The notes under the pieces: generated by a model
Database searches by the model: none
What the model was told of the DNA's origin: nothing
What the model saw: the letters and a program-made list of their open reading frames with translations, nothing else
Position numbers and translations under genes: made by a program
Source of the DNA: Pelagomonas calceolata
Taxonomy: Eukaryota
Assembly (NCBI GenBank): GCA_918797485.1
Contig: CAKKNE010000002.1
Location: 5,208,001-5,272,000, forward strand
DNA: 64,000 bases
Reading direction: 5' to 3'
Shown: positions 1 through 64,000 of the stretch, in pieces
Numbering within the stretch: position 1 is the first letter of the stretch
Layout: each line of letters begins with the position of its first letter

Positions 1-408
1 AAGCCGTACTCTTTCGAGCACGAAGCTCGCGCTTTTCTATTTGTGCCACCGGCGGCGATTGTGGATGTGCTGTACGCGCTCATGTGCTGCTCTGACGTGG
101 TTAGAGTCGTCTGCCGTGTACATAGTTATGGCAGGTGCACGGAAGCGTGTTTGCCGCCGCTCGTCGACGAGCGGCCGCCGACGCTCGTCCTCGTCGACGA
201 GGACGACGCTCTAACTTGCGCGGCAGAGCACGTCGACCACGTCGAGGCCTTCCCGCGCACGACGGTCGTCCGCGCGCGCGGCTTCCACGGCACCTGGCTC
301 CTCAACCCGCGGCTCGTCGAGGCCGTCGAGTCGTGGGCGGCTCAAGTCGACGCCGACGAGGCCGCCGTCGACGCCATCCTCGCGCCCGCACGCTTCGGCG
401 CGCGATGA
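1..408 (+). CDS. 3' part of a hypothetical protein, 5'-truncated by the window
   Basis: Frame 1 is open from base 1 to TGA at 406-408 with GC3-rich codons; an AT-rich stretch follows. Confidence 0.55.
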   Translation, partial: KPYSFEHEARAFLFVPPAAIVDVLYALMCCSDVVRVVCRVHSYGRCTEACLPPLVDERPPTLVLVDEDDALTCAAEHVDHVEAFPRTTVVRARGFHGTWLLNPRLVEAVESWAAQVDADEAAVDAILAPARFGAR

Positions 409-1305
409 ACATTGTGTGTATAAGCTACTATGTAATCTTTCAATAACGAGCCCGCGTTGCTCGTCGGTCAGCTGCTCGAGGAACAGCGACGTGCTGGTAT
501 CCGCGACATCTGGGCACTGCTGGTGCTCCGCGCGCAGCGCGCCGCCCGACGGGCAGGCGGAGAAGCACGGCGTCGCCAGCGCGTCGATCTCGTCGTCCAC
601 CGACGGCGCGAGGCCGAACTTGAAACTACAGGAAAGCGTCTCGTAGTCCGGCTCGATGCGCATGGGCACGCCCATGTCGCCATTAAACAAATCTTGGGTC
701 GGGAACTTGCACGCGTTCACGCAGACCGACGCGCAGCCCGACTGCTCGAGGAAGCGGCACCGTTTGACGTAGACTAATTGATTCGCGCCATCACCCACCT
801 CCGGCGTTTCCTCGAGATCCCTTAATTCAAGAGGGCCCATCAGCCAGCCGCCGGCGGCCCACGTCACCTTCGCGTTGAGCTTTGCGGAGAATTCGGGGAA
901 TGGCTTCGCAAATAACTGAGTGAACCACCACAGCAGGCCGGGCTGCTCGACACTTGGCAACGTCGGAGGCCAGTCCGGGAACAGGCCCCGCAGCACGCCT
1001 CTAGCTCGCACGCGCGTCGCGGCGGCGCTTCTAGGTTCCACTGCGACCAATTTCTGGGCGAGGTTGATGATGCCCTCGAAGCCCGGCGTGTTGTCGTCGC
1101 CGCCCGCTTCCCTCGCGAGGGACCTGCGGAAGGCGCTCTCGCATGCGAGGTCGACCAGCCTCCCTAGCGGGCCCGCGTCCGATGCGTACCACTTCGCTTG
1201 TGGATCGGCGTCGGGCGGCGGCCACTTTGGCGATGGGGACCGTAGCGTGGGCGGTTTGCGCAGTGTTTGCACCGCCGCCGCCGTCGTGAGCAGTGCGATG
1301 ATCAT
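211..1305 (-). CDS. D27: Beta-carotene isomerase D27-like (DUF4033) protein with N-terminal signal peptide
   Basis: WLMGP...VKRCRFLEQSGCASVCVNACKFPTQDLF...MGVPMRIEPDYETLSCSFKFG Cys motif typical of D27; hydrophobic N-terminus MIIALLTTAAAV. The 3' end is uncertain because it overlaps the convergent ORF. Confidence 0.85.
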   Translation of the reverse strand: MIIALLTTAAAVQTLRKPPTLRSPSPKWPPPDADPQAKWYASDAGPLGRLVDLACESAFRRSLAREAGGDDNTPGFEGIINLAQKLVAVEPRSAAATRVRARGVLRGLFPDWPPTLPSVEQPGLLWWFTQLFAKPFPEFSAKLNAKVTWAAGGWLMGPLELRDLEETPEVGDGANQLVYVKRCRFLEQSGCASVCVNACKFPTQDLFNGDMGVPMRIEPDYETLSCSFKFGLAPSVDDEIDALATPCFSACPSGGALRAEHQQCPDVADTSTSLFLEQLTDEQRGLVIERLHSSLYTQCSSRAEACGREDGVDGGLVGVDLSRPRLDGLDEPRVEEPGAVEAARADDRRAREGLDVVDVLCRAS

Positions 1306-1511
1306 CGTTTCTTAGTTTTGATGGCGCCCTTCTTGAACATCCTTTTCATGCGCGCTTGCTGCGCGAGGTCGCGGGCCGGGCTGAATTTAGCTTTTACCCA
1401 CTCCAGTAGTACTAATGTGAGGCCGATGAAGATGATGCTGCTGATGCGGTGTTCCCGGGCGAACTCTAAGACCTCATCGGCGTCGAACGTAAACGCATCT
1501 ATCTTCGGCAT
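1302..1511 (-). CDS. Small single-pass membrane protein (69 aa)
   Basis: ATG at 1511, hydrophobic segment ISSIIFIGLTLVLLEWV, basic tail; its TGA overlaps the D27 ATG (ATGA). Confidence 0.6.
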   Translation of the reverse strand: MPKIDAFTFDADEVLEFAREHRISSIIFIGLTLVLLEWVKAKFSPARDLAQQARMKRMFKKGAIKTKKR

Positions 1512-1790
1512 CTGCTAATGGCCTCGATCTCGAGCTACTCCTCCGCGACTTTGCGCGCCTCGCGTCGCCGCGCAGCAGAGCTCTGGCTGCAGCGCCTAGC
1601 TTTGGTTGGCTGGGCCCTTCCTGTCGACTCGCAGGCTTGCCAAGTCTAGGTTGCGTGAACCCCGCTCTCGAAAGGCCAGAGTTTTGGCAACTCTGTATCG
1701 GGGGAGGGCTCGTAATAGCTACCAAGCAAGCTTGGCTCGGGCAAGTTATCTAGCGTGTCACACACTAGCAGACTTTTTTATGTGTTTGAC

Positions 1791-2981
1791 TTATGGCTCC
1801 GGCTGCTCCGGCGCCGCGTCGTCGGCCGCCGCCTCGGGCTCCGACGGCTCCTCAGGCGCCGGTTCGACAGGCTCCTCGGGGGACGCCTCCTCCGGCGCCG
1901 GGGCCGGCTCCTCGGGCGCCGGCGCAGGCGGCTCGGCGGCCGCGGGAGCGGGCGCGGCCGCAGGCGCGTCGGCCGCGACCGGAGCGGGCGCGTCGGCCGG
2001 CGCCGGCGGCACGGCCTCCGCGACGGCGGCCGCCGACGAAGGCCTCTCCACGGGCGGGTCGGCTTCGGGCGTCTCGACGAGGGCCGCGTTCGTCTTGGCG
2101 GGCGGCGTCGTGGGGTGGAGCCGCTCGTTCCTCCCGCGGATGCGCGCCTGCAGTTTGGCAGCGGCGGCGTCGGTCTCCTCGCCGGCCTCCGGGAGCGCGT
2201 CGGTCGGCTCTTCTGGAGACGGCTCCTCGGGCGCCGGCGACGGTTCTTCTGGAGACGGCTCTTCCGGCGACGGCTCCTCGGGCGCCGGCTCCGCGACCGC
2301 TTTTGTCGGCGGCGCCGTCGGGTTCAAACGCTCGTTCCGGCCCCTAATCCGCGCCTGCAATTTCGCCGCAGCTAAGTCGGTCTCCTCGTTATCAATGCCG
2401 GGCGTGATGCCGCAGGAGAAGGCCGCGACGAACTGTTCTGCACTTTCAATACCTCTCAAAGCGCGACTCGCCCAAGCGAGGAACTCCTTCTTCGAAATAA
2501 CATCAGGATTGCCCTGCGGCGGGATGGCCTGGTCGAAGGCCGCATCACTAATAATTTCCGTGGCGTCGTCGTCGGGCTCATCCTGGAGGCCTCGGATCGC
2601 GTTCGCCGCGCGCAACGAACAGAGCAGTAGAATCGTGAGCTCGTCCCTGGAAATCTGGCCCCGCGCGTCAAAGTCAAAGATGTCAAATATTCTGGCAGCC
2701 GCTGCTTCTCCATTTTCCTCGCCCGCGATGCAGGCACCACTTAGTAAGGCAAGGGCGTTCACGAGCTTCCGCTCGCGAGGATCATTTTTGGCCAGCGACT
2801 CCACGAGCTGGACACACTGGTCCCGATCCAAGCCCGTCAAGCCTTCTATCGTCGGCAGGTCGATGCCGAAGTCCAAATCGCGCTCCTTGTAGGACCGCAC
2901 GAGCTCCTCCGTATAACCCAGCCCCAGCGCCTGGAAGGGTGCGTAGGCGCTCTCCTCCGGGAGGGAGGCGGCGAGGCCCAT
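1791..2981 (-). CDS. EF-hand protein with two IQ-like motifs and a Pro/Glu-rich tail, possibly N-myristoylated
   Basis: Starts MGLAAS (Gly2/Ser6); EF-hand IFDIFDFDARGQISRDEL; AAAKLQARIRGRNER twice; PEEPS repeats. Confidence 0.75.
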   Translation of the reverse strand: MGLAASLPEESAYAPFQALGLGYTEELVRSYKERDLDFGIDLPTIEGLTGLDRDQCVQLVESLAKNDPRERKLVNALALLSGACIAGEENGEAAAARIFDIFDFDARGQISRDELTILLLCSLRAANAIRGLQDEPDDDATEIISDAAFDQAIPPQGNPDVISKKEFLAWASRALRGIESAEQFVAAFSCGITPGIDNEETDLAAAKLQARIRGRNERLNPTAPPTKAVAEPAPEEPSPEEPSPEEPSPAPEEPSPEEPTDALPEAGEETDAAAAKLQARIRGRNERLHPTTPPAKTNAALVETPEADPPVERPSSAAAVAEAVPPAPADAPAPVAADAPAAAPAPAAAEPPAPAPEEPAPAPEEASPEEPVEPAPEEPSEPEAAADDAAPEQPEP

Positions 2982-3320
2982 GGCTGCGCTTTGCAGCAAG
3001 GCGTCGACGGCGCGTGGTGGGCAACGCGGTAGGGAGGCCGATAATTGGGCAGCCAGTGGATGGGCGCTGGCTGGCCGAAGATGGGAGCGCGCGCGCCGTA
3101 CACGCACCTCTTGACCCGTAGGGCAGGGCGGGGACGGATGCGCAGAGGCCTGCAGTGCGTCGCGAAAACTAGTATGTGTCGATACGCTAGGTTATTATGC
3201 CCGCGCCGCCGAGTCGCATAGTCTAATAACCGCTGCGGTCAAGCGCGCTTACCGCGGAGGTGTGGGAAAAAGTTTTGCGTTACCCGCCAGTCGCCGCGGC
3301 CGAAAGCGCAGCGCAAACAA

Positions 3321-4121
3321 ATGGCAGCGCTCGGAGTTTCAGGGTTCGCCCCCGCGGCCTCCCTGCCGCTGCGCGGCGCCGACGAGGCGCCGGCCTGCGG
3401 ACGGGCCCAGGCGCCGGACGCCCAGAAATTGAGACAAGCTCAAGCCCCGCCCGGCCCGACGACGGCGGGCCCGTTGGAACACCGCTTCGAGCCCTACGAT
3501 TTCAACGGTGGTACTACATTAGCCATCTCCGGCAAGGACTTTGCGGTGGTGGCCGCGGACACTAGAATGAGCACCGGCTACAATATTATGACGAGAAAGT
3601 GTTCCAAGCTCAACGCACTAGGACCGAACACGGTGCTGGCGTCCGCCGGGTGCCAGACGGACGTGGTCTGCCTAGTGGACGTCTTACGTACCAAACAAAA
3701 AATGTACTTCCACCAGACGGGAAGCCACATGTCCACGCCCGCCGTCGCGCAGATGCTAGGAAATACTTTATACTACAAGCGCTTCTTTCCCTACTACGCG
3801 TTCAACGTGCTGGCCGGCGTCGACAAGGAGGGCCGCGGGGCCGTGTATTCGTACGACGCCATTGGTAGCTTCGAGCGCGTCCCCTTTTCAGCGAGTGGGA
3901 GCGGCCAGTCCTACGTGATACCTCTACTGGACAACATCGTGACCTTCAAGAACCGGCTGGACGAGAAGCCCGAGCTCACGGCGGACTACGCCGTGTCGAT
4001 CGCGAAGGAGGCCTTCGTGAGCGCGGGCGAGCGCGACATCTACACGGGCGACGCGGTCGAGATCGTCGTCATCACGAAGGAGGGGATGACGTCCGAGACC
4101 TTCCCGCTGAAGAAGGATTAG
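3321..4121 (+). CDS. PSMB1: 20S proteasome subunit beta type-1 (beta6)
   Basis: [49 protein letters not shown]-terminal LKKD. Confidence 0.96.
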
Positions 4122-4359
4122 TCGAAGTAACGTATCTTATCAATAATAAGCTGGTGGCCGCGCATCGACGTGTGGAGATACGTGTGGGCCGTCGCATCGA
4201 CTCGCACGTGCCGTCGCAACGCGTGGCGCCCGGACCACGTCCCGGACCAGGCGGGCGGCAGGCGCAGTGGGCCCGCAGGGTCGCGTCACCTGTCGCGTCG
4301 CGACGGCGGCGGCGCGGCGGCAGCGGCGGGGCTAGACTCTAGAGTGACTCTAGAGGCGG

Positions 4360-4741
4360 CTAGGTTGGCATTAACCGGTTAATAACCGGTAATTTACCCA
4401 TTATCACTCCTCGGAGGGGATCTGGGGTAAATAACCCGGTAAATTACCCGACGGGTTTTCGACTAAACCCGTTTAGTGCGATTAGCGAAAGACCCCTCCG
4501 GGCGAGCGGATGGGCGCAAGCAGCCCGTTGAGCTTCTGGATACGTACAGGTGCGCCAAGGCAAGTACCGAGTCATGTGGCCCGGCGCGGCCCAGGCCCGC
4601 GCCAGTGGCCCGCGAGGCCCGCTCCCCCTACCCCTCTATAAGATCCCGGGGTAAATAACCCGTACTAACCGGTAATTACCCGGGTAATTACCCCCGGCCG
4701 GCGCCTGGGGTAAATAACCCCTCAGGTAAATGCCAACCTAG
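4360..4741. mobile_element. Non-autonomous DNA transposon (MITE), hAT-like by its 8-bp TSD
   Basis: 17-bp TIR CTAGGTTGGCATT(A/T)ACC at 4360-4376 and 4725-4741; perfect 8-bp TSD AGAGGCGG at 4352-4359 and 4742-4749; internal GGGGTAAATAACCC three times; AT-richer than flanks; no transposase. Confidence 0.85.
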
Positions 4742-4790
4742 AGAGGCGGCGGGGTGCCCATTTTTTTGCGCAGGACTTCGAAATAGTTAC

Positions 4791-6248
4791 TCAATCCCAC
4801 CCGAGCGAGAGCGTGGACCGCTGGCCCCGTCCTCTGATAGGTTTTGTCGGCGACGACGGCTCCGGCGGCGCAAAAGCCAAAGGCTTCGCCACGTGGGGCC
4901 GGATCGGGTCCTTCCCCGCCATCACGCTCTTCTCCGGCGCCTCCACCTCAGTAGATTCGCCAGAGACCATGAACGTCGTCGCCGCCCGATCGATGAGGTC
5001 CTGCGGCGGCGCCTCGCCGTATTCCTTCGTGTACCACTCCACGAAGTGCTGGGCCCGCGGGTCGACGGGTTCGCGTCGGGCTTCGTAGGACTTGATCTGG
5101 GATTGTAAGGACGGCTTCTCTTCCACAGTTTCCATGGCCTCCGCGGCGAGCTGCGCCGCGGCGTGCTCCAGCGCTTCGCGAGACGGCGGCTCGCCGTACT
5201 GCTGGAGGTACCAGGCCCCGAAGTGGCGCAATTTTTCGCCGATGTCGGGCTTCGGGATATCACTGACAGGTACCGTGCCGTGGAGCTGCGGAGTAGAGTC
5301 GCCGAAGACGCCGCGGTCGGCCTCGTCGCGCTCGAAGCCCTGGCGGCGCACGCCTCTAGGTCTATCCTCTTGCGTCGGCGGCTCTCTTTCTATGACTTTG
5401 CGGCCCTGGTTTTGTGGAGGTAATTCTGCGGACAGACCACCGTCGCCCCCACCGCCAAAACCAATACAGTCTCTCTTCACATTAGAGACCATCTTGACCG
5501 CCGACGGCCGGTGCGCCCAGTCCGCAGATTCCGTTCTTTGAGGCTGGATGCCGACGCGCTTCGTGGATCGAGTCCTCAATACAAAAGACTCCGCTCTCGG
5601 ATTGCCGATGGCGTACGCATCACCTTGGGGTGCGGCTGCACAGGTGATGTCGGCCCCGAAGCTCGGCACCACGGAGCCGCCGACCCCAAAGGCCGACTTG
5701 GCCGCGTTGCTTTCCACTTTTTTGCGGCCTCTTCGCGCCGCCAGGTCGGCCTCGGAGATGGATTCCGGTCCCGTTAATCTACGAGTCCCTCGAGGTTTGA
5801 CGGGCTCGACGGGCTGATCCTCCAAATTCGTAGCAAAGGGCGACGGCCGGACGTCGCGCTTCTGGAGCCGCGACGAGGATAACGGCTTCTCCTCGCCAAG
5901 GGCCATGCTGTTGTCGGCGTTCTCCCACCTTTCGCGCTGTTGCAACGCCTTCCGGCGCCGCGTCTCCTCCGCTTCCACATCATAGACCGGCGGCGGTACT
6001 GGTTGAGGCGGCTCCACCTCCACTTGGGGGCGGGGCACGGGCTTCGGCGCCTCGTAGGGGCAGTGCGTCATGCAGGCCCAGGCGCCGAACTCGGGCGCGC
6101 CGCGCTGGCCGCCCACTAAATGCAGGGAGCCCATCTCGTGGTCGACAAAGGTCCGTTCCCGGGGCCGCGCGGCGCGCGGGCCGCCGCCCGCTGCCCTCAA
6201 ACCGCGCATGTCCTCGTAGCTCGTCGTTCCCATGCCGGGCAGCGCCAT
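4791..6248 (-). CDS. Hypothetical protein with a duplicated HFxxWYxxxYGExP motif
   Basis: Long ORF from ATG 6248 (MALPGMG); two similar ~25-aa motifs near the C-terminus. Confidence 0.7.
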   Translation of the reverse strand: MALPGMGTTSYEDMRGLRAAGGGPRAARPRERTFVDHEMGSLHLVGGQRGAPEFGAWACMTHCPYEAPKPVPRPQVEVEPPQPVPPPVYDVEAEETRRRKALQQRERWENADNSMALGEEKPLSSSRLQKRDVRPSPFATNLEDQPVEPVKPRGTRRLTGPESISEADLAARRGRKKVESNAAKSAFGVGGSVVPSFGADITCAAAPQGDAYAIGNPRAESFVLRTRSTKRVGIQPQRTESADWAHRPSAVKMVSNVKRDCIGFGGGGDGGLSAELPPQNQGRKVIEREPPTQEDRPRGVRRQGFERDEADRGVFGDSTPQLHGTVPVSDIPKPDIGEKLRHFGAWYLQQYGEPPSREALEHAAAQLAAEAMETVEEKPSLQSQIKSYEARREPVDPRAQHFVEWYTKEYGEAPPQDLIDRAATTFMVSGESTEVEAPEKSVMAGKDPIRPHVAKPLAFAPPEPSSPTKPIRGRGQRSTLSLGWD

Positions 6249-6597
6249 CGTTGTCTTGCGGTGGCCCCAGACGAATGGGCAGCCAAGCAAACAGCCGATT
6301 TGCTGGCTAGAGGGGCTGTGGCGCTAGCGACGCGTCCGGTGAAGTCTCGGGGCACTCACTCGTGCGCGGCTCGAGGAGTTGGGGAGTGCTCTTCGCGATG
6401 CCGCACACATGCACCACTCCAAAAGCGCCTGGCTCACAACGCCATCAACGCGATTCGTGCAGATCTATCGTCTGGCGGTGTCTTCTATTGATTCTCGCCA
6501 CCGCTCAATACTTCCGATCGTCGGAGGTCGCGTTTGTTGAGCAAAAAGTGGTGCCACAAAAAGGAAAGGCTTGAAACAGCCTCCTTGAGCAGGATCC

Positions 6598-8205
6598 ATG
6601 GCGAGCAACCCGCCGTCGATCAAAGATAACCCCTTCAAACGCCTCGACGCTTTGCGAACCAAAGTTTCCGGTGTCAAGGCGCCGGCGCCGGCCGCGGCCG
6701 CGCCGCCCGTGCCGCCGCGCCGGCCGAGCGACGGGTCAGCGGCGTCTCACACCTCGACGGCATCGCCACCGGTGCCGCCTCGGCCTGCGGCCGCGCCCAA
6801 GCTCCCGCCCCGCCGCCCGAGTGCCGCGTCGTCGACGGCCTCCACCGACACGCCGGCGCGCCCGCCGCTACCGCAGCGCACGGCGTCGACGGCGTCGCAC
6901 GCGTCAACGGCGTCGCGCCGCCACTCGCTCCCCGGCCAGCCCCTGCCGCTGCCCACGACGCTCCGGACGCCGGCGACCTCGGACGACCACGAGGACCGGC
7001 CGCTCCCGCCGCTCCCGCCCGGGGCGCGGCCGGCGCTGCCCGCGCGCGCGCCAACCGTCACGCGCCACCACTCCGAGGCCAACCGGCCGCTCCCGCTGCC
7101 CGAGGAGCTACGGTCGCCGACGGCCTTCGTCACGCCCACAACGGTGGACACGTCGCCGTCACTCTCGGTGCGTGATCGCGCGGCGGCGTTTGAGAAAAAG
7201 ACGCCTTCGGTGCCCTCGCGCCCGGTGCCCTCGCGCTCCGTGTCCTCCGTCTCCGCCGCGCCGCCCCTCCCGCAACGCTCGGTCTCGGCGCTCTCCGACG
7301 CCTCGGTCTGCTGTTCGGAACCGCAATTCGCGACCGTGACCGCGACGTTCGCGCCGAGCGAGGCGTGGCAGCTCGCCGTGGCGCAAGACAGTCGCGTCGA
7401 GGTGCTCAAGGTCGAGGACGACGGCTGGGCCGAAGTGCGTTACGAGCAGGGTACGAGGGGGATGGTGCCGCGCTCGTACCTCGCGATCGACGCGCCGGCG
7501 GCGCGCCCGCCGCCGCCGCGCCCGGCCGCGCCGCTCCGCTCGGTGTCGACGCTCTCGTCGGTGACCGACGACGCCTCGGGCCAGCAGCCGCGCATGACCG
7601 CGACGGGGACGTGGTCGTCGCTCTCGTCCGTCGGCGGCCACCGCGCGTCCGTCATCGAGCGGACGGCGTCCTCCGACGCGCCCACACGCCCGCCGCTGCC
7701 ACAGCGGACGGCGTCGGCGGCCTCCGACGCTCCGCCGCTACCGCAGCGGACGGCTTCCACGACATCCGCGGACGAGCCTCCGCGGGTGCCGCCGCGGCGC
7801 ATGTCGTCGACGTCCTCCGTGGCCTCGCGCGTGTCCGCGTTCGAGGCCATTGGCCTACACGCCCCGGAACCGGCGGCGGCCGCGCCACCGAGCATGGACG
7901 GCACGCGGTGCACGGCCGTCGCAACCTTCAACGCCGTCGAGGCGCTCGGTCAGCTCTCGCTTAAGCCGGGAAGCGTCGTCATCCGCCACACCACCGACGG
8001 CGACTGGTGCGAGGTGACCGACTGTACCACGGGCAAGCGCGGGAAGGTCCCGGCGTCGGCGATCCAGGAGGTGCGCGAGACGACCGGGGCCGCCCCGCCA
8101 ACGACAACCGCGCCAGAGAAGAAGAAGGACTACACGTACTCGTCGCTCCCGTCGCTGACGGGCGGGCCGAAGCGGAAGATCTACAAGCAGCCCAAGAAGC
8201 GCTAG
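6598..8205 (+). CDS. Proline-rich adaptor protein with two SH3 domains
   Basis: WQLAVAQDSRVEVLKVEDDGWAEV...GMVPRSYL and GQLSLKPGSVVI...GDWCEV...GKVPASAI; many PPxPxR motifs. Confidence 0.85.
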   Translation: MASNPPSIKDNPFKRLDALRTKVSGVKAPAPAAAAPPVPPRRPSDGSAASHTSTASPPVPPRPAAAPKLPPRRPSAASSTASTDTPARPPLPQRTASTASHASTASRRHSLPGQPLPLPTTLRTPATSDDHEDRPLPPLPPGARPALPARAPTVTRHHSEANRPLPLPEELRSPTAFVTPTTVDTSPSLSVRDRAAAFEKKTPSVPSRPVPSRSVSSVSAAPPLPQRSVSALSDASVCCSEPQFATVTATFAPSEAWQLAVAQDSRVEVLKVEDDGWAEVRYEQGTRGMVPRSYLAIDAPAARPPPPRPAAPLRSVSTLSSVTDDASGQQPRMTATGTWSSLSSVGGHRASVIERTASSDAPTRPPLPQRTASAASDAPPLPQRTASTTSADEPPRVPPRRMSSTSSVASRVSAFEAIGLHAPEPAAAAPPSMDGTRCTAVATFNAVEALGQLSLKPGSVVIRHTTDGDWCEVTDCTTGKRGKVPASAIQEVRETTGAAPPTTTAPEKKKDYTYSSLPSLTGGPKRKIYKQPKKR

Positions 8206-8228
8206 AGTACTAGTACATACATTAACAG

Positions 8229-8990
8229 TTAGGTCATATTCCACGTGAGCGCCTCGTCGAGCGCGGAATCAACAATCTCGCCGACGTCGTCGTCGAGCAC
8301 GCAGAAGCGGATGGTCTGCGGCGCGTACTGGATCGCGGACTCCCCTTCGTCCTGCTCGAGGAGCGTCTCGATCGACGCCTGGACCGCCGGCGCCTCGGCG
8401 GCGAGGCACTCCCTCGTGGCCTCGGCGGCGACCGCCGCGGCCTCGGCGACGGGCGCGCCCCGCGTGCCGGCGCCCATCAGCGGCGTCGCGATGCGGCGCG
8501 TCGGCGGCCCGAGCGCAAATGCATTTGAGTACGCGTTGAGGAGCTGGCCGCGCCACGACAGCGACGCGTAGAACGGCGGCACCGCGAGGATCAGGCCGTC
8601 GGCGAAGGCCGCGAGCGGACCCGTCGCGATGGGCACGCGCACGGCGCCACCCGTCTTGCAGCGCACCGGGTAGTCCGCGTCGCCGCTGACGATCGGCAGG
8701 TCCGCGATCGCGCTCTCGTACGCGGCTCCGCCGAATTCCGTGACGATGCCATCGACGCTCTCGCATTGATACAGCAAGCGTTCCGCACGCGGTCGCTCGT
8801 AGTCGCGTTCTCCTATCTTCGTCGCTGCCGGCGTCGGCCCGCCCTTTGGGAAGTGCGCGAACTGCGTGCCGCACAATCGCTCGTTCGTCGGCACGATCAA
8901 TGCCGTCGACCTGGGCGGCGGCATGGTCACGACGCAGGGCGTGATCCAGAGCTCGACGCGTCCGCTGCGGTAGCGTGCTAAGCGGTGCAT
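8229..8990 (-). CDS. Macro domain-like protein
   Basis: ALIVPTNERL, VDGIV...GG, CKTGGAV, LAVPPFY...LLNAYSNAF, IATPLMGAGTRG. Confidence 0.75.
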   Translation of the reverse strand: MHRLARYRSGRVELWITPCVVTMPPPRSTALIVPTNERLCGTQFAHFPKGGPTPAATKIGERDYERPRAERLLYQCESVDGIVTEFGGAAYESAIADLPIVSGDADYPVRCKTGGAVRVPIATGPLAAFADGLILAVPPFYASLSWRGQLLNAYSNAFALGPPTRRIATPLMGAGTRGAPVAEAAAVAAEATRECLAAEAPAVQASIETLLEQDEGESAIQYAPQTIRFCVLDDDVGEIVDSALDEALTWNMT

Positions 8991-9192
8991 CCTTGACTTA
9001 TGCGTTGTCGGGCAGATGGCTAGGCATGCTTTGCTGGTCTCCTGGCCTATATCAGACACTCTACAAGCTCGTACTGCACTTTGTGCCGGCCAGAGCCTGG
9101 AGCTAGCGTAGCAACACACTAGGTTTTGAGCATGCGTATCTCCCCCCCGCCCACTTGTCCTAGCACCGTAACAGACTCTTCTTTGAATTCTC

Positions 9193-11352
9193 TTAGGTCT
9201 TGTCCGGCCGCCCCTGCATGGCCCACCGGATTTCTCGAGGCATCAACCCCAAGAACTGGTCCATCTCTCCCTCAAGCATGCCGACGTCTGTCCACATGCG
9301 CTTGGCGATGGCCTTGTTATTCGTCTGCTGGTTGATGGCCTTGACGCGCTGCAGCTCCTCCAGCGTCACGCGCGGCGGCCGGTAGTCCCGCGGCAATCCC
9401 TTGAGGGTAGGAAAGCGCGTGATCACGGGCGCGTCGAGCTTCTCGATCAGACGAGGCAGGTCGGGCTGGTAGTTCGAGCCCCGCCGCGCCCGAGCGAGGG
9501 ACTTGAGAGTTCGAGTAGATACTCGAGACCCGAGCGAGGACGTCGTGCCGTAGGACAGGCCCGTCAGACTACTTCTAACGGAACTCGAATCATCAGGGGC
9601 CTTCTTCTTGTGCCTCCTATGTTTGGCCCGCTGCTTGTGCGCTCTCGAGAGCAGTCTTTTCACATCTCTATAGGACTGCCCACCGGCGGAAGACTGCCTA
9701 CATACGGAATGGTCGCTCTCCAAATCAGCCTTGATGGCGTCGAGGAAGGCCTTCTCGCCCTTCGCGCCGTACTGCGGGCCCGTCCGCTGGGACGACAGGT
9801 GCTGGAGTTGCGCCGAGAATTTTTTGTTTTGCCCTGTAGTAGAAACCAAGCCACCGATGTCCGTGTGCCGCGCTGTGGCTCGCTCGATGGCAGCATCAGA
9901 GGCGGCCTCCGGGTCGTAGATACTTAGGTCTGGTTCGCAGACGCGGCCCCGTCCGGCACCCAGTAAAGCCCCGCCGAAACACAAGACGACAGGCTTCGTG
10001 AACGTCCCCGACCGGCGGCCAGGCACATGCAAAGCTAGGATATGCCCTCTGCGAGGCGCCGGGGGGAACTCGCGGTAGCAAAAGTCGACGGGCGGCGCCT
10101 CCGGTTGAGGCGGCGGCGTCTTGCTTCTTCCCCTCCGTTTACCCTTCCTCCTCATGCGTTTCTTTTCCCTTTTCTGAGCTTCGACCGATTGGGTCGGTAA
10201 GGCCGCGATCTGCTTCTGGTGGGCCTGGTGGTGCTCCCGCGGCAGGCGCGCGTAGGGCCCGAGCTTCATGTCGTCGGTTGGTCGGTAGCCGTCGCAGGGC
10301 GCCACGCGCCACCCGCACAGGTCCGGTCGTTCGTCACCAAACAACTTCAGCACCCTTACGTCGTCATCACCCGTCGAACCGCCGAACACCAAAATTTCAT
10401 TTGATCGAGCCCCGAGACACGCCGCGTGGCCGTACAAGCGAGGCGACTCGTCAATCTCGTGCGTCGTCGGGATCTTGGACCAACATAATGTATCGACGTT
10501 CCACGCTAATACGTCTCTCAAACCTGGTGGTTCTCTATTCTGGATCGAGGCCGAGATATTGGCTAATCCACCAATAACGATCAGATGCCTTTCTACGAGT
10601 ACGGACTGGTGCTCGAACCGTTTCGGAGGGTGTTCCCCGCTACATAAACCTGAGAGTTCCGCCCAGGCGCCTCGCACGGGATCAAAGGACCACACTTGAC
10701 CCAATACACACTCGAAGCCTCGACCACCGGCATCCGGACCGGCCCCGCCGATGACAATAATAAAACCTCGCGCTGGATTCACGGTCGCCGGCTCGTAGTC
10801 CTCGTCGCCGCCTCTCGCTGCCTCCGCGTCTCGCTGCGAGGCCGTGCTTTGCGCGATCATCCGCGAATCTCTTATCAGAGTCGCCGTGTGGCCTCGTCGC
10901 GGCGTCGGCCACCGCCCTTGTATTGGGTAGGTGGACCAGGCCTCCTTCGTGAGGTCGAAAGTCGACACATCATTCAGGGTCTGGCGGAGTTGCAACATGC
11001 GCACGACGGGCTGCCCTTCTCGTCTTTGATCATCATTGACCTCCTTCCGCCAGTCGATGGAGTTGCGGCCTTCGCCCTGGCCCGCAAAACACACTAATTT
11101 ATTATCGCCCGTACAGGTCAGCGTGTGCTGGCTTCGAGCGGCGACGCGACTCTTGCGCGGGCCGTCTTTTATGGACCATCGTAACGTTCGCAAGTCCAAA
11201 GCCCATAATAAAGCTCTCCGCTGACTCGCGTCGGCCCCCTGGCCGCCGCCGCCGTGCAAATACAGCGTGTCGCGCGTACAGCAGTGGGCGGCCTGGTAGC
11301 GGCAGGGCGGCGCGAGGGTCTCGACGTTCAGCGGGCGGGCCCAGGCGGCCAT
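9193..11352 (-). CDS. Kelch-repeat protein with a low-complexity C-terminus
   Basis: Repeats PPCRYQAAH..LYLHGG, ARSQHTL..FAG, PTPRRGHTAT..VIGG, PPKRFEHQSV..VIGG, PRLYGHAA..VFGG, PAPRRGH..CFGG. Confidence 0.85.
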   Translation of the reverse strand: MAAWARPLNVETLAPPCRYQAAHCCTRDTLYLHGGGGQGADASQRRALLWALDLRTLRWSIKDGPRKSRVAARSQHTLTCTGDNKLVCFAGQGEGRNSIDWRKEVNDDQRREGQPVVRMLQLRQTLNDVSTFDLTKEAWSTYPIQGRWPTPRRGHTATLIRDSRMIAQSTASQRDAEAARGGDEDYEPATVNPARGFIIVIGGAGPDAGGRGFECVLGQVWSFDPVRGAWAELSGLCSGEHPPKRFEHQSVLVERHLIVIGGLANISASIQNREPPGLRDVLAWNVDTLCWSKIPTTHEIDESPRLYGHAACLGARSNEILVFGGSTGDDDVRVLKLFGDERPDLCGWRVAPCDGYRPTDDMKLGPYARLPREHHQAHQKQIAALPTQSVEAQKREKKRMRRKGKRRGRSKTPPPQPEAPPVDFCYREFPPAPRRGHILALHVPGRRSGTFTKPVVLCFGGALLGAGRGRVCEPDLSIYDPEAASDAAIERATARHTDIGGLVSTTGQNKKFSAQLQHLSSQRTGPQYGAKGEKAFLDAIKADLESDHSVCRQSSAGGQSYRDVKRLLSRAHKQRAKHRRHKKKAPDDSSSVRSSLTGLSYGTTSSLGSRVSTRTLKSLARARRGSNYQPDLPRLIEKLDAPVITRFPTLKGLPRDYRPPRVTLEELQRVKAINQQTNNKAIAKRMWTDVGMLEGEMDQFLGLMPREIRWAMQGRPDKT

Positions 11353-11623
11353 GTTGTGGTGTACCAGCTCGTCCGAGGCTGCCCGAGCCACGCTTCGGCT
11401 GCGTACAGCGGCACACAGCGTGATGCAGCGCCGCTTCGTCAAGAGCGTTGGGTTGTGCGGGGGTGAGTCCGACGCGTGACTTGCCTTGACCATCGATGAG
11501 AGTAGTCCTCCGAGAGTGCATATTGGTCTAAGAGATGTCCGATCGTCGATTCGGAAGGGCCTCTCTGTGGCAGGCAGAGGCAGAGCTTCATAATCGCGAG
11601 TGCTTTTGAGTGGGTTAAGCAGC

Positions 11624-13879
11624 ATGGCGAGCCTCAGGCTTGCAATCGCAGCTTCTTTGAAAGAACAACAAGCTCCAACCGCGATTACAGCAGCGCCGGA
11701 GCCCGAGAGGCCGCAGAGCAAGGCTGCCAAGGGTAAGGCTCTCCCTGGTAAAGCTGCCAAGTCGTCGCCGCCGCCACAGCGCAAGCGCGGCAAAGAAGCT
11801 ACGACACCCGTCGCTCCGCCGCCCAAACGGAGCAAGCCGAAGACCAGTGCTGCACCGAAAGCTGCCAAGGCGGAGCCGGCGCCACCGCGCACGGACAAAG
11901 AAGCGCCGAAGCCGGCCGCTCCGCGCAAGCGGAGCCCGCCCGCGGCCGCGCCGGCGCCGCGCAAGCGCGACAAGAAGCTCGCCGTGGCCGTCGGAGATAA
12001 TGTAGACGCGCTCTGGCCCGCCGACGGCGAGTACTATCCCGCGAAAGTGCGAGCCGTCAACGCCGACGGCACCATTGCTTTAGATTATGCGGACGGCGAC
12101 CGGCGGAACGACGCCACGACCAGCGAGCTGCGGTGCAAGAGACAAGCGACCGCCGAGGCGGACCCGGACTTCGCGCCCGCGGCGCTTTCAACAGCCGACG
12201 CGCCCGCCACCCGCAGCACGATCACGGACAAGAAGGCCTTGGAGGAACGCATGGCCGCCGATGGCTGGACCAAGGAGGAGAAGGCGCGCGAGAGTTCTAG
12301 TCATGTCGACAAATACTGGATCGACCCGAAGGATGGCAAGAAGTGTAGATCGATTGTAGAAGTCGCGCGCAAGGCCTACCCCGAACTACTAGAGGAGGCG
12401 CCGCAACGACCAAAAAAAGAAGCCGAAACGGGCCCGCTCGCCTGCAGAAAAGGATGCGGCCGCTGCTTCGGCAACGGTGGCGCGCGCGGCTCGCACGAGC
12501 TCCACTGCGACGGCACGCCGAAGCCGCCGCGGCGCCGCCGCCCCGTCGCCGTGGCGAAGCGCGACAAGCTACCCTCGCGTAGAGCCACTAATACAGATGC
12601 GCTGAAGGCCTCATCAACGGAGGACGCTTTACCATTACCGCCGCCGCCGCCCCGAGAACGCGCGAAGAATCATGATGTGGATCTCGGGGCCTTTGGCTGG
12701 ACGCCACCAAGTGAACCGCCGTCGTTCGAGCGGACATATTCATTGTTGAAAGCGGTCGAGGTGCCGCGGACGCATAGTAGGGAGAACATCACTTTGCCCG
12801 AGGACGAAGCGACAGGTGTTAGATCCGCCTGCGTCGGTCTCGTGGGCGCGCGGAGCCATGGTGTGGTTGCGTCGCAATTTGCTCGCTCCAGACCGTCACT
12901 AACGAGGGAGCTCGTGCGGTTTGGAAGGCACTTCCTCCCGTCCAGTTTCAAGTTCACGTCGATCCAGTTAAATCACAACTTCGCGTCGGCACTGCACGTC
13001 GACGATTATAATTCCGGGCCGTCCTACATCGTCGGTCTTGGTGGTTATGAAGGTGGGGAATTGTGGACTTTGGAACATGGGCCTTTGAACTGTAAACATA
13101 GTTTCTGCCACTACGACGGGACGGAGCCGCACGCGACGCTCCCTTTCACGGGGGAAAGGTACACGCTCGTCTTCTTCACGCACCAGACGCATCCTAGGTT
13201 AGGTGATGCGGACCGAGCCTACCTGGAGAGCCTCGGGTTTCCCCTACCGAAGCCGACGGAGTTGTTACGTCGGAGACAGAAGAAGGGCTTTGCCCATGGC
13301 ACTTCTTTTGAAGCGCCGAAGCGCGTGAAGACGGCGGCCGGGCAAGCGGCCTTGGACGCGCACAGGGCGGGCGCGTCCGTAGATGCGGCGAGGGCCCGAG
13401 GCGACGCGGTCTTCGAGGCCTGGCGGAAGGAAGATGCAAGGGAAGCGACGCCGGAGCAGCGGGCGATCCAGGGTCGCGTTTTTATTGATGATGGGACACG
13501 ATGGCGTGTTAGAGATGAAAAGAAGCGGGGCGTGTATTACGACCTCGAGCTGAAACAACTCTGCGTCGAGTACTACGACTTCGACGCGTATGGGATGAAT
13601 GATCCCGGTTCGGGAGATGATGTGGTCGAGTTCACGCCTTATGATGAGTTATTGGGGTTTGCGGACTGGGTCGACGCGCCGGAATCACTGTCGGGTAGTG
13701 CTCTGGAGGCGGCGAAGGCCGAGGCGGCGCGGCGGCTGGACGCGAAAAGGGCGTTTGAAGCCGCCGACGACGCGATGGACTACTACGCGGAGAAAGATGC
13801 AAAGGAGGCGGCGGCGGCGGCGAAGGCCGCGGCGGAGGCGCCCTTCCAACCGGTCTTAGTCCAGTTCGATCAACGGTAA
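11624..13879 (+). CDS. Multidomain chromatin protein: Tudor + MBD-like + zinc finger + TET/JBP-like 2OG-Fe(II) dioxygenase
   Basis: Tudor VGDNVDALWPADGEYYPAKV...LDYADGD; MBD-like GWTKEEKAR...VDKYWIDPKDGKKCRS; CRKGCGRCF...SHELHC; dioxygenase HVDDYN...YEGGEL...HATLPF..ERYTLVFFTH. Confidence 0.8.
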   Translation: MASLRLAIAASLKEQQAPTAITAAPEPERPQSKAAKGKALPGKAAKSSPPPQRKRGKEATTPVAPPPKRSKPKTSAAPKAAKAEPAPPRTDKEAPKPAAPRKRSPPAAAPAPRKRDKKLAVAVGDNVDALWPADGEYYPAKVRAVNADGTIALDYADGDRRNDATTSELRCKRQATAEADPDFAPAALSTADAPATRSTITDKKALEERMAADGWTKEEKARESSSHVDKYWIDPKDGKKCRSIVEVARKAYPELLEEAPQRPKKEAETGPLACRKGCGRCFGNGGARGSHELHCDGTPKPPRRRRPVAVAKRDKLPSRRATNTDALKASSTEDALPLPPPPPRERAKNHDVDLGAFGWTPPSEPPSFERTYSLLKAVEVPRTHSRENITLPEDEATGVRSACVGLVGARSHGVVASQFARSRPSLTRELVRFGRHFLPSSFKFTSIQLNHNFASALHVDDYNSGPSYIVGLGGYEGGELWTLEHGPLNCKHSFCHYDGTEPHATLPFTGERYTLVFFTHQTHPRLGDADRAYLESLGFPLPKPTELLRRRQKKGFAHGTSFEAPKRVKTAAGQAALDAHRAGASVDAARARGDAVFEAWRKEDAREATPEQRAIQGRVFIDDGTRWRVRDEKKRGVYYDLELKQLCVEYYDFDAYGMNDPGSGDDVVEFTPYDELLGFADWVDAPESLSGSALEAAKAEAARRLDAKRAFEAADDAMDYYAEKDAKEAAAAAKAAAEAPFQPVLVQFDQR

Positions 13880-13939
13880 GGTGGCGGCGGCGGCGTCTTC
13901 GTAGCGCTAGTTAATTAATATACATCTAGTATTATCAGG

Positions 13940-14773
13940 TTAGGCGCGGTCGAACTCAACCTCGATCTCTCCGATGTGTGCTTCGCCGTGGCTGTAGTTG
14001 TAAACTTTTATTCTATGGAGCGGTATCGTCAGGCTCCGGATAGACCTAGTGACCTGAGGCACCCCGTCGATCGAGACGGTGATCGTGGCATCCATCATGT
14101 GATCTTCATCGGCGTCGGAAAAGGAGGCGTCGATGTCGTAGCGTGTGTCTGGGTCCACTGGGCACAACATGGTGGTATTAGGTCCTTCATTGCTATCGCG
14201 TGCCAGAAAGCAGAGCTGTCCTCCGTTTTTATACACCCCTCCCACGCATTTCTCAAACTGTCCTCTGTGATCGTAGAACCAAACGTACCCCAATGCGCCA
14301 CGTATGTCCATACAAGACCACCGACTGATGCGAAGGCGTCGCACAGTCAGCTTGCGCAGTGATTGGAAGCTGCGAGATAACCCCTCGTGCGTGGGGCCAG
14401 GTGTCCCTCGAAGGCGCAGGCACGGAGGCGATCCAACGACATCCGCATGCAGGTAGCCGGACGCGTCAGGGTGCATCTGCCACTGGCCCAGGCCTCTAGC
14501 CCACGTCTCGACGAAGCGGTTGGCCTCCGGGACCACGTCGCGCAGCACGTCCACGCAACTTGCCAGCATCTGGTCGACCACTTTTAATCGTCGCGCGGCT
14601 GTGAAGAGCACCAAGGGCTGCGCCGCGCGAAATGGCTTCGCAATAATGGGCAGCTTGGGCAAATTGGTTGGCGGCAGGAAGGCCACGACGTTGTCCGCCA
14701 GCTCATTTCTGGACCACAGCGAGAGCAGTGGCGAACGATACGTGTGTGCGCGTTTCGCAAGGGCAGCCTCCAT
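13940..14773 (-). CDS. Hypothetical protein with an F-box-like N-terminus and beta-rich C-terminus
   Basis: NELADNVVAFLPPTNLPKLPIIAKPFR resembles an F-box. Confidence 0.6.
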   Translation of the reverse strand: MEAALAKRAHTYRSPLLSLWSRNELADNVVAFLPPTNLPKLPIIAKPFRAAQPLVLFTAARRLKVVDQMLASCVDVLRDVVPEANRFVETWARGLGQWQMHPDASGYLHADVVGSPPCLRLRGTPGPTHEGLSRSFQSLRKLTVRRLRISRWSCMDIRGALGYVWFYDHRGQFEKCVGGVYKNGGQLCFLARDSNEGPNTTMLCPVDPDTRYDIDASFSDADEDHMMDATITVSIDGVPQVTRSIRSLTIPLHRIKVYNYSHGEAHIGEIEVEFDRA

Positions 14774-15043
14774 TTTTAGCGTTCGCAGGGGCAGCCGATT
14801 TGTGCTTGCTAGTGTCTTAGAGGCCGCTGGAGGCTTGATTTCCTAATGCGCGGCCTTGCTCGATTTGTGGGGCTAGCGTAGCGACATACTAGGCCACACA
14901 GCGCTTGCGCTGAAGCATTTTTTACGGCCTCACGCGTCACGACACGACGGTGAAGCTCCGATAACGTCGCACACGCGCCCGTACCTGCAGCCCTGCGCCA
15001 AAACCTTGAAAGGGCAGCCCTCGACGCCAATGAAGGCAACCCC

Positions 15044-16006
15044 ATGACAGACACCGACGCGGACGGGAGCCCGCGCCGGCGCAAGGCAGCCGTCGAGCCG
15101 CCCGCGACGACTCCTGCTCCGACTCTGCGGCCGGCATCGATGCTCTGCGCCGCGCCGCGCGTCGTCCTGGCCGTCGCGTCGATGTGGATTATTTGGTTGC
15201 TACTCGTAATTCTTGGCGGAGCGGCCTACGCCTATACAATCTACGCCGACGCGCGCTTCCCTTTGCAATTGGCGGCGGCGGCGCTCGTCATCCAACTCTT
15301 GGTCTTGATTTACCTCCAGCCCGATGTCATAACAGACATAGCTGAGTTATACGAACCTAGAATTGTGTGGCGCGCCCATACGAAACAAAGAATAGCCGCC
15401 CTGACGATTGACGACGTGCCCGTCGGTGCAGCATCAAAGATCGAGGAAATACTATCATTACTCAAACAAAACGATGCCCGCGCGACGCTGTTTATCATGT
15501 GCGGCGAATTTTCGAGAGCCTCCGAGCACGTCAAGCAGGTCATCAAAGATGCGGTACAATCAGGAAGGATCGAACTGGCCAACCACGGCGCCTTCGACGA
15601 GCCCGCGGCCGGCCTTTCCGGTCAAGATTTTAGGGCGAAGCACGACGCCTGCGACGCGCTGATTCACTCCATAGCACCTCCACCTCCTCGGAAATGGTTC
15701 CGGCCCGGGTCCGCGCTCGTCAATCGCGGTATTTTTGAGTGGTGTCGCTCCCATTCATATACATGTGTATTGGGCTCGTGTTTTCCGCACGACAACTTCG
15801 GTTGTACCTGTCTGTGCAACGCCGCGTATTTGCGAAGGCGCGTCCGGCCGGGGGCCATTGTTATTTTACATGACCGCTGGCACACGCCGGCGACGCTGCG
15901 AGCCTTCTTCGCGAAGCGCGGGAAGACGGCAACTATCCGCCTGACGACGCTCTCCGAGCTTTTTGATACGGTCGACCGGGAGAACGCGAGCGTCGCGCCG
16001 GAATAA
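15044..16006 (+). CDS. Membrane-anchored polysaccharide deacetylase (NodB/CE4)
   Basis: Two N-terminal TM helices; ALTIDDVP, ATLFI, ELANHG, WFRPGS, GAIVILHD motifs. Confidence 0.88.
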   Translation: MTDTDADGSPRRRKAAVEPPATTPAPTLRPASMLCAAPRVVLAVASMWIIWLLLVILGGAAYAYTIYADARFPLQLAAAALVIQLLVLIYLQPDVITDIAELYEPRIVWRAHTKQRIAALTIDDVPVGAASKIEEILSLLKQNDARATLFIMCGEFSRASEHVKQVIKDAVQSGRIELANHGAFDEPAAGLSGQDFRAKHDACDALIHSIAPPPPRKWFRPGSALVNRGIFEWCRSHSYTCVLGSCFPHDNFGCTCLCNAAYLRRRVRPGAIVILHDRWHTPATLRAFFAKRGKTATIRLTTLSELFDTVDRENASVAPE

Positions 16007-16236
16007 CTACTGTGTTACTGTTACTCGCTTACTTGCTTTGCTTAGAGCTACCGCCTAGCCGCGGAGCCGACGTGCCGACGCCTCCCTGCGTGACCGCACG
16101 CCCGCCCCGGCCCCGGTCCTCATGCGCCGTCGCCCCGAGTGCTAGCTTGGAGGCGACGACGGCGAGGGGGGAGCAGGTCGGACGCCGGAATCCCAGGTCC
16201 GCGCCGGTGGTACATCGGGGGCCGCCGCGGGATAAC

Positions 16237-17407
16237 TTACGTCCGCCACGCGAGCCGCCTTCCTAATATCTCGAAGAACGCGTCGTCGTGGGGCCGGAAG
16301 AAGGCCGACAGGCGCTCCTCGACCTCACCCGGCAGCCCCTCCTCGTCGTACGCCCCATGGATGGACCAGCCGATGCGCTCGTCAAAGGAAGGGAACGTTT
16401 TGGCTATTTTTTTCCTCACGGAGGCTTCCGTCACATCTTCAACAGAGAGGGGTGGTTGCGGAGGTAACCCCACGAACCGCTCCACGGCGCCAACAACACT
16501 AGGTGCGTCTCGCCGCAAGTCGTCTCCATCGATAATCATCGTGCGACTACGGGGAAAGCCCTGGTGCTCGCACCGTAACAGTTGCGCCGCATAGAGCGAC
16601 CGATACACAAAATCTCTCTGAATAGAACCCGTCGTCCGAGGCTTGCACTTCGAGAGGAATACGTGGGCCTCGTGAGGTGTGCGTGGCGCCTTCTTGCCGA
16701 TCTCATTCACAGCGCAAGCCTCCAGCTCGTCGGCCTCCTCCACCAAAGTTTGCTTGGGCACGAGCGTCTCTAAAGTACGCGTCGGGTAGCACCTTCCCAA
16801 GTTCACGGTGAGACCGCCGTTGTCGAAGGGCGTAAAACAGGCCACAACCAACTTGGCGACGGGCGCGTTCGGTAGAGCAGTCAAACGTCGTCCGGACAGA
16901 CGAGCGTTCCGTAAACCAGTTTCTCCCCGTAAATGTTTTGCGGTCCACATCCTTACGACGTCGAAGCGTTCGTCGTTTTGTATCGGCAAGTAACGCGGCC
17001 AACGCCGTCGAGCCCGCTTTCTGCACGCCGCCGATAATCACAGAAGGCAGGCACCGTTCCGACGGCAAGGTGCCGACCTGGCCCGCAACATGTGTAGTGT
17101 TGAAGGGCTCGCGCGTTTCATTGAAAGCGTGGACGAAGGGGAGCGCCTCCGGTAACGCGCAGCACGTCTGGCGGAACGCGCCGACGTCTTCGCGGCAATT
17201 CTTGAGTTGGGCCACGTGGGCTCCGTTTATTATGGGTATGGGCAACTGCTTTCGTACGCGAATTTGGAGCGCTGGCGACGCGCGACGCGCGCCGCCCGGG
17301 AGTCTCACCCTGGCGCCTTTTTTCAGGCCTATGGCGCAGACGGGTGCATTGTTCACGCGCGCCGTCGTTTGCGCGACGATTATGAGGAGCGCGAGAGTCC
17401 TGAGCAT
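16237..17407 (-). CDS. Secreted or Golgi sulfotransferase (heparan-sulfate sulfotransferase-like), split over two frames
   Basis: Signal peptide; PAPS loop PSVIIGGVQKAGSTAL in ORF 16703-17407; C-terminal RSLYAAQL...VERFVGL...LSAFFRPHDDAFFEILGRRLAW in ORF 16237-16989. The junction (intron or frameshift) is unresolved. Confidence 0.6.
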
Positions 17408-17795
17408 GGTCCTGGCGCCTCGCGTAAATAGTACAGGACAATTTGTCGCGACTCATGGCCTGGAAACCTGTTTTGGCAGCTGAGCCACATTGCTCCACGA
17501 AATCTCTCCGATGAGTCGTGCAGGAGGCAGTCTTCGAATTTCAAAGCCCGCGCCAATTCTGAGCTCAGATGCCCAACAAGCAGCAAAGAGGTAAATTGCG
17601 CCTCCATACCGCTGCCTAAACGTCCAGCGAGCGCTTGGCAATTAGCGCGAGAAGACTGTCCGCACGTGTTTTGGTCGCTGCAATCAACTGCGTGCAGTGG
17701 TAAGGCTGTAATCACGCCTGAGCTTGGCAGAGCATCACCTGCTCTCCCAGCAAACGCGTCGTAGGGCGGTCCGCACGCTCATACGACTCGTTGCG

Positions 17796-18329
17796 ATGGA
17801 CGTGAACGGACACGCCTACGACACGGCCGGCACCCGCGCCGTCGCCGCTGTGACGCTCGTGCTCCTGCCGGCGGCCGTGCTAGTCTTAGGCTCCATCGCA
17901 CATTTCTTCGTGCAGCGCCACGAAGCCAAGCTCGACGCCGCCGAGAAAGCGAAGCGCCAGCGCTTCGCGGACTTTGAACGGCGCGCCGAGGAGAAGCGCA
18001 AGGAAGGAGGAAGAAAACGCGGCGCGGAGATGGTCGAGCAGTACGGCGGCCACTTTTTTGGCGAGATGACCGTTCATGATGGATTCGCGAGAAAAGGCAA
18101 AAAACGGCGGGGTATTATATATGTGCGCGAGTTCGTCTGCGTGGGCATCTGGGTGTCTGCGTTGGTCCATGAGCGCGAGGCGGCGGCGCTAGAGAGCCTC
18201 GTCGGCGTCGGCGCGGACCTTGAATATCTTGAAACAGAATCCACACTCGAGGGGGCTTTAACACTGCTCGCGACGGCGAGCGCTGATGGCGCGAGCGGTA
18301 CACTCCTTGGCCTCTACGACGTCAGGTGA
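17796..18329 (+). CDS. Small membrane protein with a charged coiled segment, possibly spliced at the 3' end
   Basis: ATG 17796; TM AVAAVTLVLLPAAVLVLGSIAHFFV; strong donor-like CAG/GTGAGT at the ORF end. Confidence 0.5.
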   Translation: MDVNGHAYDTAGTRAVAAVTLVLLPAAVLVLGSIAHFFVQRHEAKLDAAEKAKRQRFADFERRAEEKRKEGGRKRGAEMVEQYGGHFFGEMTVHDGFARKGKKRRGIIYVREFVCVGIWVSALVHEREAAALESLVGVGADLEYLETESTLEGALTLLATASADGASGTLLGLYDVR

Positions 18330-18741
18330 GTAATCATGGTGCTCTCGTTTCCGTCGCCTAGTTTTTCGTAGGAACGCCCTTGGCTTCCACAACCACGACC
18401 ACCTTGGTACAGAGACGACGTCAGGTATACTTATAGACACAGCAGTGATAGGGGGAAGGAGTCAGAGCGCGAGCGGCAGAACAACGTACGCGGCCAGGCG
18501 CCTGTGCTTGCTAGTGTGTCTACAGGCTTGCGCGAGGGCGCCGGGACGCAGTCTCTCGGCACACCCCGGCTAGGGCTCCGTAGTGCACGGAGACGTATCC
18601 GCGCCTCGGCAGGGAAGCGCGACTCTGGGACCGCGGCGCGGCCCGGCACAAAGAAAGCTACTACCTAGAAAGAGGCCCTGGCCCGTGGGGGCGGGGGTTC
18701 TCGTGCAGACGACCATCAAAGAAGCACAGAACACTCACTTA

Positions 18742-20130
18742 CTACAACAGGGTCTCCAGCGCGGCATTGCGCCGCACCCGCGGCAGCTGGTAGAGCCTCG
18801 CGGAGCGGTCGGCGAAGCGGCGGACCACTTCGACCTCCTCGCCCAACAACCGCATCGAGTGCGCCGTCGCCACGAGGCGGTTGAAGAGAACGGTTTGGAC
18901 GTGATCCACGGCATCGTCCACATCACTGGAATTCTGCCCGCGGTCCCACGCGCCCTCCTCAAACAAACGCGTCAGGCGCAGCTCGGACTCCGCGCCCGTC
19001 AGCAGCTGCTGGTCCCAAAACTCATCACTCCCAATACGATTTATGGCCGCCCGCGCCGCGTCCCGGAAGACGGCGCCCTCGACGAGCGGCGTGCTCGCGC
19101 CCGCCGCGCAGAACGTCGCGGCCAGCGCCATGGCCTGCGCCGCATCTCTGGCATCTTTCGCGTCCACCGCGTTCGCGAAGAGCCGCGCGAGGCACTCCGC
19201 GACAAGCGGGGATTCGACAGACGGCGTCGACCGGTGCGCGCCGATCGCCGCGAGCGTGTCGCGCCGCGCGCGCCCGTAGACCGTCGACGCGGCGGCGACG
19301 TCGTCCTCCGTCGCCACCAATTTCGAGCTCGCGTCGAACAGGGCCTCGACGGCTTTCGCAGCCTTGGCGGGCGGCGCCTGGGCGACGTCGTCGCGGCGCT
19401 CCGCGCGCCGCGCGTCGCACCAGTCCAGCACGCGGAGCGCCGCGTCGTGGCGCCGGGCGCCCGCGGCCGAGCTTCTCGTCGCGGCAAAGGCGCGCCGCTT
19501 CGCACGCGCCGTCGCGGTGTGGTCGTCCGCGGCGACGACAGCACTCAGTCGCTCCGCGAGGTGCGCCCGCTCGGCCCGCTGCAGCGCGGTCACGGCGGCC
19601 GCGACCGCCCTCGCGCGCTTCGCATCGGTCCGGTGGCAGGCGCGCGCCGCGGCTTCGCGCGTGGCGTCGCGCTGGCGGTAGGCGTCCCGCAGCGCGACGC
19701 GGCGGTCCTCGTGCCTGGCGCCGCGGCCGCGGAGCCTTCGGCGCGCGGCGTCCACGGCGGCGTCCGCATCATTTGCGTCGAGGGTTGGTTCGTCGCCCGT
19801 CATCGCTGCGCAGACTGCAGCCGCCGCGGCGATAGCGTCAGCCGTGCGCGCGTGCGCCGCCCCGCGTTTTGATGCCGTCTGGGCGATCGCGAACGCGGGC
19901 GCGTGCGCCGTGCCGACCTCGGCCACGCTCGACGCCATTGCTGCGATGGCGTCTTGCGCGGCCGCTGCGTCACGTTCGGCCGCGGCGCACTTGTCGAGCA
20001 GCGCCAGGAACTTCGTGCGTGCATCCGCGTTGCCCGCGGCGAGCTGTGCTAGGGCTGAGGGGTCGATTTCATCATACAAGGAGCTGGCGTCGCTGCTCGT
20101 GTCGGCTTCGTTTTCGAGCAGTTGCGCCAT
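18742..20130 (-). CDS. Coiled-coil protein with a C-terminal SBF2-like domain
   Basis: DAAQAMALAATF...EFWDQQL...VLFNRLVATAHSMRLLG...VRRFADRSARLYQL pattern; Ala-rich helical N-terminal half. Confidence 0.65.
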   Translation of the reverse strand: MAQLLENEADTSSDASSLYDEIDPSALAQLAAGNADARTKFLALLDKCAAAERDAAAAQDAIAAMASSVAEVGTAHAPAFAIAQTASKRGAAHARTADAIAAAAAVCAAMTGDEPTLDANDADAAVDAARRRLRGRGARHEDRRVALRDAYRQRDATREAAARACHRTDAKRARAVAAAVTALQRAERAHLAERLSAVVAADDHTATARAKRRAFAATRSSAAGARRHDAALRVLDWCDARRAERRDDVAQAPPAKAAKAVEALFDASSKLVATEDDVAAASTVYGRARRDTLAAIGAHRSTPSVESPLVAECLARLFANAVDAKDARDAAQAMALAATFCAAGASTPLVEGAVFRDAARAAINRIGSDEFWDQQLLTGAESELRLTRLFEEGAWDRGQNSSDVDDAVDHVQTVLFNRLVATAHSMRLLGEEVEVVRRFADRSARLYQLPRVRRNAALETLL

Positions 20131-20359
20131 CGCTGCGCGCCCGCGTCGATCCTGAGAGCCTGAGCCTGAGCCTGAGCTGCCTTAAAAGAGACTTGCGCAC
20201 GCGCGAGGCGCTCTGATCCGTTCCTTGTGTGCGAGCAGGTATCGAAATCGGTGCCTGCCGGCTTTTCAAGCTCCTAAAGCGCGCCGTAGGGCTTATTTTT
20301 TTGCTGCGGCGTCTTGTCGCTAGTGTGTTACAAGACGCTAGCTGTCGAGTCAACGCGTT

Positions 20360-21194
20360 CAAGGGGGGTTAAGTATGGGGTGGGTACCAGCCGCTAGAGG
20401 CGTGACGATCTATGTCCGGTTTTGCTTTTTGCGGCCGTGCGGCTGCCCATGCCCATGGCAGCGGAAGTGCGCGTGCGCGTGGGCGTACGGGCACCCAAGC
20501 GGCCCTCGGCAGCTTTTCTTTTGCGCGCAGGCGCAAAATTGACCGAGAACGACGGCAAAACGTTTAGCAATTTTAGTCGATGCGCGAAAATCGAAGCGCC
20601 AACGCGAGGGCTCCCTTTCAGAGCTCGATCCTCCCGCTTTAGAGCCCCGAGACGGGTAAAAAAAATAAACTTAAAAAAAGTACTATATCGCGGCGACGGT
20701 GTGCATATGGCCTTGACGCAGCCGTTGAGCGTCGTCGCGCCGCGAGGGAGTCTCTCATACCCTACCGACCGGCGCCCGTCTTTGGTTCCAGCGAAAACCG
20801 CCGGGAAATGAGCCGTAGTGCCCCCGTTCGCGACTGTGTTTGGGAACGAATGGATGAAAATCTACCCGGCGAATTTGTCACTTTCTCATAGCAAAGTTCA
20901 CGCAAATACTGTCCTGAGGCCATGTGCCTCGATTAGTGACATATTCGCTGACAAGGGGCCGCGGGGCGTCGATCGTCGAATGGAACCGCCGACCGTGGCT
21001 GCCCTTCCCGAGCACCGTTGCCGCTGAAACTTGGCATGCGAGGCCGTCATGGGGGCGTGCCTCGGCCCCCGGGCCGGTGCTGGTGGCGGTGCACCCGCTG
21101 GGTCGCACTGGCACCCGCCTCTAAAACACCAAAACCGGACATACATCTACGGGGTAAAAGTAGCCTGGTACCCACCCCATGTTTACCCCCCATG
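20360..21194. mobile_element. Non-autonomous DNA transposon, P-element-like
   Basis: Imperfect ~65-bp TIRs CA(A/T)GGGGGGT..ATGGGGTGGGTACCAG...TATGTCCGGTTTTG; CA...TG ends; 7-bp TSD ACGCGTT at 20353-20359 and 21195-21201; no transposase ORF. Confidence 0.82.
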
Positions 21195-21235
21195 ACGCGT
21201 TTTGGGCGCAGAGGTCTAAATTCGTCGTGTATGCG

Positions 21236-22069
21236 ATGGCGCAGGCGCGCACAGATGCGCAGCCATCGCGCGCTGGGCGAGGACTGATGGTACTCGGCAA
21301 TGATTGCGTACACAAAGTGATGACCTTCCTGGCTGTGGCTGACGCCCGGCGCGGCGTGGGTGCCACCGCAAAAGCCTTTCGTACAACTGCGATGTCGATG
21401 ACGCTCGCGCGAACACGTTCCTCGGAGCCCTACACTCTCCGATCTCAATTCGATACGGGCCGTGGCGATAGGCACGGCGTCGTCCACGCCATGGCGACGG
21501 CGATGGGGACGCGGCGGTGGCCTACAAGGGCAGTCCGTATCAATAATGATGGGGACGAGTGGAATGGAGCAGTGGCTGCTGCAGCGGTGCCGCCCGCGAG
21601 GCTTGGAATCACGTTTCATCGGGGTCGTACGCACTGGGGTGGCAATTGGAGTCCAGACGGGGAGCCCTACGCATCTTATGCAGCGTCGGCCATCGTCGAT
21701 CAAGTTATGGCCAGGGATATTTGCGGTGGTGGAGAGTGTACCGTTAGAACGGGCTCTTTTGTTCAGTACGATCTCCCCTTCCAATTGAAAATTAGAGCTT
21801 TCCAGTTCGGGATTTCCGCCTGTCGTTCAGAGCGCTTTAGAGATTGGACGTTCGAAGCTTTCGACGGTGAGAACTGGCGCCAGCTCTGGAACTTCACGGG
21901 TACGATGTCGGCTGAGCGCCACACTTTTTGGCGGGTGGGCGCCGCCAAACGAGTCGCCTCGAACCGCTTCCGGATCCGGCTGGCGGAAAGCGGGGAGCCT
22001 TATAGATGCATGCACATCCGCGGCCTCGAGCTCTTCGGCACGATCCTTCCGCCCTGGCGCATCGACTAA
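21236..22069 (+). CDS. F-box-like protein with a C-terminal galactose-binding (F5/8-like) domain
   Basis: LMVLGNDCVHKVMTFL...ATAKAFR; VQYDL...DWTFEAFDGENWRQL...RFRIRL...CMHIRGLELFG. Confidence 0.7.
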   Translation: MAQARTDAQPSRAGRGLMVLGNDCVHKVMTFLAVADARRGVGATAKAFRTTAMSMTLARTRSSEPYTLRSQFDTGRGDRHGVVHAMATAMGTRRWPTRAVRINNDGDEWNGAVAAAAVPPARLGITFHRGRTHWGGNWSPDGEPYASYAASAIVDQVMARDICGGGECTVRTGSFVQYDLPFQLKIRAFQFGISACRSERFRDWTFEAFDGENWRQLWNFTGTMSAERHTFWRVGAAKRVASNRFRIRLAESGEPYRCMHIRGLELFGTILPPWRID

Positions 22070-22090
22070 GAAATAGTACACGTCAACAAC

Positions 22091-23044
22091 TTAGTAGGAG
22101 TAGATAGGAGGGTAGCTCGGCTCGCGGAACAGCGCACGGCCGTAGTACGGGTCGACGGCGCGGCGGACGCGGCGCGGAGGCGGCGCCCGGCGCGGCACGC
22201 TGACGACCACATCCCGGCCGCGACACGCGCGCGTCGCGCCTCCAACATCAGCATTGGCCGGGAGGCGCACGACCTCGTCAACGCGGCCGAAGCGGCCCTT
22301 TGAGGCCGCAATGACGTCCTCTTCCGTGACGCGGCCGTGCCCGTAGCGCATCGCCCGGCGCTTCGCCAGGGCCAGAATCTTGTCCTGGACCGGGGGGCTC
22401 GGGATGATCACGCCCTCGACGCGGAGAGAGTCTCCCTCGACGGACACGTCCAACTCGTCGGCGCCGCGCAGGACGACGTCGTAGCCCTCGGCCGTCTCCT
22501 GGACGTCGCCGCGGAGCTGCGCCTCGGTGCCGGCCCAGAACTCGGCCCACTCGTCCTCGTCGTCGGACTCCGTTTCTTCGGCGGCGGCCGCCTCGGCAGC
22601 GATTCGGCGCGTCTCGGCCTCCTTCTCGGCGGCGAGGCGGCGCGCGGCCTCATCCTTCGCTGCGGCGGCGCGGCGCGCCTCTGCGGCCTTGGTGGCACGA
22701 GCAGCCTTGGCCGCAGCTACGCGCCGCGCGGCATCGCGAGCTTTCTGCTCTGCGGCTGCGAGCTCAGCGTCGGCCGCCGACTTCGCCGCGCGGGCGGCGT
22801 CTTCTTCCGCGGCCGCCGCCGCCGCCGCCTCGATGGTGCGGCTCTTGTCCTTCAAGCTTTCCACGAGGCTCGCTTCGGCCTCGTCGATTTCGGTAGTAAG
22901 CGCGTATGTGCGCAACTCGGCGAGGTCCGAAACCGCGTGCCCTTCGGCGGCAGCCCGCTGTGCGAGCTGTGCGATTATGTCACAATCTTCAGCGGGCACG
23001 ATAATACAAGCGTCGAGCCACTGGCTGGTCAGTAATGATGTCAT
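22091..23044 (-). CDS. Coiled-coil protein with a C-terminal HSP20/alpha-crystallin-like domain
   Basis: LDVSVEGDSLRVEG...GRFGRVDEVVRLPANADV...VVVSVPR. Confidence 0.75.
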   Translation of the reverse strand: MTSLLTSQWLDACIIVPAEDCDIIAQLAQRAAAEGHAVSDLAELRTYALTTEIDEAEASLVESLKDKSRTIEAAAAAAAEEDAARAAKSAADAELAAAEQKARDAARRVAAAKAARATKAAEARRAAAAKDEAARRLAAEKEAETRRIAAEAAAAEETESDDEDEWAEFWAGTEAQLRGDVQETAEGYDVVLRGADELDVSVEGDSLRVEGVIIPSPPVQDKILALAKRRAMRYGHGRVTEEDVIAASKGRFGRVDEVVRLPANADVGGATRACRGRDVVVSVPRRAPPPRRVRRAVDPYYGRALFREPSYPPIYSY

Positions 23045-23254
23045 GAGTGGTTTGCGTGCGGTTGGGCTGCAATCCGATGCGTTTGGGAACGGTGCGCAGG
23101 CTTAATTAGCGCTGAGATTTTTTGGAGATAGCAGAATCATCCTGGAGCACGACGGCCGGCGACGCCTGTACTCCGTCCCAGACGAAGTCAACGAGATGAG
23201 AGAGCTCTAGGAGGCTCGCGGGCGGATTGAAGCACAAGACCTTACACACACAAG

Positions 23255-25573
23255 TCACGACGCGGGACACGCGGGCTTGAACGGCCACAGGAGCACCTCC
23301 GTCCGCGGGTACGACGGGAGCGCCTCCTGCGTCTCCCCGCCACCGACGCGCACGGTGACGGCGTCCGACCGCCTTAATACATCGCCGTAGACGTTCGACT
23401 TGAGCTCGACGTAGAAGCTTATGTTGAACGGCTCGCAATTTGGTGGAGCTTCGACGCGCAGCACGAGGTCCAGGTGTCTTTGTAACACACAAGTAAGCAT
23501 GCCCGATCTATCAGACACGAGGCACCACGAGCCGTCGCGGCCCGTCACGAAGGCCTCGAAGTTTATTGAGAAGCGCACGTCGCCGTTCGTGATAGACGAC
23601 GGCTCCGCACTTATTATGGTTGCCTTTGACGCGCCGCGCCCCAGGGTCAACGCCCTTGTGACCCCGAACGACAGCGCGTCCGATAGTGTGGCGACGCCAT
23701 TGCTAGTAACGGCCGCGAGGCGGTGGAGGCGCGTGTTCGTGGGGTCCGTGATGAGGACCGTGGCGCCCTCGCGTGCCACCGCCGCCGCGTAGGCCACGGC
23801 CCAGTCGCCTCCTTTTGACTCATTGGAATGCGGCACGATCAACATATCGCATTTCCGCGCGGCGCGGTCGAGGACGCCGTCCTGGACAATAGCGTCGTTG
23901 CCTATTAGTCTCATATCCACAGCACCTAATTCACGCTTGAGCTGGGACACGGCCGATATCATGATAGACTCGCCGACGACCGCTACTAGACCCCGATGGT
24001 CGGCCCGTTGCGTCCTGCGCGCGGCGTCGACGACGCGCGCGCGGCCTTTGGGGGTTGTAATGTCGCGCGCGTCCGCTAGTACCACCGCATCGTACGCGTC
24101 GTCGCCGTCGTCGTCCAGCGTCTTGGGAGGAAACGGCGCGACCCCATAGCCCTCCTGAAGCTGGAGCGGGTGGAAGCCCTCCTCGATCAATAGGGGGCGG
24201 TCGCTCTCCTCGGCGAAGACGACGGCGTCGTAGGCTTGCGAGGCGTTGCGCGGTAGTCTATCCGGAAAGCAGCTCACTCCACCAGGATCGAGGTCGCCGT
24301 CGTCCACGAGGATCCACAGCCTCCTCTGCTCCAGGTGGCGCGGCAGCGTCCACTCCCGCACCAAGGACCGCGCACAGATATCCGAAGGCGAGTCCCGTTT
24401 TCCAACAGCGAAAATAACGTCGTAGTGCAATAAGTCCACACTTTGACTAATAACGTCGGCCACGCGCACCCAGAAGATGCGGTACAATCGCTGCAAGCGG
24501 TCCGCCGCCGCCGCGACGGTCGTCTGGAGCTGCGGCGTCCAGGCCCCGTTCCAGAGGATCGCGACTCGTAACGCGCCCGTCCGTCCGTTGTGATTTCGCA
24601 AAGCGTCGAAGTGCGCCAGGACGTCAGCCGCGCGCGCGTCGTAGGTGTGGTGCTTGCTTATATATGAAGTGGCGGTCTCGTTGCGCACGAACGCGCCGCG
24701 GGGCACGTCGCCTGCTTTGTGCCACAACACCAGATTGTGCGAAGGCGCATCCTTCAATAGATCCTCGAGCTCGGGGAAGGCCTCCTGGACGAGGGGTCTA
24801 CCAGCAGCTAAAACTTCAAACACCCTATTGTTCACCATGCCCTTCTCGCGCTGGCCGTCCATCGTCGCGCCGAGCACCGCGCCCGCCTTGGCGTAGCAAT
24901 TGGCGAGCTCGCCGTGGGGCAGCAGGCCGCGGTAGGACGGCAGCAGATCCGGTGGGCCGACGTCGCGCCAGCCGCTGCCCCACAATTCTAAACCGCGCGA
25001 CGTGTTCTGCGCCTCGCGCAGCATCTGGACGAGATTGCGCTTCGTGTCGACGCCGAGCGCGCTGCCCACGTACACATAGGGTCCCGATTCATTATATGGC
25101 GTCGTCACGGCCATCTCGTCCACATCGGCCGCAAGCGGCACGAACCTTGATGGCGCTATTTTGGAAAGCTCCTCCGCAACCTCTAAGCTGTTCGTGAGGT
25201 AGCCGTCGACGTCCAGCGACGCGATGGAACTCAGGCCCGGGAAGAGCGGGTCGAGGCACCAGTAAAACACGATTATCTGCGGCGAATGTCTCCTAAATTC
25301 ATGGATCGCCGCCGCGCTGCTCTCGAACCAGCCCTCGATGATCAGCAAGTCCCAGGTCGCATTATTGACAAAGTGGTAGTGGAAGGGGTAGAAGCTCCGC
25401 GCTTCGCGGACGCGGCCCGTCCGTAACAACGCTTTCTTGAGGCCGTTCGTCGTCATGACGCTGCCCACCACATAGCCTCCAGGCGTCGGTGGCGCTTGGG
25501 CGTGGAGAGCGACGTTGATGCGGTCCTCGGCCTGACTCGTGTGCAGCAGCAGTGGGAGCAGCCACCGCATCAT
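23255..25573 (-). CDS. Secreted GT-B glycosyltransferase (Glyco_trans_1_2/CgeB-like)
   Basis: Signal peptide MMRWLLPLLL; YVGS, LELWGSGW, MVNNRVFEVLAAG, HHTYDARAADVL. Confidence 0.8.
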   Translation of the reverse strand: MMRWLLPLLLHTSQAEDRINVALHAQAPPTPGGYVVGSVMTTNGLKKALLRTGRVREARSFYPFHYHFVNNATWDLLIIEGWFESSAAAIHEFRRHSPQIIVFYWCLDPLFPGLSSIASLDVDGYLTNSLEVAEELSKIAPSRFVPLAADVDEMAVTTPYNESGPYVYVGSALGVDTKRNLVQMLREAQNTSRGLELWGSGWRDVGPPDLLPSYRGLLPHGELANCYAKAGAVLGATMDGQREKGMVNNRVFEVLAAGRPLVQEAFPELEDLLKDAPSHNLVLWHKAGDVPRGAFVRNETATSYISKHHTYDARAADVLAHFDALRNHNGRTGALRVAILWNGAWTPQLQTTVAAAADRLQRLYRIFWVRVADVISQSVDLLHYDVIFAVGKRDSPSDICARSLVREWTLPRHLEQRRLWILVDDGDLDPGGVSCFPDRLPRNASQAYDAVVFAEESDRPLLIEEGFHPLQLQEGYGVAPFPPKTLDDDGDDAYDAVVLADARDITTPKGRARVVDAARRTQRADHRGLVAVVGESIMISAVSQLKRELGAVDMRLIGNDAIVQDGVLDRAARKCDMLIVPHSNESKGGDWAVAYAAAVAREGATVLITDPTNTRLHRLAAVTSNGVATLSDALSFGVTRALTLGRGASKATIISAEPSSITNGDVRFSINFEAFVTGRDGSWCLVSDRSGMLTCVLQRHLDLVLRVEAPPNCEPFNISFYVELKSNVYGDVLRRSDAVTVRVGGGETQEALPSYPRTEVLLWPFKPACPAS

Positions 25574-25849
25574 GGTGCCGCGCGGCTGCCCGACTCCTTG
25601 CAGCGCTTGCAAGCGCTTTTGCCAAGTTGGGGCTGCTCTTGCTAGTGTCTTACAGTCGCTAGCTTGCTATAGCCTGAACTTTTGTTAGGCCCATTACGTC
25701 GAGCACGCGAGACGTGGCCATTCTGACAAACTCTCGTGACTCTGCACAATCGCTCTGCGCGAGACATAAGTAGTCTGGCCCTACCTAGGAAGAGTATCGA
25801 GACACAACAATACAGGCCTGAAACAAGCTGTCGCCGGTCGCGTAGATAG

Positions 25850-27161
25850 ATGGGTCTGCTCAATTATCTCGGCGGCCGCGGCAGCAGCGCCGGCGGGGAA
25901 GGCTCGTCGCGGCACGTCGAGTCGGACGTCGTGACGGTCGGCGGCGTCGCGCTCGAGGAAGAGAAGTCCTGGGAGCAACCCGATCCGAGCGTAGACAACG
26001 TGCCGTTCACCAGCTTCGACGAAGCGCGCCCAAGCGACTCACGGCGCCGGTCGAGCGCCGCGGATCGCGATAATGTGGTGGACGCGCTGGAACGCGACTT
26101 TGATGTAACAATTCCAGTCGAGGGCCGGCCCCTCGTGCCGAATTCTCTTCACCAAATCGCGACGCTGTGTGTTCCCGAGTCGGCCACCGTCGACGCGAAG
26201 CCTGCTCGATGGCGTAGAGGGTGATACTGTCTCCCACACAGGTTCATTTTGACGACGAGCAAAGGAATAGCGGGCAAGCCGATCCGTCGCTGGTGGCAGA
26301 TTTCGCTCCTTATCGCGCTTCTATTACTGGTGCTTTTCCAGACGGCCTGCGCCTACGGCATCTTCCTGGGGCTCGTTCGCGGTTCATGCATCGACAGCGA
26401 TGACTGCTCGCACGGCTTCTGGTGCGACCCGACGAAGTCGCCGCCCATCGGCAAGAAGACGCGCTACTTCTCGGTCTGCAACCGGTGCGACACGAAGACG
26501 CTCAAGAACAGCGAGAAGGTGAGCGACAATCAATGCCTCGCTTTCTACCTCGAGGATCCGAGCACGCTTGGTGGGAGCGCTCTGCAGACGACTCTGAACA
26601 CGCTCGCTGTCGTGTTCCTGCTCGAAATCGACGACCTCCTTTACAACGCCGTCATCGACGCGCGGTACAAGCGGTATGCTAGACGGCATCGCTTCCGCCT
26701 CCGCTGGTTTGATTACTATCTCCTCGCACGCGGTTCGGCGTTACAGTCGCGGTGCCTTCGAGTCGGATCATCTCCACGCCGACGTGACGCCGTCGACGCG
26801 ACGTGGTCATTGGTCGCATTCCACGCAGGACGCGAAGCGTTTCGTGGTGATTGTGACGTGTATGACCGCAATGGTCCTACTAGTCAACAATCACGCGAGA
26901 GAATTCGGCCGCGACTCGATCCTGCTATTTGTCTGGATCATGGTGGCGATCGGTTTTCTGGATACCCTGGCCGATCCCGAGGAGGGCCGGCGCGTGCTGA
27001 CAAGCTGTGGCGTCAAGATGACTCGACTCCGCAGCACTCTGACCGCCCTGCTGGTATGGTTCGTACTAGTGTCTCTCGTTCGGACGCTCGCGATCACCGT
27101 CTTCGAGGTCGTCACTGACTTCAATGCTGAACGCGGGAACCCGGAAAACGGGAAAGTCTGA
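25850..27161 (+). CDS. Multi-pass membrane protein, 3 exons (proposed introns 26167-26241 GT-AG and ~26726-26828 GC-AG)
   Basis: Three consecutive ORFs join in frame using these introns; several TM segments, a Cys-rich loop and LNTLAVVFLLEIDD. The second donor is tentative. Confidence 0.6.
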
Positions 27162-27242
27162 ATTTGTATGTAATATGTCTTTCTTTGAGTGTATCTTCGC
27201 CGCCGCCGCCCGCCCGCCGCGTCGACGAATCCTGTAGCTCTT

Positions 27243-27305
27243 TGCTTGCTAGGTCTTACAGGCCGCTAGCCTGGGACCTAGTGGCGTGTAAGACACTAGC
27301 CAAGC
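27243..27305. promoter_or_regulatory. Inverted pair of the recurrent CTAG-flanked motif (GCTAGCG..TGTAAGACACTAGC), upstream of UGGT
   Basis: tgcttgctaggtcttacaggccgctagc ... ctagtggcgtgtaagacactagccaagc; the same motif recurs in many intergenic regions of the window. Confidence 0.55.
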
Positions 27306-27460
27306 GCTCTCCGAAACTCGCAGGCGTCCTAGCTCGCTCACGCAGCGTGCCAGCGAGCGACTTACTCACAGCACTCACAGGAATCAATATATTCACGGCG
27401 CGCAGCAACTCCGCCATTTAGTAGACGGCGCGCAGCCCTCCGCCCTACGCAGCCGAAACC

Positions 27461-30400
27461 ATGCTAAAACGAGCGCTGCTGCTCCTCCCACTTGCGGCCC
27501 TGGCCGACGCCGGGCTCCGCATCTCAGTCACGTCAAAATTCGCATCAAATGCAACCACAGAAAACAGCGCGCTGGACCGCCTCGCCCGCGCGCAGCGGTT
27601 GAGAGATGATCTAACAATAGACGAAAAGCCCACTGCGCTCGGCGGCTGGACCGTCGAGGTCGTCGCGCGGTCGACGGAGTACGAGAAAGTCGAAGAAAAT
27701 GATGAGGTGGACGACGAGGCCGCGGCGGAGATTTCCGTAGATTCGCCCCAGCTCGAACTGTCGGAGAAGCGTATCCGAGCCTTGCCCTACCGCGTCGCGC
27801 GCGACGTGAAGCGGCACGACGACCCGTTGAAAAGGTGGCGTATTTTAACAGAGGACTTCCCGGCGTACCGCAAGGGTCTGGCGGGGCCCATGCCCAAGCT
27901 TTCTGGAGAGAAGCTCGTCGAGGGGTGGGCGATGCCTTCGACAGATCACCTGTGGGTCTGCGGCACGGACGTCGTCGTGCGAAAGCATGCGCCGTACGAC
28001 GTCGTGCGGGACGCGTTCCGCGCCGTCGATGTCCATGAGAACCGCGTCGCGGAGCTTGGACAGGTGGGCCTGTCGTTGGAAGACTTAGCAGCAAAACCGA
28101 AGCCGCCCGCGCGCCTCGTCCCCGTAAACGCTCTGGATGGCGGCGTCGCCCAGGTCTATGAACTATATGATACGCGCTGGGACGACGACGAAGAGCAGCG
28201 AGAACCGGTACGGGTCCAGTTCGTCGTCGACCCCTCGCGCAAGGGCCACGTCTCGGCCATGCTCGAGTCCATCAAGAAGTTCTGGGATCTTGAGGATGAG
28301 ACTATCAGGGAGAACACGCCGGTGATTATCAAGGGGTATCTGTTGGATGCAAGGTGCCGCGCGGCGTTGGCCTGGCTCCAGTCGTTGACGAGGCCCTACC
28401 CGGCCAAGAGACGCTTCCTGGAGGCGCTGCAGTTCCGGGTGTATGGCGATTTGGAGGATGCTCATATTTTATCTTCGCTGAAGAAGGCTATGGATAAAAA
28501 AGACAAGAACGTGCCGCTGCCGGACTTGCAGGAGTTGGTGAATAGGATCGGTCCTGGCTTTGATGAGGACTACGCGTCGTACGGCTTGGAGAGCGCATCG
28601 CCTCCCTTCTTACTCGCCGACGGGCGCCTCGTCGAGCTCGACCCTTCGGAACCTGAAAATGCGGGCGCGACGGCGGCCGCGGCGATTGATAGGGTCGCGA
28701 ACCGCCACATTGATGACGAGGGCGATAGCGCACCTTTCTACCACCCTATATTAACGCCGCGCGTGCGGATCTGGCCCGAGTCGGATACGACCAAGGAGCG
28801 GCTGTTCTCCCATGAGTTTCCTACGGCAGATGCGCCGGACCCGCGCGTGCCGACGCTCTACGCGGACGAGTCGTCATCGTCCCAAGCCTGGGAGCGGGCC
28901 TTGCTCGTCGCGCGGCCCGACACCGTTGTGGTGAGGGACGCGCCGCCGCCGAAGAAAGTCTCCAAGAAGAAGCGCAAGTTACTCATGAAAAGGCCCTTCC
29001 TCGCCTGCCGCGGTATCGTGACGGAATTGACAGAAACGGCCTTCCCCGCGACGCATCACGCCCCCGCGGTGACGGCGGCGCTCCTACCGTGCGCCCGCAC
29101 GCTGGCGGCCGTCGACGACCGGCCGACGTGGGAGCCCGCGCTCCATGCGGCGCCGTCCCAGCTCAAGCATGTTTTCAAAGGCGACACATATAAGGAGGCA
29201 CTCGCGGTCGTGGACCCGGTGGCGCGCGCGGCGCCCGTCGTCGCGCGGATCCTGGAAGTGTTGCGCGACGACCTCGGCTTCTCCGTCACCCTCGCCTTCG
29301 CCCCGCGTCCCGAGGGCGGCGACCTGCGGACCTGGGCGCGGACCTCGATGTACGGCGAAGAGGTACTCATACCGCAGCGCGTCCTCGGTACTTCTGGTAA
29401 AATGCGCCTGGCGCTACGAAAACCGGAGACGTGGCGGCTCAGTACTGATACGGACGTGGACGTGTCGAATTTTTCACCATCGGAGGCCGATGGAGTTGTT
29501 TCGTACGACGTCGACGCGTTGGTGGTACAGGGCAAGACTTCTCGAAAACGCTTCGCGGCTTTTGAAGACGTCCACAAGAGGTGCGTCGTCGTTAATGGTA
29601 GGGAGGTGCCCTCGCTGAACGGCGACTACTCCATCACCCTAGAAGACGATCTGACGGCGCGGATCGGATCCTCAAACGTAACCATAAGGGAGATGCACCC
29701 CCACGCCCTGCCGCTACGTTCCGCGTACGAGGTGGGCAACTGCACGGCCACCAAAAGTGATGACGGCCGCGTCCACGTCTTCTCCGTCGCCTCCGGTTCT
29801 ATGTACGAGCGCTTACTAAGGGTCATGATGGGCTCCGTCGTCCTGCACGCCTCAAAGCCGGTGACGTTTTGGCTGTTGCGCGAGTTTCTGTCGTCAACAT
29901 TTTTGGAGGACGTGCCGGCGCTCGAACGAGCCTTGGAGGCGCAGATAAGATTTCCCCCGGCCATAAGCTGGCCCGAGTTCCTGATCGACGGCGAGGGCGC
30001 GAAGATCGGCATCCGGGACGACCTCCAGAGATTAGTCTGGGCGTCGAAATTATTATTTCTGGACGGGCTGTTCCACGCGCACCAGCGTATTGTCTTCGTC
30101 GACGCCGACGCCGTTGTTGTTGGTGATGTTGCCGAGCTATTAACGCTGAATTTGGGCATGGCGCCCTACGCGATGGCGCCGTTCTGTAGTGGTGAAAATA
30201 TGAACGAAGCCACAAAGGGCCACCGCTTCTGGGAGTCCGGTTTCTGGCAGAACCATCTGGAGCCGCACAACGAAACTTATAAAATTTCTGCTTTATTTGT
30301 CGTGGACATCTCCACGTTCGGGATGATAGGCGACGGCCTGCGCACGACGTACCAGTACATGGGGCCCGATGCCAACAGCCTGCAGAATTTGGACCAGGAC

Positions 30401-30721
30401 CTGCCGAACTACCTGAACGGCGGCGACCGCCGGAGCGTCGCCCTGGCGTCACTTCCCCAAGAATGGCTCTACTGCGAGTCGTGGTGCAACGCGCGCGCGA
30501 AGGCGAAAGCCAAGGCCTTCGACATGTGCCAGAACCCGGCGACGAAGGAGTATAAATTGGATGTGGCGCGGCGCGTCGCGGACCCGCTCTGGTCGGCCCT
30601 GGACGGCTACTTCGCCTCGACGATGGCCGAGCCCGTGTCCGTCGCCGTCAGGGCGCCCGCGGGGTCGTCCTGGAAGTGGTCCGTGCGCGGGGCGGGCGGC
30701 TCCGCCGGCGACGAGCTCTGA
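27461..30721 (+). CDS. UGGT: UDP-glucose:glycoprotein glucosyltransferase-like protein (GT24)
   Basis: Signal peptide; VFSVASGSMYERL, KLLFLDGLF, IVFVDADAVV, LQNLDQDLPN, LPQEWLYCESWC, DMCQNPATKE; C-terminal GDEL. Confidence 0.92.
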   Translation: MLKRALLLLPLAALADAGLRISVTSKFASNATTENSALDRLARAQRLRDDLTIDEKPTALGGWTVEVVARSTEYEKVEENDEVDDEAAAEISVDSPQLELSEKRIRALPYRVARDVKRHDDPLKRWRILTEDFPAYRKGLAGPMPKLSGEKLVEGWAMPSTDHLWVCGTDVVVRKHAPYDVVRDAFRAVDVHENRVAELGQVGLSLEDLAAKPKPPARLVPVNALDGGVAQVYELYDTRWDDDEEQREPVRVQFVVDPSRKGHVSAMLESIKKFWDLEDETIRENTPVIIKGYLLDARCRAALAWLQSLTRPYPAKRRFLEALQFRVYGDLEDAHILSSLKKAMDKKDKNVPLPDLQELVNRIGPGFDEDYASYGLESASPPFLLADGRLVELDPSEPENAGATAAAAIDRVANRHIDDEGDSAPFYHPILTPRVRIWPESDTTKERLFSHEFPTADAPDPRVPTLYADESSSSQAWERALLVARPDTVVVRDAPPPKKVSKKKRKLLMKRPFLACRGIVTELTETAFPATHHAPAVTAALLPCARTLAAVDDRPTWEPALHAAPSQLKHVFKGDTYKEALAVVDPVARAAPVVARILEVLRDDLGFSVTLAFAPRPEGGDLRTWARTSMYGEEVLIPQRVLGTSGKMRLALRKPETWRLSTDTDVDVSNFSPSEADGVVSYDVDALVVQGKTSRKRFAAFEDVHKRCVVVNGREVPSLNGDYSITLEDDLTARIGSSNVTIREMHPHALPLRSAYEVGNCTATKSDDGRVHVFSVASGSMYERLLRVMMGSVVLHASKPVTFWLLREFLSSTFLEDVPALERALEAQIRFPPAISWPEFLIDGEGAKIGIRDDLQRLVWASKLLFLDGLFHAHQRIVFVDADAVVVGDVAELLTLNLGMAPYAMAPFCSGENMNEATKGHRFWESGFWQNHLEPHNETYKISALFVVDISTFGMIGDGLRTTYQYMGPDANSLQNLDQDLPNYLNGGDRRSVALASLPQEWLYCESWCNARAKAKAKAFDMCQNPATKEYKLDVARRVADPLWSALDGYFASTMAEPVSVAVRAPAGSSWKWSVRGAGGSAGDEL

Positions 30722-30888
30722 TGTTGCGCCAGCGAATCCAAGCAGGCGCGTGAGCGAGAGGGTCGAGCCGTGGATGACGCCCGTGGCGCCCATCAACTGG
30801 ACCCAGGTGCCGATGGTCGACATGGTGCCCTCCCACTCGCCGCACTTGCCGACGTTCTCGGCCCGGTAGATATTAAGTGTTTAGTTAA

Positions 30889-32532
30889 TTAGTCGCTGTC
30901 GTCCCAGCCACTGTCGTCGTCGTCGTCCGAGTCGCTCTCGTGGCGCTGCATCGCGGCGATGCGGCCGCGGCGCTCCGCCAACTTGGCCGCGATCTCCGAC
31001 ATGAGGTCGCCCTGCTTCTGAACGGGCTTGAGCTTCCGCTGCGACGCGTGGCGGAGCGTCACGCCGCCGCGCAGCTGGTCGCAGAGCGTCGGCGCGAGGC
31101 CGCCGCCGCGCGTCGGCGCGGGTGGCGGCGCCTTCTTGAGCGTCGCGGCGCCGCCTTTGATGCCCGCTAAAAGGCCTTGCGGCGGCGCGGGCCGAGCCGG
31201 CGCCTTCTTCAGCGTCGCCGCGCCGCCGGCAATGCCCGCCAAGAACGACGGGGGACCGGGCCGGGCCGCGGCAGGCGCGGGTCCGGGCGGCGCCGCCGCG
31301 GCGGGCGTGGGGCGCAGTTTTGTCGCTTGGCCCTGGATACCGCCGAGGAACGCAGGAGCCGGTCGTCTGGGCGGCGCCGCGGCAACTGGCGGCGCGGGAT
31401 CGGCCGGCGACGGCGGCGCCTGCGCGTCGAAGAACTCGTCGTCGACGCTCGGCTCGCGCGCCGGGGGCCGCGGCGGCAGCGGCGGGGCCTCCCCCGCTTC
31501 TGGCTGCGCTTCGGCCGGCGGCGGCGCCTGCGGAGCCGCCCCGGCCGGCACGAACGCCCCGTTGCGGCACCACCGCAGCCGGAGCTGGAGATCGCCGCCG
31601 TCCGAGAGCTTGAGCCAGCCCGTCGAGTCCTCGTCGGGCTTGAGCACGTCCAAGGGTACGGTCAACACGCCTCGCGCCGTCGCGCGGCCCAGCAGCCCTC
31701 CCCCCTTGTGGAACGCGGTGATCACGAGCGAGGCGCCGGACGGGGCTCGAAAGGAGAGCTCCGGCGGGACGCACGTCGCCGCGTCCACGAACGCGCAAGT
31801 CACGCCGGGGTACGCCGCCACGGCCTTCGCGGAGTGCTTCGTCTCGAACCCGGGCAGCGCGACGGACGCCTTGAGCTTGATGGTCACCGCCGCATCCTTC
31901 TCCGCGTCGCCCGTCGCGCCGACGGCCCGGCCCGCGAAGACCGTCACCTCGAGCATGTCTGTTTCGGCGCCGCGCCGCGCCGCCGCGCGCTCCGCCGCCT
32001 GGTCGAGCACCCAGGGCGGCGGCTCGGCGAGGACGCGGAAGGGCCGCGCGTGCGGATCCTCGGCGCGCTCCCGGCACCGGAGGCTCAGGACGTGCTCGGA
32101 GCCATCCTCGAAGCGGCAGCGGTGGGCCGCGCCCTCCCTACGTAGTATATGCACGTCGGCCTCGGCGCTTCCGTCGAGGGCGACGAGGCGCGCGTAGCGG
32201 TGCCGCAGTTTTTTTTCCGACGTGTCCGCGGCCGCCCCGAGCGCGACGTAGACGGCGGCGGGGTCCTCGCCGGCCTCGACCCGCAACACGACGCGCGTCG
32301 GCGTGTTTTGGGCCCCGCAGTTCACTTGCACGATGCGTGACAGCGGCGGGACGGCGACGCGGTCGCTCGTCGCCTTGGCGCCGAACCGGACCTCGAGGTG
32401 CATGCCCCGCACGGGGAGGCGGCAGGTCTTCTGGGTGCGGTAGGCCTCCTCCAGCAGCGCGTTCGTCGCGGCGTCGTAGGCATGGAAGGTGCCGCTGCCG
32501 TCGCGGTGGTAATAGGCGGGATCGGCGGCCAT
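30889..32532 (-). CDS. WWE + C2 + proline-rich + WH2x4 + central/acidic (WCA) protein, putative actin nucleation-promoting factor
   Basis: WWE-like YYHRDGSGTFHAYDAATNALLEEAY; C2-like LEVTVFAGR...GWLKLSDGGDLQLRLRW; WH2 LLAGIKGGAATLKKA-type repeats; DLMSEIAAKLAERR; DSDDDDDSGWDDSD end. Confidence 0.8.
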   Translation of the reverse strand: MAADPAYYHRDGSGTFHAYDAATNALLEEAYRTQKTCRLPVRGMHLEVRFGAKATSDRVAVPPLSRIVQVNCGAQNTPTRVVLRVEAGEDPAAVYVALGAAADTSEKKLRHRYARLVALDGSAEADVHILRREGAAHRCRFEDGSEHVLSLRCRERAEDPHARPFRVLAEPPPWVLDQAAERAAARRGAETDMLEVTVFAGRAVGATGDAEKDAAVTIKLKASVALPGFETKHSAKAVAAYPGVTCAFVDAATCVPPELSFRAPSGASLVITAFHKGGGLLGRATARGVLTVPLDVLKPDEDSTGWLKLSDGGDLQLRLRWCRNGAFVPAGAAPQAPPPAEAQPEAGEAPPLPPRPPAREPSVDDEFFDAQAPPSPADPAPPVAAAPPRRPAPAFLGGIQGQATKLRPTPAAAAPPGPAPAAARPGPPSFLAGIAGGAATLKKAPARPAPPQGLLAGIKGGAATLKKAPPPAPTRGGGLAPTLCDQLRGGVTLRHASQRKLKPVQKQGDLMSEIAAKLAERRGRIAAMQRHESDSDDDDDSGWDDSD

Positions 32533-32953
32533 GGTTGTGGGGTCGCGAGGCTGCCCCTGAGTAGCACGGCTCTGCTGCCCTTTGTGTTGCGAGCGGTGCC
32601 TCGCTTGTTGCAGAGCCTCGCTGCGCGACTGTCCGCACTTGTGGGCAGCCTTTACTTGCAATTACGAGGCCGCGGGCCGAAAAATTATCCTGCCAAAGCA
32701 TGGGAAGTGTGAGAGATCCTAGTAGGTGCTCGGTCTTCGACTCCCCGGCAGAGGTGCGTTGGCCACCGTCTCTGCCGCAGCCGGTGCCAAAACGAGCTCG
32801 CTGGCAAAAAGAGAAAAACCCGCTTCTCAGGCAACCTGGATGGGCATCTCCGAGACGCCGGAAAAAAGGCCTTAATAATTTGCAGGCGGGGTCCGCAAAC
32901 AGTTCGACCACCGCCAAAGCCGGTTCGACCACCGCCAAAGCCACAGCCCAGCC

Positions 32954-33589
32954 ATGTCTGCCAACGTTGCCAGCGCCGACGCCGAGGCCAAGCCCAAGCG
33001 CCCGGCCAGCAAGGGCCGCCGCAAGTACCCGCCGAAGTCGCAAAAGGCCAAGGAGGCGTCGCGCGCGAAGTACCTCGCGAAGAAGCTCGCGAGCGGCGAC
33101 GAGCTCACCGAGGCGCAGCTGGCCAGCGTCGAGGAGCTCGGCGGCCGCGACGCCGTGCTCGAGCGCGAGGCGAAGCGCAAGGAGCGCGCCGCGGCGCTCG
33201 AGCAGGCGAAGGCCGACGTCAAGCGCGATCACCCGCACCAGGCCTACGTGAGCGGGCTGCCCGCGTCCACGACGTCCGAGGGCGGCCTCGCGGCGCTGCG
33301 GGCCGAGGTGCCGGGCGTCTCGCACTTCGTCGCCGTGCGCGACCGCCAGACCGACGAGTGCCGCGGGTTTGGGTTTGCGGTGCTCGACTCGAAGGCGTCG
33401 CTCGACGCGCTCGTGGCCCTCGACGGCGCGGAGGGGCTGCTGGGCTGCGAGGAGGCGCTGAAGGTCTCTGCCGCGCGCAAGCTCATGGACCCGACGAAAT
33501 CCCGCGGCGACGGCGACGGCGCCAAGCCGAAGCCGCGCCGGCCGCGGCCGCCGCGCAAGCCGAAGCAGGCCGCGGCCGAGGACGCCTGA
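32954..33589 (+). CDS. RRM RNA-binding protein
   Basis: RNP2 AYVSGL, RNP1 RGFGFAVL; basic termini. Confidence 0.85.
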   Translation: MSANVASADAEAKPKRPASKGRRKYPPKSQKAKEASRAKYLAKKLASGDELTEAQLASVEELGGRDAVLEREAKRKERAAALEQAKADVKRDHPHQAYVSGLPASTTSEGGLAALRAEVPGVSHFVAVRDRQTDECRGFGFAVLDSKASLDALVALDGAEGLLGCEEALKVSAARKLMDPTKSRGDGDGAKPKPRRPRPPRKPKQAAAEDA

Positions 33590-33691
33590 GCGGGGGCAGA
33601 CTTGTTGACTACTACTACCGTAAGACGAAATGATTTTTCTCAAGAAACAAGGTGGTGTAGGAGTCCCTCGCCCGGGCGGGCGAGCAAGTGT

Positions 33692-34144
33692 CTACGACCG
33701 CTCGATGAGCTCGTCGAGCTGCGCGGCGCGCCGCCGGGCCCTGAGCCCCTGGCGCTTCAGGCCGCGCACGTACTGGGCGAGCGCGCGGTCCTCGGCCGTG
33801 GCGCCCGACACGTCGTCGGCGTCGCCGTACGCCTCGGCGTCCTCGACGACGTCCGCGTAGGCCGCGGCCGACTCCTCGAGCCCCGCGGCGCGGCCCTCGA
33901 GCGCCGACTTGATGTCGATGAGCTGCTCGACGTCGCAGGCCTCGTCGCCCTCGGCGCAGTACGCCGTCGCCGACTGGAGGATCTCGAGCGACGCCGCCTC
34001 CCAGTTCACGACCTGGGGCTCGCCGTGGACGGCCTCGCGGCGGACGCGGCGCTGCGTCTGCCGGAAGTGGCCCTGGATGAAGGCTTGGCTGGTGGTTGAG
34101 AAAGTCGACAGCGTGGAGAAGGCCAGGGATACCAGTTTCTGCAT
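33692..34144 (-). CDS. Small helical protein, possibly plastid-targeted
   Basis: N-terminal leader ending SQAF (ASAF-like), followed by an Arg-rich transit-like stretch and an acidic mature part. Confidence 0.6.
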   Translation of the reverse strand: MQKLVSLAFSTLSTFSTTSQAFIQGHFRQTQRRVRREAVHGEPQVVNWEAASLEILQSATAYCAEGDEACDVEQLIDIKSALEGRAAGLEESAAAYADVVEDAEAYGDADDVSGATAEDRALAQYVRGLKRQGLRARRRAAQLDELIERS

Positions 34145-34179
34145 GGTGATACCCCGGACACGCTGTTGGCCCCGATTCT

Positions 34180-34258
34180 GCTTGGCTCCTGCCTGAGTCG
34201 GCTGTTTTTGCTTGGCTCCTGCTGGACTCCTGCTCGACTCCTGCTCGACTCCTGCTCT
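34180..34258. repeat. Short tandem repeat (~11-bp CTCCTGCTCGA-like units)
   Basis: ctcctgctgga ctcctgctcga ctcctgctcga ctcctgctct, plus upstream CTTGGCTCCTG copies. Confidence 0.6.
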
Positions 34259-34584
34259 CTGGAAGGTCTAGGCCGGGCGCGGAGGATCTGGCTTCTTCGC
34301 AGCGTGTCAAGGGCGCGCGTCGGGCAGCTCTCCAAAAACCTGCCTGTTCGGGGTGGTCCCGAGGCGTCGGTACTGCCGTTGGCACTTTTGCTCTGCGTTC
34401 CGAATTTGCTAGTGTCTTACAGACGCTAGCAATTTACGCGGAGCTCTTGGACGCGGGTCTACGCCCCGGGCGGTAGCAATTAGGTAGCAATCTCAAAGAC
34501 CCTATCTTGCTTGAACCGTTAGAGACCCATTTTGCGAGTACATTCAAATTTAACGCAGGGACGGATCAACACATAAACACAAGG

Positions 34585-35499
34585 TCACCGCCCCCGCCGC
34601 CGCTTCTTCGCGCCCCCAAAGCGCGCGAAGCCCATCTCGAGCAGGAGCGCGTCGTCCTCGGCGGAACGCGGCCGTCGCCGCGCCGCGGCGGGCAGCGGCG
34701 CGCCGCCGACGCCGCGCGCCGCCCGCAGCGGCGCCTCGACCGGCGTCGCGGCGCCCCCCTCTAAGCGGAGAGGCGCGCGCATGGGCACGTTGGGAAAGCA
34801 GCCGAAGCGGACCGCGTCCGCATCATCGACAGCTCCCAAATTCGCCGACCGCGCGTGGAGCAGCAGGGGGTGGGCCAGGACGACGTCGCCGGCGCGGCCC
34901 GAAGCCTCAACTATAAAAGGCGGGGGCTCGCCGACGGCCGCGCGCGCGAGCGCGGAGAGGCGCGGACCGCCGACGCCGGCGGGCCCCGCGCGCGCGAGGA
35001 GCGCCGCGACCGCGCGGTGCGAGCCCGGCGCGAGCGCCGTGCCGCCGCCGCCCGGGGCCACGTCCGAGAAGAGGAGGATCGGCGCCAGGCCGATTTCCGG
35101 CGAGGCGAGCGTGTGCGCGAAGTGCGCGCCGTCGACGTGCCACGCGCCCGCGCCGCCGCGCGCCGGGAAGTTTATGACCCACCACCCGAGACCCGGCCTT
35201 TCCCATCGATCCTCGCCGCAGAGCTGGTCGACGGCCGCCACGAGGCGCGGCGACCAGCACGCCGCCCAGGGCGCGCCGAGGTCGTCGCCACCGTACGCCT
35301 CGGCGAGGCCGACGCGGCCGCCCTCCGCTTTCGCCCACGTCGCCGGCTCGTCCTTTCGTATGCCGCGGTCCCCTTCCAATTTGGCCCAGAGGGCGTCCCG
35401 GCAGGCAAGGGCCACGGCCCGCGGGACGGCGTCCCGGAGCACCACGAAGCCGTCTCTGTCAAACGCCGCGAGGTCCGCTGCTGAGAGTGGCGGCGGCAT
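34585..35499 (-). CDS. Phytanoyl-CoA dioxygenase (PhyH) family protein
   Basis: FDRDGFVVLRDAV, WHVDG, GGGTALAPGSH, GRAGDVVLAHPLLLHARSAN. Confidence 0.9.
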   Translation of the reverse strand: MPPPLSAADLAAFDRDGFVVLRDAVPRAVALACRDALWAKLEGDRGIRKDEPATWAKAEGGRVGLAEAYGGDDLGAPWAACWSPRLVAAVDQLCGEDRWERPGLGWWVINFPARGGAGAWHVDGAHFAHTLASPEIGLAPILLFSDVAPGGGGTALAPGSHRAVAALLARAGPAGVGGPRLSALARAAVGEPPPFIVEASGRAGDVVLAHPLLLHARSANLGAVDDADAVRFGCFPNVPMRAPLRLEGGAATPVEAPLRAARGVGGAPLPAAARRRPRSAEDDALLLEMGFARFGGAKKRRRGR

Positions 35500-35634
35500 C
35501 GGTCTCTGCCAGCACTTGTGGCCCCTCGCAGCCGCCGGAGATGCAAACGCTGCACCAATTTAACCGAAAAAACAGCCTCGCAGCCGGCTGCACAGGCTGC
35601 CACAGAGTTTTAGTTTGTTGATTTTTTACTTGTC

Positions 35635-36723
35635 CTAGGGGTCTACGGACTCCTCGTCGTCGTCGCTCACTGGCAGGAAATCCTCGCTCGCCCGGTAGCG
35701 CCGGCACTCCTCGCTCGGCGACCACGCCGTCGGCTCGTCCAGGGGCGACCCTAGCGAGTGGCTGTGGCCCGACGTGCCGCAGCGCTCGCGCTGGAAGGCC
35801 CGCAGGCGCGCCGTGTAGTTCGCCAGGGCCCTGTCCACGCCCCCGGCGCCCCCGAAGACGCAGCGCGCCCGCGCGAGGAGCGCCGCCTCCGCGCGTCGAT
35901 GGACGACGGCGTCGAGGCGATTCTTCGCCGCGATCACGCGGACCGCGTCCGCGGCGCTCGCGCGCACGGCGTCGAGGCGGGGCGCGCCGACCACGGAGTT
36001 CCGCCGGCAATAGTCGACGTCCAGGTCCGGGAAGAGTCGCCCGAGCAACAAAAGCGACAAATCAAAGTGCTCCACGACACCCACGAAGAGGTCCGGCGAC
36101 GCCAGGAGCTCGTCCACGCGCCGCCCGTACGCCTCGGCGCCCGCCGGGCACACGTCCGCGGGCGCCTTCGTCCTGTTCCCGGCTTCCGCGTCGAAAACGC
36201 CGTCGCCCTCGGCGGGCCCCTTGCTCCGCCCGCGCGCGCCCCACGAGAAGCCGCGGAGCTTCTGGAGCGAGAAGCCGCGCGCGCGCCCGCCGAGCCGCCG
36301 CCGCGCCGCGCAGGCGCCGAGCGCCGCGCCGCCGAGCATGTACTGGTGCTGGTTGTTGGCCCGCGCGCTCGCCCGCGCGTACTCCAGCAGCGTCGCGCAG
36401 CGCGCCTTGCGCGTCTTCTTGCTCTTGTCGCTGCCCGTCGCGCGCCAGTACCAGTAGCGCGACAGCGTCCGCGAGACCGGCTCGCGCACGAAGGTGACGA
36501 CGAACTCGCGCTTCGCGCCGGCCGCGCGCAGCACCTTTGCGAGCGGCGGCCGGCTCGAATGCATCTCGCGCGCGTGCGTCACGTTCTTCAGCATGGCGCG
36601 GATCGTGATGCCGGCGTTCTTGTGCTGATGATAGTGCGCAATGCTGCGGCCCGCCGCGTCGGGCTCGCCGCACATGGCAGCAAGGCCGCCCGGCAGCAGC
36701 AATACGGCGACGAGCGCCGCCAT
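35635..36723 (-). CDS. Secreted or Golgi sulfotransferase (Sulfotransfer_2 / galactose-sulfotransferase-like)
   Basis: Signal peptide; HYHQHKNAGITIR, VTFVREPVSRTLSRYWY, FVGVVEHFDLSLLLL, NRLDAVVH. Confidence 0.8.
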   Translation of the reverse strand: MAALVAVLLLPGGLAAMCGEPDAAGRSIAHYHQHKNAGITIRAMLKNVTHAREMHSSRPPLAKVLRAAGAKREFVVTFVREPVSRTLSRYWYWRATGSDKSKKTRKARCATLLEYARASARANNQHQYMLGGAALGACAARRRLGGRARGFSLQKLRGFSWGARGRSKGPAEGDGVFDAEAGNRTKAPADVCPAGAEAYGRRVDELLASPDLFVGVVEHFDLSLLLLGRLFPDLDVDYCRRNSVVGAPRLDAVRASAADAVRVIAAKNRLDAVVHRRAEAALLARARCVFGGAGGVDRALANYTARLRAFQRERCGTSGHSHSLGSPLDEPTAWSPSEECRRYRASEDFLPVSDDDEESVDP

Positions 36724-37117
36724 AGCTGCTTACCCAATTGCGGCGCGTAGGGCCCATACGACTGCGATTTTGCGCAGGTCGCTGCTCCGCAGTGCCCGCG
36801 CTGCCGCTGGGCGAGCGGTGTCACTAAAAACCACCTATGCGGGCCGTAAATGAGGCTGGCTACGACCCTCGGAGCCCTTGCCCAAGGTTGGGACCCGGGA
36901 ACCCGAGCTAGCGGCATGTAAGACACTCTAGAGCTACATCTCAGAAAAAATCGGGTGCGGTACGCGCGCTCCCATCGAGGTAGCTGTGCGCTGTGTCTGC
37001 TGCCCAGACAGTCCGCACGCACGCAGCGCATCCATCCTGCGCGGCCGCTCAGGGAGAACCCCTACAGCTAGTTTGGCAGCGCCGCTGCGACGGGCGTGCA
37101 TGAAACGCGGCCGACCC

Positions 37118-38256
37118 ATGACTAGCTACTATGAATTGCTCGGCGTCGATAAGAAAGCAGACGACGCGGCGCTGAAGAAGGCGTACCGCAAGGCGGCCGT
37201 GAAGTGGCACCCCGACAAGCACGCGTCGAAGCCGGAGGCGGAGCAGAAGAAGGCCGAGGAGAAATTCAAGGAGATCGCGGAGGCCTACGACGTGCTGAGC
37301 GATCCGCAGAAGCGCCAGATCTACGACGTCTACGGCGTCGAGGGCCTCAAGGGCGGGTCCGGGCCGGCCGACGAGGCCTACGCCGAGGCGGCGTCGCGGC
37401 GCGCGGGCTCGACGGCGGGCTTCGCGGGGACGGCGCCGGGCGGCGGCATGCGCTACGAGTTCCGCGGCGACCCGTCCGAGATGTTCGCGCAGTTCTTCGG
37501 CGCGGGCTTTGCGCGGCAGCGGTCCGCGGGCGAGGGCGGCCTCGGCGGCATGGGCGACCTCTTCGGCGGCGCGGGCGGCGCGCGGCGCGAGGGCCAGCGG
37601 CTCCAGCGGCCCGTCGTCCAGGTCGCGCTCGGCTGCAGCCTCGAGGACCTCTACCGCGGCTGCACGAAGAAGCTCAAGATCACGCGCAAGAGCACGACGC
37701 TGACGCGGCCGGCGGAGAAGGTCCTCGAGGTGCCCATCAAGCCGGGCTTCAAGGCCGGCACGAAGATCACCTTCAGCGGCGACGGCGACGAGGTGGCGCC
37801 CGGCGTGGCCCAGGACATCCAGGTCGTCGTCCGCGAGAAGCCGCACGACCGCTTCGTCCGCGAGGGCGCGGACCTGCACCTCAAGCACGCGATCTCGCTC
37901 GCGGATGCGGTTTGTGGGCTCTCGTACCTCGACGTGCGATCGCTAGATGCGGCGCCACGTGTGATGTGAAGTGTGGAAATCAACCAGTGAGGCGGGGGCT
38001 ACCGCCGCACCATCGAGCAGGCGCCGCGTCGATGGCGTGGAGGTTATGATTCAGCCGTATGATTACACAGGTTCTGCGGGTCAACTTCAAGGGCGTCGCC
38101 ATCACGCCGGCGACGTCGAGGGTCGTCGCCGGCGAGGGCATGCCGCGGCGCGGCGGCGGGAGGGGAGACCTCGTCATCACCTTCGACGTGCGCTTCCCGG
38201 CCGCGCCCGTCGCGGACCCGGCGAAGCAGGCGGCGCTCCGCGGCGCGCTCGAGTGA
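37118..38256 (+). CDS. DnaJ/Hsp40 class B chaperone, 2 exons (intron 37961-38070)
   Basis: J-domain with HPD, G/F region, [34 protein letters not shown]...[13 protein letters not shown]; the GT-AG intron restores the frame. Confidence 0.92.
37969..38070 (+). mobile_element. Degenerate Introner-like element in the DnaJ intron
   Basis: GTGTGGAAATCAACCAG lies 10 nt after the donor, as in the GH3 intron; internal GCGTCGATGGCGTGGAGG; decayed TSD gtgatgtg/gttctgcg. Confidence 0.7.
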
Positions 38257-38580
38257 GCGCCCGGGCTCTCCACCTCACGGCGGCGGTATAATATATATGA
38301 TGTTATAGTACTCCTGCGGCCTTCCGGACGGGTCGGGTGTCGCTCGGGGCGGGTCCGCGGCGCCTCCCACGCCCGGCGCGGGCGGCGAGGCCTGCGCGGA
38401 GCCCACCGCCGCGCGGGACGCCGCGCCGGCTTTTCTAGGGAAATTCAAGTAGGCAAGTATCGAGTAGTTACACAGGTTTCAAAGTTTGGAGGGGGCAGCA
38501 CTGGCTGACTAAAGGCTATCGAAAAGGCAGCCCAATCATGGCCGCGCTGCGAGCGAGCCCCGAGGCGGCATAGCTAGCAC

Positions 38581-41500
38581 ATGCGCGGGTGGCGCGGCGG
38601 CGCCGCGGCGCTGCTGGTGGCCGCGGTGCTGCTGCCGGCGCCGCTGCTGCTGAAGCGCCGCGCGGCCGCACCGGCCGACGAGTGGCGAGGCGCGGACGGC
38701 GAGGACGTGGACCGCGCGCTCGCGCCGCGGCGCCGGCTGGGCACTAGTGAAGAGCTGGCCCCCACTAATCGAAGTTTGCACCCGACAGGCACCGAGTGCT
38801 CGGAGGTACAGTTCGAGCAGAAGGCCGCCATAAACGACGTCACCGTGAGCAACTGGGAGGACTACGAGTGGTTCCAGGTCCGGGCCGCCGACATCGACGG
38901 CGACGGCACCGACGACGTGGTGGCGGTCGAGATTGCGGAGGTAAACGAGCTCCACTGGTACGAGACGGACGCGTCGACGGCGACGTTCACCGACCACAAG
39001 ATCAATGAGTACGCCAACCAGGGCGGGGGCCTCGGCGTCTCCGTCGTGGATTTGGACGACGATGACGACGTGGACATTCTCGTGTCGGCGGCGGAGAAGG
39101 CGGGGCTCGCCTGGTACGCGAATGGCGGCGATGGGTCGTCCTGGACGGAGGGCATCATCGTAGCTGAGAAGGTTTTTCCTGATTATTCATATTCATATTC
39201 AGAACCTCATGATATGGAGACGGTCTTTGCGGTCGACGTGGACGACGACGGCCACGTGGACGTCGTCACCGCGAGTAGATTCGAAGGGGCAGAGGAGATC
39301 TTGCTGTACCGCAACGACGGTTCCCAGAACTTTGGCAGCGCGGTCGTCGTTGCTACGGCCGACACGCCGAGCGTCTACGCGACCGACGTCGACGGCGACG
39401 GAAAGGTCGACGTGATCTACGCCGATGCGGAAGAGAAGGTGTCTTATTACGCTCAGGGTACCGATTACACGATTTGGGGCTCGGAAATCAACATCGACAA
39501 CGGCCGCAAAGAGGCGATGTGGGTCGTCGCCGCGGACCTCGACGGCGACGACGACGTGGACGTGCTCTGCGCCGATCCACAAAAAAAAAGAAAGGAAATC
39601 GTCGTGTACGAGAACGTGGCCGGCGACGGCAGCACGTGGGACGATAAGAAGTACGCCACGGGGAAGGTGTCGTCGGTGGAGTTGTTCGACGTCGACGGCG
39701 ACGGGGACCTGGACTTCGTCGGGGCCGTCGAAGAGGAAATGGTCTGGTGGGAAAGGGCTGGCGGTGCTCTCAGCGACGGTGAAGGCGACGGCAAAGCCTT
39801 CAAGAAAGACGGTTTCACGGTGGACAACGACGCCGATGAGGTCATCACGACCATCACCGCGCTCGACATCGACGCGGACGGCGACCTCGACGTCGTCGCG
39901 GCCGAGACCAATAAGCTCACCTGGTACGAGAACGACTGCACCATCGCGCCCACGCCTGCACCATCAGCGACCCCCACGATCTCGTTAGAGCCGACGGTCT
40001 CGTTCCAGCCGACGCCGGGTCCCACCATCACGTTCAAACCGACGCATCTGCCGACGGAGCGGCCGACCATGAAGCAGTTCCACTGCGCGGAGAACGCGTT
40101 CGACGTGACGCACAAAGTCGACGAGCCATTGCCTAGCGGCTGTATGTCGGACAGTTCGTGTACCTACGACGGAGCCAAGACGAACATGGCGATATTTGCC
40201 ATCGACATGGACGGCGACTATGACGTGGACTTTTTGGCCACGAACGCGGGCAATGACGCGGTGGCGTGGTATACCAACGATGGCTACGAGGATTTCACAA
40301 AGGTTACGATTACGGATACAAGCCAGGGATCTTACAAGGTCAACGGGGCAGAGGACGTGTTCGCGATCGACGTCGACGGCGACGGCGAAGTCGACGTGCT
40401 CTCGGCGTCTTCTAGCGACCATAAGATCGCCTGGTGACGAATGTGCAGAACTCAATTTTTCCGGTCCCTTCATCGACGTCTCGATTGCATCGAGCGTCGA
40501 CTCCCTGTCGACGTCTCGCGTCCGTCCGACACGTCGCACCGGCCAACTTCCGTGCAGGTACGAGAACTACGGGAACGCCGGATGCTCCAACAACGGCGCC
40601 TCGTGCTCAGAGGACTCTGACTGTTCTACTGGAAACACGTGCGTACTTGCCAGCTTCGAGGACGGGACCGGGCTCCCGTCGACGAGAGTGATTACGACGA
40701 GCGCCAATACGGCGAAAGCGGTCGTCGCGGTCGACGTCGACGGCGACGGCCACATCGACGTCATCAGTGCGGCGAAGTCTGTCTCTGGCGGCGGCAACGG
40801 CATCAGCTGGTACCGAAGCGACGGCGCGCAGCCACCGACGTTCACGGGATACGTCATCGACGCGGCACCGGACGACGCGTTGGCGGTGCTGGGGGTGGAC
40901 ATCAACGGGGACGAGCACGTGGACGTAATAGTTGCCGAAAATGCAGACAACAGGATCACGATGTGGACTAGCAACGGGGCGGCGAACACACCGACCTTCA
41001 CTGAGGCGATATCGCAGGCCGGGTGCTCGGGCGTCATGGACATCTTCGCCGTCGATATGGATGGCAACGGTATCATGGACGTGCTCACGGCGGAGGAGAC
41101 CAGTGACGCGATCGCCTGGCACACCGGGGTGCCGGACGGCAGTGTTCGATGTTCGACCACCAGGGGGACCACCTGTTCTGCCGACGCTGACTGCCCAACT
41201 GGGGAAACTTGTAGCAGCCCCGGAATCGTGATCGCCCGCACGATCGTCACCATGTCGGACGGCTACAGCGGCTACGTAGGTACCGGGTGCTACGTCGACG
41301 CTTGCGACTATTCGATTTGGGACGAGTCGGCCGGCATGAGCGGCGCTGACAAGATCCAGTCGGTCTGGGCCGTCGACCTGGACGGCGATAATACCATAGA
41401 CGCTCTCTCGGCCTCCCTCAACGACGACACGATCGCCTGGTACCAGAACGACGGCACGTCGCAGAAGTTCATTAAGTACCTCATCACCGACGAAGCCAGC

Positions 41501-44500
41501 GGCGCGAGCTCGGTCCTCGCGATCGACGTTGACGGTGACGGCGACATCGACGCCGCCTCCGGGTCCACGTCCAGCGACACGATCGAGTGGTACGAGGACG
41601 ACTGCGAGACCTTCGCGCCGACGTCCGAGCCGACGGCGGTGCCGACGACCGTGCCGACGCTGGTGCCGACGGGCGTGCCGACGAAGGTCCCCACGGCGGT
41701 GCCCTCCGACGCGCCGACGCCCTCGCCCACCATCTCGCACCCGCCGACCTTTGCGCCGTCGCCCCTGCCGTCGCCCCTGCCGTCCGTGCCGCCGACGTCG
41801 CAGCCGTCGCCCGAGCCCACGCTGGCTCCGACGCAACTGCCGTCCACCGTGCCCACGGCCGTGCCGTCGTCCACGCCGACGCCGAAGCCCACGCCCCGGC
41901 CGACGCCGATCCCGACGCCGCAGCCGACGCGGGAGCCGACGTTCGCGCCGACGAAGCTGCCGACGTCCGTGCCCACGGCGCACCCGACGACGCCGCCGTC
42001 GCCCGCGCCGTCCGTGCCGCCGACGCCCGCGCCGTCGCGGACGCCCACGTCGCCGCCGACGGGGAGCACGCCCCCGACGCCCGTGCCGAGCCTGCTCCCG
42101 ACGTCCCTCCCGACGCCGCTGCCCTCCTTCAGCTGCAATGCCGACGAGGTCGCCCTGTCGCGGCGCTACTTCCCCTCGGGCGCGGCCTGGGGCGACCCCG
42201 ACGAGGACAAGCAGTCGACGGAGCAGAGCGAGGTGCTGATTCTGAGCGACGACTCGACGGCGAGCGGCGAGGCCGCGCGCTATCGGCTGAAGCTGGCCGC
42301 GAGCGACGCCGCGGCAGGCGACAACTTCGGCGGCGCCATCGGCATCGACGGGCCGTCCGTGGCCATCGAGGGCGACACCATCGTAGTCGGGGCCACCCAA
42401 GCCGGCAACGGCGGCCCAGGTGTAGCCTACGTCCTACGGGCGAGCGACGGCGCCCAGCTGGCCAAACTGACGGCCGCCGACGGCGCTGCGGGCGACAAAT
42501 TCGGCCAATCCGTGGCGATCAGCGGCGACACCATTGTCGTCGGGGCCGCGGGTTGCGATCATGGTGGGTGCGAAAATATTCCAGGCGCGGCCTACGTCTT
42601 CCGCACGAGCGATGGCTGGGACACGTACACGGAGATCAAGCTGACGGCCCCCGACGCCGCGGGATACGACGGCTTCGGCTTCTCCGTGGCGATCGACGGA
42701 GGCACTATAGTCGTCGGTGCCTTCCGCAACGACGACGTTCCCAACAACTCGGGATCGGTCTACGCCTTTCGGCTCACAAATACCTACGAGGCGAGGACCT
42801 ACAGTGCCGACTGCACCGCGCCGGGCACGTTCACCTACGAGGGCCGCACGCTCCACTGCGTCGAGCTGCCGAGCGGCGAGCTCGTCGACGTCCTCGAGGA
42901 GGAAGGAGGTACGCAGACGTGCCAGTACACGGACACGAACTCCTGCCCCGCCGGCTACGACATCTGGGTGCCGCGGAGCTACGAGCACGCCGCGGCCGTC
43001 GTCGACGCCGTCGAGGACAAATTCACCAACCTCCTTGGCGTGTATCGCGAGGAGAACGGCTGTGGCGGCTGCGTCCTCGAGGCGATGAATTCCGACGCCT
43101 ACGACGAGTGGGTGGCGGAAGGTACAAATCGCGTCCCGTGGACGAGCGTCGCGGGGAAACCGTGGTTTGTTCGGGAGACGGCGTACTCACAGCCCTTGGC
43201 CAGCTATAAAGCGGGCTGCTGGCTCACGACGGCCTGGGACGGGGGCTGGCAAGGGACGACGATCGACGGTGAACGCATCGGCTTTAACTTCGACGACTTT
43301 CCAAACCAGTGCCTCTATTGCTTCACCGACTACCTCTGCTCCCGCAACGGCGCAGAAGCCTTCCTCGCGACCGTCGGCACGTACGACCAGGTGGTCAAGC
43401 TGACGGCCTCTGACGCCGCGGCGGGCGACAACTTCGGCCAGTCCGTGGCGATCGCCGGCAACACCATCGTGGTCGGAGCCACCCAAGAAAGCAACCAGGG
43501 CACGGGCTCGGCCTACGTCCTCCGCACGAACGACGGCGGCGCCACCTACGCCCAGGTGGCCAAGCTGACTGCAAGCGACGCTGCGACGAAAGACAAATTC
43601 GGCAGGTCCGTGGCGACGGACGGCCAAAAAGTCGTGGTCGGGGCCATGCATAACGACGGCCCCTCAGACTCGGGCTCGGCCTACGTCTTCCTTACGACCG
43701 ACGACTGGAACACGTACACGGAGATCAAGCTGACGGCCCCCGACGCCGCGTCGGACGACCACTTCGGCAAATCCGTGGCGATCGACGGTGACACCGTCGT
43801 GATCGGGCGCCCCCAATGGTACAACGACGGTTCGGGCTCAGTCTACCTCTTCCTTACGACCGACGGCGGCGCCACGTACGCCCAGTTGGCCAAGCTGACA
43901 GCCCCCGACGCCGCGGCGAAAGATATGTTCGGCTGGTCCGTGGCGATCGACGGCGAAACCGTCGTGGCCACGGCCCCCTATGTCGACGACGCCGGCGCCA
44001 ATTCGGGCTCGGCCTACGTCTTCGCGACCCCGTACGGGTCCGTGCTGCGCGCGCACGACGGCACGACGGCGGACCGCGAGTACGACTGCATACCCCGGGA
44101 CATCGGCTGCGTCAAGGTCAACTTCGAGTTCCCCTCGAACTTCTACAACGTTGCCGACCCGACCAAACGGGCGGGCTACGAGGTGACGGTCGCCGGCGAG
44201 AGCCTCCGCTGGGACAACGCGCACCAGGAGCCGACCGGCTTCCTCACGTTCTGCGTCTTCGACGGCCGGATCGTGGGCGAGCCGACGCCGGCGCCGACGA
44301 TCTCCAGCCTCCCCACGCCGGTCCCGACGTCGCTGCCGACGCCGAGCCCGTCGCCGCAGCCGACCGTCTCCAAGGCGCCCACGTTCGCCCCGACGCCGGC
44401 GCCGTCGCCCTCGCCGACGAACGCGCCGACGGCCGCGCCCACGCGCGCGCCGACGGCGGCGCCGTCGGCGGCGCCGACCTACGGCATGTACCTCGTCGCG

Positions 44501-47500
44501 CTCGAGATCCGCTTCGACGTGACGTACTGCGAGGAGTGCGGCGGCTACTTCATCACCTTCCCCGACGGCCGGCGGCGCCACGGGCGCCGCCTCGCGTCGA
44601 CGACGATCAACTCGCTGACCATCGAGGAGATCCTGAGCCTGCCCGAGGACCAGGTGAACTTCAACGTCGAGTGCTCCCTGAGCGGCATCACGTCGGAGGG
44701 CTGCGTCGCCCCGTTCCCGACGCTGCTCAGCGTCACGTACCTGCCCGACGCGGACGCCTGGGCCGCCGCCGGCGCGACGGCCACGACGCTCGCGGCGGCG
44801 ACGCAGGGGGGGTCCTTCTCGGGGGGCGAGGGCTGGGGCCCCGGCGACGTCGAGTACCTCGAGGGCCACCACGTGCCGGCCGCGTGCCAGGACCTGCGGG
44901 ACTTCCCCGACGCCAGCGTCGACTTCCTGTTCTCGGAGCGGTCGGCCAACCCGGGCTTCCAGGAGGCCGCCTGGGACTACGGCTGCTACGCCGCGCACGT
45001 CGGCACGACCTCGGCGGCGGACTGCGCGGCCGCGGTCGCGACGGACGGGTGCTGCCAGGCCCCGACCGACAGCGGTTTCAACGACGCGGGCCAAGTCGCG
45101 TACAAGACGGCGTGGCGCGACTGCGCCGCCGGCGAGTGCAAGGCCGCGTGCTGGAGCAACGCGTGCGCCGGGGGCGACTGCTGCGAGGAGAGCCGGGCCA
45201 TCGCGCTCCAGGCCTGCGAGGAGTACCACGCGAACCTGACGGGGCTGGTCGACGTCGAGCCCACGTCGAAGACGTCGTACCAGTGCGTGGAGACGGAGCT
45301 GAACGTCGGCGCCCAGCGCAAGGGGGGGAGCTGCCGCACCACGCACTTTTCGTTCGACGACCCGGCCGCGGCGGCGAACCTGACCGTCGAGATCAGCGCG
45401 GACGGGGGCGGCGTCACGGGGGGCACCGAGACGAGCATCTCCCACGCGTTCACCGGCGCGGCGAGCGAGGAGGAGCACACGTGGTGCGTCGAGAACGGCG
45501 AGATCGTCTTCCAGCCGACCTCGGCGCCGACCATCTCCGCCGTCCCGACCGCGGCGCCGTCGCCGGCGCCGACCCCGGCGCCCACGCGCGTGCCGACGAC
45601 GCCGCCGTCGTCGGCGCCGACGCTGCCGCCCACGCCCGAGCCCACGAGCCACCCCACGATCGTGCCCACGAGCTTCCCGACGCTCGACTGCCCGGCCGAC
45701 GCGCCGCTCCTGCTGACGTTCCGCTACCTGCCGCGCGCCGCGGACCCGGAGTGGCAGAAGACCAAGACCTACTTCTACGACCGGGACTTCCAGACTTGGC
45801 TGCCGGTCGGCGCGGGCGGCCGGTCGCCGGCGGCCGACTTGGAGTTCGTCTGCGTCAACAACACCATTGGCTGCGTCACGGCCGAGTTCGTCTGGAACAC
45901 GCTCGGCGGCCAGTCCGGCGGCCTGGCCTTCGAGGTGGCGACGCCCGACGTGGACGTGTCCATCACGTTCCGGCCCAACCTCGACGACTGGAAGTTCCCC
46001 TTCTGCATCGAGGACGGGAACCTCATCAAGAACCCGACGGCGTCGCCCACGATCTCGTCGATCCCGACGGCCGTCCCGACGTCGCCGCCGTCCATCCGGC
46101 CGACGGCGACGCCGACGCTGCCGCCGTCGCCGGCGCCGACGCACCAGCCGTCCGCCCGGCCGAGCGCGACGCCGACGACGCCGCCCAGCTCCGTGCCGAC
46201 GACGCCGCCGTCCATCCGGCCGACGGCGACGCCGACGACGCCGCCCAGCTCCGCGCCGACGACGCCGCCGTCGCACGCGCCCACGCCCGCGCCGACGCGC
46301 GCGCCCACGGCCGTCCCGACGTCGACGCCGACGTCGTACCCCTCGGTCGCCTGCCCCAGCAACCCGACCGACGGCTACTACTTCCGCACGTCGGAGCGCT
46401 TCCTGCCGGACGGCGCGAGCTGGGCGACCGTGACCACGACCGTCACGCTCGACGACGGGACGTCCACGTCGTCCTCGGGCCCGCGGCCGGACCGCGACTA
46501 CGGCTGCACGGAGGAGAGCGCGGGCTGCTTTGTGGTCACGTTCGACTTCGGCGACCCGACGATCTCGTCGTCGCTGACCTACGAGTTCATGACCTACGTG
46601 CGGTCGGACGACCCGAACGACTACGACCTCATCTCCACGAGCTTCCCGCCGAACCTGCAGACGGGGTCGTACACCTTCTGCGTCGAGGGCCAGGGCCTCG
46701 CGCGCGAGCCGACGCCCGCGCCCACCGTCTCCAGCGTCCCCACGAGCGTGCCCACCGTGCCGCCCTCCCGGACGCCGACGGCGGGCCCCACCGTCCCGCC
46801 CACGCCCGGCCCCACCCTGGCGCCGAGCCCGCTGCCCTCGTTCGCGCCGACGCTGCAGCCGTCGCCCGCGCCGTCGACGACGCCGACGGCGCTGCCGACG
46901 CCCGTCCCCTCGGCGGCGTGCCCCGCGCCGACGGCCGACTGGATCCGCGTGTCGACGCGCTACTTCCCCGCGGCGGCGGACTGGGGCGGCGTGACGATCA
47001 CGCAGACGCTGCTGGACGGGACGCGGCGGCGGCTCGGCGACGGCCGGCTCCTCCAGACGGGGGGGCCGCGGCGGCTGGCGACGGCCGCGAGCTACCGGCT
47101 GAAGCTGGCCGCGAGCGACGCCGCGGCGGGCGACGAGTTCGGCCGCTCCATGGCCATCGAGGGCGACACCGTTGTGGTCGGAGCCTGGAAAGCTGACAAC
47201 AGCGGCGGCGCCAACTCGGGCTCGGTCTACATCCTACGAGCGAGCGACGGCGCCCCGCTGGCCAAGCTGACTGCCAATGACGCAGCGGCGGACGACGAGT
47301 TCGGCTGCTCCGTGGCGATAGAGGGCGACACCGTCGTGGTTGGAGCTATCAACGCCGGTACCGGAGGTGCGGTCTACGTTTTCCGCACGACCAACGGCGG
47401 CGCCTCGTACAGTAAGATTGCCAAACTGACGGCCGCCGACGCCGCGGCGAGCGACAAATTTGGCATCTCCGTGGCGATCGACGGTGGTACGATCGTGGTC

Positions 47501-50500
47501 GCGGCCTACAACGATGGCAACAATGGCAACAATTGGACTGGATCGGGCTCGGTCTACGTCTTCCGCTCGAGCGACGGCTGGAGCACGTACACGGAGATCA
47601 AGCTAACGGCCTCCGACGCCGCGGCGAGCGACATTTTTGGCTGGTCCATGGCATTCGACGGCACCACCATCGTGGTCGGGGCCCCACACGATGGAAACGA
47701 TGGACAGCTTGGGGGCTCGGTCTACGTTTTCCGCACGACCGATGGCGGCGGATCGTACAACCAGGTGGACAAGTTGACGGTGGCCGACGGCCACAACTTC
47801 GGCACCTCCGTGGCGATCGACGGTGACACCCTCGTGGCCGGTGCCAGCTACGTTCACCACGGCGGCATGGCCGACGCGGGCGCGGCCTACGTCTTCCGCA
47901 CGAGCGACGGTGGAGCCTCGTACGACGAGGTGGCCCAGCTGACGGCCGCCGACGCCGATGCGAACGACAACTTTGGCATCGAAGTGGCAATCGACGGTAG
48001 TACGATCGTGGTCGGGGCCTGGAAAGACGACGACGGCGGCTCCGATTCAGGCTCGGCCTACCTCTTCCGCACGACCGACGGCGGCGCCACGTACGCCCAG
48101 ATGGCCAAGCTGACGGCCCCCGATGCCGACGCGGGCGACGTGTTCGGCTACAATGTGGCCATCGACGGCGCCACCGTCGTGGTCTCGGCCGAGTGGGACG
48201 GCGACGCCGGCTCCAAATCGGGCTCGGCCTACGTCTTCGCGATCGCCTCCGAGGTCCTGACCGACGCGACCATCTACGACGCCGTCGACGCGTGGTTCTC
48301 GGACGCCGCGGCCGCCGAGAACACGTACGGCCACATCTCGACGTGGGACACGTCCCAGGTCACGAACATGGCGGAGCTGTTCTGCCCACCTGCCTTTTGT
48401 TCTCGAAGTTTCGATTCCTCTACCTTCAACGAGGACATAAGTGGCTGGGACGTGTCGCAGGTGACGTCCATGAAGAACATGTTCTATGGGGCTGTGGCTT
48501 TTAACCAACCGCTCGGCGGCTGGGACGTGTCCCGCGTCGAGGACGCGCGGAGCATGTTCATGATGGCGTCGGCGTTCGACCAGGACCTGTCGTCGTGGCG
48601 GCTCTGCTCCGTGACGTCGATCTACCAGATGTTTTCCTCCGCGGCCGCGTTCGACCAGGACCTGTCGACGTGGTGCTTCGAGAACGGCGTGATGGGGCAC
48701 GCGGGCGCGTTTGATAGCACGGCGTGCGCCGGGACGACTTCCTCCTCCGCGGCCGCCGGCACGTACTGCGGCGTCACCTACGGCGGCTGCGAGGCCGCGG
48801 GCCTGGGCTGCGTCACGACGGCCAACGCCCTCGCGGACCGCGTCTTCGAGTGCTGGGCCTGCGACGCCGGCTGCTTCGCGCTGGAGTTCGCCTTCGCCGA
48901 CGGCGGGGCCGGCTCGGCCGCGCTGTCCTACGAGGTCTCGGCCGGCGCCGAGACGATCGGCACGGCCTTCAAGGGCGGCGCGGCCGTCGAGAGCTTCGCG
49001 TTCTGCATCGACAACTGCGAGTTCGCGCGGCAGCCCACCTCCGTCCCGACGCTGTCGCTGCCGCCGACCTTCGCGCCCTCGCCGGCGCCGACGCTGCCGC
49101 CGACGGCGACGCCCACGACGCCGCCCTCGCACGCGCCCACGGCGGACCCGACGCGCGACCCGTCGGCGACGCCCACGACGCCGCCCTCGCCGTCGCCGAC
49201 CTCGCGCCCGACGGCCACGCCCACGGCGCGGCCCAGCGCCCTGCCGACGTCGCGGCCGTCGCCGGCGCCGACGCCGGAGCCGACGACGGACCCGACGGCC
49301 GTGCCGACGTCGTACCCCTCCTTCGCGTGCGCCGCCGGCGAGGTCCGCCTGCGCTGGCGCTTCGACGGCGACTGGACCGGCGTGAGCGCGAACCTCTGGG
49401 CCGAGAACGACGCGGGCATCGTCGACGTCCACCGCTCGTTCCCCTCGTTCCCGCGGACCGCCGAGTACGAGTGCTTCGACTGCAACTTCGGCTGCTTCGA
49501 CTCCGAGTTCCTCTTCACGGAGACCGCCCAGGACACGTCGCACGAACTGAGCTACGTGGTCGAGCTGCACCGCGACGACGGCTCGGACATAATCTCGACG
49601 CCCTTCGAGGGCGGCGAGCCGTCGGAGAAGTTCCGCTTCTGCCTCGAGGACTGCTCGATCGCGCGCCAGCCGACGCCGGCGCCGACGATCTCGCTCCCGC
49701 CCACCTTCGCGCCGTCGCCGGCGCCGTCGTTCTCGCCGACGGCCGTGCCCACGGTCCGGCCGTCCGCGGCGCCGACGGTGCCCCCGACGCGAACGCCCAC
49801 GGCCGTGCCCACCCCGAAGCCGACGGGCGCGCCCACGGTCCCGCCGACGCCCGCGCCGTCGCGGGTCCCGACCGCGACGCCGACGACGCTCCCGACGCTG
49901 CCGCCGACGCCCGTGCCCACGGTCCCGCCGACGCCCGCGCCGTCGCGGACGCCGACGGCCACGCCGACGGCGCTCCCGACGCTGCCGCCGACGCCGCAGC
50001 CGAGCGCCGCGCCGTCGCCGGCGCCGACGGCGGCGCCCGTCCCCGCGCCGACGGAGGTGCCGAGCCCCTACCCCTCCGTGGGCTGCGGCGGCGACGACCT
50101 CCTCCTGTCGCGCCAGTGGCTGCCGGGCGGCGACACCTACGGCGGCATCGTCACGACCTCCAAGGACCCGGCCAGCGGCGCGGAGCGCCTCCCGCCGGCC
50201 AGCGGCACGCGCCCCGACCGCCAGTACTACTGCGTGAACAAAGACGTCGGCTGCTTCGACGTCAAGTTCACCTTCTCCGAGCCCGAGCTCGAGCCCTACC
50301 ACAGCTTCAACATCGAGCTCGAGGGCGACGCCGGCATCCAGTCCATCCTGACGGGTTTTGAGTACAACGTCGCGGTCCAGACCTTCACGTTCTGCATCGA
50401 GGACGGCGTCTTCGCGCGCATGCCGACGCCGTCGCCGACCGTCTCGCTGCCGCCGACCTTCGCGCCGTCGCCCTCGCCGACGGAGCAGCCGACGTCGGCG

Positions 50501-53500
50501 CCGTCGTCGATCCCGACGCCCGCGCCGACGCTGCACCCCTCGCTGGCGCCGACGCCCGCGCCGTCGCCACTCCCGTCGATGCTGCCGTCGCCCGCGCCGT
50601 CGCACAACCCCACGTCGGCGCCGTCGCGGGCGCCGTCGCCCGCGCCGTCCCAGCTGCCGACGCTGGCCCCGTCGCCCCTGCCGTCGATGCTGCCGTCGCC
50701 GTCGCCCACGACGGTCCCCACGGCCGCGCCTACGCCGTCGCCGTCGCCGCAGCCCTCGCCCGCGCCGACCCAGGGCCCGACGCCCCAGCCGTCGCCGCTG
50801 CCCACGCTGCTGCCCTCGCCCTTGCCCTCGCCCTACCCGTCCGTGGCCTGCCCCCTGACGAGCCCGCCGAACGTCTTGATCTGGAATCGCTGGCTGCCGT
50901 CGGGCGAGGACTGGGCGGGCGTCGTCACGGCGCGCTATGATAACGACGGCAACGTCGTCGAGCAGCAGGTCGGCGCGCGACCAGATAAGGAGTTCGAGTG
51001 CGTGCCCTGCGACCAGGGCTGCTTCGAATTGAGATTTACGTTCTCGGCGGCGAAGCAGGCCGAGTCCCACCTCATGGGCTACGAGATCGGCACGCCGACC
51101 AACAGTATTAGTACGAGCTTCGAGGGCGGCCTCGCCGAGGAGTCCTACTATTGGTGCATCGACAAGTGCCAGCTCGACCGCGTGCCGACGCAGAGCCCGA
51201 CGCTGTCCCTGGCGCCGTCGCCGGAGCCGTCGGCAGCGCCTTCATCAATGCCGATGCCGGCGCCTACATCGATACCGACGCCCATGCCCGTGCCCGCGCC
51301 TACATTGATACCGCGACCGGGGCCGACCCGGTTCCCGACGCTCATGCCCGTGCCCGCGCCTTCCCTGGTACCGCAACCGGGGCCGACGCCGGCGCCGACG
51401 CCGACGCCGTCATTACGGCCGACGCCGCGCCCGACGCCCGGCGACCCCTCGCCGCGGCCGACGGCCGGCACGCTGCGGCCGACCTACTCCCAGGAGCCGT
51501 CGCCGGCGCCGACGCCGATGCCGACGCGCGCGCCGATCCCGCGGCCGACGCGCGACCCGACGCTGCGCCCCACGCCGGAGCCGTCGCTCGAGCCGACGCG
51601 CGCGCCGACGACGGCCCAGCCCCTGCCGCAACCCACGCCGCGGCCCACGCCCGAGCCCACGCCCTTTGTGGGCAACCCGACGGCGTCGCCGGTCTTCGCG
51701 CCGACGCCAAAGCCGTCTCCCACACCGACGCCGCGGCCGTCGCACGTGCCGACAACGGCGGCGCCCACCGTCCTGGCGACCCTCGCCTGCGCCCTGCAGG
51801 ACGACGAGTTCTGCAACCCCGGCACGTGCCCGGACGTGCTGGTCGGCGTCTTCGGCGACTGCCCCGACGCGGCCGGTTTGCCGCGGTGCTGCGAGCTCGG
51901 CCCGGGCGCCGGGCCCGCGGGCGCGTACTGCATCGACTGCGGGACCTGCGCGGAGGGCGTGGACACGGCCTGCTTCGGCTCGGAACGTCGCCGCCGCCTC
52001 GAGGACGCCGACGGTCAGATCCGGGTCCTGCGCATCCCGGGCGAGCCGACGCTTGCGCCGCTCCCGGCGCCGACGCCCGCGCCCTCGACGCCCGCGCCCT
52101 CCGTGGCGCCCGGCGCGCCGACGGCCCGGCCCGTCTTCGCGCCGACGCCGCGGCCCTCGGCGCTCCCGACGCCCGCGCCGCTCCCGGCGCCGACGCCGAC
52201 GCCCTCCGCGAAGCCGACGCCCGCGCCCTCCGTGGCGCCCGGCGCGCCGACGGCCCGGCCCGTCTTCGCGCCGACGCCGCGGCCCTCGGCGCTCCCGACG
52301 CCCGCGCCGCTCCCGGCGCCGACGCCGACGCCCTCCGCGAAGCCGACGCCCGCGCCGTCCGCGACGGCCGGCGCGCCGACGGCCCGGCCCGTCTTCGCGC
52401 CGACGCCGCGGCCCTCGGCGCTCCCGACGCCGGCGCCCGCGCCCAAGCCGACGACGGCGCCCTCGCACAAGCCGACGCCCGCGCCGTCCGTCGCGCCCGG
52501 CGCGCCGACGGCGTCGCCCCTCGCGCCGACGCCGCGGCCCTCGGCGCTCCCGACGCGCGCGCCGACCGTCGAGCTGGCCACGCGGTGCTCGTGCCCGACG
52601 GCGTTCGACAACGTCATGGCCGAGGCGACGGCCATCGAGGACTCGAACGCGAACATCGTCATGAGCGAGAACAACCTGGGCGGCCTGGGCCCCGACTCGG
52701 GCGCCGAGGAGATCCGCCTCGAGGGCTACTACCGGCTGCCCGACGGCACGGTCCTGGACATGGTCGTCCGCGTCAAGGACGGCTCGACGTACCAGTCCGA
52801 GGACACGTCGCAGAACGGCCTCTACGGCACGGGCATGACGGCCCTGATCAACGTCAAGGACGACACGAGCGTGACCGTGACGGTCTCGCTGGAGGCCTCG
52901 GTCGGCGACTTCGAGTTCGAGAGCCAGTGGTACATGACGCTCTACGACTTCGACACGCAGAAGGACCCGGCCAAGCAGGTCGAGGAGGCCTGCATCGACG
53001 ACGACCAGTACGCGGACATCGCCGTCGCGGACTGCGACAGCATGCTGGTGACGCGGGGCCTGCCGAACTCGTGCGACGGCACGCGCACGGACATCACGCA
53101 CACGACGATCGTGGCCCAGGCGGTCGGCTTCGGCTGCGACAACCCCCTGGATTCGCACGACCTGACGACGATCCAGTGCGCCGACTGCGAGCAGTGCGTC
53201 GACACGCCGTCGAACGCCCAGTACTTCCCCGTGAACCAGAAGGAGCGCGCCGTCATGTTCCAGTTCCCCGAGGGCGCCGAGTCCTTCGACGTCACGTTCT
53301 CCGTGACGTGCACGGACTGCGTCTTCACGGGCGGCCGCGCCTTCCACATCGGCACGACGTCGAACCTCTGCGAGGAGGACACCCCCGCGCCGACCCTCGC
53401 GCCCGTCCCGCAGCCGACGCCCCGGCCGTCGATACCGCCGCCGACGCCGCGGCCCTCCGTGTCGCCGGCGCCGACGACCTTGCACACCTGCGGCTGCCCG

Positions 53501-56500
53501 ACGGCGTTCGACAACGTCATGGCCGAGGCGACGGCCATCGAGGACGCGAACGCGAACATCGTCATGAGCGCGAACAACCTGGGCGGCCTGGGCCCCGACT
53601 CGGGCGCCGAGGAGATCCGCCTCGAGGGCTACTACCGGCTGCCCGACGGCACGGTCCTGGACATGGTCGTCCGCGTCAAGGACGGCTCGACGTACCAGTC
53701 CGAGGACACGTCGCAGAACGGCCTCTACGGCGACGGCATGACGGCGCTGGTCAACGTCAAGGACGACACGAGCGTCACGGTCACCGTGTCGCTGGAGGCC
53801 TCGGTCGGCGACTTCGAGTTCGAGAACCAGTGGTACATGTCCCTGTACGACTTCGACACGCAGAAGAACGCGGACCGCCAGGTCGAGGAGGCCTGCATCG
53901 ACGACGACCAGTACGCGGACATCGCCGCGTTCTGCGAGGCGCTCACCGTGACGCGGGGCCTGCCGAACTCGTGCGACGGCACGCGCACGGACGTCACGCA
54001 CACGACGATCGTGGCCACGGGCGTGGGCTTCGGCTGCGACAACCCGCTCGACGCGATGGACCTCGGGACGATCGAGTGCGCGGACTGCCAGCAGTGCCTG
54101 GACCAGCCGAGCATCTCCCAATATTTCCCCGTGAACCAGAAGGAGCGCGCCGTCATGTTCCGGTTCCCCGAGGGCGCCGAGTCCTTCGACATCACGTTCT
54201 CGGTGACGTGCACGGACTGCGTGTTTACGGGCGGTAGAGCTTTCCACATCGGCACGACGTCGAACATGTGCGAGGCCGACGCGAGGCGGCGCCTCGCGAA
54301 CGTCAATTATCTGGATGAGGCGCCCGTCAACTACCTGGCCGAGGCGCCGCCGCACTACGTGCGCGCGCGCGTGCTGTACGTGCCCGGCGAGCCGAGCGAG
54401 ATGAGGAGGCGCATGGCCGAGCTCCAGTCGAGCTTCCCGCCCTGCCCGGCCTACGAGCACTGCATGCAGCTCGTAGCCGGTTTGACGCACGGCGAGGCGA
54501 CGCAACTCGAAGGCGCCGACGACGTCCAATTAGATCCCGGGAGTATCGCGGACTACGTGGGCCAGCACGTCGTCAAGAAGCTGACGGAGGACTATAACGT
54601 GCCCGCCGAGGCCATCACGGACACGTTCTTTGGGATCTACGGAGGCGTCAACGCGACGCCCTTCCCGACGAGCGCGGGCTGGAAGCCCTACCGCAAGACG
54701 GACAAGGGCGTGGACGCGGCGGCGCTGGGCGGCGGCATCGCCGCGGGCGTCGTCGTGCTCTTCACGATTCTCTGTTCGCTCGCCGGCTTAGCGAGTGGCC
54801 ACGCGATGGACTGGAAGGACTGGCTGCAGCTCGAGGTGGCCTGCCTGGCGTCTTCTCTAGACTACGCCTTTGCGCTGGACGCCTATATTCAGGGCGTGCC
54901 CGTCGCCTGGTGGGGCCTGTCGAACATCATCTCGATGATTAGGTTTATCGTGGCTTTAACTACTTTAGACAAGGCCATCCGGCAGCGGGTCCACGAGGTC
55001 GGCTTCGACCAGGAGCTCATGGACCTGGCCGGGCCGGGGCCCTACGCTTACTTGCGGGCTTGTTTCGTCGGTACGCTCGCGTGCACCCATGCTCTAGATT
55101 TGGCAAGGTTACTTGACATCCCGCAACTAGAAGAAATAGACCACCCGGGCACGATGTGGGTCGACCTCAACGCGCATTTGACGCAGCTCATCCTCAAGGT
55201 GGGCTTCATGGCCGTGCTGGGCCACACGAACTACGGCGTGGCCAAGATCGCCATGGTCGGCATTGTGTTTGACCTCGCGAGCGTCGCGGACCTGGTGCAC
55301 CGACGGCTGCACCCGCGGCGGCGGCGCCCGCGGCCGAAGCCCGAGGAGATCGTCAAGGACTTTACGTCCATCGAGGTCGAGACGGAGGAGAGCAACGCGA
55401 TCGACGAGGACGCCTTCCAGGCGCACTGCGCGGCGGAGATCGCGGCGGGGCGCATGCACGCGCCCCATTCGCCCCGGCGGGCCGAAGGTTTGGAGATGGA
55501 GAAGAAGTCTATTGTACAGAGGATCTGCGACTGGTGCCGCCGCGAGGAGGACATCCTCGCCGACAAGCTCTCGGACCATTCGAGCTTCGACGACATCGCG
55601 GCGGGCGAGGACATCGGCGAGCCCCTGCTCAAGCCGAAGCGCCACTCGTTCGCGCGGCGGTTACTATCTTTTGTGACAGAAGAAGTGTCGGACGAGCTGG
55701 CCGAGCACAACATCGGGAGGAAGCAGACGGGGCCGACCTGGGGCGACCTCGACGACGAGGGCGGCGGCGGCGAGGAAGCCGGCGCCGCGGAGGAGAAGAC
55801 GGGCGAGGAAAAAGACGAGCCCGACGACGTCGTCGTCGTGCCGGGCTCGGGCGCTTTGTCTGAGGACGACGCGGGCTTCAACGAGGCCTTGTTGGCAGCC
55901 AAAGTCCGGGCCGCCGCGCCAACATCTCAAAATGCCGGCCTCGACGAGGACGACGCCCTCGTCAACGAGGCGCTGCTCGCGGCCAAGGTCCGCGCCGCCG
56001 GCGCGCCATCCCCAAGACCTGCCAGGCCCGCTTGGCAGGTCGACGCGACGTCCGACGCGCCGGCGCACCAGGGCCAGGCGTTGGACGAAGACGACGCCGG
56101 CTTCAACGAGGCACTGCTCGCGGCCAAAGTCCGCGCGGCCGCCGACGAGGATGTGCCGCGCGACCTACCGCGCGACCAGCTGCGCGCGGCCGTGGCGCGC
56201 GCCGAGGAGCTGGTGGCGCGGTCGCGGGGCCATCCGGAGGAGCCGCGCGCGAGAGAGCTCCTGGCGGAAGCCAAGGCCGAGCTCGCGCGCCAGGAGGCGC
56301 CCTCGCCCGCCGCCAAGGTCGCGCCAGCGGCGACACCGCCGGCCTCGCCTCCAATCCGCCGCGAGGAACCCACCTCCCAGGCGGCGCCGGCCACGCCGGC
56401 CGCCGCCGCGCCCGTGCGCCACCACCGCCGCAAGGCGAAGGCGCCCGCGCCGGCCGCCGCTGCGCGCCCGGGCAGCGCCTACTCGCCCGCGCCGGCCGCC

Positions 56501-57121
56501 GCGCGCCCGGGCAGCAGCTACTGGGCCCAGCGCGCCGCCGACGCGCCGCCGCCGCCGCCAACGCCGCCGGCGCCGCCGCCCGCCGAGCCGCAGTACCGCT
56601 CGGACACGCCGACGCGCCAGACGCTCGCGACTGTGCGCGATGCGACCGCGCCACCGCCCCAGGCGCCGCCGCGCGCCTGGGCTACTGGAGCTGCCGCCGT
56701 TCGCGACACGTCGCGGACGCCGCGGCCGCCGTCCTACGCGGGAACCTCGCGCACGCCGCCACGCGGCGTCGCCGAGTCCAAGTCCTCGGAGCCGGGCGAA
56801 GACTTCTTGGCGGACATGCGCGAGGCGGCGTCGCCGACGCCTGCGCCGGCGCCGGCGCGCCGACGCACCGGCGGCGCGCGCGAGGCGGCGTCACCGACGC
56901 CCGCGCCCGCGGCGCCGACGCTGCGGCCGACGCCGCGGCGCCGCGCGGCGCCGGCCGACGACCCGCGCCTGGCGCAGTACCGCCGCATGCTGCTGATGCG
57001 GCTGCCGCGCGGCATGGTCGAGGCGCAGATGCGCGCGGACGGCCTCGACCCGGCGCTACTGGACCGCGACGCGACGCGCGACGGCCTCGCCGACGCGTCG
57101 CACATGGACGCCGAGCTCTAG
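38581..57121 (+). CDS. Giant (~6,138 aa) multi-pass cell-surface protein, 2 exons (intron 40434-40557): VCBS/FG-GAP repeats, PT stalks, PARCEL/DUF285-like repeats, TM bundle, Pro-rich tail
   Basis: N-terminal hydrophobic leader; DxDGDGDxD repeats; FGxSVAIDGDTIVVGA repeats; WDVSQVTSMKNMF repeats; ~5-6 hydrophobic helices at ~54720-55300; splicing restores IAW|YEN. Confidence 0.88.
52091..52560 (+). repeat. Coding tandem repeat, 129-bp (43-aa) unit, ~3.5 copies
   Basis: PAPSVAPGAPTARPVFAPTPRPSALPTPAPLPAPTPTPSAKPT units start at 52091, 52220 and 52349. Confidence 0.85.
52583..54275 (+). repeat. Tandem duplication of a ~260-aa Cys-containing domain
   Basis: CxCPTAFDNVMAEATAIED...GGRAFHIGTTSNxCE occurs at ~52583-53375 and ~53486-54275 with long identical DNA stretches. 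Confidence 0.9.
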
Positions 57122-57256
57122 CTAGCTCGCGCGCACCCAATTCATTCACGACCCCTCTCCCCCCTTAACAGCACGTGAAAAAAATACTCCATGGAGTCGT
57201 ATTGTATTTCTTGCCTTAGGCTTCCCCTGCCGGCGGACGGCGTCTCGCGGGCTCGC

Positions 57257-58500
57257 TCAACCAACCAGGTGGAGGCCGTGCTCCCTTCTGATGATCTCGC
57301 GCCAGATGTTGAGGCGCAGGACCTTCACGCCGTCGAGCAGAGGCACCGTGAACTTGGCCTCCGCTTCGAGTGCCCTATCGACTTGGACTCCGCGGAACAC
57401 CATCTTGAAATATAGGGCGCGCTCGTCGTCGTCGAGCGTGTTCATGAGGTCCGCAAATTCCTGCTTCTCGCCGGCGGACGGCGGCCGCGTAGAGATGTGT
57501 GGCCCAAGGACGCGGTCGACGAGGCCCTTGTATTCGAGGTCGACCACGAAGCCCTCTCTCCCGAAGCCCTCTCTCAGCAGCACTCTCCACAGGAACGTAG
57601 CGTCGTAGTTTGGTGTCTCTATCTGACGCCGCGGGGCTTCCCACTCAAATCTTGTGATGCGAAGGCGATCCCGCAGGTCCGAGAGCGCCAGTGGTGATTC
57701 CCAGCCCTGCGGCGGCGCGACGCCGAGGAGCGAGCTAGCCCAGTCGGTGCCCATGATGGTCCAGCCCCCCGTCAAGTTGTCGTTCGCCTCGACGATCTTC
57801 TGCGCGATCTGGCGAAGAAGGGGCACGGGCAGGAAGTCGCAGGCCCGAGGCAGGCGCGCCAGCCGATTCGGAGCAAATTTCAGGACCCCGGCTTCGATGG
57901 CATTGAAGCGGATTTTGCCATTCTCCGCGATGTCTTGTTCGAGCATGCCAGAGGCGTTGAGCGCCCGAATCACCGGATCGACGCTCTCGGAGACCTGTGC
58001 ATAAATCAAATTGTCGCGACGCGTCGCCCGACTCACTGGTTAATTTGCGCACAGTCGGAGACCGCCGGGCCGGAGCATGTGACCGTGACGGCCGCGAAGG
58101 AGACGTGCTGCTCCACGTCCGAGTCGACGTCGTCGGGCCACTCTCGCGCACCGTCGTCGCGGGCGTCGTCCCTTCCGATCAAGCTGAGCTCCAGGATGCC
58201 CCCGGAAGGGCCGCGGCAACAATCGAACGGCGGCGGCTCCTGGCCCAGGTACGCAATGCCGTAGTGCTCACCCTCGCCGCCGTATATCCCCGGCGTAATG
58301 TCGCTGCTATGAGAGGAGATCGCGTACACGTGCAGGGGCGCGCCGACCTTCGCCGCCGCGTCGCGCCAGAGGCGGGAAGAGCACGAGAGGCGGCCGAGCC
58401 CACGCGGCGCGAGGAGAGCGAGCGCCGCGGCAACCGGCTCGGCGGCGCGCGCGTTGTTGGACTCTGCCCGGCGCGTTAATGCGTCCTGAGTCTCGGGCAT
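57257..58500 (-). CDS. Hypothetical F-box-like protein, 2 exons (intron 57995-58062)
   Basis: AALALLAPRGLGRLSCSSRLWR; exons of 438 and 738 nt join in frame through the TSD-derived GT donor. Confidence 0.75.
57995..58054 (-). mobile_element. Introner-like element (intron-generating MITE)
   Basis: TIR CTGTGC..AAAT.AA at both ends; perfect 8-bp TSD GTCTCCGA (minus strand) at 58055-58062 and 57987-57994; GT comes from the TSD and AG from the TIR. Confidence 0.88.
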
Positions 58501-60309
58501 GGTGAATCGTTCTATGGTGAAGGCCCACTGAAGGCCCTGATTTGCTCACAATTCGCCTAGGCGCGCCCGCGCGGAGCCGAAAAGGCGGTCAGCTAGCGGT
58601 GTAAGACACTAGCAAGCACGAACGCGCTGCAGCCGTTCGAGTATCCTTCCGTCCGTTTGTGGTCCAAAGAGATCAATGGGACACATACTGGGGGCCAAAA
58701 AAATTAATTTTTTTAATTCGCGATAAAGACGACGCCACCATGACGGCCGCGTCGGTGGAATCCTGTCAATCCGTGGTCCCGAGGTCTCCCGCAAGTCGCT
58801 TTTGGTCGGTACGAGACGTGCGCAAGCGCCTACACCGCATGCGCGGGCGCTTCCATCGGTACATATATATGGCAACTCTCCCAGCCAGCCATCGGGCCAG
58901 AGCCCAAGTCCCCCAAGTTTTGGATCAGAGCTCTCTGGAGAGCCCCAAGCACTGGCGCATGCGGTCTAGGGGACCACCCGACCCCAGATCTATCCCAGAG
59001 CGAGTCCGGGCTCCGATCTGCATCCGAAAAAAGTAAGTAATTTGGACCCGATGGCACCTCGTTCCCGTCAAAAACGGCAAATACCCGAGGGCCCCCAGTA
59101 GTCGCCGTAGCGGTCTCGTTGGACCCTATACTACCCCAGCGATAGTCAATTACAAGTATATGACATCTACACTACGAGAAGGGTACTTTGGACTGCCCAC
59201 GCTCGGGACGTGAACATCTGCATCTGGACCTCGCGTAAGTCAGTCGATGATAGAACAAATGATCGCGTCATGGTCCATGGTGAAGGTACACGGGATGATG
59301 GTCGCAGGTCTGAGTAACTCGCCCGAATAGGCGAGATATTGGGGGCCCGCGATGGACAAGCCGCCGGGAGCTTCCGGAACAAAAAATGCAATGTAGTTCA
59401 CGCTCAGGCCGGTTATCTGGCCCGTCCCACACCCGAAGCGCCTGAAACGCAAATTTATTTTATAAACCACCGGTCTGGGGCCTTTCCCGCCCTCCGTCTA
59501 CGCACCGTCGTCCGCGGAGAACGGGCAAGTCGGTCGATCGTGAATAGAACAACGGCGTTATGGTCCATCTGGGGGGTGCCGTCGCTGATACTCGCAGGTG
59601 TAGGTTCTGAGCCCATCTTTGTCTAATCTTGGGGTCGCGAAGACGAAGAATCGTGAGGCTCTAACGGAATATCTAAAATAGCTCAGTGGGCGCTGATGCG
59701 GGTTAGATGGACTCTACCACTAACAAACGGAAGGAAACGAACATAAACGCGAGAGTTGTCTAGTAGAATTCTTCTCCCGCCCTCCGAGCGCGGGCCGTCG
59801 GCTCCGGTTCCGTCGAACTTGTATGAAAACTGAGCTGGAGTTGATATGATGTACCAATTAGATAGTAGAAGGCGGCGTCAATCGCTGGTGTATTTTGGCG
59901 AGCCGTAAGACTCATCCGCGAATGTCGCGGGCGGTGCCTTCCGGGAGGCGCGAGGGTATGTTCCCGGGCCGCTACTCTGAACCATTTGGTCTCGGCGAAC
60001 GACTAGGATGTATTCTGAATTTGGGTGATTATTTTGACGCTATCGACGCGTATCTTTAAATTTTCTAGTAAGTCGCTACGCTAGCTTCCTTTCTGCACCT
60101 TTCACTACTTGCTCTACAAGTGCGGATCTGGGAATTGGCCGGCGGTTCGGCGGGACTTCCGGGAGCCGCGAGGGTGTGTTCCATGCGTCGATGGCGTCGA
60201 GGGACGAGTCCACGCCGTCGCCGCCCCACGAGAGGTGGGTGCAAGTTTTGTTTTTTAGGTTTCGGGGGCACGCGCTGGCCCCCCACATCCATCATCGCGA
60301 TATGTCGAT

Positions 60310-61643
60310 CTACTCCTTCACGACGCGGCCGTAGAAGATGCCCTTGGACAGGACCTTCTTCGGCGTCTTCGAGCCGAGGTCCGTGTCCGACGCCTGCGAC
60401 GACACGAAGACGCCGCCGACCTCGCCCTCGGCCGCGTTGACGTTCGAGACGGCGAACTCGATCGTGCCGTCAAAGACGTCGAAGACCTTGTTGATCTCGT
60501 TCTCGAGCTCGGCCTGGCCGTCGAGGCCCGTCTGCGACGCGGCGAGCGCCTGGGCCTGGTCGTAGCCCGTCGTCATGCCGCGGCCCTTCGGGTCCAAGAA
60601 GAGGCCCGTCCGGTACGAGGGCACCTTGAAGGAGCCGCCGAACTCGTAGCCCGGCTTGAAGGCGCCGCCCGAGCCCTTCGCGACGAGCTCCTTGATCGTG
60701 AAGAGGAAGGGCACGCGCTCGCCGCCCGGGAGCTGCACCGTCGTCGGCGCGTAGTCGATGCCGTCCTCCTCCGTGAACGTGATGCCGCCGCCGCCTTCCA
60801 GCTTGCCCGAGATGCCGTCGAGCGTGTACGTCTGGCGCGTCATGAGCTTCGTGTTGACGAACTGCTTCGTCACGTCGCCCTTCTTGTTCGCGACCTCCTC
60901 CTCGACCTGCCACGTCTTGGGCTCGAGGCAGAAGTCGACCATCTGCATCTTGCCGCTCACCGTGATCGAGTCCTTGCCCTGGACCTCGTTGCACCGGTTG
61001 GCCAGGCCCGTGCCCTTGACCTGCTCGTACGAGAGCTGGTTGCGCACGTCGCTCGTGATCGCGTGCGCCGCGACGGGGCCGCCGAGGACCGTGGCGCCGG
61101 CGAGGACGGCGGCCGCGGCGTCGGAGGCCATCTTCTTGGCCACCTACGGGGTGTTTTCGTGAGTTTTCGTGGGGCGCGTGGGGCGGGGCGGGGGAGGCGG
61201 GCCAGCGTCTGATTTGTGTCTGGAGCTCGTCCGCATCGGAGCCCGTCTCTCTCTCGCGTTTCCGCAACCAACGCCAGCTTTTTGGCTCAACGTGGCGCCG
61301 TGGGGTGTGTGAGACCGTCGGGGCGCGCCGTCCAGCCGCCGCGGCGTGAGCTGTGTCCGGTGCAGCACGTCCGGTGTCGGAGAGCTCTTCGGCGCTCGCG
61401 GGCTTTTCACCCTTGAAACGCATCCGTGCCATTGCTTTTGTGCTGCGCGCAGCACGCGGCGAGGCTAGAGAGCTATCTCGTCGCACAGGGGCCACCTCGG
61501 ACGTCGCCAGCTGGCTTTTTGAGCAGGATTGCAAATGCCACCGCACGGCCAAAATCTACGCGACGCGCGGCTCGTTTTCTCACCTTCGGCTGCGACGGCG
61601 CCAGGGCCGCGGCGCCCATCGCTAATGCCAGAACGGCCTTCAT
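60310..61643 (-). CDS. psbO: Photosystem II oxygen-evolving enhancer protein 1, 2 exons (61584-61643 and 60310-61143)
   Basis: LSYEQVKGTGLANRC, EEDGIDYAPTTVQLPGGERVPFLF, VPSYRTGLFLDPKGRG, SDTDLG; exon 1 MKAVLALAMGAAALAPSQPK then GTGAGA donor; acceptor TAG at 61144-61146; thylakoid AxA site. Confidence 0.96.
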
Positions 61644-61985
61644 CCTTGCGACGCAATTAGCTAATTTGCGCCCTCTTGCACCAGCAAGCTTGTGTGAGCT
61701 TCGAGTTTTGCGAGGTCCCGATTTCGCGCGTTTGAGGACTCGTTACGCGCGCGAGCCCGTAGGGCAGCCCCTGGGAGGGCTCTAAACGGCTGTCGCGATT
61801 TCGGACGGGTTCAGCCTGCAAATTAAGGCCGCTAATAAGGCGTACTGCGCATGTGCTGGCGTTCGCAGGACGATTAAGGCTGTCTCTGATCACTGCTATT
61901 GCATGCCGGCAGCGGTTTGCAAAGCTTCGAAGCCTAGGACCTCGTTAAAGCCTCACAAGCAAGGAGAGCGCAAAAGCCAGGCTGC

Positions 61986-64000
61986 ATGATGCGCCCGCTC
62001 ATAATAGTCCTCGCCACGCTGGCCGCAGCCAAGGACCTCCAGAAATTGCTAAGGCAAATGACGCTGGAAGAAAAATTAGGACTGCTCCACGGGTCGCCGA
62101 GCAACTACACCGGCGCCACGACAGCAATCACGCGCCTCGGCGTCCCGCGGCTGCTCCTGAACGACGGGCCCCAGGGCTTCCGCGCGCCGCCTTCGTTAGA
62201 CGGCACGTCCACGGCCTTCCCGAGCGGCCTCGCCGTCGCCGCGACGTTCGACGATGCGCTCGCGGCGACGTGGGCCGCGACGATCGCGTCCGAGTTCGCA
62301 AAAAAGGGCGCGACCGTGTTATTGGGGCCGGGGCTCAACGTCGCGCGCGTTCCTTTCAATGGTCGCAATTTTGAATATTGCAGCGGCGAGGACCCCTACC
62401 TCGGCGCACGGATGGCCTCTGCAATTATCCCGGCGATCCAGTCCCAGAATGTCATAGCGACGGCGAAGCATTATGTGTTGAACAACCAGGAGACGGGTAG
62501 AGTGGGAGCCGATTCTATCATCGACGAGCGCACGTGGCGCGAGATCTACCTGCCGCCCTTCGAGAGCGCGGTCGCGCATGGCGCGCTGTCCGCGATGTGC
62601 AGCTACAACCGTATTACGTTGGATAACGTGACGGCCTGGGCCTGCGGGCACCGGTGTGGAAATCAACCAGCGACGTCGCGTCGCATGGAAATTCCACGCC
62701 ATCGAGCTGCTGCAGTTACGTAGCTGCGTCTGCGCGATGGTGTGGCGATTCCACGCCATCGACGCGACGTCGTCCCCGTGACCGCGTCGGCTCGATGGCG
62801 TGGAGGCTCATTAAGGTCCACGCAATATTTCTCAGGGGGACAAAATCGCGTCGATGGCGTCGGGCGTCCGAAATCTGATTTCCACGCAGGCGAGCACCCC
62901 ACGACGCTCCAGCACCTCAAGGAACAGTCATCAGTATTCGTCATGAGCGACTGGCTCGCGACGCACTCGACGCAAGCTATTGTCAAAGGCCTGGACCAGG
63001 AGATGCCCTCCGACTTCTACTTTGGGAGCAGGCTGCGGGACGCCGTGGAGAGCGGCGCCGTCGACGAAGCTACGATAGATGCGGCTTCACTAAATGTCTT
63101 GCGGGCGATGCAGACAATAGGGGCCCTCGGCCGCGCGCCGCGCGGCGACTTGATGAAGGACGTGTCGACGCCAGCGAATAGAGATATCGCGCGGCGCGTC
63201 GCGGCGCATGCGATCGTGCTGCTCAAGAACAACAACATCCTGCCGCTGCGCACGTGCGCGGGCCTCGTCGTACTCGGCGACCTGCAAAACTACACCGTCG
63301 GCGGCGGCTCGGGTAGGGTGGTGGGCCGCACCGTGTCCCTGACCGATGCGTTCGAAACGCGCTGCGGTATTGTGGAGGCCTACGCCGATCTAGAGTCTGA
63401 AAAAGCACAAGACGCCGTCGCGACGGCCACCAACGTATTGGTAGTGACCGGCTCACAATCGACGGAGGGCGCGGACCGCTCTACATTAGCTCTAGACGGC
63501 GAAGCGATGATCGACGCAGCGGCAAAGCTGAATCACAACATTATTGTAGCGTGCGCGGCGCCGGGCGCCTTCCTCACAGGATGGCGCGATAGCGTCCAAG
63601 CCATCCTAACGACGTGGCCCGGCGGCCAGGAGCTCGCCCATGCGTTGGTCGACGTCCTTTTTGGGGAGGTGAATCCCAGTGCGAGGCTGCCTTTGACATT
63701 GCCGATGACGGAGACCGACCTCAAGTTCACGCAGCGGATGTATCCTGGTCTACCGGACCCGGCACCTCCGAAAGGCTGCGCGGACCCATGCTTGCGCGTT
63801 TTCTATGATGAAAAGTTGGAGGTCGGGTACCGACGCTACGACTCCCATAACATCGAGCCGGCCTACGCCTTCGGCCACGGGCGGTCCTACACGTCCTTTG
63901 TCTATGGGAATTTGACCGTGTCTCTCTCTCAAGTTACTTTCGACGTGCGCAACATTGGTGGAGTCGCGGGCGCCGAGGTCGCGCAGCTCTATGTGGTCCC
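61986..64000 (+). CDS. Secreted glycoside hydrolase family 3 beta-glucosidase, 3'-truncated; intron 62644-62889 (GC-AG)
   Basis: MTLEEK, DGPQG, GRNFEY..EDPYL, KHYVLNNQE, MCSYN, FVMSDW, GLDQEMP, NPSARLP, FGHG.SYT, GAEVAQLYV. Confidence 0.93.
62652..62889 (+). mobile_element. Introner-like element in the GH3 gene
   Basis: TIR CGGTGTGGAAATCA / TGATTTCCACGCAG; 8-bp TSD GCGGGCAC (62644-62651) vs GCGAGCAC (62890-62897); internal CGATGGCGT/ACGCCATCG inverted repeats. Confidence 0.85.

Follow-up and report, generated by a model that had tools for sequence, protein, structure and literature searches.

A candidate methyl-CpG reader and oxidiser in Pelagomonas calceolata: an MBD and Tudor domain fused to a minimal TET/JBP-like dioxygenase

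A single-exon gene of the pelagophyte Pelagomonas calceolata encodes a 751-residue protein in which a Tudor domain, a predicted methyl-CpG-reading MBD and a putative zinc finger precede a minimal TET/JBP-like 2OG-Fe(II) dioxygenase and a second predicted barrel. Judged from its residues and structural models, the protein may bind methylated CG in chromatin and oxidise 5-methylcytosine (5mC) to 5-hydroxymethylcytosine or further, a reading to which a probability of about 0.5 is assigned. That the protein is nuclear, DNA-bound and oxidises a 5-methylpyrimidine of some kind is probable. As far as could be found, this is a new architecture on a branch of TET/JBP-like enzymes that had probably been predicted. 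The gene lies in a 64,000-nucleotide stretch of contig CAKKNE010000002.1, referred to here as the window, and all positions are those of the window.

Gene structure and transcription

The gene (P0001; 11624..13879, + strand) is a frame of 751 codons without an internal stop, running from an ATG at 11624 to a TAA at 13879, in agreement with the single ORF of about 750 residues proposed in the initial annotation. Two runs from different studies, both presumed to be RNA, supply contigs that span 11600-13889 free of gaps and joints, and on these RNA-type contigs the 751-codon ORF is transcribed and free of introns. One contig of X6 (12007-13889, no mismatches) links the latter half of the Tudor domain to the MBD, finger, enzyme and C-terminal parts, which speaks against the earlier concern that transcripts might not connect reader and enzyme; its overlap with the 5′ contig lies in a short repeat branch. 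Coverage drops to zero over 11444-11554, the interval separating this gene from a kelch-repeat gene that stands head to head with it, as expected of RNA. Raw polyA reads from a single sample, 6% of each run, gave a sense depth of about 1-18 over 12776-13885 and of 0-3 upstream, and a few opposite-strand reads fell at 11555-11887 (X21). Given this low upstream depth and the opposite-strand reads, the raw reads alone leave a single full-length molecule unproven. Metatranscriptome runs with shares below 0.2 were left out of the transcript evidence. A frameshift or an assembly chimera was considered and ruled out by the gap-free contigs of two RNA-type studies and by the same order of parts in independent relatives. 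The nearest named relative is Aureococcus anophagefferens (69-73% identity).

The neighbouring kelch protein and a polysaccharide deacetylase seem to bear no relation to the dioxygenase gene. The window contains more CG than expected (observed/expected 1.34). The CG period of 160-170 bp has a value of 1.62, which is reached by 3 of 60 shuffles and, being marginal, is not counted as evidence.

Domains flanking the enzyme

The chain opens with a short N-terminal helix (11633..11665, +), whose start is similar in seven of the nine rows of alignment A1. The UIM-like motif noted earlier is indeed found at 11633, but its identity as a UIM is unproven, with no Pfam UIM match in the query and an E of only 0.23 in orthologue P0010. 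A Pro/Ala/Lys-rich low-complexity stretch follows (11666..11968, +), the basic clusters of which are possible nuclear signals. The Tudor-like barrel of the initial annotation corresponds to a Tudor domain (11981..12133, +) that just reaches the Pfam SMN_Tudor cut-off when cut out (22.7 bits, cut-off 22.7; 17.6 bits in the whole protein). Its best PDB match, the PHF20L1 Tudor (E 0.004), lines up with it at W, YY and D, and residues W131, Y138, Y155 and D157 fall at predicted aromatic-cage positions, the numbering of which we assume from 53BP1/PHF20.

The MBD-like domain that had been suspected downstream is recognised by Pfam as an MBD (12254..12382, +), scoring 22.4 bits cut out against a cut-off of 21, and 17.4 bits in the whole protein. 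AtMBD6 is its best PDB match (E 0.001). In the AtMBD6 and MeCP2 alignments, R222, D229, Y231 and R242, together with E246, correspond in spacing to R111, D121, Y123, R133 and E137 of MeCP2, while loop L1 is three residues shorter. This MeCP2 set is the one described as reading methyl-CpG (excerpt of PMC8811898). The presence of all four reading residues supports an intact, predicted methyl-CpG reader. Between the MBD and the enzyme, a predicted zinc finger (12443..12508, +; C274-x3-C278-x12-H291-x3-C295) occupies the place assigned to a Cys/His finger, but it matches no Pfam family; its conservation is limited to P0002, P0009 and P0011, the closest relatives.

Downstream of the enzyme, the further aromatic, beta-rich domain of the initial annotation is modelled as an SH3/Tudor-like beta barrel (13439..13687, +; pLDDT 87, 13 sequences), which was found only in the orthologue group. 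Structure comparison of this barrel gave middling scores, the best being DUF1653 (Z 6.6) and then Spindlin-4 (Z 5.9), and Foldseek returned no match at E<=0.001; the Atlas lead is a PTM/DIR17 Tudor (0.76). The chain ends in a modelled long C-terminal helix (13694..13807, +) that is kept in orthologues.

The catalytic domain

The minimal TET/JBP-like 2OG-Fe(II) dioxygenase (12716..13255, +) is delimited by conservation, a structural model, and fold and profile searches. All the catalytic motifs quoted earlier are in place, with HxDxxN at 12995, the distal His at 13130 and R-x5-F-x-H at 13157. The 2OG-Fe(II) fold is also present, but it starts about 100 bases earlier than had been claimed, at 12716, and takes in the conserved R386. 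H458, D460 and H503 are predicted to hold iron, R512 and probably R386 to bind 2-oxoglutarate, and N463, F518 and H520 to form the base pocket. By aligned ranges only, R386 falls near position 1260 of TET2, in which R1261 is the Arg on C1 of 2OG. Conservation was assessed in 143 trimmed domains (of 175 tried, 32 were removed because they were only partly covered or carried long inserts). D460, H503 and R512 occur in all 143 and H458 in 142, followed by N450 (138), R386 (134) and N463 (133, with D in eight, hence N/D in 141); position 518 is aromatic in 143/143. The near-invariance of H458, D460, H503 and R512 argues that the domain is not a chance resemblance, despite the lack of a Pfam match. 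It combines the features of the 2OG-Fe(II) superfamily: a DSBH fold in the model, an HxD...H triad and a 2OG-binding Arg.

The catalytic model (pLDDT 94.5, pTM 0.90, alignment of 95 sequences) placed TETs first in four of four fold searches, narrowly before AlkB and PKHD hydroxylases. CcTet takes ranks 1-10 in Foldseek, where the E values of a Burkholderia oxygenase, PiuC and ABH2 lie within sevenfold of it, and the BFVD search put a viral JBP1/TET first (E 3e-9 vs 1e-6 for an AlkB-like protein). Among 48,161 chains, NgTET1 (Z 11.4, rmsd 3.2, 153 aligned) and TET2 (Z 10.5, 164 aligned) stood above non-TETs at Z 10.0 and 9.9, a TET lead of only 1.4 Z; in a further structure search the TET was ahead by only 0.8 Z, which amounts to a tie. 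The ESM Atlas returned 30 unnamed matches of up to 0.97, viral where recorded, with no family named; the nearest named families were PF13640 (0.91) and PF12851 (0.89).

With residues 365-560 as query, 2,565 clusters were retrieved at E<=0.001 and 747 at 1e-10, and the best 150 of the 2,565 were inspected. By sequence similarity, the enzyme belongs to a large algal, protist and giant-virus clade that lies below the Pfam threshold. Pfam found no match to the catalytic domain in the query, whole or cut out, and the curated cut-off of PF12851 (Tet_JBP; 34.9 bits) was reached by no clade member among the 148 relatives scanned, the best scoring 23.6 bits. This is a strict test, as phage Cooper gp2, which we take to be a TET/JBP member, also falls below it (26.6 of 34.9). 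At E<=1, Tet_JBP was matched by 21 of 95 members and 2OG-FeII_Oxy_3 by 3, and the AlkB model was absent from the 25 families shown. Among 12 viral members, 11 match 2OG-FeII_Oxy_3 and four of them pass, with lower Tet_JBP scores (shown for four).

The spacing TS-x3-N-x7-HxD-x2-N is common to the query and six of six phage TET/JBPs and is absent from AlkB and YbiX. The R-x5-aromatic end, on which the proposed TET/JBP fit had leaned, sets the query apart from E. coli AlkB (R-x5-R) but not from PKHD/prolyl-type enzymes, since E. coli YbiX shares it; the feature that discriminates against PKHD is therefore the TS-x3-N-x7-HxD-x2-N stretch. The N-R-Y strand before HxD, which is PKHD/prolyl 4-hydroxylase-like, is absent in the query. 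Scored with the clade profile, five of the six phage TET/JBPs rank above YbiX, Cooper gp2 ranks below it, and AlkB obtains -2 bits. HHalign aligned the clade profile with the phage TET/JBP profile at E 7e-5 over 120 columns; single sequences gave 0.0055 (YbiX), 0.15 (Cooper gp2) and 0.45 (AlkB). PiuC was the only PDB sequence match of the clade profile (E 0.2). Together, the phage signature and the fold searches support a TET/JBP-like catalytic domain, formal TET/JBP membership not being established.

Relatives, partner domains and orthologues

Most of the 148 relatives scanned had no other domain match. TAGT was found in four, one of them over the cut-off, PTM/DIR17 Tudor in seven, ILEI in seven, and MBD, chromo, HMG, SNF2, PCIF1 and RsmB in one or two each. 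One TAGT relative, from a Picozoa cell, also carries 5hmU-DNA-kinase helical and N6/N4 methylase domains. RNA-related fusions involve an RsmB/NSUN methylase (Polarella), PCIF1 (Aureococcus) and a pseudouridine synthase. As read from these domain matches, the partners of the clade are many and interchangeable, and some are RNA-related.

Stand-alone versions of the dioxygenase occur at 15 viral loci, several of which are labelled giant-virus capsid or GVMAG, where 38 proteins, a subset of the ORFs, were scanned. A divergent TAGT gene lies beside the dioxygenase at three loci, Ploopntkinase3 is fused to it at three and adjacent at four (7/15), and at 5/15 loci the scanned genes include neither; as many of the loci nearly duplicate one another, these counts correspond to about two lineages per partner. 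No C5 methylase was found among the 38 viral proteins. Ploopntkinase3 is also the partner of Cooper gp2 (E 4e-71), and P-loop kinases are described as partners in thymine hypermodification (excerpts of PMC13229309 and PMC8256090). With TAGT, P-loop kinase and methylase fused or adjacent in relatives, rather than in the query gene, the clade context points to modification of DNA bases and is the strongest evidence for it. For the query alone, no viral locus and no phage record were found. P0180, with only 15-residue matches, and P0136, in which only the TAGT part matched, were left out of account. A pattern search from alignment A3 gave no prokaryote genome locus among 76 matches, which is weak evidence of absence because the pattern was exact.

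In a quick tree of clade members only, built without an outgroup, eight rows form an orthologue clade (SH-aLRT 99) with a common C-terminal barrel, and the sister group of the orthologues contains the RsmB fusion (SH-aLRT 86-89). An MBD-like stretch is present in six of the eight orthologues and missing in two, with the Asp and Tyr kept only in the query's lineage; Aureococcus AURANDRAFT_61875, annotated as 'MBD domain-containing protein', keeps the two Arg without D and Y. Tudor and finger occur in the closest relatives only, and P0009 has both without an MBD. This patchy distribution suggests that the full architecture is recent and labile, the enzyme and barrel forming its stable core. Outside the orthologue clade, P0051 carries an MBD (47 bits) with the four reading residues present, probably an independent fusion.

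The initial annotation did not recognise this architecture as characterised. The full set of domains does appear novel, but an MBD fusion already stands in the annotated Aureococcus model. Literature coverage, with most subscription journals outside it, yielded no study dealing with a TET of pelagophytes or one fused to an MBD and no characterised TET in stramenopiles, and the available portions of PMC2938197, PMC3417536, PMC10538959 and PMC11065753 do not mention the query protein. Iyer et al. 2009 probably already predicted the clade, the Aravind group probably anticipated MBD-type fusions, and the Aureococcus fusion may already have been drawn in Iyer et al. 2009 or Iyer 2013.

Substrate and mechanism

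The predicted mCG-reading MBD, the TET2-like spacing of the pocket and the H520 that marks the orthologues favour 5mC over T as substrate. N463, F518 and H520 are spaced as N1387, Y1902 and H1904 of TET2, for which we take H1382 and R1896 as the numbering anchors. These TET2 residues are reported to read 5mC (excerpt of PMC11804724). H520 is found in 7/8 orthologues, 29/125 other cellular rows and 1/10 viral rows, a pattern that counts as one event because the orthologues are one lineage. Pocket residues are described as poor predictors of substrate (excerpts of PMC8256090 and PMC11804724), and HxDxxN is also present in T-type phage enzymes. In the proposed mechanism, the MBD would dock on one mCG and the small catalytic domain would flip a nearby 5mC, with the Tudor barrels contributing nucleosome contacts. 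The target would be DNMT5-type linker methylation as reported in pelagophytes; the accessible text of PMC9998398 describes such methylation in Aureococcus and, with that of PMC3145265, DNMT5a in pelagophytes. The product could be a step towards erasure of the mark, or it could offer a glycosyltransferase a point of attachment. Mammalian Tet1 is said to be boosted by Mbd1 (excerpt of PMC5499542). The fuller proposal, a pelagophyte one-chain reader-oxidiser that converts DNMT5-laid linker mCG into oxidised, possibly glycosylated C as a new epigenetic base or a demethylation route, is put forward tentatively.

A JBP-like thymine hydroxylase could instead be guided by the MBD to methylated DNA and produce 5hmU from nearby T, perhaps glycosylated to a base J-like mark. 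Such an activity would suit the viral relatives, which pair with TAGT or with Ploopntkinase3, the partner of Cooper gp2 and of T-dioxygenases (excerpt of PMC13229309), as well as the relative with the 5hmU-DNA-kinase domain. It would also suit the reports that dinoflagellate TET/JBP homologues make 5hmU (excerpt of PMC11572971) and that Asn at the HxDxxN position increases T oxidation by NgTET1 (excerpt of PMC11804724). The orthologue group, unlike the viral forms, keeps H520, and thymine is judged an unlikely substrate. Oxidation of an RNA base such as m5C, by an enzyme held on chromatin through its MBD and Tudor domain, would account for the RsmB/NSUN, PCIF1 and pseudouridine synthase fusions, the first of them in the orthologues' sister group, and would have a precedent in the TET/JBP clade reported to have shifted to RNA (excerpt of PMC4738411). 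The query itself has no RNA-binding or RNA-modifying domain, the DNA-reading residues of its MBD are intact and the viral context is one of DNA modification, all of which makes an RNA substrate quite improbable.

The domain might also be merely TET-like, belonging to a prolyl/PKHD-type hydroxylase of proteins (e.g., histones) or small molecules. PiuC as the sole PDB sequence match, its Z of 9.5-10 and that of PHD (9.2), the HHalign value of YbiX and the four of 12 viral members that pass 2OG-FeII_Oxy_3 are consistent with this, but the TS-x3-N-x7-HxD-x2-N signature is missing from YbiX, the clade is repeatedly linked with TAGT, P-loop kinase and methylase, and TETs come first in every fold search, so that such a hydroxylase is very unlikely. 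It is hardly to be expected that the enzyme is an AlkB-like N-demethylase, erasing 6mA as CcTet does or repairing alkyl damage: the second Arg is absent, its position being aromatic in 143/143 domains, and AlkB fares poorly both against the clade profile and in HHalign. These results outweigh the Foldseek rank of CcTet, solved with 6mA DNA, the Z of 9.9-10.6 for ALKBH3/FTO, and the N6/N4 methylase and PCIF1 fusions in relatives.

The reading as an MBD-guided 5mC oxidase addresses the question of how algae clear or reshape their dense DNMT5-type linker methylation. If true, stramenopiles would have an epigenetic base or active demethylation derived from a mini-TET clade shared with giant viruses and counting thousands of members. 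As a single-exon MBD-oxidase fusion of 751 residues, the protein is directly testable, and its catalytic domain, at 180 residues, would make a very compact TET-like tool. The glycosyltransferase and kinase links in giant viruses, within a clade of 2,565 clusters, suggest that base modification may be common across marine plankton and the viruses associated with it.

Comparison with known systems

NgTET1, TET2 and CcTet (PF12851) resemble the query in their double-stranded beta-helix, HxD...H triad, 2OG Arg and the spacing of the Asn/aromatic/His pocket. The query enzyme differs in its size of about 180 residues, its identity of 14-19% and the absence of a Pfam match; it has neither the Cys-rich insert nor the CXXC of animal TETs, most of whose DNA-gripping inserts are missing, and its targeting domains are instead an MBD, a Tudor, a finger and a second barrel. 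The algal TET/JBP-related family of Iyer et al. 2009 reportedly has diverse architectures, includes pseudouridine synthase and RNA methylase fusions, as does the present clade, and is said to be mainly RNA-modifying; we know of no experiment on it. Repeated fusion of TET/JBP proteins to chromatin domains has been described (excerpt of PMC4738411).

The phage 5-methylpyrimidine dioxygenases of the Cooper gp2 group (clade C1 in the excerpted PMC13229309) have the same signature spacing and R-x5-aromatic end, and share the partner Ploopntkinase3 with the giant-virus relatives. In contrast to that group, the query is shorter and eukaryotic, has no ParB partner and is fused to chromatin readers; the profile E is only 7e-5. 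The dinoflagellate thymine hydroxylases CryTJ1/AmpTJ1 (excerpt of PMC11572971) and Chlamydomonas CMD1 are divergent algal TET/JBP homologues, with activity on DNA shown. CryTJ1 has HRD where the query has HVD, and CMD1, a vitamin C user, matches less well in structure (Z 8.1). The MBD of the query has the four methyl-CpG-reading residues in common with MeCP2 and AtMBD6. In MBD4, an MBD is fused to a glycosylase. MBD4, Mbd1-Tet1 and the query thus all couple an MBD to a DNA-editing enzyme, Mbd1 acting on Tet1 in trans and the query carrying reader and oxidase in one chain.

Sequence sharing and setting of the gene

Two short stretches of the Tudor-MBD-dioxygenase gene recur at other loci that the organism transcribes. 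The one at window 12005–12036 coincides with a branch of the RNA-type contigs inside the Tudor domain, while the one at 13805–13839 lies among loose contig ends near the 3′-end; no second copy of either was found within the 64-kb window. This sharing suggests recent domain copying.

A Kelch-repeat gene (window 9193–11352, − strand) is arranged head to head with the dioxygenase gene, their starts lying ~270 bases apart. Across the window (1–64000), CG is over-represented (1.34) and displays a marginal 160–170 bp period, reached by 3 of 60 shuffles, a pattern such as linker methylation would be expected to leave.

Partners of related dioxygenases

Aureococcus encodes additional paralogues of at least two types, dioxygenase + ILEI domain and PCIF1 + dioxygenase (P0176, P0182, P0059), annotated with misleading names. 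Fusions of the dioxygenase with a TET-associated glycosyltransferase (TAGT) occur in the eukaryote-sourced or unnamed proteins P0083, P0136, P0142 and P0110 (Picozoa); the single chain of P0110 also includes an N6/N4 methylase and a 5hmU-DNA-kinase domain.

In giant-virus loci L012 (5263–6516), L014, L016 (4861–6081) and L017–L020, the dioxygenase, which is either fused to Ploopntkinase3 or its neighbour, comes immediately after the major capsid gene. These loci are candidates for a pathway of thymine hypermodification in algal viruses. On the AT-rich viral contigs L011 (1293–2593), L013 (692–1921) and L015 (4485–5817), a divergent TAGT gene is paired with the dioxygenase gene close to a D5-type primase-helicase; the pair is a candidate base J-like or glycosyl-hmC pathway.
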